From: Camelus ferus | Taxonomy: Eukaryota | DNA: 64,000 nucleotides | Direction: 5' to 3' | Assembly (NCBI RefSeq): GCF_009834535.1 | Contig: NC_045700.1 | Span: 46,190,001 to 46,254,000, forward strand | In this document: positions 1 to 64,000 of the stretch, one piece after another | Layout of the letters: the number at the start of each line of letters is the position of its first letter | Numbering within the stretch: the first letter of the stretch is position 1 | Position numbers and translations under genes: made by a program | The notes under the pieces: generated by a model | Databases searched by the model: none | Told to the model about the DNA's origin: nothing | Seen by the model: only the letters and a program-made list of their open reading frames with translations

Positions 1-292
1 CAACAACTGATTTGCTTCTGTCACTACAGATTAGTTTGCATTTTCTAGAGATTTATACAAGTGGGATCATTCAATAAGCAGTCTTTTGTGGACAGCTCTT
101 TTCACTCAGCATAATTGTTTTGAGATTTGCCAGTGTTACTGTGTGTATCAATAGCTCATATTTTTTCATTTCGGGGTAGTACTCCATTGCGTGGATGTAA
201 CAGAATTGGTTTATCCAAATATCTGTTGATGGACATTTGGATTATTTCCAGGTTTTGGTTGATACAAATGAAAATACGATGAACATTCATGT
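1..292 (-). mobile_element. Old L1 (L1M-type) 3' region fragment
   Basis: Typical antisense L1M text: ttttcactcagcataat...gtagtactccattg...ctgttgatggacatttggattatttccagg. Confidence 0.8.
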
Positions 293-419
293 AAAAAAAA
301 AAAGTAACAGACAACTATACTGTAGAGAAGTGCAAAAATAAAATACGTACATCAAAGAACCCGCACTATTCCCATTTTTCCAGAGAAGCTGCTCTGGCAC
401 AGGTTACCTGTGAGCTAGT

Positions 420-1030
420 TACTGCTAAAACCAGGTCACATTTTTAGGTCCTTGTGTTACATTACCTCTGTAGCACTCAACTTGGTGATGATTCATCCCT
501 GCCGACCCCTCCACCCTCAGCTTCCGTTTGTTTCTTCCTCCTCTTCCCTAGCCAGTACTAACTCATTCCCTGTCTTTGTTGTAGTGCCTAGGCGAATGTT
601 CCTTTTTTTTTTTTGTAGTTTTCTTTCTTAGTGTTTCAAACTTCATGTCACTGATTGTTGCGTTCTCTTTCCCTTTTCCCCAGTTTATCTTTGAAATTCA
701 TTGATAGCTGACTTTGAGATAAAATTTTAAGAATTCTTGCATCTTTCATGTCTATGTTCATTTATTTCTAAGGCATTTGAAACTTTAAAAACAAGGAAGT
801 TGGCAACATGATCACTTGTCTTTGTTTTCTGAGAAAGCAAAAAAAAAAAAAAATCGTTCCGTGGGGTTCCATTTTTAGCTTGTTTTTTTTTATCAGGCAG
901 TCTTCTCTCTCTGAACGATTTCATCTCCCTCATGGATTCAACTGATATGTGTCTCCTGATGGCTCCCAAGCCTGAACCTCCAGCCCCGCTTGCTGACCCT
1001 CAGGCTTCCTGATAGTCCTATTGTCTCCCG
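420..1030 (+). mobile_element. L2 LINE ORF2 remnant (interrupted)
   Basis: From 931, CAT GGA TTC AAC TGA TAT GTG TCT CCT GAT GGC TCC CAA reads HGFN*YVSPDGSQ, a decayed version of the L2 RT motif HGFNYHLYADDSQ. Boundaries approximate. Confidence 0.55.
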
Positions 1031-2881
1031 TTAAGATGTATGTTGTTGAAAATTCACAACCAAGTTTAATTTGTTTGTTCATGTAGTTATGTTTAATCCT
1101 CAGTCAGTGTACATGTGAATATATGTTTAGTCTGTACCATTGTAAATATTGGTGGGGAAATCATTTGTTTCTGCTTTATCCAACTGCTTGATGAAGAATC
1201 ATGTTAACTTCTTTAAGCCAGTTCAGCCATGCTTTTTGAGCATAGCACAATTTGTTGTTTGATGGAACTGTTTTATAAGAGCATCTTTTCAGCTTGTCTG
1301 CCTCTTTTTTTTTGGCTAAAAAGAGGTTTGGACATAGCTATTGGGCAGTGTTTTTACCACATTTTCTTCTATCCTGTGAGTTTCCCCTTCCAAGACAATC
1401 CTGAAACCATCCTCAAGGAAAGCTACAAGCAATTTCTGCATTTTCTTGTTTGGTTTTGGTTTTGATTGTCCTGCGCGTAGCCAGGTCTGCTGTTTTTAGC
1501 TGGAAAAATTCTGGCAACTTTCCTTCAAAATGTGCATGATTGACTTTTGTATATTGTTATAAGAGTCGTAGTTTTGTGTAGTTATAACTCGGGCTTTTCC
1601 CACCCAACATACAAAAAGGTTTGAGGTCATCTGTATCTCCAGAAAGATAAAAGCTCTCTCCAAAATAAACATATGCATACATCCTGTGCTTTTGAGATCT
1701 GCTTTTGTGTGTAGCGCCAAATAACTGTGGTCTGGACCTGTCAGCATCTTCACTGTTGAGTTCACCGTGGAAAGCTTACAGGGTGACACAAGGTGCCACA
1801 GCTTTCAGTGATTCATGTTGTTTTGATGCATGAATTTTTATTGACTAGGACAAAATGTTTGCACTGTGTGTGCACAGACAGGTCCAAATCTCTACCAGGT
1901 AAAGTCTTGGAAGCTATTAAAGTCAGGCAGCTGAAGGCCATTGAAAGAGTGAATGCACCAACAGACTGTCATTCCTACCAAAAAAGCGCATTGCCATTTT
2001 AAAATGTAAAGAAGAAAAATGCATCTATCACCTTTAAAACTTTTAGTTTTGATTGGAATTATGATATAGGGACACTCACTAAAAGGAAGATAGAACTGCT
2101 TAGAGTCTTGCATTTATAAACGAAATATTTGACTTACCACATTTTTGAGCAATTCCGGTAGGAAGCTGCACTAATTTGTGGGAGCCAGTAGGTTTTTTTT
2201 TTTGCAGCCAAAAGAGGAAAACAAAGCTTCTATGGATTCATCAAGAAATCACACTTCCTGGCGTGAATCCTCGGGCGGAAGGGTGCCAGCTGTACGAGCT
2301 GGTGACGTTAGCGTAGTCAGTCCTCGCCAAGGACGCGGCTCCCTGTTTCTGCCGCAGCGCTGACGCCGGGGATTCCCGTCTAACTTTAAAATACCAAATG
2401 TGCAGTATGTTTGCTGCATATAAAAATATTTATGGCCTGCTGGGTTTCGTGAAAAAACTTGACATTGGCCAAGGTGGAAAATAGAAATCTACTGCATATT
2501 CATGTGATGAGTTCTGCGGTTTCGAATTTTTTTAAGAGTTTTTCTTCTCCAATATCTTTCTGTAAAACTGATACTCCGGGTTGAAGCATCCCCTTTATCC
2601 TGCAGCTCTCTTTGCATTCTCATGCGAAATGCCACCAGGGGTGATGAATGCCGTCAGGAAAAGCGCAAGCAAGCGGAGCAGTGAGGGGCGCAGTGAGGGA
2701 GGCTTGGGATCACCGTTTCCATTTCCTGTGTGTCAGTGTAGGACAAGTCTCGGTACTGGGGAGCAGGTAGATCCGAAGCTAGGCTAAGCTGTGAGGTTTT
2801 AAAGCAACTGTTTTGGGGCACCGATCTGTAAGAGGTTCTCACACAGCAACAGAAATAAGGGATGGAGAAAATAGGCTTACC

Positions 2882-3050
2882 TAGGTTTTCCAGGTGAAGT
2901 ACAGGACATCCAGTGACATGCGAATTTCAGATAAAGGACAACAGATTTTTAAATGGAAGTTTGTCCTGATTGTTGCAATAGGACATACAGACACCAAATT
3001 CAAATATAAGAGGGTGTTCTGTATTTGTATTTGCAGAATATGGTAACTCC
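2882..3050. mobile_element. MER53-like palindromic hAT MITE
   Basis: Imperfect inverted arms: tacaggacatccag...gaatttcagataaa on the left, aaattcaaat...gtgttctgtattt...tggtaact on the right. Confidence 0.6.
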
Positions 3051-3480
3051 AGGCTTATCACACTCTTTACAGAAAGAATGCTGGTTAGGGATGGAGAACC
3101 ACTTTAACAAGGTGCTCGGAGAGAGATTATGACTGACCACAGACAGTTTACCTCCCTTTCAAAGAGGGTGACATGAGTTGGCTGTAAGCTTGGCTTTTGT
3201 TGGCACTGTTGGTGTTGTGTGTATGCACAACCACTTCTGTTTGTTGAGCGGGATGTGCGAATCTAGGCCAGGGCTGAGCTACTTGTGCGAACAGAGGAGT
3301 AGCAGCTGATGGCTGTCGCTGGATGGTCCTCTTCTGCCTTTCTCCAAACTGTGCTCAGCCTCTCTGCTAAGTAAACAGTGACCCGGTAGTCAGAGAAAGT
3401 GTGAAGTGTCTCCCAGCTATCAGCCAGCCTGGGGCAGTCACACAGCTCTGGATGGCCCTGATTGAAAATATGGTGGGTAA

Positions 3481-3639
3481 AGGGGGGAAGGTATAGCTCA
3501 GTGGTAGAGCACATGCTTAGCATGCACAAGGTCCCGGGTTCAATCCCCAGTACCTCCATTAAAATAAATAAATAAATAAACCTAATTACCTCCCTCAAAA
3601 ATAAAAAAAATTTTTTTAAGTTAAAAAAAAAGAAATAAA
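3481..3639 (+). mobile_element. Camelid tRNA-derived SINE (Vic-1-like)
   Basis: A box tagctcagtgg, B box ggttcaatcc, (aaat)n-cctaattacctccc tail, then an A-rich tail. 17-bp TSD gaaaatat(g/a)gtgggtaa at 3464-3480 and 3640-3656. Confidence 0.9.
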
Positions 3640-3656
3640 GAAAATATAGTGGGTAA

Positions 3657-3870
3657 GAGTGCAGTCCAAGGACCAGTTTCCAGTTCCGGGCTACTCCCTC
3701 CGACTGAGATTGGGGGAAGGTTACTGAACACTTCCAAGCTCAGTTTCCCCACCTGCAGGGTCATACTACCTACCTTAAGACTGTTGGGAGGATTACATGA
3801 GTTAGTATATATAAAGCAAGCACATGGATTGGGCCCTAATAAGAACACAATAAATTCCAGCTGTTATTTT
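3657..3870 (+). mobile_element. MIR SINE
   Basis: MIR core-like ctcagtttccccacctgca...gttgggaggattacatgagttagtatatataaagc. Confidence 0.7.
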
Positions 3871-6039
3871 TGCTGTTATTTCCCAAAACATAGTGCATGC
3901 AAGGTTGTATTATGGTTGTTTACCTAGAGGTCTTTCTTGTTTGAATGTACACAGTTTGAGGAGATGGAATACATTCTCTTCATGTTGTGTCCACAGCATA
4001 ATGACATGGTGACATGCAGTAAGCACTGGGTGAATGTTAAGTTGAAGAGTATTAACATCTATCGTCCCCATGGATTTAGGGAGTCCCCCACACCCTGTTG
4101 GTTCCTTAGCAGTCACACCTACAGAACCAGTTCTCTAGGCCAGAACTTCCCAAGAGAAGTGCAGTCTTGTCACATCTCAAAGACTGACCCCCACAGCCTT
4201 TGGGGTGGCCCAAGCTTCAGCAGGTGGCTTGAGGGAATGTGTCAGTTTACCCCGGTAATTTTCTATGAGGGCCATGAATTTTAAAAAAGGTTGAAAGGCA
4301 CTGTTCTAGGCTGTAAAACATTCAGTTGTTACAAAATAATACATGTAGTTTGGTACAATTAAAAAAAAATAAAACAGGTTTTAGATTTTAGCTAGCTAGC
4401 TTGCTAAAGATTGGAAAGATACACAGTGGATTGAGGTCGTTTGACATTCTAATCATGGGTGATTTTTTCCCCCAATATTTTTCCCAAATGCATTTTGGTA
4501 ATTAAGAGAGGATAAACTCTCATAAATGTTATTTAAAAACATTTTTAATGTTATTTTTAAAATGTTAATTTACACACACCTCCAAGTAAGTAAGCAGGAA
4601 CACCTGACAATGAGGTAAGGTAGATACGGTTGTTATATTGTAAGCCACCGAGTAGCCTTCAGTGAGGGTTAAGTAATTTTATACAGTTAATGCATGAAGA
4701 AAAATGTCTGTTTCTCAAGGAAAAATAAACAGCTGTCCATCCAGTAGAAAGTAATGATTGTTGAAACTTAGACCTTAATGCGGAGAGATTTGAATTCAGA
4801 GAATAAAAATAAACATTTAAAATAGAGTAAAAGTTTAAAATTCATTACAAAATGAACTTAATGAATTAATAACTCATTAAATACTTAATAAGTTTGTTGA
4901 ATGAATAAGTGAATAACCAAGCACCTACTATGTGTCAGGCACTGTGCTAGTCATATGTGGTCCCTGTGCTAAAGTTGCCTGGGGGAAGAGTCAAGTTTAT
5001 TTTCTTATCAGACATTTTGTGTTCTTTATTCACTTGTACTGGTGGTGTTCTAAACCCAGGATTACTAGTAGGGAATGGCAAGGACCTGCTTTCTGAATCT
5101 GCTCAGCACCCAAGTCTTCCAGGAAATGTCAGTAGCCACGTCTTGATCTCTTTCTTGGGTTAAAGTCATCAGGTTGACTTCCATCGGAATGGCTGGACTG
5201 TTCTCCGTTTCATTTAGTAATCTTGGCCCACCCAGAAATGCGGTGCTACTTTTTGCACATTTACATTGGTCTTTAAAGATCATTCCTGTTGCCTTGGTAT
5301 TTTCTTTCTCATATAAGTTCATGGGTACCTGAAAAATCCAGACTTTTCACTGTACAAGATGACATATTAATGTTAGAGGGAATCAATATTGTAAGCAAGA
5401 AATCGTGCCACATGAGTAACAAACCATAATCATAAACACATATAGAGAGTTTACTATTTTAATTAAATAAAACTACAATAAAAATGATCTGGCACCTTTC
5501 ATGATTTACATATTTGTTCTTGGACAGCATTGTAATTAGGGACAAATGGTTCATATGATGTTCATACAAACGACTATAATTAGGATTACTTTCAAGAAGT
5601 CAAGCTACATTTTTAGTTTTCTTTATTCAGTGTACCCTTTCATCATCTTCACACACCCACTGACACTTGCAGATGAGAAAAGACAAAGTCCAGAATCTTA
5701 CTCATCAACAGCTGGAGGGCCCTGCCTTGTTCTCCATCTCTCCCTGCCCCAGCCTTGAGTGTCCCTGCGTCCTCTCCCTGTGTCTCTCCTGCCTTCCCAA
5801 CCTCCACTCTCCAACACCAGCACCTTTTCAATTGGAGCTGCATCCTGCTCTGTCCCTGCTGCCCTGCAGCTGGGAACAAGGCTACAGGGGCTCTAGAACC
5901 AGAGGAATGGGAATTACCCAGTGACATGGGGAAGCAGACAGACTGACCACATAATCACCGTTCAGGGAGTGTACGAACTGGCTTTGCATCTCTGATATCT
6001 AGGAAGCACCTGCAGAGAGGTGGGGTGAGGAAGGTTATC

Positions 6040-6180
6040 TAAGTAAGGGGCATGTATTGCATACTGTCCAAACCAGGAGTTTTGAGAGTGAATGGGGGCT
6101 TTATTAATAATTTCACTGGGACTATAGGTATAAGCCATGTACTGTCCCAGGAAAGACCAGACTTAGTGTCACATTACCTC
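6040..6180. mobile_element. MER94-like hAT-Blackjack MITE
   Basis: gtccaaaccagga..ttttgagagtgaa.ggggg...tattaataatt...actgtccc resembles the recalled consensus. Confidence 0.5.
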
Positions 6181-8264
6181 TAAATGGGCACTGGGGAGAG
6201 AGGAGAAGAGAGTTATGGTTATTGTCACACCTGAATGAACATGACATATGGAGCCCGAAAGCTCTGTCCTAATTACCTTTTGTCCCTTTCTCCTCTGGTT
6301 CAGTCCCTGCTGGAAGACTCATTTCCAAAATGATGGCTCTGATTTTTTTCAGTCTCTTTATAATCTCTGCTGGTCCCCCATGCTTAGCAGAATCAAGTCT
6401 ATACCCTCACTGGCTGGCATTCTAGCCTTGCCCTTGTGGGGTTCCAGTCTTACTTCTCAGTTTCCCTTTTTAAGAAATCTTTGGAACTTCAAATCATTGG
6501 ATCTGTTGGATGCTCTTGGCCTATAATTTCTTACCTCCATGCCCTTGCTCATGCTTTATCATCTTGTTGCCTGGAAACCTTCTACCCTCTGTTTGTGCTT
6601 ATACAATTTCTGCCCACTCTCCATGACCCAGCTCAAATATGAGCTAAAATGCTGTGGAAAGCTGACAATTGGAAGAAAAAAGTCTTCTGTGAAGACTTCT
6701 CTACTGACTCTTGTCTCTGAACCCCCAGGAGCCTTCATATCGACCTCTGTGTACCTTTAGATACATCCCTATGACTGCATTCAGCCTTGCATTGTCATCA
6801 TCCAGGTAGAGGTCTTAGAACCCCTTAGAGGTCAGAAGTTGTTTTAGGGCAGAATCAAAGTCTTATTCTTCCTGTAACTCTCAGAAAACTTTTCATTGTA
6901 CTTGGCACTTGTTTGACATGCAACAGACTTGTTTTGACTTGTTGAATGAAAAGGGTTAGAGACAAATTCAGAATTCGGATGCCCTTTATCTCTGCTTGGT
7001 GAAGAAAAGCTGTAGGACAAAAGTACTTCCTGTTGCACTTTCTCAGAGACTTGGGGCTGGGATTGGGGTGAGCATCTGATTCTTGCTGTTCCTGAGGATT
7101 GGCTCCCTATTCCTCAAAGGAGGACTAGAAGAGCTGGACAAGCTTCTGTCTCTTGGGAAGTCTGTTATCTCTCAAACTAGAGCTGTGTCTTTGGCATAGA
7201 TGGGGAGTCCCAATATCCTGTTACTAAATGGACCATATACAACTGTAACAAGGCCCCTTTCTGATATTGGCATTGGCCAGCCTCTGGCCCTTTGGGAACT
7301 CTGTCTCTAGGCATCTTGTTGCCTGAGTAGTCATAACTGCTGGCTGCAATAACTCAAACCTTGCCTGAAATTATATGCAATGCTGGCTTTCTTTTTATTA
7401 AATCAGCATTCTAGATACCAGCTCACCTGGGCCTGGACTATTAATTCTGATCACTTTGAAAACAACAACAAAAAAATGACTAACAACAAAAAGAAAGACT
7501 GTCAAATTGAATCTTCATGCCTAACTAATCCTAATCCTTGCCATATGTCCTTGGCACAAGTCATGTTGCTGCCTGGGGCGTTTCATTTTCTGCAGTGAGG
7601 CATGCTGGAAATTTGTGTTGGTGAGGACTGCTCCTGCCATTTTATGCTATGAAGGGCTACCAAAAGCGGTTTCCAAAAAGAATGAAATTCAAGGCATCTG
7701 TTTTCCCTGGCATTTGTGGTGTTGAAACTATGGAAATGAGGTGTCTTAGACTTGGTGGGTATGATTAAAAGTTTGAGTCTAGCAAAAATTTATCAAAAAA
7801 TTATATTCAATATTTTCTCTGCTATCCAACTCTAGATTTATTTAACACTTGACTCACTATTAAAGCCTGAGCACTGTGAAAGGAGAATTTGACTTATGTG
7901 TCAGAAATGCATCCTACCATGCCCTACGTAATCTTTGGTTTACTAATAACTTCAGCTAAGAGGACCCTTTACTACATAATCGTTAGTTTATGGGTCATAG
8001 CAGCTATACTGTACAGAAAATGTCACTCCTAGCAAACTCCTGAGAGTACTTTGACTTAGCAGTAGATCTGGAAAGCCCAGCCTCATTTTAGGTAAGATAT
8101 TTTGATTCTGAACTACAAAGTAATTATAGGGCAGCACTTGGACATAGTACCTGAATTTATTTTTACCTATTATTGTCTTAATGTATATAACTCTTCTTAG
8201 AACATAGACTCTTCTAAAGATGGACAAAACCTCAGAGAAAATTTAAGCCCATAGCTCCCTTTCT

Positions 8265-8340
8265 GGATATGAGGAAACCAAGGCCCAGAGAGGTTAAGCA
8301 ACTTGCTCAAGGTAGTACAGCTTGTTAGTGGTAGTGCTTA
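8265..8340 (-). mobile_element. MIR fragment
   Basis: gaggaaaccaaggcccagagaggttaagcaacttgctcaaggt. Confidence 0.65.
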
Positions 8341-8480
8341 CAGAGGTGACCTAGTGTCATTTCCACCACATTCTATTGGTCGTAGGGTCAGTCTAGATTC
8401 ATGAGGAGGGGAAATTAAGTCTAACTTTTTGATGGAGATAATGACGAAGCGTTTGTGGCCATCTTTCAATACACCATGCT
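8340..8480. mobile_element. MaLR (MLT1-type) LTR fragment
   Basis: catttccaccacattctattggtc...gtctagattcatgaggagggg...gtttgtggccatcttt. Confidence 0.45.
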
Positions 8481-8529
8481 CATAAAGTGGAAATTTTGTT
8501 TCATAACATTTTAGACTCTGTGGAGGTAT

Positions 8530-9770
8530 GTACTGCCTATTTTAATTGGAAAATTTTTAGCCATTCTTTCTTTGAATATTTACTTTTCTTTCCTATTTTC
8601 TCTATCTTTCTTTTGAGACTTCAATTACAAGTATATTAAAGTCTTGTTACTATCCCACAGGCCACTGAGTTTCTGTTCATTATTTTTTTATGCTTTTTTC
8701 TTTCCATGCTTCTTTTTTGAATAATTTCTACTGTCTCTCTTAAAGTTCACTGATTTGTTTTTCTGCAGTGCCCAATCTACTCTTAAGTTCATCCAATGAA
8801 TTTTTTTCTTTTCATATTTTGTATTTTTCATTTTTAAAATTTTCATTTGCTTCTCTTTTGACCTTATCTGTTTATCTCCTGATATTCCTAGCTCTTCTCT
8901 CCTTATGTTAATCTTCTCTTCTAAGTCTTTAAACATATTTTTAATAGCTGTTTTAAAGTCCTTGTTTGGTATTTTCAATATCTCTACCATCTCTGGGTCT
9001 GTTTCCATGGACGTTTCCCGATTATGAGGTGCATTTTCCTGTTTCCTCACATATGTGGTAATTTCTGATTGTATGCTAGACATTATGATCCTCTGATATT
9101 GAGAGTCTGGAGTTACTTTATTTAAAGCATGTTAGCTTCTATTTTCATAGGCAGTAAACTTACTGACCAATCTGATTGTTTCTATTGAGTCTTATTTTTA
9201 AGGCTTTCTAGGGTAGTTCTAAGTTTGGGGCTAGAATGGTCTTTTTTTGAGTCTCAGTTGAATGTCCAGGATGATCAGTGAGGTCTGTCTTCTCTGGCTG
9301 CTCAGGGCTGCTATATCTCTCACCACTGTGTGACCTCCAGAATCTCCATTCAGCTTCTACTCCTCTGGAGCTGTTGCCTGCCAGTCTTCTCCGTGAGTAT
9401 TAGCCTGCACACTTGCAGCTAATGAGTCAAAAAGACTCCTATGCTAAATTTTGGAACCCTTTCAATAAACAGTTTCCTTCTCTCTGGTTCACTTCACTGC
9501 AGATTTCAGCCACTTCAGCATCCCTGAATTCTCATTGCTGCCCCAACAGCCCCATGAGACCGCCATGCACTACGTGGGCTCTCCCTCCCTGTCTGAGTTC
9601 CAGAAAGTGTCTCCAGGCAAAGTATCAAGGCTAATGTGTGGATCACCTCTTGTGTTTCCGTTCTTTCTGGAATAATAGTTCGTGTTATCCAGTGTCTGAG
9701 AGCAGTTGCTTCGTGTATTTTGTTCAACTTTTACATTGTTTACTGAGACACCAGTTACTCCATCATAACA
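8530..9770 (-). mobile_element. Old L1/HAL1 5' region with decayed ORF1
   Basis: Minus-strand ORF 8688-9083 (METDPEMVEILKIPNKDFKTAIKNMFKDLEEKINI...) resembles the L1 ORF1p coiled-coil region. T-rich + strand. Confidence 0.75.
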
Positions 9771-10899
9771 GGAGTAGTTCTCTTCATTTGGTATTGAAGC
9801 AATAGATTTTTTTAATAAATAAAAAATTCCTTACATTAAAAAAATATAAATTGCCATTCTACATATTGCTTAAGTGATTAATCTGTAGCATCAGATATAG
9901 AGATGATTTTGTTAGTGAACCAAAGACATCTGTAAGGCCTTCTTTGACTGTTGGCTAATATTTGTGGTTCAGTAAGAGGTTGATGAGTTGACTAAATAAA
10001 TTCTAGTTGCAAACCTTTGGTTTAGGTCAAAATGATGCCTTTCTTGACTGGCTAAGTTCTTTTTTCTGTCCTTTCTTGGGTTCTCTGCTAGAAGCCCTGG
10101 GACTCTTGTTATTTTGTCCTCCTACCTGAGTTCTACTTCCTTATGAGCACTGAACACTCAGACTTCCATAATCATCACAGATCTAGAGACCTGTCTTCAC
10201 CCAGTGTGTCTACATACCAAATTTTCTATTCCTATCTATTTATCAATTAAGGTAAAATTCAGGCCTACCTCCTCCCAATTTAAATATACGTATATCCACT
10301 ACAAGTATTACAGGGCAGGAGAGATTAGTCACCACAAGAACAGCTTGATTGTCTCAACACAGGAATAATGAACTCCGTTGTAGTTGTCAGTGCTTTATCT
10401 ATATTCTAGTTTAGGATCATTTTCAGTCTGGGCCTGGTTTAATGGATTTATTTGAGTGCATATCTTCAAAAAATGGTACTTTCCCCTCTTTGTTTCTGGG
10501 ATATAGCTTTAGAACTACATTATTTCCATTTCCCACATGGTTTTTACCTTCAGAAAAGTCGGTAGTAATATCCCATTTTTGAATATTTAGGTTAATCAAA
10601 TTAGTCATGAAAATTAGCATGGGCTCACCTGAGGGGAAATATAAATGGATCCTATGAGAAATCTTGTTGTATAGATAAGCTGTTCTCTTTTTTTTAATGA
10701 AATGATTCTTTGTGCTTCTTTCGCTGAGAACACTGAAAGTCTGATTCATTATTACTCCAATTGGCAAGTGTGGTTGAGAAGAGTGGAATTTTTGCAGGTA
10801 GTTTCTTAACCAGATGGTAATATAATTTTCTTTGAAATGTTACTCACTTTTAATAATAATAACACATTCACATGTACAAATACAGAAGGCACAAAAGTA

Positions 10900-11350
10900 C
10901 ATTTATTCTTTCAACAATGTTCATTGGGCACCTACTGTTCAAGGTATTGCAGATACAGCAGCAATCCAAACAAAAAAATCCCTGCTTTCATGGAGCTTAC
11001 ATTCTAGTGGTGGCAATCATCAAAATAAATAGTAAAGTATCTGTTATTGTAAATATTATGTTAGAAAGTGTTGAAGAATTCTGGGTAAAAGTGGGTTAGG
11101 TGCTGCTGAGAGGACTAGGATTTTAAGTCAGGTGGTCAGGAGAGGCTTGGCTGAGAAGAGAATTTGGGCTCAGACTTGCAGTGGGTGGAGGGGGCAATTA
11201 CAGATGTCTCAGTAAAGAGCATCTGTGGCAGAAGGAGGAGCTATAATGAGGCTCTCAGGTGGGGCAGCAGAGACACCTGTGTGTCTGGAGACACGAGAGT
11301 AAGAGGAGACCAGGAGGAGGTTCTAAAGGAAGTAGGTGACTGGGGTGGGG
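10900..11350 (-). mobile_element. L2 3' fragment
   Basis: attctttcaacaatgttcattgggcacctact...ccctgctttcatggagcttacattctagtgg. Confidence 0.65.
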
Positions 11351-12939
11351 CGCGGGGACTGATGACCCACCATCATCATCATCGTAGCATACCCACTTCC
11401 CTTTGAAAGTCGGCGATTTTCAACCAGCTGATCCAGGGAGAGGAAGACATTTTCAAAACTCCCTGCTCAAAATGTGTTTCCCTCTGCCCCTGCTCATGGG
11501 TGTGTATCCAGTGCCTCAGGTGGGTTGGAATGGATAAAAGATTGAGAATAAAGCAGTGTCCTCCCTTCATCTCCCCCATACTCAGCCATCCTTTTTCCTC
11601 CCTTTGTTTCTCCTTCAAGGGATCTCCTTCTTGTTGCCCCAGAATTGGGAGTGCTAAGAAAAGATGATCAAAAAGATCTGACTCAAGAGAGTCCCATTTC
11701 CTGATCTCTAATTCTCACAACCCAAGGGTCTTAAGGGCTCTTCAAATATTTAGTTGTAGCGGTGGCAATTTTTTTGAACAGAGTCATCTCACATCTGAAT
11801 GTAGCACTAAGTACTGTGGAATGATTTTTGAGAGCGTCTGCATACCATGGTGCAAATTACATGAAAAAAAAAAAAGCCATCATTTCAAACTTATCTGCAA
11901 AGCATTTTTAAAGAAGCATCAGTTATCTGAGTCATCCCAGAAGTCTTTCTAAAAGTTTAAAGAGCCAAAAGAAATTTTTTTTTAACTTAATGCTAATAGG
12001 GCAAGCATGTTACCTAGGGGAAATGATGGGAGCGTTCTACTTCATGCGCTGCTTGGGGTCCAGTCAGCATCCAGTTTGGCTGGGGTCTGAGGACCTCTGG
12101 CTGCCGTGTGCCATGGAGAGGTTTGTGCCCAGTCTGATGATACTGCACTGAGTTTAGATGTTCATGTACAGTCAGAGAAGATTTTTTGAAAAGAGTCTGT
12201 TAAAATTGGGCAAAGCTGGACTTTGATTTTGTATTTGTAATAAGACAAATTGTAGCACACTGAGCCTGGTCAAAAGGTTTCCCTCTCTCTCTTACACCAA
12301 CAAATGCAGGGTCAGCATTATTTAGATAATAGCAAGGCTGCTCCTGCCAGCGGCCTGAAGGCAGGCTTTTTCAACCATCCTGGGCCCCAGAGCTGGCATC
12401 TCTCTCTCTTGCTTAGACATACAACAGACTGGTTGTCTGCCAAAGGGAGGTGGAGATATTCTGACCCCTCCTGTTGCTCTCCTCAGGGCCAAAATGGTGG
12501 TGACCTCCTGTCGGAACCCACTTATCCCATTTGGGACCCTGGGGGGCTGTTTTCTCTTCACTCTTTTATAGAGACAAAAGCAGGCAGGCATGCTTTCTAA
12601 ATAGGGAGGCATTAGGCCAGGGATTTGCAGACTTAACATCTCCTGCTCCCTGGTGGCAGCTGTGCGGGCCGCCGTATTCTGAAAGGGTCACAGAGGTTGC
12701 GGTGTGCTTGTGACAGCCAGGCTCAGCTGTGAGGATAAAGAGCTCCAGTTGCACCTGGTGTCTCCGGATCCATTCAGGGGATATTTTTCTGAAAGTCACC
12801 CTGAACACGGGCAGAATCAAGGGCCAAAAGAGAACTTTGGCAATTGGTTGAGTGGACGGATGTGCTCAAGCAGTGCGTGTGCGTGTGCGGGTGCGTGTTT
12901 AAAGAAAAAAATATTCACCAGTACTTGTTCAAGATAGTG

Positions 12940-13360
12940 AGCAGACTTGATTCAGAACCGTTGAGACAGGTGTAGGGACCACTGCCATAGGTTTTACAGT
13001 GGGAAAAAGATGAACAGCATGGACAGGTGGGAATTTACAGCCAAGAAGCAGGGGATGTGTGTGTGTAGGGGGGTGGTGTCAGTGGATGGAAGATTACTAA
13101 GAGGAAACTTCAGGGGTCGGGGGGATTCTGCTAAACTGACTTGACAGTGTTCTTGCTGAAGACAAGGGTGATCAGCTACCATCTGGGTGATGGTGGAGGA
13201 TGAGGAACCCAATCAGATATTCAGGGTTGTCAGATATCAAGGTTGGGGTTTCTGGTTAAACTGACTTTTTAGTAGGATTCTTGCCAAAACTGTATTTTAC
13301 AAGGAAGTGCACAGATTGGTCTAGGAAAACGTACAGGAGTCTGCCTAAAGTTTGGTGAAC
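12940..13360. mobile_element. ERV-class solo LTR relic (family uncertain)
   Basis: ggattcttgccaaaactg...acaaggaagtgcacaga...ctaaagtttggt resembles eutherian MER/LTR consensus text. Confidence 0.5.
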
Positions 13361-13374
13361 AGAGAATCTTTATC

Positions 13375-13473
13375 AGTGTGTATGTATGTGTTTGTGTGTG
13401 TGTTTGTACATGTGTGTATGTATCTGTATATATCTCTGTACGTATGGGTGTGTACGTATGTATCTGTGTGTTC

Positions 13474-13500
<27 letters not shown>
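13375..13500. repeat. TG/TA-rich low-complexity tract ending in about (TG)13
   Basis: Seen directly; pure GT run at 13474-13500. Confidence 0.95.
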
Positions 13501-13504
<4 letters not shown>

Positions 13505-16171
13505 TGGGGGTTGATGGTTAAGAAACTCTGGGAGGGGAGTCAGTAGAGCAGGTCTCCAGGGAGAGGAGCCCTGGTGATACATCCCATTTTTAGGAGTAAA
13601 TGATGAAACAATGGTGGAGCTGTAGACGTAAAAAGAGAAAGAAGAAAGAACCAATTGTAGGAAGAGTTTACAAGAGTGCCTTCATGAACTCTTTGTAGAA
13701 CTTTCATCCATAAGTGATGTCTGTTCTTCTGAATTCATATTTTCTTCTTCCATATTTTAATTGTGTTTCTTACCACATTTCCCCTTGATAATTGCTGTAC
13801 ATTCACAGTTCTCCCTTACTCAGTTTTAACTTCCTTGGTGCAAGAACTGTGGTCCCTGTGTCACCGGAGTGCTTTATTCTCTCGTACAGATACTCAGTAA
13901 ACGTTTGCAGATCAAAAAAAAATGCATTTTCAACACCTTCTTTCTGAATTTTGTTGATGTTGTTGGGAAACCTTGTAATTAGCAAAGAGTCAACACTTCA
14001 GTATTCTACATGGTTAATAATCATATAATTAAAATGATAACATGATAAGTGGTAAACATCTTGAGTTTCAAAGACTTTTGATATATCCATGTCATCACTG
14101 GCATTATAAGTACACATGATTTTAGCATACTAATACTCACCTAGCCTCTGTGTAAAATGTTTTTGCTGCTGAGATAGAGTTCAGAATACCTGCTTCATCT
14201 AACTGGGCTGTGATGATTAACATTTCAAAGCCCTTTGAAAAGTTAATAGTATTACAAAAAGGCTGAGATTATCAAGTACATAGTGTTTGAGATCTTACTG
14301 TTGTTATAATAGAGAGAGAAGAATATACATGCACACCCATCTATAAACCTTCAACAATTCAAGAGAATTCTATTACATATATTTTAAGCACTTTCTTCAT
14401 TGCTTTCATTGGATACTTCTTTTAAAAGTCTTTCTGGCTAATGATGATGATGAAGATAATGGTACTCTTAATAAGAAGAACTTCTGTAGCCTTTTATAAT
14501 TTATAATGCTCCCATATATTATTTCGGATCTAATAGCTCATTAGGAGTGGGACTAGCTCTTCATATCCCTGAGTCACTGTCTGTTAAAATACGAGTCAAA
14601 ACAAACTGCAAAGTCATTTTAATGCAAATGTATTTGTTTAGCATTACACCCAATGTACTGAAATACATTTACTCATCTTCAAAAGACATCTGTAAATTAA
14701 AAAAGAGTACAAGTGAAGTAGTTGAGGAAATTAAGCATTACATACATTCCTGCAAGATGCCAGCGCTATTACAGCCTGTTACTGCTGTCCATTTCTTGGC
14801 TAAGCCTCCTGTTCATGACTTTGGGAAGGCAGCTGGGCAGAGTGGTTTTGCCTCCCCTCCCTTCCTGCACCTGCTCAGGTCCGACTGCTGGGTGTTGGAA
14901 TCCACTGTCCCCAGAGGTCCCCCAGAGCTTCTGCAGAAAGTAGCACCCAGGGACTTACTCAGCAGATTAATGGGGGGGCTGGTCATCCTCGTGGCAGAGA
15001 GTTTGCAAATATTATCATACAGACAGACACAGGAGTCATCTAAAGGGAGATGTTTTGCTGATTTTATGGCTAATGTACATTTCACCCCACAAATGCCTGT
15101 GTGTTATTATTTTGTGCTCTGACTAGTACAGAAACTGGTTAATTAGTCCCTAGATAATCCCAAATTGGCTGAATTAAGATTTAAGAGCATAATTTCTACA
15201 CTGTATAATGCATGTGAGCAGCACCTGGAATCCAGAGCATTTGCCCTCCTTCGTACACCTGACTTTGGTAGTTTCCATTCTTGCTTCTTTGGGTGATAAA
15301 ACAAGGTACAGCCTAGAATGTTGTGGGTGCCCCCATTACGGTCCTTACCATACAGTGTTCTGATTTTGGCTACATGGCTCCCTTCCCCACTGGACTCTGA
15401 GCTCCTGCGGGGTAGGGTTGGTGCTTGCTCGCCTCTGTCCTTCCAGGAAAGGCATCTAATGTAGGTAGGAAAGCAATACAGTTTACTGAATGGATAAATA
15501 AAATGAATGTGCCCTCATGAAAGGATGCATTTGGTGGAGATTTATTTAAAATTCCATGCATTTTGATAATTCATATTGCAAAGTTAAGTCTTATGTATTT
15601 GAATGCCATTAATTTGAAAGGTTGATGTGACAAAAGGTTATAAATCAGTGTTAAAACCTACTCCTTTCAAGATCATAAACACATTCTAATAACATAATCT
15701 TTTTGGGTACTGCTAATAGGCATTATTTACCATGACAATTTATATAGTACTTAAAAGAACTTTATTTTATCAAAATATTTTTAGTTTGTGTCTTTTGCTA
15801 ACTCAGATGGGTTAACCTCTCTGCCTAACCTTGCTGTCTGATTTAGAAAGTTTTCAATGACAGTGAAACTCATCCTAGAAGAGTTGAAGAACTATGAGAA
15901 GGAAAGAAAAGAAAGTTGGAAAACAGCAATTCAGTGGTTTTTATAAAACAAGACCCAAATAGTATTCATCAATGAATGAATAGAAAAATGATAAAACTTA
16001 CGTGCATGACATGTGAAATAATAAAATAGGGAGATAATAAGCCAAAATGAAAAATGTTGTCAATTGGACTTCAGAGAAGAATGAGAACATTGTAAGGAAA
16101 AGCTCCATGAAGGAAGTGAACCCTAAGCTTGTCATAAGGAAATAAGCCAGCGTGCGAAGACACTTCACATC

Positions 16172-16785
16172 TGTGTTAGCTTTCTATTGCTGTGTAACAA
16201 ATCACAGCAACCCAGTGGCCCAGAACATCATGCCTTTATTGCCTTGCTGTTTCTATGCGGCAGGAGCGTGGGCATGCTTGTCTGCGTCCTCTGCTGCGTC
16301 TTGAGGCTGAAATCAAGGTGCTGACCAGGCTGTGTCCCTATCTGGACTTGGGGACCTCTTCTGAGCTCACTTGGTTGTTGGTAGAATTCAGTTCCTTATA
16401 GTTGTAGGACTGGGGTCCCTGTTTTCTCACTGGCTGTCAGCCAGGGGCTTCATACATTTCTTGCCACACGGCAGCTCCCTTCTTCGAGGCCAGCAAAAGA
16501 GCCTCCCTTTTTTTTCCCTCTCTTTTAGAGGACTTGCTTGATTAGGTCAGGCCCACGTGGAAAAAATTTACCTTTAGATTAACTTAAAGCCAACTGATTA
16601 GGGTCCTTAATTATACCCACAAAATCTTTTCCCCTTTGCTTTGTGTCATGACATAGCATGGGAGTGATATCTCTACATTTATGCCGTATTCTGGTGACTG
16701 AAAGTAAGTTAGAGCTGCTGCCCCCACTCGAGGGGTTATACAGGGGTGGTTCTTTGGGGATTAGCCTAGCATCCTGCCTACTACA
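16172..16785. mobile_element. MLT1 (MaLR) solo LTR
   Basis: TG...CA termini (tgtgttagctttctattgctgtgtaacaaat ... atcctgcctactaca) and internal ggctgaaatcaaggtg. Confidence 0.8.
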
Positions 16786-18768
16786 GGGCCTTCTTTTGTA
16801 AATGATCATTCTATTCTTATTTGAACAGGCCTTAAACGTGAATTTTTTTTTTAAGTGATTTAAACAGTGGGGCCTGGCCGTGGGTGTCAGAGGCTAGGCT
16901 AAGGAAAATAACTTCTCTGAACTTGGAATGTTTACTTAGGGGACCAGCTGGACTCAGGTATTGAGGGAGTGGAAGGAGCCTAGAGTGTGTTAGAATTGGA
17001 GAAACCTGCGTCATCGTTTTGAAACACTGCAGGAGCTTCCTGCCTGGTCTCTTGGCTGCTGGTCTGTGCCCTCTCCCACCTGCCTTTGCTTACAGTCAAG
17101 GCGACCTTTCCAAAACACACATCCAGCCATGCCACCACTCTGCTTAAAATGCTTCTGCCTACTATGAGACGGAGCCCCAAGCTCTCCAGCCTCCTGGGCA
17201 AGGGCTGCCGTGCCGTGCCATTCCGCTTCCCATCCTGATATGTGTGCCCTGCATTCACCCTCAAGGGAGGGGTTAGGAGGAGGGCTGCAGTGGAGAGACG
17301 CTGAGTCGGTACAATTACCTGGATGTGGTGAGAGAGAATGAGCCTGCCCCACGCAGGTGTGCAGGTGCGGTCGCAGATGTGGGAGAGAAGGCGAGTTCAG
17401 TTTGAGGTCTCTCTCTGTAGCACGTTGCACCCGAGGACTTCTTGCATGCTTGGCCCTCTACTGAGTACCATGGGATCTATGAAGGACAAGAAGGCATGGT
17501 TTGTACACATTTCTGGAAGGACACAAAGTGAATACAACCAAATGTATTAACATGGTTTCATTTACCCACATTGAAATGAAATTAGTGCAAAACAAGCCAA
17601 ATACAGTTGCACAGATAGTGGCTCTTATATCTTGAAAGCGCACTGGATTCTTGATCCCTGCCATTCAAGTGAAAAATGGGAGTTTTGGCGTTTCTTTTCT
17701 CTGGGTTAGTATCGTATGTTTGACTTGCTTGTCAGTGAGGCATGTACTGAGGCATGACCTCTGTCTACAGAGATGAGAATATAGGTGACATTAGGACATG
17801 ATGTGTTCACCAGAGAAGGGGGCAACCGAAGGATCATCACCTGGGGTAGATCTCAGAGGTGGGCTGGCAAAGATGTCCGGTAATAGGTGCGTGGAATTTC
17901 CTCCACTCCATGAAGGGCCGATGAAACATTACTTTTTGTAGTTTCTGAGGCTTAAATGTTTCAACAACGGGAGACATTATTAGGGCCTAATTTGGGGGTA
18001 CCCAAAGGAAACATCAGGAAGAGAGGTTTCACACTCGTCCTGGTTATCTCAGATTAACTCTGTCTTTCCAAGTGTCTTTTGTCACTTGGCCTCACACAGT
18101 CTGGCTGGGAATCTTGAAGTTCTTTTGGACTGTATGGAAGTATGGAAGTTTTTCTTCTTCTGCTTTCCGTTTCTTCTGTAGTCCAGTTTCTTCTGGGGAG
18201 TGCTGGGCCAAAAAGGTTGCTAAGCTGCCCTGGTCAGCCTTCCTAATATGGGTCATGGTCTGGGAGAACAAGCAAGACGGGTGCTCATTTCCTTCTTGAC
18301 AGGAAGATGGGTTCTAATCTCTATCTCCTTTCCCGTGTAACTAGGTGGAACCCACATATCAATGTCCAGCCAACATCCAGCTCATCTGGTCCTTGTGACC
18401 TACCCCCGGCCCTGGGGTTGGCGGGGCTGCTGGCCGGGGCTGGGTGTGAGCCTGCTGCTGCCTGCACCGCTTCCCAGGAGCCATGCCCCGCCGGCCCCGC
18501 CTCATCCAGGGAGGCTCGGCCAGCCACTGCCACCCTTCACTGCTTGTGAAATCTCCCCCCCGCACTCAGAGACTCGCTGAAAGTGGTGTGCCTCCTGCCG
18601 AAATTCTAGCATCTGTTTCAAAGCCCCTTAAGCTCGAGAACATGGCTTCTGGTGGGGAGTTGGTAAGGCCCTTCCAAAGGGATGAGGGGTGGAGAGAGGT
18701 GCTGCTGCCCATGTGCTGTCCCTCCCTGGGAAAGCCTGCAGGGCTCCCAGCTCTTCCAGACGCTTGGT

Positions 18769-18988
18769 CATCTCATAAACGAGGCACTAAGGCATCGGGG
18801 CATCTCATAAACGGGGCACTGAGGCATCGGGGCATCTCATAAACGGGGCACTGAGGCATCGGGGCATCTCATAAACGGGGCACTGAGGCATCGGGGCATC
18901 TCATAAACGGGGCACTGAGGCATCGGGGCATCTCATAAGCGGGGCACTGAGGCATCGGGGCATCTCATAAACGGGGCACTGAGGCATC
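18769..18988. repeat. 32-bp minisatellite, about 6.9 copies
   Basis: Unit catctcataaacggggcactgaggcatcgggg starts at 18769, 18801, 18833, 18865, 18897, 18929 and 18961 (partial). Confidence 0.98.
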
Positions 18989-19418
18989 AGCGATTCCCTA
19001 GGAAGCAGAATCCATGCCCTTTCGGTAGAGGTAAATCGGGAAGCTTGCCAAGGCTGTAGGCATATGCTTTGAATATAGTTATCTTGGGCCTGAAAGTGTG
19101 ATGGGGGCAGGTGGAGATCCTCTCAAAACAACTCCTGAAAGCTTGTGTCTTAGGTCACCCCCTTAGTGACAGGTCATCTGCTCATGTCCTCCAAAAATGT
19201 TCATCTCTCATGGTGGGCTCTGGCTTCCTCTGGCAATGTGCCAAGTCCCTTAGACCCTGGCGCATCCAGTCCTGACCTCTCTGTTAGTTTAGGTGATGCT
19301 GTGGTAACAACACCCCCAACCCCACCCAAAATCTCAGGAGCTTCACTCAGTGGAACTTTGCTTGTCACTTACACAAAGTCCTCATGTTGTGGCTGTAGCA
19401 TCTGAACCACACACCTTC

Positions 19419-19853
19419 TGTGTTAGTTTCCTAGGGTTGCTGAGACAAGAGACCACACACTATGTGTGTTAAAACCATAGAAATCTATTCTCTTTTGATT
19501 CTGGAGGCCAGAAGCCCCAAATCAAGATGTCATCAAGGCCATGTTCTACTGCAGCCTCTAAGGGAGGGTCCTTCCTTGTCTCTTCCTAGCTTCCGGTGGT
19601 TGCCAGCAGTCTTTGGTGTTTCCTGGCCTAGAGGTGCATCACTCCAATCTCTGCCTCCACCTCCACATGGCCATCTTCCCTGCGTGTCTGCTTCTAAATT
19701 TCCTTCTTCTCATAAGGACACCAGTCCTTGGATTGTGGCCCACTCGGATCCAGTATGACCTCATCTTAACTTGATTACATCTGCAGAGACCCTGTTTCCA
19801 AATAAGGTCACACTCATGGGTCCCGGGTATTAGGGCTACAATAACCCATAACA
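19419..19853. mobile_element. MLT1C-like MaLR solo LTR, probably nested in an older MLT1 relic (about 19280-20000)
   Basis: tgtgttagtttcctagggttgc...ttctggaggccagaag...tatgacctcatcttaact...ccaaataaggtcaca...acccataaca. Confidence 0.85.
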
Positions 19854-20846
19854 CACTGCAAAGCTGTGGCTGAGGAGGAGATGGAAGACACCCCAGCCAC
19901 CAGCTCCTAACAGTTATACCTCAGAAGTAATACCGGCTAGTTTTGTTCACAGTCCACTGGCCAGAACATGGCTCCAACACAGCTGGTAAATGTCGGGGAG
20001 CACCTAGGGGTTTGGTGAGAATTATCTGTCACACTCAGTCACATCCTCACCCAGCTCATTTCCTCTGATCCCAGAATGTTCTTGGGCACTTATGAGGCGG
20101 GGTATTTTCTGTATATTGTGAAATATCTATCAAAGAATGTCATGTGATCCTACAAAGCCTATTGAAAGGACAGACTTGGAAAACTGCTCAAGGAAAGAAA
20201 GAAAATAGTTTATATCATCTGTAAAACTGTCTCATTTTGTTTAGTTCTTTGGCTCATCTTCGTTCACAGAGTATAGGATGGTCAACAAGTTGGATTGTGT
20301 CCATAGATGTTTCTTGTGTGGCCCACTCAACGTTTAAGAAATGTGAACACAATATATATATTTTAAAAAGCACATAAATGTTATTAGTGGTTATGCAGAA
20401 TAGAATAATGGATGATTTTTATTTTGTGTGCTTTTTAAATTTTCCAAAATTTTGTGCAATGAGTATGCGTCAATTTTTAATCAGATAAAAGTGTTATTTT
20501 CTATTTAAAAATATGAACAAATGTCTAGATATCTGTTCTTGAACAACTGAAAGATAGAACAACACCTGGGCCCATGTTTCCACAGAAAACCAGTGATAAG
20601 GAAAATAGCCAATAAGGTCTGCTCCCTGTGGGCAGTCCCACTTCTGCAGTCCCCACCATTCCCTATAGTATTGCCAACACAGAGGCAGAACATCAGTTCC
20701 AATTTGTCTTTGCTTTTACCATTGTTTTTGTATAGAAGAGATTTTTTTCTCCTTCTGTTTGGCTCTTTTCACTCATTTACTTTACTTGATAGGCCCCCCT
20801 TAGGCATTTGTGTTTGTGACCTCAATTTTAAGTAAGTATAGCCATC

Positions 20847-21806
20847 TGTAAAGGAAAAACTCCTCTTCCCGTGCTTCCTTGGTCCTCACACTACTACCAT
20901 ACATTCAACACTTCTGATACCAGATGTGTGGGTTTTCCACACTTAGNNNNNNNNNNNNNNNNNNNNNNNNNNNNNNNNNNNNNNNNNNNNNNNNNNNNNN
21001 NNNNNNNNNNNNNNNNNNNNNNNNNNNNNNNNNNNNNNNNNNNNNNNNNNNNNNNNNNNNNNNNNNNNNNNNNNNCCCCCCAAACATGCACTTTAAGTGC
21101 CAGTCTCAAGTCCAAGTTGTTACCTGTGCTTCTGACCACCTGGCTATAAATCAGAGGTTTCCACAAACCCCTCTTTGGGTTTGATGAATTAGCTTGAGCT
21201 GTTCGCAGGACTCAGGAAAACAATTACTTACTAGATTTATTATAAAAGGATATGGCTCAGGATCAGCCAGACAGAGAGATGTATAGGCACAGTATGGGAA
21301 GGAGCACGGAGCTTCCACACCCTCTTCCAGTGCCACGCTTCCCACATTTCTGACTGTTCGCCAATCCAGAAGCTCTCAGACCTCCGTAGTTCAAGGATTT
21401 TTATGGACGCTTCATTACTGAGCCATGCTTGTTGAAGCGGATTGGCCACTGGTGATTGAACTCAATCTCCAGCTCCTTGGCCCCCATGTCAGGGGGTGGG
21501 GCTGAAGTTCCAACCCTCTGATCACATGATTGGTTCTCCTGGCAACCAGCTCCCATCCTTAGGTTACCTAGGGGTTTTCCAGAAGTCACCTCATCAATGT
21601 AAACTCAGCTGTGGTGCCTTGACACCTATTTCACCTTTATGGCCCTTAAGCATTTCAGGAACTGAGGACAAAAGACCACATATTATAACAAAAGATGCCC
21701 CTATGACTCTCATGTAGGAAATGACAAGAGTTTAAGGAGCTCTGTGCAAGGAACAGTAGACAATTTCTTATTTCTTATTATTTTATATTTCTTATTATAT
21801 ATCACA
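20847..21806. mobile_element. MER21-family solo LTR containing an assembly gap
   Basis: TG...CA termini, near-perfect 5-bp TSD ccatc (20842-20846) / ccatt (21807-21811), and MER21-like text ttctgataccagatgtgtgggtttt...gttccaaccctct.atcacatg. Confidence 0.75.
20947..21075. other. Assembly gap (129 N)
   Basis: Run of n. Confidence 1.
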
Positions 21807-22004
21807 CCATTTGCAGTAGTCATGATTTAAGGTGAATAGATGACGAAGGCCAGGAATTATTTATAATGGTTATAGAGGGGTAAATATTTGCAGTAAAAGA
21901 CTTGGAATCGGGATGTTTGCATCAATTTGAATACAGTTAGAATAATGCATATTGACTCACGGAAGTCCTGATACAGCTTTTTGTGCCTTTTCTCCCCTTT
22001 ACAG

Positions 22005-22147
22005 ACCATTGGAACGATCCAGTGAAGATGTGGATATAATCTTCACACGGCTGAAAGAAGTTAAAGCCTTTGAGAAATTTCACCCAAACCTCCTTCATCA
22101 GATTTGTTTATGCAGTTATTATGAGAATCTGGAAAAAGGAATAACAT
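22005..22147 (+). CDS. RAPGEF4: RAPGEF4/Epac2 coding exon (orthologous exon 2), start of CNB-A domain
   Basis: Acceptor tttacag|A at 22004/22005 and donor T|gtaaga at 22147/22148; 143 nt. Translates (R)[47 protein letters not shown], matching recalled mammalian Epac2A residues about 22-69. Confidence 0.97.
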
Positions 22148-22711
22148 GTAAGAAATGCAACTCCAGTGGCGTGTTTTCATGTATAGTTTGTGCTCATTTG
22201 TGGTTACCACGTGGGGATGGATAGCATATGGGGTATCTATGTGCCAAATAGCTGAGGTTCAACCGAAGTATTGGGTTGACATTTCTCTCTCCTTTGTTTG
22301 TTCAGTTCCATGTAGGCATTTTCTTAACACCTTTCTTCACAGCACAAAAGTGGTTCTTCCAGGGCAGCCTCCTTTCCAGATGGAGCTGGAAGGATGTACT
22401 GATTTATATGTTCAGCAATATCCATAGAAATTCTAATATATAACTCTCTTCTCTAACTCAAGAAATATGTGAGCCAGTAGGATATTAAGTAAAGAGAAAA
22501 GATCTCTTAACTAATAATAATAATTTTTAAAATTAAAGCATAGCTGATTTACTGTGTAATAAATCAGTAATGTTTTGAGTTAACCTCAGTGATAACATCT
22601 ATTCCAGATGTGACTAAGGGGCAGAGAGAGTAAAATGATAGGGTGACAGCTGCGTTTTTGAAAAAAGTATTTGCACATTAAAAAGTAGTGCTTTTCCATC
22701 TGTTGGGATGC

Positions 22712-23305
22712 CTTACGCTGCAGTAGCAGAAAACTTCCATCCAACTGGCTTGAATAATCAATTACTCATACAAGGAGGGAAAATCAGTTACTCATGAGTA
22801 GGCAGTCCTGAGGTAGGACATCTTCAGGGTTGGTTGACTGCGTGACTCTGTGACATTATTAAGATCGCAGGTTCCTCCCTTCTTTTTTGTTGGTTTATTC
22901 GTTTTTGTTCTGCATCCCCAGATGTTGGCTTTTGTCCTCAGATTTGTCCCAAATAGTTCTCAGACAGCTAGCTACGGCAGTTGAAGGCATGTGTGCTGAT
23001 ACAGAACGTTCCTGCTGAGAAATGATTCTTGTCTGTTTTTCAGAAGTCCCCCAGCAGACTCCCTGTAGTGTTTCACTGGCCAGGTTTTGTTTCAATGCAT
23101 CATGTGCCCACATCTAACCCAGTCGCTGGCAAAAACCATTGTATCACCATGACTGATTTAGACCAATCATGGTTACCCCAGTGGAGCTATACTCTGAGCA
23201 CTTGGTCCTGTGGAGAAGGGTGGGAACTTGTATAAAATCCATGTTCAGTTAAATAGGAGGAAAGGAGGACATGATTCTGAGTGGGAAACCAACGAGGTCT
23301 GTCAC
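22712..23305. mobile_element. Old MLT1 (J/K/L-type) LTR
   Basis: agcagactccc...tcactggccag...catgtgcccacatctaacc...ttagaccaatca...tctgtcaca. Confidence 0.6.
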
Positions 23306-23985
23306 AACATCGTTGCAGAAAATTTCAAAGACAAAATAAAAGTCACCTCCAATCCCCAAATCCAGAGATTGCCATTACCATTTTCTGTGTGTCCTTCAAG
23401 ATGTTTTCCCACATGCACATGTGCAAAAACACCATCACACTTCTATGAACAAAATCATCCATACATGTTGTTTTCAAATCAGTATTTTTTATTCTTACTA
23501 ATAGTGGGAACTTCATTCTTTTGGAGATGAGACTCTGCTTTCTATTTCTTAAGGCCATTTTCAAAATGAGTCTTTGATGATATTTAAGGTGAATTTGATT
23601 GGCAAATGATAATGTGTTTTGGAGCCAAGAAGTTCATGAAAGGCAAAACTCTAACTCTAAAATAAGTCACTTACAGAGGCTCAGAATAGCAGTTACTGGA
23701 AAGGCCAGCTATAAACTCATCAGTCCCCCGTCTTAAGCTTCTCATCGCACTTGGTAGGACGCCATTGTTGTTCTTGCCTTTCCACAGCAGGTCTTAGTCA
23801 CAGAGTTTCGAGCAGCTTGTCATCTTTAATTCCGGCTCCCGGAAGCTTCCTCAGATGCAGTGAGCACTAGCCTTGCCAGAACTCAACTGTCCCACTGAGC
23901 TGTTGTGTGATTTTTTCATTGAGCCACTTGACTTCTGACTCTCTGAAAAGAATTTTAAAATATCAGATCATTCCATCTAGTTATT

Positions 23986-24353
23986 TATTTATTTATTTAT
24001 TTGACGACATAAGGAAATAATATGCAGCTAATAAAATTTTATTTTTTTTATTGAAATATAGTTGATTTACAATGTTGTGTTCGTTTCTGGTGTACAGAAT
24101 AGTGATTCAGTTATACATGTGTATATTCTTCTTCATATTCTTTTCCTTTATGGGTTATTATTGGTCCCACCCCGATATGCTGCCTACAGGAGACCCAGGA
24201 GACCCACTTCATGGTGAAGGAGCACATAGATTGAAAGTGAAGGGTTGGGAAAAGATACTTCATGCAAATGGAAATGACAAGAAAGTAGGGGTAGCAATAT
24301 TCATGTCAGACAAAATAGACTTTAAAACAAAGTTCATAAAGAAAAAGAACGAC
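23986..24353 (-). mobile_element. 5'-inverted L1 insertion (3' UTR on -, ORF2 endonuclease piece on +)
   Basis: 14-bp perfect TSD tccatctagttatt (23972-23985, 24354-24367). The + strand piece translates ICCLQET..HRLKVKGWEKILHANGNDKKVGVAIFMSDKIDFKTK, the L1 EN motif. Confidence 0.9.
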
Positions 24354-25183
24354 TCCATCTAGTTATTAGGATATTTACAGTGTAGTTGGGCTTGTACAAG
24401 CCTTTTGAATCAGTATTTCAGAATGACTTTCCAAACTACTGATCTTAACATGGGTGTGGAACTAAGGTTCTATCTAAATATCTAAATAGTTTCTCTCTGA
24501 GATTAAAAAAGTAAAGCAAAATTAAGTTCAGAAATTTTTGATGAGAATCATTTCCAAAGAGTAGTTAACTCCTAATGCCTAAAAGCAATGAATTTATAAA
24601 ACAAACAAGACAACGAACAATGACAATACAGTGGTTAAAATTTCTAAAACAGATTTTTTTTCTTAATCATTCATTGGCTAGCCTAAAAGGAGACATTTTA
24701 TTCTAGAAAAATATGTTGCTTTTATTATAAATAGATTTTTGAAACTGGGGTGGTCATCTGGTTTTGTTGAGTAGAATAATCTTGTTAATATGTACCCCAT
24801 CGAGAGTAGTAATTTTCCAAGAATCACAACACAATGAAGTTTATTTAAGGTCAGTTACATAGACCACCAGTCAGTTCTTCTTGCATTCAGAGGATCTTAT
24901 AACATTTAGGGTTATCATCCCTTATTAGTGCTCTGTAAACATGAAAGTGTTCTGTTTAATAGAGTTCTACTTCATGGAATGCTGAATAGATAGGATATAG
25001 CTTCGCTGATAGAAGAGGGAGAGAAAATTATGGCATGTCCTGGTGGGAGCAGAGAGAGGAAGGCTTATCTAGGCTGGCTTATCTAGGTCCATGTGGTGCT
25101 TACAATAACCAGTGGGAAACTATCAGGTTACACAGTGAAACCAACTTATATTTGGTCTATTCACATGACCATTTCTTTTTCAG

Positions 25184-25272
25184 TATTTCGCCAGGGTGAT
25201 ATTGGAACCAACTGGTATGCAGTCCTGGCAGGGTCTTTGGATGTTAAAGTTTCTGAGACCAGCAGTCACCAG
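25184..25272 (+). CDS. RAPGEF4: RAPGEF4 coding exon (orthologous exon 3), CNB-A beta-barrel
   Basis: Acceptor tttcttttcag|TA and donor CAG|gtaaaa; 89 nt. Phase is compatible with the previous exon (T+TA = Leu). Translates [30 protein letters not shown]. Confidence 0.97.
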
Positions 25273-26197
25273 GTAAAACACCTTATTGTTTTTTCCCTTC
25301 AAGTAAGATTTATTATTAATATAATTTTTAAAAGATATGTTATCACTCTGACTTGTATGCCATCAAAATTCCCTTTTCAAACCCCTTTCCACTTACCCCT
25401 AGCAAGGAGTTCAGTGAGTATTCGTGGAATTCCTTTATTAAGTTACTCACAAAGTATGATGTGAATGCCTTCTGTGCTTTGAGTACTGTGCCAGGTGTGG
25501 GAACATAAAATGTGGGAACACGTGGGCTGCCCTCCAGGAGCTTGCTGTCCGCTGGGAAGATGCAGACAAGTCCGTGGCAGCGAGAAACTGCTGCTGTGTA
25601 AGGTGAGAGGTGGGCAAAGGGAAAGGAGAAGCAAGTCTTCTAAGGTTCTGCTTAGATCCTCCTCCATCTGGTTTCCTGACTTTTCTTTGTCCTTGAAGTG
25701 ATCTCCTTGTCAGCCTTTTGGGAGCTCCCGCGAAGCGGGGGAGATGGGGTCAATTCAGTCCCCTGAAATTCTCTCACGGTTTCTCTGCTTCATCGTGTCA
25801 AGTGTGGGAGGGCCAATGATACTTCTTTTTTCTCAAGTGCAGCACTGGCTTCCTTTATCGTCATTAGTCACCCCCTAGGAGACTGGCATCCTAGCAGATG
25901 AAATTCAGGTTCTTCCTGCCCCCCGCATATTTGTGACTTTAACATTGGACCCAGACTCTCCTCCCACATCTGCAGTGATCCTCGCTCCGTCATTATTCCA
26001 TGTGGCATAAATATTTAGGCCCTTCCTATTTAGAGCCAAGAATCTCTCATCTCAGAGGATGCCACCCTAGAGGCTACCATCAGGCTTTAGTAGGAAAATG
26101 TTCCCAGTCTTACATTCAAGTATTCAGGATTCAGAGAAGAACTGAAGGAAGAGAACTGGCTAACTATAAAATCGAAAAGAATTATCAAGAAAAATCT

Positions 26198-26335
26198 GGG
26201 GGTGGGGCTGGGTGTAGCTCAGTGGTAGAGTGGTTGGGTTCAATCCCCAGTGCCTCCACTAAATAAATAAACAAATAAATAAATAAACCTAGTTACCTCC
26301 TCCCCTAAAAAATTTAAATTTAAATTTAAAAAATC
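26198..26335 (+). mobile_element. Camelid tRNA-derived SINE with an internal deletion
   Basis: gtagctcagtggtagag-tggtt-gggttcaatccccagtgcctcc, then (aaat)n and cctagttacctcc. Confidence 0.85.
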
Positions 26336-26456
26336 AATTAAAAGGACAAATAATCTACAGCCGAGCCCCATGTTTAAGGCAGTACTTCTGAGCCTTTTCC
26401 ATATGTAGCACACTTCAAATGTGAGAAATATTTATGACATACTCAATTTAAGATTT

Positions 26457-26815
26457 TTTTTTGGTGTATATATATATTTATTTATTGAAGTATAGTCAGT
26501 TTACAGTGTGTCAGTTTCTGGTGCACAGCACAGTGCTTCAGTTCTACATGAACATACATATATTCGTTTTCATACTCTTTTTCACCGTAAGTTACTGCAA
26601 GATATTGAATATAGTTCCCTGTGCTATACAGTATGAGCTTGTTGTTTATTGGGTTTTGTAAGGACTCCTCCCGTAGTCTGAAGCGAGAGACACTCTGCCA
26701 GAGTTCAGTAGGTGCTCTGTGTGATTCAGCGGGTTTGTAGATGTAATTCTTGGTGTGTTTGTGGGAGAGGGCGAGCTGTGAGTCTCTCTACTCTACCATC
26801 TTGGCACCCATCCTC
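26457..26815 (-). mobile_element. Internally deleted L1 (5' end fused to 3' end)
   Basis: 15-bp perfect TSD ctcaatttaagattt (26442-26456, 26816-26830). The minus strand starts GAGGATGGGTGCCAAGATGG and ends in the same L1 3' UTR seen at 24047-24160 and 60645-60781. Confidence 0.85.
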
Positions 26816-27189
26816 CTCAATTTAAGATTTAAGTTTCGTAGGAACTTGTGTGCATACTGGAGTTGTGGGCAGTTACCATCTAAAAAGTGGATTGTTGGTA
26901 AGTGGACATGTGGAGTTTGGAGTATACACCCATTGTTACGGAAGGTTAGGGTCTCAGGCCAAGTCCTACTTACTGGATAGTACACTTTTTCTGTGCATCA
27001 GTGCATCGAAAGTTCCATTAGAAACTGCCTGGAGTCTGTGCCTGCCGGCCTGGGTGGTACTGTTCCTCCTCCCCTCTCTCACTGGGCCAGTTTCCTCTTG
27101 GATTGCGGAGAGGGCAAGGGGAGAGGTGGGTCTTGATTGCTGTAAGCTGCCCGAGTTTCCCAGTGGGGCTGAGAATAGCTAGCAACTCT

Positions 27190-27425
27190 TGGAAATGTGT
27201 TATGTGCTAGGCAGTGTTCTAAGCACTGAACAGATATTTACTCCCTCAATCCTCACAGCTACCTAACTAGGTAGGTCACATTACTCTTCTCGTTTTACAG
27301 TTGAGGAAATGACGTCCTCAAGTGGTTAAATAACTTGCTCCAAGGAACATGTCTAGAAATCAGGGGAACCAAGATTAAACCCAAGCCTTCAGACACCTGA
27401 ACATAGGCTCTCAGCCAGCGCTCTA
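27190..27425 (-). mobile_element. MIR
   Basis: gtgctaggcagtgttctaagcact...aatcctcacag...ttttacagttgaggaaatga...taacttgctccaagg. Confidence 0.75.
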
Positions 27426-28493
27426 CTATTTGACTCGAAAGAAACATGGTCAAGCATACAGCTTCCCTCTGTCTTGGCTGTTTTTCATCCTTTCAGATTA
27501 CCCCACTCCCCATATCTCTGCCGTCCTGCTGGGTACCCTCCGGCCTTCTTTGCTCAGAGCTGCTCCCGATGCTCACCTTAACCTGGTCTCACCTGCACGG
27601 ATGTGCCTAGAAGAGGATGATTTTCCTTCCTCCCCTGCATGGCCCTAAATGAGTAATGATGGTAACGGGGAAAGCTGAAAAGAGAAAGGTGAGGAAAGGG
27701 AGGCAAGGGAAGGAAGATGAGAATTAAGGAGGAGAAAGGTGAGAAGGAAAGAAAAACAGGGAAGAGAGGTGAGGAAAGAGGAAGAAAATAAGGCAGGGCA
27801 GGTGTTCCTAAGGGATGATAAATAACATCAGCACTGATGTGCTGACACCTCAGGTTTAAAGCCGGCACGAGATTTTGATGGTATTAAAATAGTATTTGGC
27901 CAGGGGCTCCGGGAGCATTGCCCTGGACCAATTATCTCTCACCACAGGGCGCTAGCCAAGAATAGCCGAGCAACACTGTCATTAGCTGTGGGTTTAAAAA
28001 AAAACTTAGTAAACTTTTAACTTTAGATTTAGCTGTGGTTTTGACCACAGACCCAATGCAGAGAACTTTCCTAAGCCAAGCTTGGTCTTCTCTTACGGGA
28101 TCAGGAATGATTAGCTTTATACCAAAGCTGGCTTATTCCCTCCTCGATGTCCAGCCAGAGTCTTCTGAATTGATTTGTAGAGTCACTAAGAAATAAGGAA
28201 GAAAAAGCCCCACTGACCTCTACCTCCTCTGACCCTCCAGAGAGTAGCCTGAGATAGAGAGCCCAGCCTTCCCACCAGCTCTCACGAGCAAGACAGTATT
28301 CCAGCCATATGGGAGGAGGAAGCGAAGGAGAATGAGCCAGATGGCTGAACCTCCTCCCATGGCAAGTTGCTCAAAAGGGAGAAACAAAAAAGCCATCTCT
28401 ACCTGCAGCTGGCCTTGTAAAGGACTCTCGGTCTCTACCCACTAGTGATGTGGCCAAATCAGGGTGATAGGTTAGCCAATCAGCATAGGACCC

Positions 28494-28558
28494 TATATAA
28501 GTCAGGGTTCTCTAGAAAAACAATACCAACAGGAGATAGAGAGCTAGATGGACAGACT

Positions 28559-28599
<41 letters not shown>

Positions 28600-28958
28600 G
28601 GATTTCTTTTAAGAAATTGGCTTACATGATTGTGGGGGCTGCCAAGTTGGAAATCTTTAGGGCAAGCTGGCAGGCTGGAGATTTGGGTGAAAATTAATGC
28701 TGCAGTTGCCAGTCTGAAAGTTGGAAACTCAGGCAGAATTCCTATGTTGCAATCTGGAAGAATTCCTTCTTTGGGAAACCTCAAGGGAGACCTGTTTGCT
28801 CTTAAGGCCTTCAACTGCTTAGATGAGACCCATCTACATTATGGAGGGTAATCGGCTTTACTTAAAATAATCTACTGATTGTAAATGTTAATCACATCTA
28901 AGAAATACTTTTCAGCAAAATATAGACTAGCCAAGTTGACACAAAATTAACCATCATA
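28494..28958. mobile_element. MLT2 (ERVL) solo LTR
   Basis: agtcagggttctctagaaaaaca...aagaaattggcttacatgattgtggggg...gccaagttgacacaaaattaaccatcata. Exact 5-bp TSD gaccc at 28489-28493 and 28959-28963. Confidence 0.88.
28559..28598. repeat. (GATA)10 microsatellite inside the MLT2 LTR
   Basis: Counted directly. Confidence 0.97.
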
Positions 28959-29059
28959 GACCCCTGTGAAGGGGAGCAAAATGGGATTGGGCAGTGGGCC
29001 ATGGGAGGTCAAACGAGGAAAGACCTTGAATTCCTAGAGACCAGCGGCAGCATTGCCAA

Positions 29060-29260
29060 GTGCCTTCAGGTGTCACTCTGTGCTAGGCGTTCTGTGGATA
29101 TTAACTGATTTCATCTTTAGTTATTCAAGTCCTGTTTTACTGTTGGGCTTGAAAACCAGACTCAGTGACCTTGGGTATAACTTTCCTGGGGCTGCACAAA
29201 TGTCTGTGGCTAAATTAAGATTTGATTTCGGGTCTGACACACTCCATATTTCACATTCTT
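29060..29260 (-). mobile_element. MIR (degenerate)
   Basis: ctgtgctaggcgttctgtggatattaactgatttcatc...agatttgatttcgggtctgac. Confidence 0.5.
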
Positions 29261-32200
29261 CTTGCAGCTCACATGTGAAAAGGTGGGCAGGGGGCAGGAC
29301 AAGGAAAAGAAGAAAAGTTCAGAGAGACTAAGAGAGAATTAAGGAAAGAATTAAGGTAACAGCAGAGTCACATCTTTAAAAGAGGAGAGGGCAGTTTCTT
29401 GCTAGCCTGCCCCTCTGTTTTCTTTCCTCAAGACTCACCCCGCCCCATGTGCCTCTCTCCTCATCTGAGAGTCAGAAGTCAGAGGAGACAGTGGTGATAA
29501 ATTTCTAAACTTCTGTTGGAGTTTCGGCTCCTCGGTGGGGTTTTAGCTGAGCCAGCGTGGGGAGATGAATGGCCCATGGTAGTGGCACGCCCACTGCAGG
29601 CAGCTTTGTGCAAAGCCCCTCACGAGCCTTGTGTCACCAGCTGCTCCCTCCCCGCCCTCCCCGGCTGGGTGCTGCTCATGGTCTCCCTGTGCCGGTTAGA
29701 CGCTGAGTAACTTGCCCCCGGCTCTGCAGCTCTTCGTGATGCTAGGGCTCAAGTTCTTGACCCGTAGGGTTGGACAGGTACCATCCAGAGGAAGTGAAGA
29801 GGCAGGAATAGGGTGAGGCTGAGCAGTCTAGGCGTGATGAAGGTGGGGAGAAGCAGCTCTTCCCTCACAGCTCCTGCAGCCCGCCTCCTGCATTTCTGAT
29901 TGCAGCTCAGAGCTCCACACCTCGCGAGTGTCTGCTTCCCCCGAGGCAGGCCGTGGGGGAAGGCCCACTTCTCACACTGAAGCGGTGCTGCCCTGGGCCC
30001 CTGGGCCCTCATTCCACCACCTTTTAGATCTGGAGACACACACTTTAATGAGCATGGCCTGACCCTTTGAGGGGCTTCTAGGTTAGAGGGTGGGATGGAA
30101 CAGTGGAGGTGATGAGGGCGGGAAGAGGAGGTACGGTGTGTACAAGGTGGAGGAGAAACGGGTGGAATTGGTGCTGGTGGGATGTGTGGGAGGTTGAGAG
30201 AAAGGGAGGATGCTGACTTGGATGAAGAGGTGGATGGTGACGTCGCACCACTGACTGAAATAAGGAACACGTAAGGAAGAAAGCCCTGCGCGGGTTCTGG
30301 CATACTGCTTTTATATCTTACATTTATTAGGTATTATTGATTTGATGGAATTTTTCCTGGAAAGAGTCACCCTATTTCTTTTATATGATAGCAAGATGTA
30401 ACAGTGTATGACTGTCAAGAATACATAGAGCTTACATATTTTGTTTGGCTCATAAATTCATATTACCTTCCTGTTTCAATAGATTACTTTTTCTCTCTTC
30501 CCATCATTCCTTACTTTTTTGCTCACTAGGGGAAGAAAACACACTTCTTGGCCTCTGTATGAGTGCTTTGGCAGGTTCTTTTGAATTCTTGGGGCCCCAG
30601 GTGGAGGGTCACACTTCTCACTGGCGCTCCCCAGGAGCAGAGCATAGTAACCCTCCTCATTCCACTTGCACTCTTGAGCGAGCCGGCCTCTTGGTAGCCC
30701 CAGCTGTGTTGTATCTTGCTTAAGTCACAGGTGAATGGGTTGTCCACTCACGATGACACAGCAGAGCTGGAAATCGCCCTGATCCTCTCACCCAATCCAG
30801 TGCTCTGCCCCCAGCATGCTCGGCGTTAGCCCTGCTGTTCACGGGGGCAGCGGGGAGGGCTCTGCAGACACGCGGGGTGCGAGCTCCCAGGCGCCACCAG
30901 GACGCACGGTGGTCAGTGTGTGGTCCCTTCTTTGCCCCCTCGGATCACATAGATGCCCAACATTGGACAGCGGAAGCTGTTGATTCCACGTTTGGAAGCG
31001 GGATTCAAATACAATCCATCACTCGGGTGAGTGGTCATGGAAACTTCAGGCCCTTTCTGGCAGGAGAGGGTGGAGGACAAGAGCCGCTGGGCTGGGGGCA
31101 GTGAGGTGGCTGCCCAGCCCACCCCGTCAGTTTAGAAACACACGTCTGCCCGCTGACGCCGCCTCCCCTGTGGGTCTGCCCCTGGGTCAAAGAGGGTCGG
31201 CCGGTGGTTCCAGATCCTGCCTCACTGGTTGGAACCAGCTTCTCTCTCACACAGTTAGGCCAGCACTGTTCTGTGCCCTGCCTTCTCTTCGGCTGAGGCC
31301 CCCAGTCCAAGGCCTCAAGCATGGACTGGAGGGAGAGACAAAAGCCTCTGGGTGAGGAGAGGGACATGGGCCCGGCCTCTCAAGAGACCCTTCCCGAGGA
31401 GCTGGTGCTACGTTGCTTTCACTTCTTTTGTTACAGCCTTGAAACCATGTTTGGGCTGAGAACTCTGGGAAATATGTGGGTTCCTCTGTCCCTGTTACTC
31501 TGACGAACTTTTAGAGACCACGGTCCTTGGAAGCACCTCCCTATAAATCATGTTGAATCCACTACTCCGTAAAACAAAGCCGAGCTCGGAAGTGCCCCTA
31601 CCCCTGCGCCGCGGTGCAGCTGTCAGAGGCCCCTCTCCCGGCTTCCCAGATGCTCTCCTCCCTGGCCACTCTGCGTCTTAGCCCATGAAACTGAGAAGGG
31701 CCGGCGAGGAGACCTGCCCGCAGACCATGTCACCAGCCCAGAGTGTCCCAAGCCGGCTCACATGCTCACGTAGATTTCCACTTGGCAGCGCAGGTCCTAC
31801 CAAGGATTAATCCTCCCGGTTCCCAGCAAGACCTGCCCCCACCCCCGTTCTCCTACCTCACTGCCTGTCTCGGGTGCCTATTTAACTTACTGGGCTACAA
31901 GCCAGAGATTTTACATTCCCACTAAATGAATAATACAATGGGTGGACTTTTTCTCATTAATATTTAAATGGATTTAGGGTTAGAAGGGAGCATTGAAACA
32001 GCTGTAAACAAATAAACTTCAAAACAATCGATAGTCTTAGAAACTTCAGTATCTAAGGCTATGCCCACCTCTGCGTGTGTGTGGGTGTCAGAGAAGGAGA
32101 GGGAGAGAGACAGGGTCCTGCTTTTCTCTGAAGGTTTTATAGGTGAGGGGTCTATTTGGCATGGTAACTTTAAATCCTAAAATAAAGAAGGTTTTAATCT

Positions 32201-32379
32201 TCACACCAAAAAAGGGTAACATTTTCCCAGTCATATGAAGGAAGAATTTCTGATGGCTGCAAAGTAAATAGAAGTTCATGCTGCAAAGTATGGAATGGAA
32301 TGGTTTATTAATTCACTAAAATTTCTGTATCTCTATAATAGATGCTTATTTAAAGTGTTAATGTTTACGTAAGGCAAGG

Positions 32380-32560
32380 CACAATGGTTTAAATCAGACC
32401 TCTTTTGAAATCCTCAGAGCCACTTAATTGCTGTGTGACCTTAAGTAAGTTAGAGTCCCTGTAAGTTGGGGATCATAGTTCCTACTGTAAATGAGTGAAT
32501 GTATATAAAGCGCTTAGTATGAAGCTTGGCAAAGAGCAAGGGTCGCCTGCTTTTTTATGA
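32380..32560 (+). mobile_element. MIR
   Basis: gctgtgtgaccttaagtaagtta...atcatagttcctact...gaatgtatataaagcgcttag. Confidence 0.7.
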
Positions 32561-34454
32561 CTATTTTTGAGAAGGAAAAGTTGGTTGTCTAGAGTGGATG
32601 CTGCTGGTTGTAATGTTGTCATTTTATCACAAGAGGGCAGTGCTAGCATAGAAAAAGCAGGAAATGCACTTGGTATTAGAAATGGCGAGAAGTTTAACAA
32701 TATTGTTCAGCCATTTCGTGGGATCAGAGAATTGGGCGCCTTGATAAAGTTCTCTGGCAAATATTAGCCAGATTTTGGAAAACGATCTCTTACTGATTCT
32801 CCCTCAAAAATAAAATGTGCTTTTATTTTTGTAGCCCCTCTTTGTCTCTGCAACAAATCTGTTTTTTAAGCATTGCATATATGTTTATAAAATCTGAAGG
32901 ACAACATGTTTCTCCGTCACGTGGCTTTGTCTCCCTTTCCCTGTCTTTCTGTTTCTGCCTGTCTGGCTGCTCACTTCATTCTCATTTCACCCCATGATTT
33001 TCAGACAGAGAACATCGCCATCATTAGGAAACATTTTCTGAACCCCTTTATTGAGTCAGTAAAACCTGAAAGGTGCCAAGCCCAAAGTGGTTGTTTGTCA
33101 TCTCTTACTACTTCTCTGTGCTCTTTGTTAGGATCTGCTCAGGGGTTATGTAGCATCACGCATCCACATGCTGTATTTAATTTTATTGCCATGTAATTTT
33201 TGGTTTGGGCGGGGGCGAGACCCAGCCTCAGTGCAGGACAGACCGGCTTTCACTGCAGTGGGGCCAGCCTCCCTGATTTGGTTATCGGAATGCTAATGCT
33301 TCCATTCTCATCGAACCTTCCCACAGCCAGCTTGCCTGATCTTGTTAAGCTGCATCTAATACTGCTTCCAGAGAGGTGCTCTCAAAGTAACAGGACTTGT
33401 CTTTGCTGTTTGTTAGGAGAAAAACACATTTGTCTTAGAATTATTTTGCCTTCCTGGTTGGCGATAAATCCTTTAGACTGCACATATGCCCTAATGTCTT
33501 GACAAATTCAGAGCCTAGGTTCCATTAAATTTTTATTTTCTAAAAGGACTTGGAGCATTCCATAAATTCCAGGACTATATTCAAGCTCTTGAAATAAACT
33601 CAAGAACTACCAAATGGCAAGTATTGCCTATAGGCCTAAAATTTAGATTGTAAAAATATTTGCTTTGTAAAAATTTATATTTCAGGGTCTACACACTTAA
33701 ATGACCAAGTTATTCCTTGATGTTAATCCAGCATGTATTCAAAACAATAAATATATGGCGAGACAATGAACTCTTCTTGAGCCATTTATATGGAAGTGAG
33801 TTAAATATGCATAATAAAAATATCTGATAGCCCTTAAAGTTAGAGGGCCATCAAAGCACTTGATGTACTTACCACAGAGAATTCTTCTATTTTATCGTTG
33901 TTCTAAATTTCATCAGAATGTCTAACTTGTGTAAATTGGATTTCAGTGGCTGTTTTGTAGACATTACTTGCAAGGCCTGTGTTTATTAGCTTGGATATCA
34001 GTGACACAGAACCATGGGCTTTCCTAACACCATTCTCATGTTCATACTGTAGTTATGTTTATAATGAAGCAAATAAAATGACTCATACTAGAATGCCTGC
34101 TTTAAGAAAACTCCCGTATACCGTAATTCAGACGTACAAAGCAGATAAATTAAGGGGAGATTAGTTGCGGTACAAAAGGATTCTTTGATTTACAGCAGGA
34201 TTCATCAGAAGGGTTCCTTTGAATACAAGCTCCCCCAGAGAGCTGAAGTGTTTTGCAGATCATTCAAACCACTTGACATCCAGACTAGGGGACAGAGAAA
34301 CTTAGAATTGAAGTGTTGAAAAGCCATCATTAATTGGAGATTAACACAAAATGAGTAAGAGATTCTGTTACTTAAGTAGTAGAAAAATATAACTTGCTTT
34401 TTTAGAAATGTAGATAGCCATATTTATGTACATGTGTAAAGTCAGAAACAATGT

Positions 34455-34660
34455 TTTCCATTTTTTATGGAGCACCTACTAGGTGCCAGGAACCATGTAG
34501 GACTATCTGTTATCTGTATTGAATTCTGCTAATAATCTTATGAGAAAGATTGTACCCATTTCACAAATGAGGCCCCTGGGAGCATTCTTCTTAAAGCCTA
34601 GGAGTAGTCACTGGCAGAGGTGATTTGAATCTAGGTCTACAAGATGCATGCTCTTCGCCC
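34455..34660 (-). mobile_element. MIR
   Basis: gagcacctactaggtgccagg...cccatttcacaaatgagg...ggcagaggtgatttgaatctaggtct. Confidence 0.7.
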
Positions 34661-35689
34661 CATGCTGCCTCCAGGGGATTTTCTCACGAAGCATGGAGTG
34701 TGCAGATTCTGGTGCCTGCAGGTGTGTATCATTTGCCTGAGGCTCCCTGCCTTCCAACAGGTTGGCGTTGTCCCCATCTTTGTTAACTTATCTAATACCA
34801 CCTTTTATGAATGAAGGTAACCAGACTCCACCTATTCCACAAAAACACATCAGTACAAAGATATTGCACATGACTTGGGTTGGTGCCTAGCTGGGCAGAG
34901 GAGGAGAACCTGGAAGCTGGGAGTTGCGCAGGTGGAGGTGGGCGCCACCTAGAGGGCATATTTGGGCAGTGCTGGGCAGGAGGTGGGGAGGAAGCGGAAT
35001 GTTGGAGGGGCAGAGCCCCCAGGTTAGCATGGTGGGGGGCCGAGGCAGGTCTGAGATGATGGGGTACAGCTTGGTGATGGGCAGGGAGGCAGGAAGCAGA
35101 CCTTGTGATGGAGGTGGGTAGGCTGATGGAGAGCCCTGGTGTTGGAAGGATGCCAGAGAGGAGCTGGGGCCAGGGGGCGCTGTCAGAACAAAGCAGTCTG
35201 CCACTTTGAGAAGAATCAGGATACCAGGCAGGTTATCAGGACAGAGATACAGAAAGACAGAAACCCAGTTTCTCCAACTGAAGTAAGAGCTTCGTTATTA
35301 GAACTAGGGCACAGGATCGGAGTGAGGAAAGCAGAAATGCTCATGCAATTCACGGTCTCTGGCTTCTGATTGCTTACATTTCTCCTGATGTGTAAGAGGG
35401 TTGGTGCCGCAGCCTGGAATGGACTTGATCCTCTAGGTGAGGGTCAAGTGGACCCCAGTACTGGAACTGGGGAGTCGGGGATGGCAGTGCCAAATGTTTC
35501 ATATTTTCCTGGTGATTGCAATCAATCTATAAATTGGCTGATTGAAAGGAGAACCTGTATGGATTAAATCTTTAATCAATCAATCAAATTAATCATTTTT
35601 CCTACTGAGCTTTGGAAAGAGGTACTTATATTTCATATAATTTAAGAAGTACGTGGGAGATAATTAGATTGACTAGTTTCTAGTCTCAA

Positions 35690-35900
35690 CTCTCTACTCG
35701 TTAGTGATGCTTTGGGCAAATGATTGAACATCTTTGAGTTTGATTTTTCTCAACCTATGAAAGAGCAGTAATCCCAACATCACAGGATTGTTTCAATACC
35801 ATCAGTCAGAATACCCACAACTTATTAAACATTTCTTTTGAGTCAGGCACTGTGCTAAGCACTTTAAATACATTACCTGATTTAACTGTTGTGAGGAGTA
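35690..35900. mobile_element. Two adjacent MIR fragments in opposite orientation
   Basis: tttgggcaaatgattgaacatctttgagttt... followed by ...gtcaggcactgtgctaagcactttaaatacatta. Confidence 0.55.
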
Positions 35901-36399
35901 AGTGAAGCATCACTGTCAAGACGCCCGGCCCAGTGCAAGGCGCAGAGTCCCCCGACGCGCACACCTGGAGATCCACGTGCGTACTGATGCACGCGAGGAT
36001 CAGCACTGAGGAGTGGGGGATTTGGTGTTTAGAAGGCACGAGAAGGAGTGATCATAGGTGAGATAGATAGGTGAGAGAGAGCTGGGTCAGATCAGAGGAA
36101 GGAACCGAATGACATTTCAGTAACCTGCCATAGGTAATTCTGTTTCTGAGAGCCCATCACCCCTGTTCTATGGTAGAATTGGCATCGGGGACCCCGTTGA
36201 CCTTACTAACACAATGAAGTCTTCCCATTTGTCGCCCAGGGGATGCTGCACTTAGGATATGTCTGACGCAGAGCGGTCAGTGATAAGCCGGTCTCTGCGG
36301 CTACTACGGAATCTCGTTGGGAATACTGCTTCAGCCCAATACCTCCCCAGAGGTCTCAGTGTAACTTGAGACTCACAGCCGTGTTTGGCTAAGCCACTC

Positions 36400-36600
36400 G
36401 CTTGCTCCCCTCAAAGCCAAGTTGGAGACAAGGATTTGTCTGCAAGTGGTTTTTATGGAGGAGACCCCCGGCAGTAAGGGCATGGGGAGTTGAGACAAAG
36501 AAGGAGGAATGCCAATAAAAGTGTGTATATAGAGTTCAGCTGTGGGCACCTGGGCTCACTGCTTCTTGGGACCCTCTGAGAAATCATGTAGGGTAGGAAG
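36400..36600. mobile_element. Old LTR fragment (ERVL/MaLR class, family uncertain)
   Basis: gagacaaggattt...gcaagtggtttt...gccaataaaagtgtgt...gctgtgggcacctgggctca...gggaccctctgag. Confidence 0.45.
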
Positions 36601-38964
36601 CCAAGGTATTTGTCCTCCTACTCTCAAGCCTCTTTGCTGGAAGATGCACCTTACAGGGATTAACTGCCCAGCACTCTGCCCTAAGGCGGAGCAATGCAGG
36701 TGCCTGAGAGAGGGAACCGCAGGTGTGTATGGGAACTGTCCAGAAAGCTGCAGGTGACCTCGGGAGTAGGGGTAGGGTGAGGAAGAGGGGTGGGTAGAAC
36801 CTGGCAGGACTCCAGCAGCATCTGTAAGACCTACCTTCATATTTAAAAACACTCAAGTTTTAAAATCTTCATTTCATATTTGAAAGTCCTCACAATAAAT
36901 TACGATCTTAATGCAAAACAGGACATTCCTTCGCTGTGGATGTTTTAGTCCTTGCTGATTGCTTTCTTCAGTCTCTACGTCACTGTCAATATTTCCTTTC
37001 AGGTAACTTTTCTGAACATTAACCTGCAAATGAGCAGAAAATGAAGTAGTCTGAATAGTCCTCATTTAACAAGTGTTGAGACACAAGCAGATTTCTAGAG
37101 GATGGGCGAACGGAACAGGAGTAGTAGTGTTACTAGTGTTCAGATACAGACACGTCCAGCCGCAGGCGAAGGCGTGTGTTAAGCGTCTTCACGGGGTTTC
37201 AGGCCTGGAACTCTGGCCTGAGAGATTGGTTAGCTGTGAGTGTGGACAGCGTAAGAGTGCACTGCCACACTGACTCACACTTTTCCTGCCTTTCTGTGTA
37301 CATACTGATTCTGCTGAGTGAGAGAACATTTGAAGGTAAATGTCTTTATTTGATAATTATTTTCTAAGCACTGTGCAAGAACCTGCCGGGAATTCAAATG
37401 TAAACAAGGCCTGGTCCCCAGGAACTATGAAGACAGTGATTAATCTTTAGAGTGAAGATATTCTTCTTAGGACTTTCTTCTTCCTTGTGCTCAGTGATCC
37501 CAGTGCCCAAACCACACTTCCCAGATCCAGTCAGATTTCTAAAAAAATTTGTCCTAAGGTGACTGCGTCTGCTGAAAGTGGAGTTTGAACTTGCAAGCCA
37601 CACTTCTTTCAGGTGAGGTTTTACAGTCCTCCTTTCAAGACCCTCTCTTGTATTTGTGACTCCCTGTCCTTACGTTTGAGAGGATCAAGTGTGAGGGAAG
37701 AGATGAAGGAAGGAGGGATCCCACACTCAGTTCTGGTGTCTGATGGGAGAGTGTGGGATACTGGAAATGAGCCCAGGTGCTGGATCCAGTGACCAGGGCT
37801 GGTGCCCCTGTGCACGGAGGTCCTGCCACACTGAGTGACACAGGAGGACACTTGGCAATATACTCAGTGTTGCTACATGTGATGAGGCAGGGATTGTGTT
37901 AAACTCTCTAGGGGCGATCCAAGAATAATTTCAGTCCTTTGTCATTATTGCAAGAACTGCTCACTAGCAAGAAGACAGGCTCATGTGACTTTCACAGCCT
38001 GTGTCTTACTTTGTATACCTTTGGGTGACACATGGTGACATGTGTCAGGCACAGGGTGAGAGATGGAGAGGACAACCTAATCCATAAAAGGCTCCCGCTA
38101 GCTCACATATAACAGATCTTCATAGTTCTTTCCCTTATACTTTGTGGGTGCGGCAGGAGTAATATTTATGGTTCATCCCGGTCAGGTTTTAAAATAGAAA
38201 TTTACACTGGGAAGAATGAATTAGGCTGAAAGAATTCTTTCCGAAGGGTTCAGATGATAAAAAAAAAAAAAGAAGAAGAAGAAGAAGTAGGCTAGCGGGG
38301 TCCTCAGGCGAACCCGATAGCCTAGAGAATTTGTGAGAGTCTGATTTATCACGATCCATCTTATGTTTTTACTGTAATTTGAAAATCACTCAGAAGTATC
38401 AAACTTGCTGGGTATTGATCCTTCACTTTGGACTGGAATTTGTTTGCAGCTGCCCTTCTGGAAAATTTACTAGCAGGCTGTTGTTACATTTCCCCCTGAT
38501 CTTTCATTTTCTTCTGAGGTATTGATTTTATTTTCCTGAACACAATTTTATATGGTAATATCTGTGCAGAAGCAATTTGCTACGGTTCAAGGAACTGGAT
38601 TCCCGTGGGCATTTGTCTTAGTTATGTGATTACAGGGTCACTAACTTGATCTTAATAACATTTGCCTATTACCGTGTGTTAGATGCATGAAAGGAAACCT
38701 GTGCTTCCTAACTCAGGATTACCCTTGTGTGTCTCCCTTATCAATAATTCCTTGCAAAACTGATGTCCAGGTGGTTTTGAGTGGCTGCTTGCATTACTTG
38801 AAACTAGTTAGTATTAAACCCAGATAGCGTCACCATTGTTGCATGCAGAGAGGGCATTACTTTTTTTAGTACACCTTAAAATTTTAAATCATTGATTCAG
38901 GATATTTTATAAACTAGCCACACTGTACCTCATTAGATGCTGTTTTTACTCTGTTGTGGCTGCA

Positions 38965-39110
38965 GGAGGCAGCATGATACAGAAAGCTTGGAATCTCAAG
39001 TCAGTCACAGTCAGAATCTGGCTGCATGGCGTGTTATCTGTGCGAACCAGGGCCTTGCGAATCCACCGTTCTCTCCCTCAGTTTCCTCATCGCTTGAAGA
39101 CAGACTGACA
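38965..39110 (+). mobile_element. MIR fragment
   Basis: ctctccctcagtttcctcatc core. Confidence 0.5.
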
Positions 39111-39249
39111 CAACAATATCCCTATTCCAGTTTCTTATTTAAATATCATAACTGAAAAAAAAATATCATAACTGCACTCTCCCCCTAAAAAACCTGAGTT
39201 CCTCTTCAAAAGATTTCCCCTATTGTCTTAAAGCAGATTGTAGTCATAT

Positions 39250-39733
39250 AAAAAGGTACCCGTTCCACAACAAAACTTGTGCAAGACTGCTAGCAGCTTT
39301 GTTCGCCAATATCCCCCAACCAGAAACAACCGAACTGTGCACCGACAGGAGAATGGAGAAGCAAACTGAGACATACCCATGCAATGGAAAGCTTTTCACA
39401 TCAGTGAAAGGAGAAAACTACTGACCCACGCAGCAACATGGGTGAATCTTACAGATGTTATGTTGAGCAAAAGAAGCCAGACACCGAAGAGGGAGAGCAT
39501 GTTGTCAGATTCCTTTTACATGGAGTTTTAATACTGGCAGAATTTCTCTGTGGTGCTAGAAATCAGAACATCGATTGCCCCTGAGAGGCGGGAACTGACT
39601 GGAAGGGCGCATGAGGGAACTTTCAGGGGTAATGCAAATGTTCTATCTTGATTTGGGTGATTACAGGGTGTATATATTTGTCAAAACTTGTTGAACTTTG
39701 CAGTTGAATCGAGTGTTTTATTGTATACAAATT
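39250..39733 (+). mobile_element. L1ME-type 3' end
   Basis: gcaacatgggtgaatcttacagatgttatgttgagcaaaagaagccagaca...aatgttctatcttgatttgggtg. Confidence 0.8.
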
Positions 39734-39940
39734 CATTGACCCTTGAACAACACGGGTTTGAGCTTTGCAGGTCCACTCATAGCAGGGTTTTTCAGCAGTA
39801 AATACTATAGCAGTACACAACGTGTGGCTGGTTGAATCTGCTGATGTGGAGGGAGTGGATAGAGAGGGGCCATGAGAGACTCAGATTTTCTACTGCAGCG
39901 GGGTTGGCACCCCACACCCGCATTGTTCAGGGGTCAACTG
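39734..39940. mobile_element. Tigger2-derived MITE
   Basis: TIRs ca(g)ttgacccttgaacaa ... ttgttcaggggtcaactg followed by TA; ends 76 nt before exon 4. Confidence 0.85.
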
Positions 39941-40016
39941 TATACTTCAAAGAAAAGACAACTCATCCATCGGTAAAATGTTTACTTTTCTAATGACCAG
40001 TTTTGGGAATTCTCAG

Positions 40017-40163
40017 GACGCAGTGACCATCTGTACTCTGGGAATTGGGACGGCCTTTGGAGAGTCCATTCTGGACAACACACCCCGCCATGCGACCATC
40101 GTTACCAGGGAGAGCAGCGAACTGCTCCGCATCGAGCAGAAGGACTTCAAGGCCCTATGGGAG
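40017..40163 (+). CDS. RAPGEF4: RAPGEF4 coding exon (orthologous exon 4), CNB-A phosphate-binding cassette
   Basis: Acceptor ttctcag|GAC and donor GAG|gtgagc; 147 nt, phase 0/0. Translates [49 protein letters not shown], with the FGE...PRxAT cNMP-binding motif. Confidence 0.97.
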
Positions 40164-40290
40164 GTGAGCCCCAAGGCTTCTTTGTCAATTAACATGGTTT
40201 CAGAGAAGGGGCGCTGCCCCATGGGTAATGGCATTACAGTCAAGCCTTAATGTGTTCTGTTCCGGGCTGGGGGATAGAATTTAATTTTCA

Positions 40291-40453
40291 NNNNNNNNNN
40301 NNNNNNNNNNNNNNNNNNNNNNNNNNNNNNNNNNNNNNNNNNNNNNNNNNNNNNNNNNNNNNNNNNNNNNNNNNNNNNNNNNNNNNNNNNNNNNNNNNNN
40401 NNNNNNNNNNNNNNNNNNNNNNNNNNNNNNNNNNNNNNNNNNNNNNNNNNNNN
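40291..40453. other. Assembly gap (163 N)
   Basis: Run of n. Confidence 1.
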
Positions 40454-41599
40454 TGTATTTTCTCCCTCCTATTCCACAGATGTATTCTTAACTGGGGAAC
40501 AAAATACTTTGACATTTTCTTTGGCATTTTAAACATCCTCACTGACATGTTCCCTGGGAAAGTGGAATGAATGAGGTCATTCATTTAAATCTGCTTCATT
40601 TAAATGCTTCCAAAAATGACGAGTTCTGTAGCAAGGTGTGGGGAATGGGAGCCGTGAAGATGGCTGGTTACTTGCCAACTTGAAATGCATGGGGGCCACA
40701 GCGGCGGATGGTGCAGCCGGTCCTGGGTGGCTTGTGCGTTTCCCCGTAGGATACTGCGCTCATTTACAAGAAGGACGGGGAATAAATCATCTTATATGCA
40801 GTGATGACAAATGGAGCACTTCGAAAGGCCTTTGCATCTTTTACTCTCGTTCCTTTTCAGCCGTTCAAGCTTCTGATTTTAACCTGTGGTTGTTCCTTAG
40901 CTTTGTCCTCGGCTCAGTAGGTCCAAGTGTTAACCCACTGAGTTGGCAGGCTTCACCACTTGTCCCAGTGTGGCTAAGATTTTAAACTTGATCTAAAAAG
41001 AATTTTGTGTAATCAAATAGTTTCCTCCAGAGCCAAACAAATGACAGATGTATTAAGGGAGCAAACCTGCAGGTGAATGAGTGATGCTTTGCCTTGAAAG
41101 TCCTGCAAAGCCTTGGAAGGCCTTGGTGGTGAAACCTGTTACTTTTATTCTTGGCAGTTGTGAATAAATTGCGGGGTTACTTGTTTGAAATATTCCTCTT
41201 AGAAAATATTAAAGACCTCCACCCGCTCTGTAAAGTTCAGAGACAAAAGCGAGTTTTAGGAAGGCAGAGGTAAAGTTGGGTTTGCATGAGGTGTGTGCGG
41301 AGAGGTTTTCTGTCAATTAAAAGGGACCAAGCTTGAGGCAAATAAGCCGCTTTTGGGATCTTTCATTTTGAAAGGTAAACTGAAAAGTCCTTTCCAAAGA
41401 GAAAATTTGGAAAACTGGTTTAAGAACAAAAACGAACTCCTGCTTGTGATGTATGCCGTCACAACTCCTTTTATCTGCGATCCTTATTCAGGTTGCTGGT
41501 CAAGGATGGTTTACGGCAATATTTTAAAACTTATTTTAGTTAGGAGGCCTCAGTGCTGTGAAAAAAGTTCCTGAGAACTTGCTACCTGTGAACCGTTCT

Positions 41600-42330
41600 A
41601 AAAATTTATTAAAAAAATTTCAAACACAGAAAATCAAAAGGATAGTACACTGAGCACCTGTACACTCTCACTTAGTTTGGCAGTTGTTAACCTATAGCTG
41701 TATTTGCTTCAGCTCTTTTTTGCTGAACCACTTTTATGTCAATGACAGTCATCATGACTTTTCATTCTAAATATTAGCATGTATCTCAAAAAATCAGAAT
41801 ATCCTGCTACATGCCCAAATAGCATTATTTCACCTGCAAAACTAAACATAATATCCTAATATCTAATACCCAGTCCACAATTCAGATTTCCGCATAAATA
41901 TCCATAAATAAATTAATCCCACAAGTATTTTTCTTATCTGTTTCATTGCAAAGCAGGCTCACATAAAGAACCAAGCGGTACATTTGATTGTTACATCTAA
42001 GTCAGTCTCTCTTCCCTCCCTCCTCCTCCTCTCTTTCTGCCTCTCTCTTTATGGGATTGCCGTGTTAAAAAGGCCAGGTCACTTTCTCTCAAATTCAGAG
42101 TTTGATTGTTTTCTCATGGCGTCTTTTTGTACCCCTACCCCAGGGTTTCCTGTAAATGGAAGTTAGAGCTAAAAGTTTGATTAGACCAAGTCAAACATTT
42201 TTGGCAGGAAGTCAGAGGTCAGACTGAGTGCAGTAGGATGCTCGTTAACGTCTGGATGCTTCACTAGTTACTGATGCATTTGTTGATTAGTTTGATCTCT
42301 TGGTTGGATTGTATCCAGGTATATTTTAGG
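41600..42330 (-). mobile_element. L1MC/MD-type 3' UTR relic
   Basis: aaatttcaaacacagaaaa...ctaatatctaatacccagtcca...ttcctgtaaatggaagttagagctaaaagtttgattag. Confidence 0.65.
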
Positions 42331-42829
42331 GCTGTTTTTCACAGCAGTTTCCCTTAGAAGAAAATTATTAAGTGGGCATATTGATGTTGAAGGTGGTCCT
42401 TAGTATCTTAAACTTTGCCACAGTGGTTTTGTGGCTCAGTGGGTCCAACTCCTCATCTGTAACCTTGGAGCATGATTTCTGATCCCCTCACCAGTGACCT
42501 ACGTGAACTGAAAAGAACGGAGAGTTTTCAGTCTGACCTCTTATTCTATAGGTTGGGGTCTGGACCCTCATAGGGAGTAAGAGATTTGTAAGAGACATCA
42601 TTTTATTTACCTGTTCATGCACCAAGTACAGAGTGCAGATTAGGTGCTCGATCAGTGTTTGAACTGGCTACAGTGACAATGCAAGGAACTCTATTGGCTA
42701 GCAACTATGTGAATCAGAACTCATTAATGGGCACACTTGGGCATATACAGTGCCTGGTAATCTTAAGAAATTGTGAAATTCTAAATTACCTTCTGAGTAA
42801 AAAAGATAGACTCATGTTTATTCTACTGT

Positions 42830-42990
42830 TCATTTATTCAACAAATACTTAGTGTCAAGTTTGGCTATACCAGTGAACAAGATTGACAAGGCTCCTGCTT
42901 TCTGGGCCAGGGCTTCTATTCTACTTGGAAGAGACAGAAAATAAACTAGCATGTCGATAATACTATTTCAGAGTATAATATATCATTATC
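42830..42990 (-). mobile_element. L2 3' fragment
   Basis: catttattcaacaaatactt...gacaaggctcctgctttc...ttctacttggaagagacaga. Confidence 0.6.
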
Positions 42991-45900
42991 ATTAAGTACA
43001 TTTTATTTCTAGTCTTTGAATCTGGGTGATCCATTGATGGCACCTGTAACACACATCTGCTGGCAAAATATTGGATAACCAGGACACCTATTCCTTGATC
43101 ATGTCAGATAATAGAGTTTATAATTCAGCCATTCATTACACTGGTATGTAATAATCTATAAGCAAAATGAAAACCCAAGCTCAGGTTGTCAGCTGATGTC
43201 TAAGTTAGATCTGGTAGCCAAGATATCAAAAGGGGGGGCCTGCATAGCTTCAGGGTTCAGATAGAAGCCTCACTGAACCACGAGGTGGCAGAAAGAAGGG
43301 CAGCTGGACGGTATGCTGGGTTCTGCTTCTCCCATCAGCATGGTAAGGGGCTTACTTCGGCGCAGTAGGCATTGGATAATCTGAATCATGGATCTAAAGT
43401 TGCATGTTCATCTCATTTGACTACTTACTTTTGAGGGACGTCATGGTGGCCTGTCTTGTGGCAGGCACTCTTAGCGTGACTTTCCTTTTCTGTGCCCTTG
43501 ATGTTACTTAAAGTGGTTGAAGGATGAAACACAAGGACTGGAACTGTAAGTTACTTCCTCTAACTCGGAAAATTATGGTTTCTAACCATGAACAGGTACG
43601 ACAGTCTAAAAGTCGCTCTTCAATAGGCTGAGCGAGTGATCTGTTTTAAATCTCACACTTGGGACTTCAGTGGCAGTGGAGGGCTAGGCAGTCCTGCTTC
43701 CTCTCCTGACCAAGGCCAGCTTCCTCCGCTGTCCGCAGATACACGCTCGGAGAACTACATGTGAGATTTTAAACTCCTGCTCAACCTCATCCCCGATACT
43801 CTTGCTTTATGTTGTAAGTCAAATTGGTAGCACCCAGAGTATTTTTTTTTAATTGTCATCATAAGTGTGACCAGAAGTGTTATTTCAATCACCTCTACAA
43901 ATACATCAAATAAAATAAATATTCCCCAAGACAGGACTGAGGTAGCAGCTAGAGGCTTTTCTTTATACCCTCTGTCTTTCTTTATGAAAACTATTTTTTC
44001 CCCCTCCTTCCTTTCCTTGTTTCAGTTGCCAATTTGTGGTCATAGCTGAGGGTGCTGGCTTGCTTCATCTGAAAGTCAGGTCGTATTTTCTTAGCTTAAG
44101 TGAATTACAGCAAGTTTATTCAGAGTTGGTCAATAATGCTTCCCTCTTTTCACGCCTGTTTGATATTAGAACTTAATAAAAAATATTAACCAGGGTAAAA
44201 AAAATCTCAGTTTTCAACAGCATCTCAGGAGAGAGAGAAAGGAGAAAGTTATGTTCCTGAATTTCATTCAGAAGAAAATTTTAAAGTCTTAAAGTACCAT
44301 TTCTACTTCTTGGGAATTATAATTTAAACCCGTTCACCCTGGTGGCATTGCGTACCTTCGGGAAGGACGTTAAATGGCAAACCAGTTAAGTGTAGGCCTG
44401 GGAGTTTTAAGCCAGTTATTAGCACTTGATCCAAGACTGTGGACATTTATGAGTGCTGGTGGCTCTTGGAATAAATAAATACCAATTGTCCAATTCCATG
44501 CATTTCTTCTTAGCACATATAGTGTAGGAAGGTTTCCAGTGGTTTGAACAACAAGGGGTTTTTTGGCTTCCTCCCTGGCTTTCTGTCTAACGTTGTGTAG
44601 AGAGATGCTGTCAGGTTGGCAACATGTTTTGACATCTCTACCTGGAATATTCCAGGTCCACGCTATTGAATGAAGAGATGAGTCCAGTGTGTTCAGAGAA
44701 GCAGATTAGAGAGGCGCTCTCCATCGAGCTCATAAAAGCTGCCATTGAGGTCCTGGAGCTAGTGCCTGTTTACCTGTGTGTCAGCTGCATGAGCATCATT
44801 CTGGCCCTAAACCTCCCTTCCTTGTGAGCCATGTTTCAGCATGTCCAGAATAATAATGCACGTTTGCAAATAAATTATTTGAAATTTAAAAACAGCGTGA
44901 AACTGGAGTCTTTAAAAATAAAAGCAGTGTTTTAAATTTGTGATCTGACCTGTGCCAAGATAAAAGTGGCCTCTTAGCTGTAACAGTTACCCAGAAACAA
45001 TTGGGGTTTTATTCTAACCAGGGCACACAATACCACAGAGCACCGTTGCTCGGACATAGTGATTGATCCAGGAGTTTGTTCCCCAGATGTGTCTGCGGCC
45101 TCGGTGAATATTGTTAACTGACTGAAAATTTATTTTCTGCTTTCTGGAATGTGAAGCTGAGTGTTAAAAATAAGAACGAAGTGCATCTTTCTGTCATAGG
45201 AAGAGAGTGCAGTTTGTAAACAAGACTATTTCTAAGAGTGATGAATATTGTCAAAGACGTATTTTTACATCTATCTTTATTCCCTAATCTTGACAGAGTG
45301 TTTTATTTCTCGATTCTGTCAGCTACGCTGGCAGTTGTGGGACTGAAAGGCTTTTTAGTTATTTCTATTTACTGCCTCTTTTGGACTATGCAGAGAGAAA
45401 AAGCCTCTTTCCATGAATAATCTTTCGAGCCACTATGAGAATAGGAATTATTGAAATAGCAGCAGCTTAGTCTTTGCTGATGCACTTTAAAAACCATATT
45501 GGAATAATATACCTCTCAGAGGCATCTGCTCCTGCTCGAGTAGATTTGCTGTTCCTGTCTGTCTTGGGCTGTCAGAAAAACTAAAGCCAAATACTGAAAA
45601 CATTATATCTCAGAACATAAAATTCTCAAAAGCCCTTTGGGTGGGTTTTAATACTTTATTTCACATGTGAACAATTTCAGGTTGTTTCGCTTTTACATTA
45701 ATGGTAGGCTTTCAAGGTGGACTGGTATTTCGGATAAATGTTTTGTGGCCTGGGGATGGAGGTGGAATGCATGACCCGTCCTCAGACAGGACCTCCTGGC
45801 CTGCCTGTTACCGCCCAGGGATGCACTCCCTCATCTGACGATTAACTGGAGCCTCAGAGCCCCAGAACCTCTTTCTCCCAAGTTGGAGGCCTGCACTTAC

Positions 45901-46449
45901 TTTTGGCAACTATGGAACTTGTACTGTAGGGTTACTTCCCAGGCCAGAAATTTGCATCAAAGGGCTAAGAAAAATACATCCAAAAATAAACATGAAAGCC
46001 AAGACTTCATGCCAGGAACTCCAGCCACACACATCCTGTTGGCTGGTTCTCTTGCCTCTCTCCTCACAGTTCTGCTTCTTTTAAACTGAGCGGAAGCCTG
46101 CTCCGGTGACTTGGACCTGATGTCTGCACCAGGGTCTTACTCCTCTGTCCTGAAGCTTTTCCATGGAGTGGCAAAATGATTCAAATCCAGAAAGGAAGGG
46201 AATGAAGTTATTAGGAGGTAACTAAAGTTAAAATATACACATAGGAAGTCTTTTCCTATTGCCTTTGACTGCCTGAGCTTTCCTGGAGAGCCACCAGCCC
46301 CGCTTTTCTCTCTGTGGACTGAGATCCTCTTAACAGTAATAGATACTAAAAGGAAATTATCGGCGATGAAGGTGCATTTTGCTGTCCAAATACAGGACAG
46401 CTTTTCACTGGATGTCTGAGAACGTGGAGAAGAAGACAAAGAAGGACGT

Positions 46450-46461
46450 ATGCCCTACAAG
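46450..46461 (+). CDS. RAPGEF4: Putative coding part of alternative first exon 1b (Epac2B N-terminus, M-P-Y-K)
   Basis: ATG CCC TAC AAG|gtcaga, a phase-0 donor 6.3 kb downstream of exon 4. As I recall, human/mouse Epac2B starts MLYK|KYRQYM from a first exon in intron 4. The TSS cannot be determined from the sequence. Confidence 0.62.
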
Positions 46462-46637
46462 GTCAGAATTGATCTTTTTCTATTCTTTAGTGGGGAGATA
46501 TTATATGTCACAGTTTGTGGTTTGGCTTGAGGAATTATACTCTAAAACATCTCTGGCTTTTCTAATTATGTTCCACCAGACCTAACTATGTACCACGGCA
46601 CTGGCATAATTTGATTTCATCTTTATTGGTGTGTGCT

Positions 46638-46687
46638 GGGGGGGGGAGGGGGTCTGTGAGGGGGGAGGGTAGGGGTGTGGGGGGTGG
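46638..46687 (+). other. G-tract cluster / potential G-quadruplex
   Basis: G9-a-G5-tctgtga-G6-a-G3-ta-G4-tgt-G6, read directly. Confidence 0.8.
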
Positions 46688-49600
46688 CAGTTCATCTTTT
46701 TCTGATAGTAAAGAATATGTTTGTTTAGCCTGATGATCTTAAATGTTTCTGGAAGATAAACAAAGATATTTGTTCATAAGTAGGCAGCATTACATTGATC
46801 ATATTAATATTAAATATATGTATTTATCTGGTGAATGGCCTAAGTTAAAAATGAATTTGGGGCAAGGAAACAGATTGAGAATGATGGAATTTCACCTTCT
46901 GGACGCCCGGGAGGTCTCTTGCCTGCAGCTTCCAGACTATGTGAAGTCCGTAGTGTTTATGAGAATTCTGTTACATTATTGATGACTCCAAGTCCTACTA
47001 GCTCCAAAAGCCATGATCTCACTGCTTCTCAGAAGATGATCAGGGGGTCTGAATAGATCAAGGCTTGACTGGCAGGTGCCGGGAGTGCCCAGATGCTGCA
47101 GGCAGGCCAGTTGATGCGATGCTGTAAGCCACAGTGTCATTCCTTCCCAGCTGGTGCTCCTTTGGGCGTTCATTTCAGGAGCGTGCAGTGGAGACTTAGG
47201 TGTTTTAGGAGTTGCTGTTGGCAGAGGTTTTGAAATGCCTGCCCTGGTTGTGCATTTGCCCGCACACCATGGACATCTCCCGCCACCCTCTCCCTGCACT
47301 TGAACCTCGCAGTGGTGTCTTCCCTCCGTCAGCTCGCCTACTGGCTGGCATGCCTGCTAAGGAGCTGCTCAACTCCATGCTAATTGCTGCCACTTTGAAA
47401 ATTTCATTTCTAGAAGCTTCTGTCATATTCAACAGTGTTGGCTCCCACCACGGGAAGGTGCAAAATGCACCGTGTCAGTCTTTCTGGTTTGCTATCTAGT
47501 GGGGAAGACAGACAGGCATGAACACGAATCACCCTGATACCAGACAGACTGAAAGGCGCTATAAGAAAAATACAGGGTGCTGCGGGACACGTAGGGGAGG
47601 GCAGGGGGAGATTCATTTCCATCCAGGCTATCATTTCATCCAAAGACGGAGAGATCTGGTGACTTCTTTTGTGGCTAACCAGGCTGTTTTTCAGCATCCC
47701 TAAAGGACTGGGGGGTCTGTTAACCAAATTACAGCATTTGAGGCAGCCTTGTCCCAAGGGACTGACCCCACAGAAGAGGCAGGGCTTCCTCACTTGTGTT
47801 GTGCTGCATTCTGCCTCCTCCTCCTGTCCTGGGCCCCTGGGCCCCTGGGCCTGTGGGCAGGCTTGGTGAGGGGTCTGCCAGCCCTTCGAGGGTGTCATGT
47901 GTTCTGCTTCCAAACACCTGGCTTTGTGTTTTGTTTGTTGTTCAGTCATCATCTGGACAAATCTGCTCTGAGGTTTAATGGGTCCCCTGGGCAAAGGCAG
48001 TTCTAGTTGGGCAAACTTTTAAGAACTTGAGACTTTCAGACAGAACTCGTGGTATGGGCTGGGGATATTGTTAAGCTCTTTATGTGTCAGGAGCCCTGTG
48101 GTCATGGGACTTTCCTGCTCTCATCAGGCCAAATTCCACTACTCTGTAGTCTGCAGGCCACCGCGGAGAGGTTAGGGCACAGTCACTGGGGCAGGGAGTC
48201 TGACGCCGAGGAAGGAACAGCAGAAAATCCTGTCCCTAATTCGGCAGCTCTGAATCCCTGCAGTCTTGTCCATGGTTCATCTCCCTGACCTCAATGTTTT
48301 GAGCTGTCTCGCTCAAACCAATAAGTACAAGACAGACCTTCTGAAGGCTATTGATGTGGCCGAGTGGTCTGGCCTAAAATTCTGATCTATTCCTGGTTTA
48401 ACCCAACTTTACTGAATGACTTTTTGGAGGAGTCTCTAGCTTCCTGGGCCACCTATGTCTATGTGTGAAACAAAGACACCTTTACTTAAATTCCGCCTTG
48501 CTGGCAGCAGTGGTGCAGTGGTCCAAGTTAATGCTGGATGTTAGGTGCTTTATGAGTTGAAACCTTTAGTGACCTCCCTCATCTTTTGGCTTGCAATTTC
48601 AAGAAGACAGAGCCACAGGTTGTGTGAATGGAGAAGTTAAAGTATAGGCAACAGTTCATAGTGTATCAACATATATTACTTGAAAGGCAAGAAGAACTTT
48701 GGTATATTTCATCATGTATCGCTGTAATTCAGTGATACAGATGATCAAAAAGAAAAGGACTCTAAGAAAGACAGGTTGAGATCAGATCAGGGGATGGAGA
48801 TTAGGAAGGCCAACATCTGGGCTTGCTGGGATTCAGGGAACATGAAATCCCAGAGCGCTGCTTTCTGTCAAACAGACCAAGAAACCTGGAAGCTGAGAGA
48901 TTCTGGGGCTGAGAGAGCCCAGAGCAAGAGGCCAAATGTTGCTTGGAGACTGACCCAGAGGAAACTAAGGACTGTCATAGACATGCTCAGCGGATTGATC
49001 CACTTCGTTTCTCCAGGATGTGAAGGCCTGCGGGTCTTTATCAATTGGGACTTTCAGTGGGGGCTCTGCTGATGCTGGTGTAGCAAAGGTTACTCAAGGC
49101 CGTCAAGCCTGGGACCTTGGGTCATAGAAGGCGTAGAATGTTCCACAGCACTCTCTCATCTGTGTTCCCCTGGGACCTGGGGGAGTCTCCTCTGATCTCA
49201 TGTAAGAGGCAGGTGAGCGCCCTAGAGCATTCCACTTGAGGGGTCCATGGCACGATCCGTGTAAAGGCCAGATCGGATTGAAAAACTTCATGGTCATATT
49301 TGTTTTACATGTGATGTGCCTGGTGGGTCTCTGTGTGTGAATAATAACTCACAATGGAAGATGAATTTTATTGGCCACCAGCTGAATGCTGGGAGTCATT
49401 CTCATCTTTTTTACATATTAATTCTTTAGCAGTAAGTGCCAGCTTAGTCTCAAGAGTATAGTTTAAGTATCCCGAATTCAGTTATATGAAATTTTCGTAT
49501 AGAGAGCTTTCTTTTTGCTTAGGAAAAATTTAGGATTAGACCCAAATGTTCGTGTTTGGCTCTGAAGTAACAGAATTATTTGTTTAGTCCACTGACAGAT

Positions 49601-51570
49601 AGGTCTATGTGTAGAGTAAGGAACGGTCCAGAGCGGGTGCTTCTACTCCAGGCTTTGTGAGTCCTGGGAGTTCATGGAGCAGCTACTGAGAAACCTGCCA
49701 ACCTCTGATATTTTTTATCTGTCCGTGCATTTTTTCTGAAAAGAGGGTCCATAACTTTCATCGTAATTCCTGTTACCCCCATGAAGAGTAAGGACCATTT
49801 TCCGTAGAATCAAAAGGACACAGACCAGGTTATACAGCCTGTTCCTCCTTTATGTGGGAGAATATGAACAGTTGATTAACATGTCTTTACAGAATTTATG
49901 ATGGTGAGGATGGAGATAGAAAAATAATTTTTGTTGTAAGGCTGACATTGGTATCCAGAAACACTTTTTGTAGTGAAAAAGACAATTAGAAAAAAAATAA
50001 AATGCCAAGTTCTAGCTCAAAACAGAAAGGCATTGCACTGAGATTTTCTACCAAAGCCTGTTTTCAAGTAAGGGTTTCTAACTTACAGATCCATTGCCCC
50101 TTTAAATAGAGCACATTTGAGTGTTTTGTATTCAGTTCCAAAATGATTGAACTTTAATAATTTTTCATGGAAGTGTGGTTTTGTATTTGTATCTCAGTAC
50201 CATACCTTTCCCCTGAAGACAGTCCACGTTTAATAATGCTCATAAAACTAACTGAACAGCTTCAGACAACTGTACTTTTAAAAATTAGTTATATATAACA
50301 GCCCTTCATACAAAGTAAGAACTGTATTTTTTATTTTAGAAAGTTGATTTATTGAGATTAGATAATGCATGCATTTGGTTAAAAAAATTTTTTTAAGTCA
50401 GCAGGGTGTATATAATGAAAAATGTATTTTTCTTTCACCTCTGCCCCTAACCACCAGCTCCCTTTTCTAGCAGCACCCCCCGGATTTTGGCATTTTCTGT
50501 AGAGTATTTTATATAGAATATTCACTTTAATTGGTTATTGGCCAAGACTTCTAAAGCTGATGTTTGACTCTTCTTCTCAACCCCTTGAGAAAGAAAGAAA
50601 AAATGTTTAAAATTTCTTAAAGTATCAAGACACTATGAATTGCAGTCTTCACACAGATTGACCTTAACGTACCTGCCCAGGGTTTTAGTTTACTTTCTCC
50701 TTTTGCTTTTCCCACAACTTGACTCTCCTGATCTTTGTCTGATCTTTTAAATTTGAGAACATTATTGCAAAACATATATGTCAAACAGAAAATTCTAACC
50801 AAGCACGTAATAGTCTTTGCAGTATAATTTTAATTTTTAGTTATTAAGAACCAGTAATTTTGTTGAAAATTCAAACTAGGATATATAATAGTATTAAATA
50901 TGTAAGAAATATAAAAATAATACTTCCTTTAATTTGAATAAAGATGTTTAGTTATTATAACTATGGGATATCACTTTGATATCATGCTATAAATAATACG
51001 TGGGAAATTCTTTTGGCATTAATTTTATAAGATGTTATTCCTGTAAATAACCCTCTGTCTTCTGCATTTCCTGGGTTGATGTATATGTACCAATCAAGGC
51101 AAGCATCCCTTATGGTGTAGATGACCTTGCTTCCATGGCCCTTGAGAGAATAAATATTTATGTTGACAGTGCAGCTGCCATGAATTGAGTTCATAAAATT
51201 GGGTTTGGGTATTTTAATCTGATGTATTATTCTTGCTTGATTTCATTGTGCTGTCTATGGTTCCAGGGCTATAAATCAGGGGGAGTGTTTGCCCACAAAG
51301 GAAAAAGAGAGTGGGAATAATATGAAACATGGCCTTTGTTTTTATTTAAAGTATTTCTTCACTTGGGTACCTGTTTTCTTTCGGCTGCAAGTTCCCAGAA
51401 TCTTATCATTAAAAAAAAAAAAACAAACAGGTTTATGGTGATTTGGGATAAGGGGTAGCATAAAGCTCATAAAACTAAAATGTGAAATAAGAGTGAGGGG
51501 TGTGGTAAAAAGAAACCTATTTTTTTTTTAATGTGCGAAAGTAGGACATCGTATACAAATTCAGACAATA

Positions 51571-52588
51571 CAGGCAAGGCTGACCACACAGTTTGTGGGA
51601 CCCAGCACATAATAAAAATGTAAGGTCCCTTACCCAGAGGTAAAAAATGTCATTAATGGTACTAAAATATAAAGCTTTTTCCTTTTTTCTTCATTCTCTA
51701 TCTGAACTCATCATATTTCTTATTTGCTATTTACTGTTGTTCTAAGTAAAGAAAAATATTAAAATTTAAATTACCAGCACCAATTTACTGTTTACCTTTC
51801 TGTGGTGCAAGGCCAGTTTTAAATGCAAAAATCAGAACATTTAAGTTGTATGTGGATTCCCTGAAATGACATACTTTGTATTTCCTAGTTCATACATGCA
51901 TAGGCGTTTCATCTTTACCCAAAGAGCAGAAACCATGCATAAAGCTAATTCAGCTGTTTTTATTTCCATTCTTGTTGCACACACCTTCTACCCACACTCT
52001 CTCTCTTCAGCCTACAGGTGAGTAAGGAAGGACTGGAAGGAGAAGGACTCTGGGTCGCTCTAGCTTTCCTTTCTCTTTGTCATGATTTTCAGTGTCAGTG
52101 GTTGGCTAATACAGGGAAGTAATGTGGATAAGAAGGGATATGATAGAGTTCCTTTGTCAGTACCGTTGCACTCCTACTATGTTCAGAGCAAGTTCTGGTT
52201 AGTACAGAAAAAGGGGACTCGGGCTGGCAGCACCGGAATTTACTCACTGGAAGATGTTACATGCGTACCTTGTACTTGCCTTGGATCACGTTGCACTGTC
52301 CTGCGTCACGAGTCCACCAGATTCTGCCCTCATGAGGCACTGTGGATGCTGTGTGTCAGTGGGACATCAGGGAACAGCAGACATGCATATCCACTCTCTC
52401 CTTTGTTCATACACATGCTCCACTGTCCCATTGGACTTCACTTAGCAAAACACGTGTTCAAAGAGAAAAGTATTAAGAACTTCAGGATGGTGACAGCAGA
52501 GCATTAAGCTGAGTGTGTGGGACTCTCCTGAGCCTGAGAGTGGGGCCCCATGCCACCTCACAGGTCTCATGCCCATGGACCAGCCCTG
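51571..52588. mobile_element. MER45B-like hAT-Tip100 non-autonomous transposon
   Basis: About 1.02 kb. Left end caggcaaggctg...ggacccag...aaaatgtaaggtccc, right end catgcccatggaccagccctg. Confidence 0.65.
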
Positions 52589-52749
52589 AGTGTAGAAATG
52601 CAGGAAATGGAAAGTGCGTTTCTTCCTTTCCCCTCCCCACTCACATTCCCGGCTCCTCTCCCCAGAGGAAGTGACGTGGTTTCTTCAGTATACGTGTCAG
52701 ATGCATAAAGATGGGCATAGCTGTAGATAGATATGTACCCAACCTACAG

Positions 52750-53220
52750 AGTGGTAGATTAAATATGACCCCAGATTCTTTCAGCTCTTCCAATCAAGAG
52801 GTGGAGTCTGCTTTCCTCTTCTTGACTCCAGATTGGCCCTGAGATGTGCTTTGACCAGCAGAATGCTATGGGAGTGGCTTTGACTTTGAGTGTTGGCCCA
52901 TAGAGGCCCTGTAGTTTCATTGGTGTGCTCTGGGAGTGCTTCCTTCGTTGTGTGAAGATGCCCGAGATGAAGAGCCACATGGTCCATTCCAATCACTTCA
53001 GCCATAGCAGGCGAGGCCCCAGAGAATCAAGTCCAGTGAGCCCCACCCAGCCCCCGGCCACCCTCCCAGCTGACTGCAGCCACCTGTGTAAGCCCAGGTG
53101 ACACCACAGAAGACTCCCCCAGGAACCCAGCAGAATTGAGTAATAGTCATTGTAAAATGATGTCGTTAAGTTTTGGGATGGTTTGTAATGAGTAATAATG
53201 ATCTAATGGTGTATACATTA
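52750..53220. mobile_element. MLT1F/G-type MaLR LTR
   Basis: caagaggtggagtct...gctttgaccagcagaatg...cccagctgactgcagcca...ttaagttttgggatggtttgtaat. Confidence 0.75.
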
Positions 53221-53880
53221 GAAACATTTAAACTTATGTACTTCCATAAATGGAATTGCATCATTCATATTGTCTGTGTCTTGCTTTTTTCCCATTTAGA
53301 GACCCTTCTGTCTCAGTCCAGTCAGATTAACCACATTATGCTGCAGAGTTTTTCACTGGCTGGATTCCTATAATTAAACCTATTCCCCTTTTGACAGTTA
53401 TGTAGGTTTTGTTCTCATAAACAGCGCTGCAATGTACATTCTTATATAGGTATCTGAGTGTACTTTTGTGGAGTAAGTTCTTACCTATGGAATTACATGG
53501 ACATTATATGAAATTTAAAATCTGATGAATATTTTCTAATTATGCTCCAGAAAACCAAGACCAATTTACACTCCCTTCAACAGTGTATGAGTATACTTCT
53601 TTTATCATTTCTTCAACACTGATTTCAAAGTTTGAAAAATTTATCAGGGAAGAGAAAAGTTGTCTTATTGTTGTTTTGTTTCCTTGATCATGACTGAGAG
53701 TGAGCATCTTTTAAAATATTTTTTTAAAAGTTGTAGTTTTAATCTCTGAATGGCTGGTTCATATCTTCTGTCAGTAGTCTGTTGGGTTGTATGTATAATT
53801 AAGATTCTAAGAGCTCTTTGTAAATTAAAGAACTGTCTCCCTTTTTTTTTACCATGTGTATCAAGATAGCTTTTCCAAGT
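53220..53880 (-). mobile_element. Old L1 (L1ME-like) ORF2 3' relic
   Basis: ccaatttacactcccttcaacagtgtatgag...ttccttgatcatgactgagagtgagcatcttt. Confidence 0.65.
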
Positions 53881-55185
53881 TTCTGTTAGAGATACATTTT
53901 GTGACCAGGCACTGTTAACTGGAAAAACATTTCCTGACTTGCTTTCTGATTTTCTTCCTCAAGACATTTCATTCATTAATTTTTTTCTCTAATCTCTTTC
54001 CCTTGAACTATGCCCTAGTTACACATCCCTAAAGCCATGTTACTATAAACAAAACATTTTAAAAGGCATTTTGTCATCTACCACTTTTCCTGGAAATTTT
54101 TAAAATTTATCCATTTAATATTGTCTTTATCCTCTGGCTACTGGGGGGCTGCTCCTTCAGGAAGCTAATCCCAAATTACTTGGTTGCTGATCTGTTGGTT
54201 GCCAAATACAGTTCCCAGCAATAATTCATCCTTATCTATTTGGAGAAAACTAAAAGGAAGAATGCATTAAGAAATTTTATCACATGCTGTTTTTCTTGGC
54301 CAGATCAATGATAGGCATTTGGTACATGGTCCCTTATTGTCTTAACAGATCAGATACTTTTTGTAGGGTTGAAGCTAAAAATCCTGGGTAAAGAGATGAA
54401 GTAATTCCACTTTCATGCCCGGATTTGATCATTCCCAGGTGCTCAGTGTATTGTCCATCAGTGGTTCTAGAAAAACGGAATCTAACTATGTGTGGAAGAC
54501 AGCACAAGCAGCTTCAAAAACCTCCGGGGAAAGAGCCGTTAAGACAAGGTGTATATTTTGAAGGTGGAGGAAGATAACTACTCAATTAAAACCTGATTTG
54601 GAGACTAATGCTAACACGCGGGTGAAAGGTGCTAGTAAACAGTACAACAGAGTTGGTGAGATCCTCTTTCAGAAAAGCTTGCAAACTTTAAAATGTACAA
54701 CAATCCCCCATAAATAAATGTTCGTTTGTAAAACAAACAAACAAAAACCACAAACAGCTTTTAACCAATATGGGAAATGAGAAGCTCTTCAAAAGATTGA
54801 TTTTCAGTAAAGGGAAGCAGTCTTCCTTTAAACATCAATATTTTGAAAATCATTTTTATAAATTTATGTTCTCCCATTTTGTCTTAGAAGAAAACAAAAT
54901 TTAACGTTTTACCTAACATGATGACTATGTCATCCGTATGAGTTTGTGATTTTATTCTCTGCTTCAGTTGGCTGATGCCCTCAGAGGCCTCTGAGCTGTG
55001 TAGGAGTTTTTGCCATCACATCAAATGGCACCAGTATATTATGGAATTCTGTAGTTTTCCTGTTTTCCTCCTTGTTCCAAGCTCTGAGTGTTCACTGAAG
55101 TCAATATTCTTTTCTGTAGAAACCCCCTCTCTCGCCCTTCCCTAGAGTTTTTTCTCTGGCAAGACTGGGGAACAATATGGCCACT

Positions 55186-55328
55186 CTTTTTATTCTTAAT
55201 TTTTATTTTTAGTAGGGGGAGGTGATTAGGTTTACTTATTTATTTATTTTTAAGGAAGTACTGGGGGTTGAACCCAGGACCTCGGGTATGCTAAGCATGC
55301 ACTCTGCCACTTGAGCTATACCCTCCCC
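55186..55328 (-). mobile_element. Camelid tRNA-derived SINE
   Basis: Reverse complement of the 3481 copy: ggggttgaacccaggacctc...atgctaagcatgcactctgccacttgagctataccctcccc. Confidence 0.9.
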
Positions 55329-55669
55329 ACCGGCGGGTCTTTATAGCACAGCATCTAAAGCGAGCGTAAATCAACCTGAAGAAGTGAGTTGCACTCACAC
55401 TTGTAACAGTGCCTTCTCCCAGCTGTGATATGTGAAATAAACGTCCCATTTGTTTTGCTGGCTTAGGCGACTTATGGGCAGCTCTTCACTGTGTTCAGAT
55501 GGGTTAGGAGATCTGTACGAGAGACCTCAGGTTAAGTGATATATGGCTGAAGTGATTTAAATCTTTGTAGAATATCATTTCTAAATTGTTCATCAAACTG
55601 CAAACACAGCCTGTCCTGATATGCAAGTTCATTAATGAATAGAGAGGGCAGTTTCCAGGGTGGGAAGCA

Positions 55670-55850
55670 CATGTCTTGGGTCTTAGACTTGGGTCAAAAT
55701 GAGATTTTGCTTTTTCCTGGCCGTGTGATATTGGGCCAGAGGTTACACCCCAGTTTTCTCACCTATAAAATGAGATAAAACATAGCTTGTATTGTAAGAG
55801 TGTGAGTGTCTAGCACATAGGTAAACATTGAGTGAAGGAATTTCATTAAA
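55670..55850 (+). mobile_element. MIR
   Basis: gtgtgatattgggccag...cagttttctcacctataaaatgagataa. Confidence 0.65.
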
Positions 55851-57304
55851 TGATAGTAACTTTAGATATATATAATTTGATATTAACTGAAATATGTTGT
55901 ATGAGTATAAATTATTAAATACATTCTCAATGTTTATGATAAATTAATCTATTATTATTGATATATAAGTATATAATTATAAATTGCTTTACAAACTCCC
56001 CACACAATTCTATAATAATAATATCTCTTAACCATTCTCCATTCCCAGTGCAGAAGTCAGATTCACAGTGGCAGTGGAAGACTGGGGTCATGAAAGAGCT
56101 AAGACTCTCCAGTTTTTCATTTTCCTAAAGTGTCCGTTTTCAGATTGAAATGTGGGTCTAGGGCTGGAAAGAGGATGAGATGAGCATCTTTCTTTCCAGC
56201 TCTCTCTGACCTTTAATGAAGGTGATCCAGACCTTCTGAATAGAAGTGGAAGGTGGGGTAACTCCTGACCCTTTGTAATGGAAATATACTCTCCAGGCAG
56301 TGAACCATGTCACATCAGGGTGTAGACTCAGGCTTTTTTGAAAAATGCAAATTGCCAAATGGTGAACAATTTTGGCAACAAAAATTTTCACAGTAGCTTT
56401 TTTTGGGTGCCAAAAACTTCTCATGTGGACACACCGACTTGTGCCTACCTACACTGAGTTCTACACCAATGACTATCACTTCTAGGAGATGTGCCAGAAT
56501 AAGCTGAATGGGGATTAGGTCTCTGTTTTTTTGAGGCTGGAGGTTTGGTGCTTTGAAACCACGAGAAGTCACCTGGGTATGGGGTCGGTGGAAGGGGCAT
56601 TTGGTTGTCGCTCTTTGTCACACGATGGTGTCTCAGATGTGAGACAGTAGTGTAAACTCACAGCCTGGTCTTCCTCTCCGAAGCTGTGATTAAACATGCC
56701 CTGTTTGGGCGTTGCCTGGTGGATGAGAATAACAACACGGCTTGGGTAGGAAGGGTATTGTCCTGAGGTGTGGCATCCTTTGACTTCCTCCCCCAAATGG
56801 AGCATTTCCTGCTTTCCAGCTGGATGATGAGTCATGTGAAGAGCCCTGAGGATGTGACACAGGAGACCACTCAGGCCATAATTATTTGAATGGCATGGAT
56901 GACAAATTGCTTTCATGCGCGCATATCTCATCCAGGTAGAGCCGGGAAGTGCAAGAAGGGCTGGAAATAGCTCCTGGCTACACGGGAGCATCTTTGATGC
57001 TAGTGCTTTCAACATCCGAAAGAGCCGCATCAAAGTAATGTTTACCAGCAGTCTCATTGCAGATCTGAACATCCTGGTGCTTGTTTCTATTTCTTGTGAT
57101 TCTTGGCAACTGAGAAGCATTGTTGGAGTTCATCCAGAGTAGGAGATTCATCAGGGATTTGGTACATGCCTGAGACAGACCTCTGTATGCTTTAGTGGCA
57201 CAAAGAAACATGTGGCCAGGAGAACCGTCATGCAAGAACACTCCCTGGGGTGTGTGAGGAAGATGGCTCATATCGTGTGGTAGACTCTGTTCTTCTAGAA
57301 TATG

Positions 57305-57610
57305 GGCATTAGCATTTATTATATGTCAAGACCCTTGTTAAGTACTTTTACATGTTATTTTGTTTAATCCTAACTATGACTTAATGAAGTAATAATAATA
57401 AATACAAAATTAGCTATATAGATTTGTCATTATGCTAAGTAGGTACCGTATATAATTGTCTCATTCAATCCTCTTAATAACCCTGACCCCAGCAGGGATT
57501 ATTAACCCACTTTATAAGTAAGAAGTCTGAGGCTTGGAGAGCCTAGAAACTTGCCTCAGGCTGGATGTAAAATGAAGGAGTTAGGATTTAAACTAGTCCT
57601 GTCTGATTTC
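57305..57610 (-). mobile_element. MIR fragments (two, adjacent or nested)
   Basis: taagtactttacatgttattttgtttaatcct...attattaacccactttataagtaagaagtctgaggcttggaga. Confidence 0.65.
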
Positions 57611-57659
57611 AAACCTCATGATCTGTACCACACTGTTTGTCTCTTACTGTCCTGTGGTC

Positions 57660-57752
57660 AAGCAGTGTCAGCAACAATCCAACCAACCAACCAAACAAAC
57701 CAACCAATAAACAAATAAACCACCACCACCACCACCAACAACAACAAACCAG
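57660..57752. repeat. Compound (CCAA)/(CCA)/(CAA) simple repeat
   Basis: Seen directly. Confidence 0.9.
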
Positions 57753-60636
57753 TTTCAACCCCCTGTAATGCAATAGTATGTGAGAAACACATTCACTTGG
57801 AGAGCAACAGCCCAAATTTGGTGTAACATTTCATTCTCAGTGACATTTATGACGAAATTGGAATCTATAACATCGAGTTAAGTTCTCCAATCCTACTGTG
57901 TTGGTCATGTTTCTTGTGAGACCCTGAGGTGAAAAATCAAGAGATACTTAAGAAGAGAACACCTTGTACACAAGAAGGCCACTGTTTTTCGTTTTTTTTT
58001 TTTACCCTTCATGCTATTATACATATTTTCCTACAAGAAGTGGCCTGTTGGAGGGTCTCCCCTCTGGTTTCCTGAGAGATGAGATGTGTTTATTTCTCTG
58101 TACAAATCATGATGTGAAAGAACAGCCTCCTCGAAAAATATCTTCCTCACTTCAACCTCCGCACACGTTGTAGGGAGATCAGAGTCATGGTGGCGGTCCG
58201 TTGTACCAGGATGATCAAATGATCCAACCTCCAAGTCCACTGGGAAATCAGGGTGGAAGATAATCCACCACTTCCCACCTTTGTTCACCCTGCAATTTGT
58301 CTTCATTCTCAAGTGATTGACTTGGAGAGAATGAAGTAATATATCAGCTTTGGATATTTGATTTATGACCAAAAGACAGGAAGAATCCAGAGGCTGCTTT
58401 GTCTAAGGAGTCTCATGTGTGGAATAAGGTGAATATCTTAAATAAACTAAAGAGCTTTCTAAGCATGCTGGTGATGACTTCCATGTTTAGTTCTTTTTAC
58501 AGCATACGTATGGTTTTTTTAATTGTAGAATCTCTCTTGTTTGGAGGCAATTCCAGAAAACTTTATATGTACATTTTTGATACAGGCTGAAGATCCTGTG
58601 CCCCTCAGACACTTTCTCTGCCCTAGGCGTCTTGTTCACACATGTGCAAATGTATCTAAAGTCCAGAATGGTATGGCACATGCACAGTACAGCAAGCACA
58701 CAGTCGTGGGGGTCAGGAGGAAGAACTGTGTGAATCGTGTATTGGAGAAAACCAACTCCATCTGCTTGTACCGTATGTTGTTCTCTACTTATTTTTTTCT
58801 TAAGCACAAATTAATTTAGCCACAGTTTTCAAAAGTGGGCAATAAGTAAGATTGTCTCCTAAGCCTTCCACTGATTCCTGTACACCAAGCAGAGAGCAGC
58901 CCCCTCTGGTACAGATCTCCCATCCCCACCCTCAAATTACCAGCAACAAACTGAGAATCTCCATTTGTACTTTTAACGAAAGAAATCTACCGTGGCTGTT
59001 AATGATGGTAAATTAGAAGAAATGATTCTGCTTCCTTCAAAGCCAAGTCATTGGACTTACCACCATTTTAGATTTTAGGAAGAAATTTCACTTATTCATA
59101 GAATATTTATTGAATATTTAACAGGGGCACATTCAAATGACATCCAAAACATACAACATATGGGCTTTGGGCCCAGAGGTGACTGTCTAATTCAAGAGGT
59201 TAATTTATGTATATATGAAAAGTTAAATATTAGTATAAAAGTTTAAAAATACTAACATTAGTGGAGAAATTAATAGGCTGAGGAATGATGAAATAATGTC
59301 ACATTTTTCACCCTCTGAAGTGCTGAAAACCTGTCTTATTTTTAGTACTTTGTCTTGTGTCCTTTCGTCCTTAGTGCTTTATCTGTAATTCAAATTTTTC
59401 TTACAATCTTAGCCCATTGAAACCATTGAGCACGAGGAGCATTATGGTCAGATTATCCTTGGTCCAAATTGCTCATTATTATGTCTTCCTTTCCATTAAG
59501 CATCTGTATTTGCTTGCTTTTTGTTTATGACTCTATTCCTATGAGAGCTGGTTCAGAGGTTCCGAGCAGGAGAGGAGCTACTGCCATGTCTTTAAAGAAA
59601 AATCTTCCTCTAGTGAGGAAAGCTGTTCTCTTAACTGAGCGTGCAGTGCTGGAAGGCAGAGGAACGGGTGGCCACCCCCCTGAGGGGGCCCGGCCGGCCC
59701 GATCAGCCCGGTTTGCAGCGCTGTGTTTCTGCTGGATCTCTTGCACGGCTCCTGTTCTACCCACTTAACGATGGAGCCTTGTTTTTTTGGCCCTCTCTGC
59801 TATTCTCTTAGCTTCTGATACTGTCTATTTTATCTCCCAGAATTATGTGCAGTGTTAGGGTGGACTACTCAGTAATGGCTAAGACTTTAAGGACTGAGTG
59901 GGAAGTCAGGATCAGCCTAGTGTCTTTAAGGTTGAATGCAACTGATGTATACACCCTCCATGTCCTGCACACACCCCAAGACAGGCTGTGTTTCATGGTT
60001 GGCCAGTATGCATTGCCAGGCAAGCCTGTGTGCTCTGGGTGTGCCCAGCACCCTGGGAGACTCCAAACAGGCATGATCTCCCAGGGGCAGAGTGGAGGTG
60101 GCCTCACCCTGTCCTCTCTTGGGAACCTCTTCTCAACGTCCCAGGCTGGGCCCATGAGGCTGGGTTAAATCTCTAATGCTTGTTGATGGTTTTCAGGTGC
60201 CACCTGGGAGAATGGGCCCTGGAGAGAGGCACTTGGAAAGTAAGACACGCTTCCATCTGAAGCTTTTCTACTATGAAGGCAGACTCTGCTTTTCACGGAG
60301 TGGGAATGACTCCTGGACTTCTTGCCTCCTCCCATTTGCCTCCTTCCTCTCCTATACCTCACAGTAAATCAGCTGTATGCTTCTCAAGCAAGAGATTCAA
60401 TTTTACTGTTAGGTTTGGCTGGAATTGCCTTTAATGGTCAGAAAATTATCCAGTATCTCAAAAACACAATTAAAAAATTCAGCTACAGCATGTCCCTGTG
60501 ATTTTTGCTGGCAGTAAGGAAGTATTCCCTCTGAGGAGGTCTTTTAGACAGTTGGCGTTTAGTACTTGCTCTCCAAATATTATTTCACAAGTGGAAACCT
60601 GAAGGGTTTTTTAGTCCATTCAATACCAGGCATCTT

Positions 60637-60926
60637 CTAAAAACTGAAGTATAGTTGATTTACAATGTTGAGTTAGTCTCTGGTGTACAGCATAGTGATT
60701 CAGTTATACAGATGTACTTTCTTTTTCATGTTCGTTTTCATTATAGGTTATTACAAGCTGTTGAATATAGTTTCCTGTGCTGGACCTAAATGAAAGTCAG
60801 AGAAAGAAAGACAAATATATGATGTCACTTATATGTGGAATCTAAGAAAATGACACAAATGAATCTATTTACAAAACAGAAAGAGATTCCCAGAGATAGA
60901 AGACAAACTTAGAGTTACCAAAGGGG
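60637..60926 (-). mobile_element. 5'-inverted L1 insertion (terminal 3' UTR on -, upstream ORF2-end/3' UTR piece on +)
   Basis: 15-bp TSD aataccag(g/a)cat(c/a)tt at 60622-60636 and 60927-60941; inversion junction near 60782. Confidence 0.82.
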
Positions 60927-61059
60927 AATACCAGACATATTTTAAGCAATTCCAAAATGAAAGTATCTGTTATAACATTGTCTTGGAGGTAGAAAATATC
61001 TTGCAGCTGGTCATTCTTACTTTCTAGGTACAGCACCAATCAAATACATGAATCCTGAG

Positions 61060-61210
61060 CGTGTTCTGACCCTGGTTCTAGCTCTAAAGAAATTGGCATC
61101 CTTGGGCAACTTACTAATTCTTTAGCAACTGTCCTCTTATTAGGAAAAAGGAAAGAATGTTTTAATTAACCTTACAGCTCGTCTGGTAGGAATACTGAGG
61201 CAGATGATAG
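61060..61210 (+). mobile_element. MIR (degenerate)
   Basis: cctggttctagctct...catccttgggcaacttactaatt. Confidence 0.5.
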
Positions 61211-61809
61211 TGGTGGGAAGAAGTAATCCAGGAATCACCATTGATAGCAGCGACCTAGGACATTTGTAACAGGGATCAGTGGAAGTGATTCTAGGCCAGG
61301 CTTGAGCTGCTTTCGGATTATTTGGAAACAGGGAGTCCTAGAGCTTTCTGGACCTGTGGTATTTCTGACTGAGCAGCAAGTGTTTCATAACATACCGTGG
61401 TTAAATACGTGCCAGGAGGGGTCATTGCCTCCTACACTCCCAGGGAGCCAAGAAGCCACGGTAACAACACTTAATGAGATGGCCTGACAGCTCTGGGAAC
61501 GTCCCTTCGTGTGTTGTTTTGAATGATGCCAGCCAGTTTCAAGTGGGCAGGATTAAAATGCAAACCAAGCCCAGATTTTTTTCTTTTTAATTAATGTCTG
61601 ACATTTGCCAACCAGGGGAAAGGCGATGATAGCGTGCAGCAAACAGACTGCTTAGAGCTGCACTGTCACCTGGACTAAACATCCGGACATGAGGTGGCTG
61701 GGGACGGCACTGGCCCCTCTGTGGCTACCAGGAATGGATTTGGCAGCTGAAAGGGAAACGTGAAAATGTTCCTCAAATGTGACCTTTTAAAAAAAAAACA
61801 AAAAGTAGA

Positions 61810-62045
61810 CTTAAAATTTGTGGTAAAAATACACCTAACATGAGATTTACCACTTTAACATTTGAAGGGTACAATTCAGTGGCAAGAAGCACATTTAGAA
61901 CGTTTTACAACCATTACCACTGTCTAGTTCCAGAGCGTTTTCAACACCCCGTAAGGAAACCGCATATGCATTAAACAGTCACTTCCCACTTCCTGCTCCC
62001 TGAAGCCCTGGCAACCACTAATCTGCTTTCTGTCTATGAGTGGAC
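61810..62045 (-). mobile_element. L1MB-type 3' end
   Basis: ttgtggtaaaatacacctaacatgagatttaccactttaac...ccctggcaaccactaatctgctttctgtctatg. Confidence 0.8.
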
Positions 62046-62204
62046 TTTTTAGGAAGGAGAGTGGAAGCCACTGACCTTGGGAGTTAGGACATGGGGGCTT
62101 CTTTTCAAATCTGGGCTCCCATCTTTGTTTTTCCAACAACATGGCAGCCCCCCCCCCATTAGCATCACAAGGGCAAACCTATAACTTATGACCCCCTTTG
62201 CAAA

Positions 62205-62620
62205 CCTTTTTAAACAACTTTGAGGTATATTTTACGTACCATAAAATTCACCCGTTTCAAGCGTACAATTCAGTTAGTCTTTTTACAAGGTAGTGCAGCC
62301 ATCAGCATAGTCCAGCTTTAGAACAGTTTCATCCTCCCAGTAAGAACCCAGTAGTCCTCGTTACGGCTAACCCTGTTCTACCCCCATCTCCAGGCAACCA
62401 CGGATCTACCTTCTGTCTCTATAAACTTGCCTTTTCTGGCTATTTCATATCAATGGTATCATGTGAAATGTGGTCTGTGTCTGGTTCCTTTCATTGAGCA
62501 GGAGTTTGAAATTCATCCATGGTGTACTATGTGCCAGTAGTTCCTTTTTTCTGGCCAAGTAGTAGTCCGTTGACTGAATCTACTGCATTTTATCTATCCA
62601 TTCACCTGCAAACATTTTAT
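62205..62620 (-). mobile_element. L1MB-type 3' end
   Basis: ttgaggtatattttacgtaccataaaattcacccgtttcaagcgtacaattcag...ccaggcaaccac. Confidence 0.8.
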
Positions 62621-62669
62621 GGACCCAGCATACTTCCTCTGTGCAACTCTGCTACTCTGTGCAAACATT

Positions 62670-62812
62670 AAAAAAATTGTACAATTTATTTAATTAACGG
62701 TGGGGAGGTAATTAAGTTTCTTTCATTCCTTTTTAATGGAGGCCCTGGGGATTGAACCCAGGAACCTGCATGCTAAACACACACTCTACCACTGAGCTAT
62801 ACCCTCCCCCGA
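62670..62812 (-). mobile_element. Camelid tRNA-derived SINE
   Basis: Exact 11-bp TSD gtgcaaacatt (62659-62669, 62813-62823); ggggattgaacccagg...ctctaccactgagctataccctcccc. Confidence 0.92.
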
Positions 62813-63254
62813 GTGCAAACATTTTAAAAGAAGTCTCTTATCTATCAATTCTAGAGGGTTGGACTGTTAGATGACCTCTAAGATCCTCATTAGCCAACAT
62901 TCTGTCCAAAAAAGTCCCAGGGCAGATCCAACTTCTTAGACCATTCATTTATTCAGCAGATAATCTCTTGAGCCCTCTGGGCACACCAAGCCCCAGCACT
63001 CTTGGAATTTCTGCTCTAATGCAAGAGGCGGGACAAAGCTCTTTTCATGTCATGCGTGGCTCCTCTTCTGGTGGGTCAAAGGAGTAGAAACATTCCAATG
63101 GGACTGATGTTTGGTCCCCTCTGTTCCCTCCCCAGACCCTCTCACTCCTCAGATGCTCCATGCTCCCCGCCCCGCCCCCCACCCTGTCCAGGTGCTCCCA
63201 TTCCATCCTGAGTTTTCTGCACATTTTTTGGTGAATGCTTGTTTGCATGTCTCT

Positions 63255-63558
63255 CCTGTCTGTGGGATGTGGGCAACTTGAGGACAGGATGGTGTCTTGC
63301 TATATACCCTGAGCATCATGGAGGGCCCAACAGTGCCCAGCGGTTATTTGATGAACAAACGAATGACTCCCGTTCTGGCCAGGGGCAGGAGCAGATAGAA
63401 GACATGCCTGTCTGTGGGATGTGGGCAACTTGAGGACAGGATGGTGTCTTGCTATATACCCTGAGCATCATGGAGGGCCCAACAGTGCCCAGCGGTTATT
63501 TGATGAACAAACGAATGACTCCCGTTCTGGCCAGGGGCAGGAGCAGATAGAAGACATG
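63255..63558. repeat. Perfect head-to-tail tandem duplication, 2 x 152 bp
   Basis: 63255-63406 is identical to 63407-63558 by base-by-base reading. Confidence 0.95.
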
Positions 63559-64000
63559 GACACACTGGCCTCGTCAGGTCTCCGGAGTTCTGGACACACT
63601 TGCTCTTCCCTCTCGAGTTACAGGGTCAGCAGTTGCATGTGAGCCTCTCCAGAGTGCAGGCCCAAGTCTGGGAGAGAAAATACATTGGGATGCAGTTCTC
63701 TCTGCTCCTTGGAACACAGGCTTAACACCAACTCCTTACCACTGTCATTAGTATTTTAACAGTATCCCTAGGGGTCAGTCTGCAGGCAGACTGTGTAAGG
63801 AAACTGTATGAAAATGGTCCTGCGTGGCAGGGTGACTGGGTCCAGATGCCAGTGGTGGTGGTGACTTATAATGGCTTTCCCAGGCCCCTCCCTGCTCTGT
63901 CCTGCCACCACCCAGCTCGTACTCTTAGCTTGCTCCTTGACTCCAGCCCTGGGTCATCCAGCCTGACTGGAAAGCCAGGAACAAAGGGGACAGGACACGT

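Follow-up and report, generated by a model that had tools for sequence, protein, structure and literature searches.

Retrotransposed copies of spliced L1 RNAs were reportedly first sighted by Belancio et al. in 2006, and they are known from primates, where they are near full-length and dead on arrival. The human copies, termed SpIREs, number 131 and fall into three classes (97/622, 97/790 and 97/976), all of which use a splice donor at nt 97 (Larson et al. 2018, PMC5860796). Promoter activity of human SpIREs is weak, and those of the 5'UTR/ORF1 class require ORF1p provided in trans (PMC5860796). Here we describe an insertion of 359 nt in a camel genome, found within a stretch of 64 kb that was analysed as a whole (hereafter the window), in which what appears to be the start of an L1 is joined directly to the end of an L1. 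We consider it, with a probability of roughly 0.6, to be a SpIRE-like processed retrocopy of an L1 RNA that was spliced from the 5'UTR to the 3'UTR and mobilised in trans.

The element runs on the minus strand from 26815 to 26457 and is bordered on each side by a perfect 15-nt target-site duplication, AAATCTTAAATTGAG, the sole direct-repeat family that a repeat finder returned from the 651 nt searched (26300-26950). The presence of a perfect 15-mer on both borders of the insert far exceeds what chance would produce. Read along the minus strand, the order is ...ACTT, AAATCTTAAATTGAG, the 359-nt insert and AAATCTTAAATTGAG again, and the pre-insertion site is ...CTT/AAATC..., in which TT/AAAT agrees at 5/6 positions with TT/AAAA, the L1 endonuclease consensus in target-primed reverse transcription (TPRT). 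The two halves of the insert meet at ...AAAACCCA/ATAAACAACAAG and share one orientation, and reading in six frames finds no ORF1 or ORF2 sequence in the 359 nt. Together these features support a single TPRT-type insertion in which both true ends, 5' and 3', are present and the middle is missing. The initial annotation of this DNA had already placed a 359-nt insert with a perfect 15-bp duplication within 26442-26830, and had described about 166 nt of 5' sequence with a YY1-type motif near +12, joined without inversion at 26650/26649 to an L1 3' end with AATAAA and a tail. All of this was reproduced, with the YY1-type box CAAGATGG located at +13 to +20 (Table 1). The join itself also creates an AATAAA hexamer (26650-26645, minus strand), a potential premature poly(A) signal in transcripts of the element.

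Table 1. Features of the mini-L1 insertion and runs of N in the 64-kb window
Feature	Coordinates	Strand	Remarks
N run, 129 nt	20947-21075		
Downstream target-site duplication	26442-26456	-	perfect repeat of AAATCTTAAATTGAG
Short A tail, 6-9 A	26457-26463	-	border between tail and duplication ambiguous by 3 A
AATAAA signal	26486-26481	-	element 330-335; followed by 18 TA-rich nt
3' segment, putative terminal exon (final ~170 nt of L1 3' end)	26464-26649	-	includes AATAAA and 18-nt TA-rich stretch
Junction CCCA/ATAAAC	26645-26654	-	breakpoint 26650/26649
5' segment, 166 nt, putative exon 1 (start of L1-type 5'UTR)	26650-26815	-	
YY1-type box CAAGATGG	26796-26803	-	element positions 13-20
Upstream target-site duplication AAATCTTAAATTGAG	26816-26830	-	preceding bases give nick site TT/AAAT
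N run, 163 nt	40291-40453		

The origin of the 166-nt 5' part is central to how the insertion is interpreted. It has no second copy within the window, and scans of the element for structural RNAs were negative, with a best Rfam match of 20 bits against a gathering score of 95 and no tRNA found by ARAGORN. A relative was sought by way of proteins, since Logan contigs sometimes carry called short spurious ORFs: the open sense frame of the 5' part, 48 codons long, was compared with a representative library of 1.84 billion proteins. One match, P0002 (115 aa; 74% identity over 34 residues), is encoded on a Logan contig of 1,031 nt, L026. At the nucleotide level, L026:675-779 is 89.5% identical to element positions 11-125, apart from one 10-nt gap. 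The homology begins within about 2 nt of the first base of the element, giving the two sequences a common 5' boundary, and it stays collinear to the last 5' base, at lower identity and with differences that are mostly transitions. Beyond the breakpoint L026 continues for at least 212 nt of purine-rich sequence. Because L026 runs past the breakpoint, the 5' half is not a complete small RNA; it is the leading part of a longer repeat whose 5' end is fixed. In addition, the box at +13, which we take to be the counterpart of the human L1 start-site box, lies at a position typical of L1 starts. As L026 ends before any ORF1, the identity of the 5' part as L1 5'UTR is something we infer, from its YY1-type box, from the 5' boundary it has in common with L026 and from the L1 nature of the 3' partner. 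The 115-codon ORF that yields P0002 is carried by L026:820-1031; among 5.8 billion proteins it has no relatives, only P0002 itself being returned, and has probably arisen by chance within an L1 5'UTR.

L026 also shows what follows the 5' part in an uninterrupted relative. Under six alignment scoring schemes, element base 166 falls on L026:819, and GTAGGAGA comes next; at the very point where the mini-element passes over to the L1 3' end, L026 has GTAGGA. This candidate donor fits the splice consensus at -3, -1, +1, +2, +3 and +5 and can be graded as reasonable. The exon end differs between the two sequences, ..CCCA in the element vs ..TCTG in L026; such a CA/TG difference is what CpG decay on opposite strands leaves behind, and it fits an ancestral ..CCG/GTAGGA. 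The last 5' base of the element, an A, may thus be read as the decayed G of CCG/GT. In the 40 nt that lead up to the breakpoint, the element and L026 are only ~55% identical (mostly transitions), and the putative GT donor is supported by this one diverged relative, which is not tied to the camelid source. The initial annotation had proposed that the L1 5'UTR continues as CCG/GTAGG, with CpG decay in the element. L026, the one independent relative recovered, does carry GT(AGGA) after the 5' breakpoint, and the CA of the element vs the TG of L026 fits the proposed decay.

The other half of the element, positions 167-359 (193 nt), is a typical L1 3' end. Within the window it matches L1 3' ends at 60645-60781 and 24043-24144 with about 75% identity. 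The first of these belongs to a composite copy: 60645-60781 is a minus-strand L1 3' end covering positions +24 to +165 relative to the acceptor-equivalent, and it adjoins a plus-strand piece, 60786-60928, that covers positions -209 to -63, with about 87 nt missing between them. The arrangement at 60645-60928 is that of an L1 insertion with a 5' inversion by twin priming. The window holds no L1 copy that spans the acceptor site, and no ORF2 motif. The sequence upstream of the junction-equivalent was taken from metagenome contigs, which were searched with a degenerate pattern or with the 100-codon open frame that spans the junction. This returned 23 host-derived L1 3' regions, none of them a mini-L1. 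Their hosts can be taken to be ruminants, since two of the loci (L011 and L017) carry a Bov-tA-like SINE, and no contig was regarded as human. When the element was compared with these loci by BLASTN, nearly all alignments began at element 166-167, as expected, since a normal L1 has body sequence and not 5'UTR upstream of this point.

In 15 of these ruminant L1 3' regions, the junction-equivalent is preceded by AG in six, by GG in seven and by something else in the remaining two. Within the AG group, L010, L002, L013 and L011 end in TAG or CAG, and in L008 and L015 the AG is displaced by one base; the GG group, of the form ...AATGG, consists of L001, L003, L006, L018, L017, L016 and L022. The 3' part of the element is 73-79% identical to most AG-type copies vs 64-76% to the GG type, and the element shares with the AG type a TAAC.TA block whose GG-type counterpart is TAAA.CA. 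An AG acceptor before ATAAACAACAAG is thus plausible, as judged from ruminant relatives. The acceptor would be weak, because in AG-type copies the run before the AG is A-rich and not pyrimidine-rich. The initial annotation had placed an AG here in the L1 consensus; an AG is present in 6/15 ruminant L1s, and the element is somewhat closer to the AG type, but 7/15 have GG instead.

One sense frame of the 3' part stays open over 54 codons (26488-26649, minus strand), to a point just before AATAAA. In the ruminant L1s (L001-L022) this frame continues upstream, and either ends at the TAG that supplies the candidate AG or reads through TGG; the frame may be what remains of an ORF2 with a longer C-terminus. 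The possibility that ORF2 runs through the junction, raised by the open 54-codon frame, was rejected, as no called protein in the collection searched carries the frame. The tblastn extensions into the 5' part seen with L001, L003, L004 and L007 proved to be ordinary L1 sequence upstream of the acceptor and not homologues of the 5' part.

Further copies were looked for in several other ways. An exact 24-mer from the start of the element had no match in the metagenome contigs, although the start is variable between copies and therefore makes a poor pattern. In prokaryotic-genome and viral contigs, neither a 25-mer conserved between the element and L026 nor the junction-spanning 100-codon frame found a match. 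A protein homologue search with the sense 100-aa frame and an antisense 66-aa ORF gave no candidates, no contigs were found that encode a flanking ORF, and contigs encoding a 184-aa ORF 3 kb away were too short to reach the element. The window also contains a (CA)n-type microsatellite at 13376-13505, which cross-matches simple repeats in several of the fetched contigs. Words sampled from the interval 26200-27050 were also looked up in sequencing runs: 20 runs, drawn from seven studies and labelled organism A or B, contained 77-82% of them, a figure that may include words from other copies. Since the flanks by themselves account for just about 56% of this interval, the insertion is probably present in both organisms.

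If the insert is a retrocopy of a spliced L1 RNA, its history would be as follows. A full-length L1 would have been transcribed from its own start site, and in its RNA a donor directly downstream of nt 166 in the 5'UTR (ancestral CCG/GTAGGA) would have been spliced to an acceptor ..AG/ATAAAC located ~170 nt before the poly(A) site, which would remove the rest of the 5'UTR together with ORF1 and ORF2. Polyadenylation at the L1's own signal would leave an RNA of ~350 nt, and ORF2p (possibly ORF1p too) from another L1 would have copied it in trans, by TPRT at the TT/AAAT nick, creating the 15-nt duplication. Mobilisation must have been in trans under this scheme, because the spliced RNA encodes neither ORF1 nor ORF2; both this step and the AG of the source L1 are what we infer. 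A pair of breakpoints that falls before GT and after AG is expected by chance in ~1 in 256 cases; if the AG holds, this speaks for splicing and against a template jump or a subsequent deletion. The suggestion of a retrotransposed spliced L1 RNA made in the initial annotation is thus borne out in part: a single TPRT-type insertion and a GT at the 5' breakpoint agree with it, while the AG side agrees in only 6/15 relatives. Counting against it, ORF-less L1 RNA was mobilised in trans inefficiently in human assays (PMC5860796). Such events may be recurrent in the camel genome.

Other histories could give the same structure. A mini-L1 might have been founded once, by splicing or by deletion, and have then given rise to a self-propagating, SINE-like non-autonomous family, whose masters would be transcribed from the retained 166-nt segment as a putative promoter and whose RNA would be mobilised repeatedly by L1; most copies would then go back to such masters and not to new splicing events. 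The element is equipped for such a life in that it retains a true 5' end with the YY1-type box as well as an L1 3' end with AATAAA. It is, however, the only copy read, and human SpIREs retaining just the first 97 nt show weak promoter activity and are described as dead on arrival (PMC5860796). Nor would a high copy number call for masters, given that 116 copies of one human SpIRE class arose from recurrent splicing (PMC5860796). We regard this family history as unlikely, though worth keeping in mind. Slightly more doubtful still is its boldest form, in which the mini-L1 would be a living or recently living parasite of L1 built solely from L1's two ends, that is, a SINE-like family of ~360 nt transcribed by Pol II, with copies on the order of hundreds in this lineage and with masters that compete for ORF2p by means of the 166-nt start region and the L1 3' end.

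Splicing could also be dispensed with altogether. In one such scenario the middle would have been lost during reverse transcription: after copying ~190 nt from the 3' end of an L1 RNA, ORF2p would have switched to nt 166, either on that RNA or on a second one. Template switching by this protein is the accepted origin of U6/L1 and other chimeras (10.1101/2025.02.02.635956), the junction has an ambiguity of 1 nt, and the acceptor is unproven. On the other hand, a random landing would fall before GT in ~1 in 16 cases and after AG in ~1 in 16, and jumps usually reach the 3' ends of RNAs, whereas here the jump would have reached an internal base of a longer RNA, as the continuation of L026 indicates. 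A jump of this kind seems improbable. More improbable again is that the head of a non-L1 transcript was joined to a 5'-truncated L1 3' end, or that a full-length L1, once inserted, had its middle removed by a genomic deletion. These two options gain from the fact that no recovered sequence links the 5' part to ORF1 and from the lack of another copy of the 5' part in the window. A non-L1 head, however, fits poorly with the L1-typical position of the YY1-type box, with a second locus (L026) that has the same 5' boundary, and with the negative Rfam and tRNA scans, and a later deletion of ~6 kb would have to end exactly at the GT and at the AG-equivalent, a double coincidence.

A spliced L1 retrocopy in camel would have implications beyond this locus, which for the host is just another intronic insertion, putatively antisense in RAPGEF4 intron 3. 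If this reading is true, usable splice sites exist in L1 transcripts outside primates too, and non-coding L1 RNA can reach the germline genome in trans, perhaps repeatedly. Should the junction turn out to be multicopy, it would offer a natural measure of the trans-mobilisation of L1-derived RNA, and it might exemplify how splicing of a LINE gives rise to a non-autonomous element. It would also form a class that repeat-masking programs break up into two pieces of L1, as if these were unrelated.

The putative spliced mini-L1 shares features with several described classes of L1-dependent sequences. Like processed pseudogenes, it would derive from a spliced, polyadenylated Pol II RNA without machinery genes that was copied by L1 in trans and that left target-site duplications and an A tail, but its template would be L1's own transcript, with the L1 start site and the L1 3' end. 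HAL1 is likewise derived from L1, has lost ORF2 and depends on L1, yet HAL1 retains ORF1, whereas the mini-L1 retains no ORF. SINEs and SVA are also short, non-coding, A-tailed and mobilised by L1; the mini-L1 differs from them in having no tRNA, 7SL, 5S or snRNA head and in that both of its ends appear to derive from L1. A foreign 5' segment and an L1 3' end in the same orientation inside one pair of duplications, a layout like that of the insert, occur in U6/L1 and other small-RNA/L1 chimeras. In those chimeras, a complete small RNA is joined at its own 3' end and the point of L1 truncation varies, while the 5' partner in the mini-L1 breaks off within a longer RNA, immediately ahead of GT.

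The likeness to human SpIREs covers several steps of the proposed pathway: an L1 RNA spliced from an early donor in the 5'UTR, endonuclease-dependent TPRT, target-site duplications, an A tail and a true 5' end. The differences lie in the donor, which is at nt 166 in the mini-L1 vs nt 97 in human SpIREs, and above all in the extent of the loss. In human SpIREs the loss amounts to 0.5-0.9 kb, is confined to the 5'UTR or reaches into ORF1, and leaves ORF2, and in most cases ORF1, in place. In the mini-L1, by contrast, ~6 kb would be gone, including both ORFs, and with 359 nt left, all steps after splicing would have to take place in trans. The element is thus best filed as an extreme variant of the SpIRE, joined from 5'UTR to 3'UTR with both ORFs gone.
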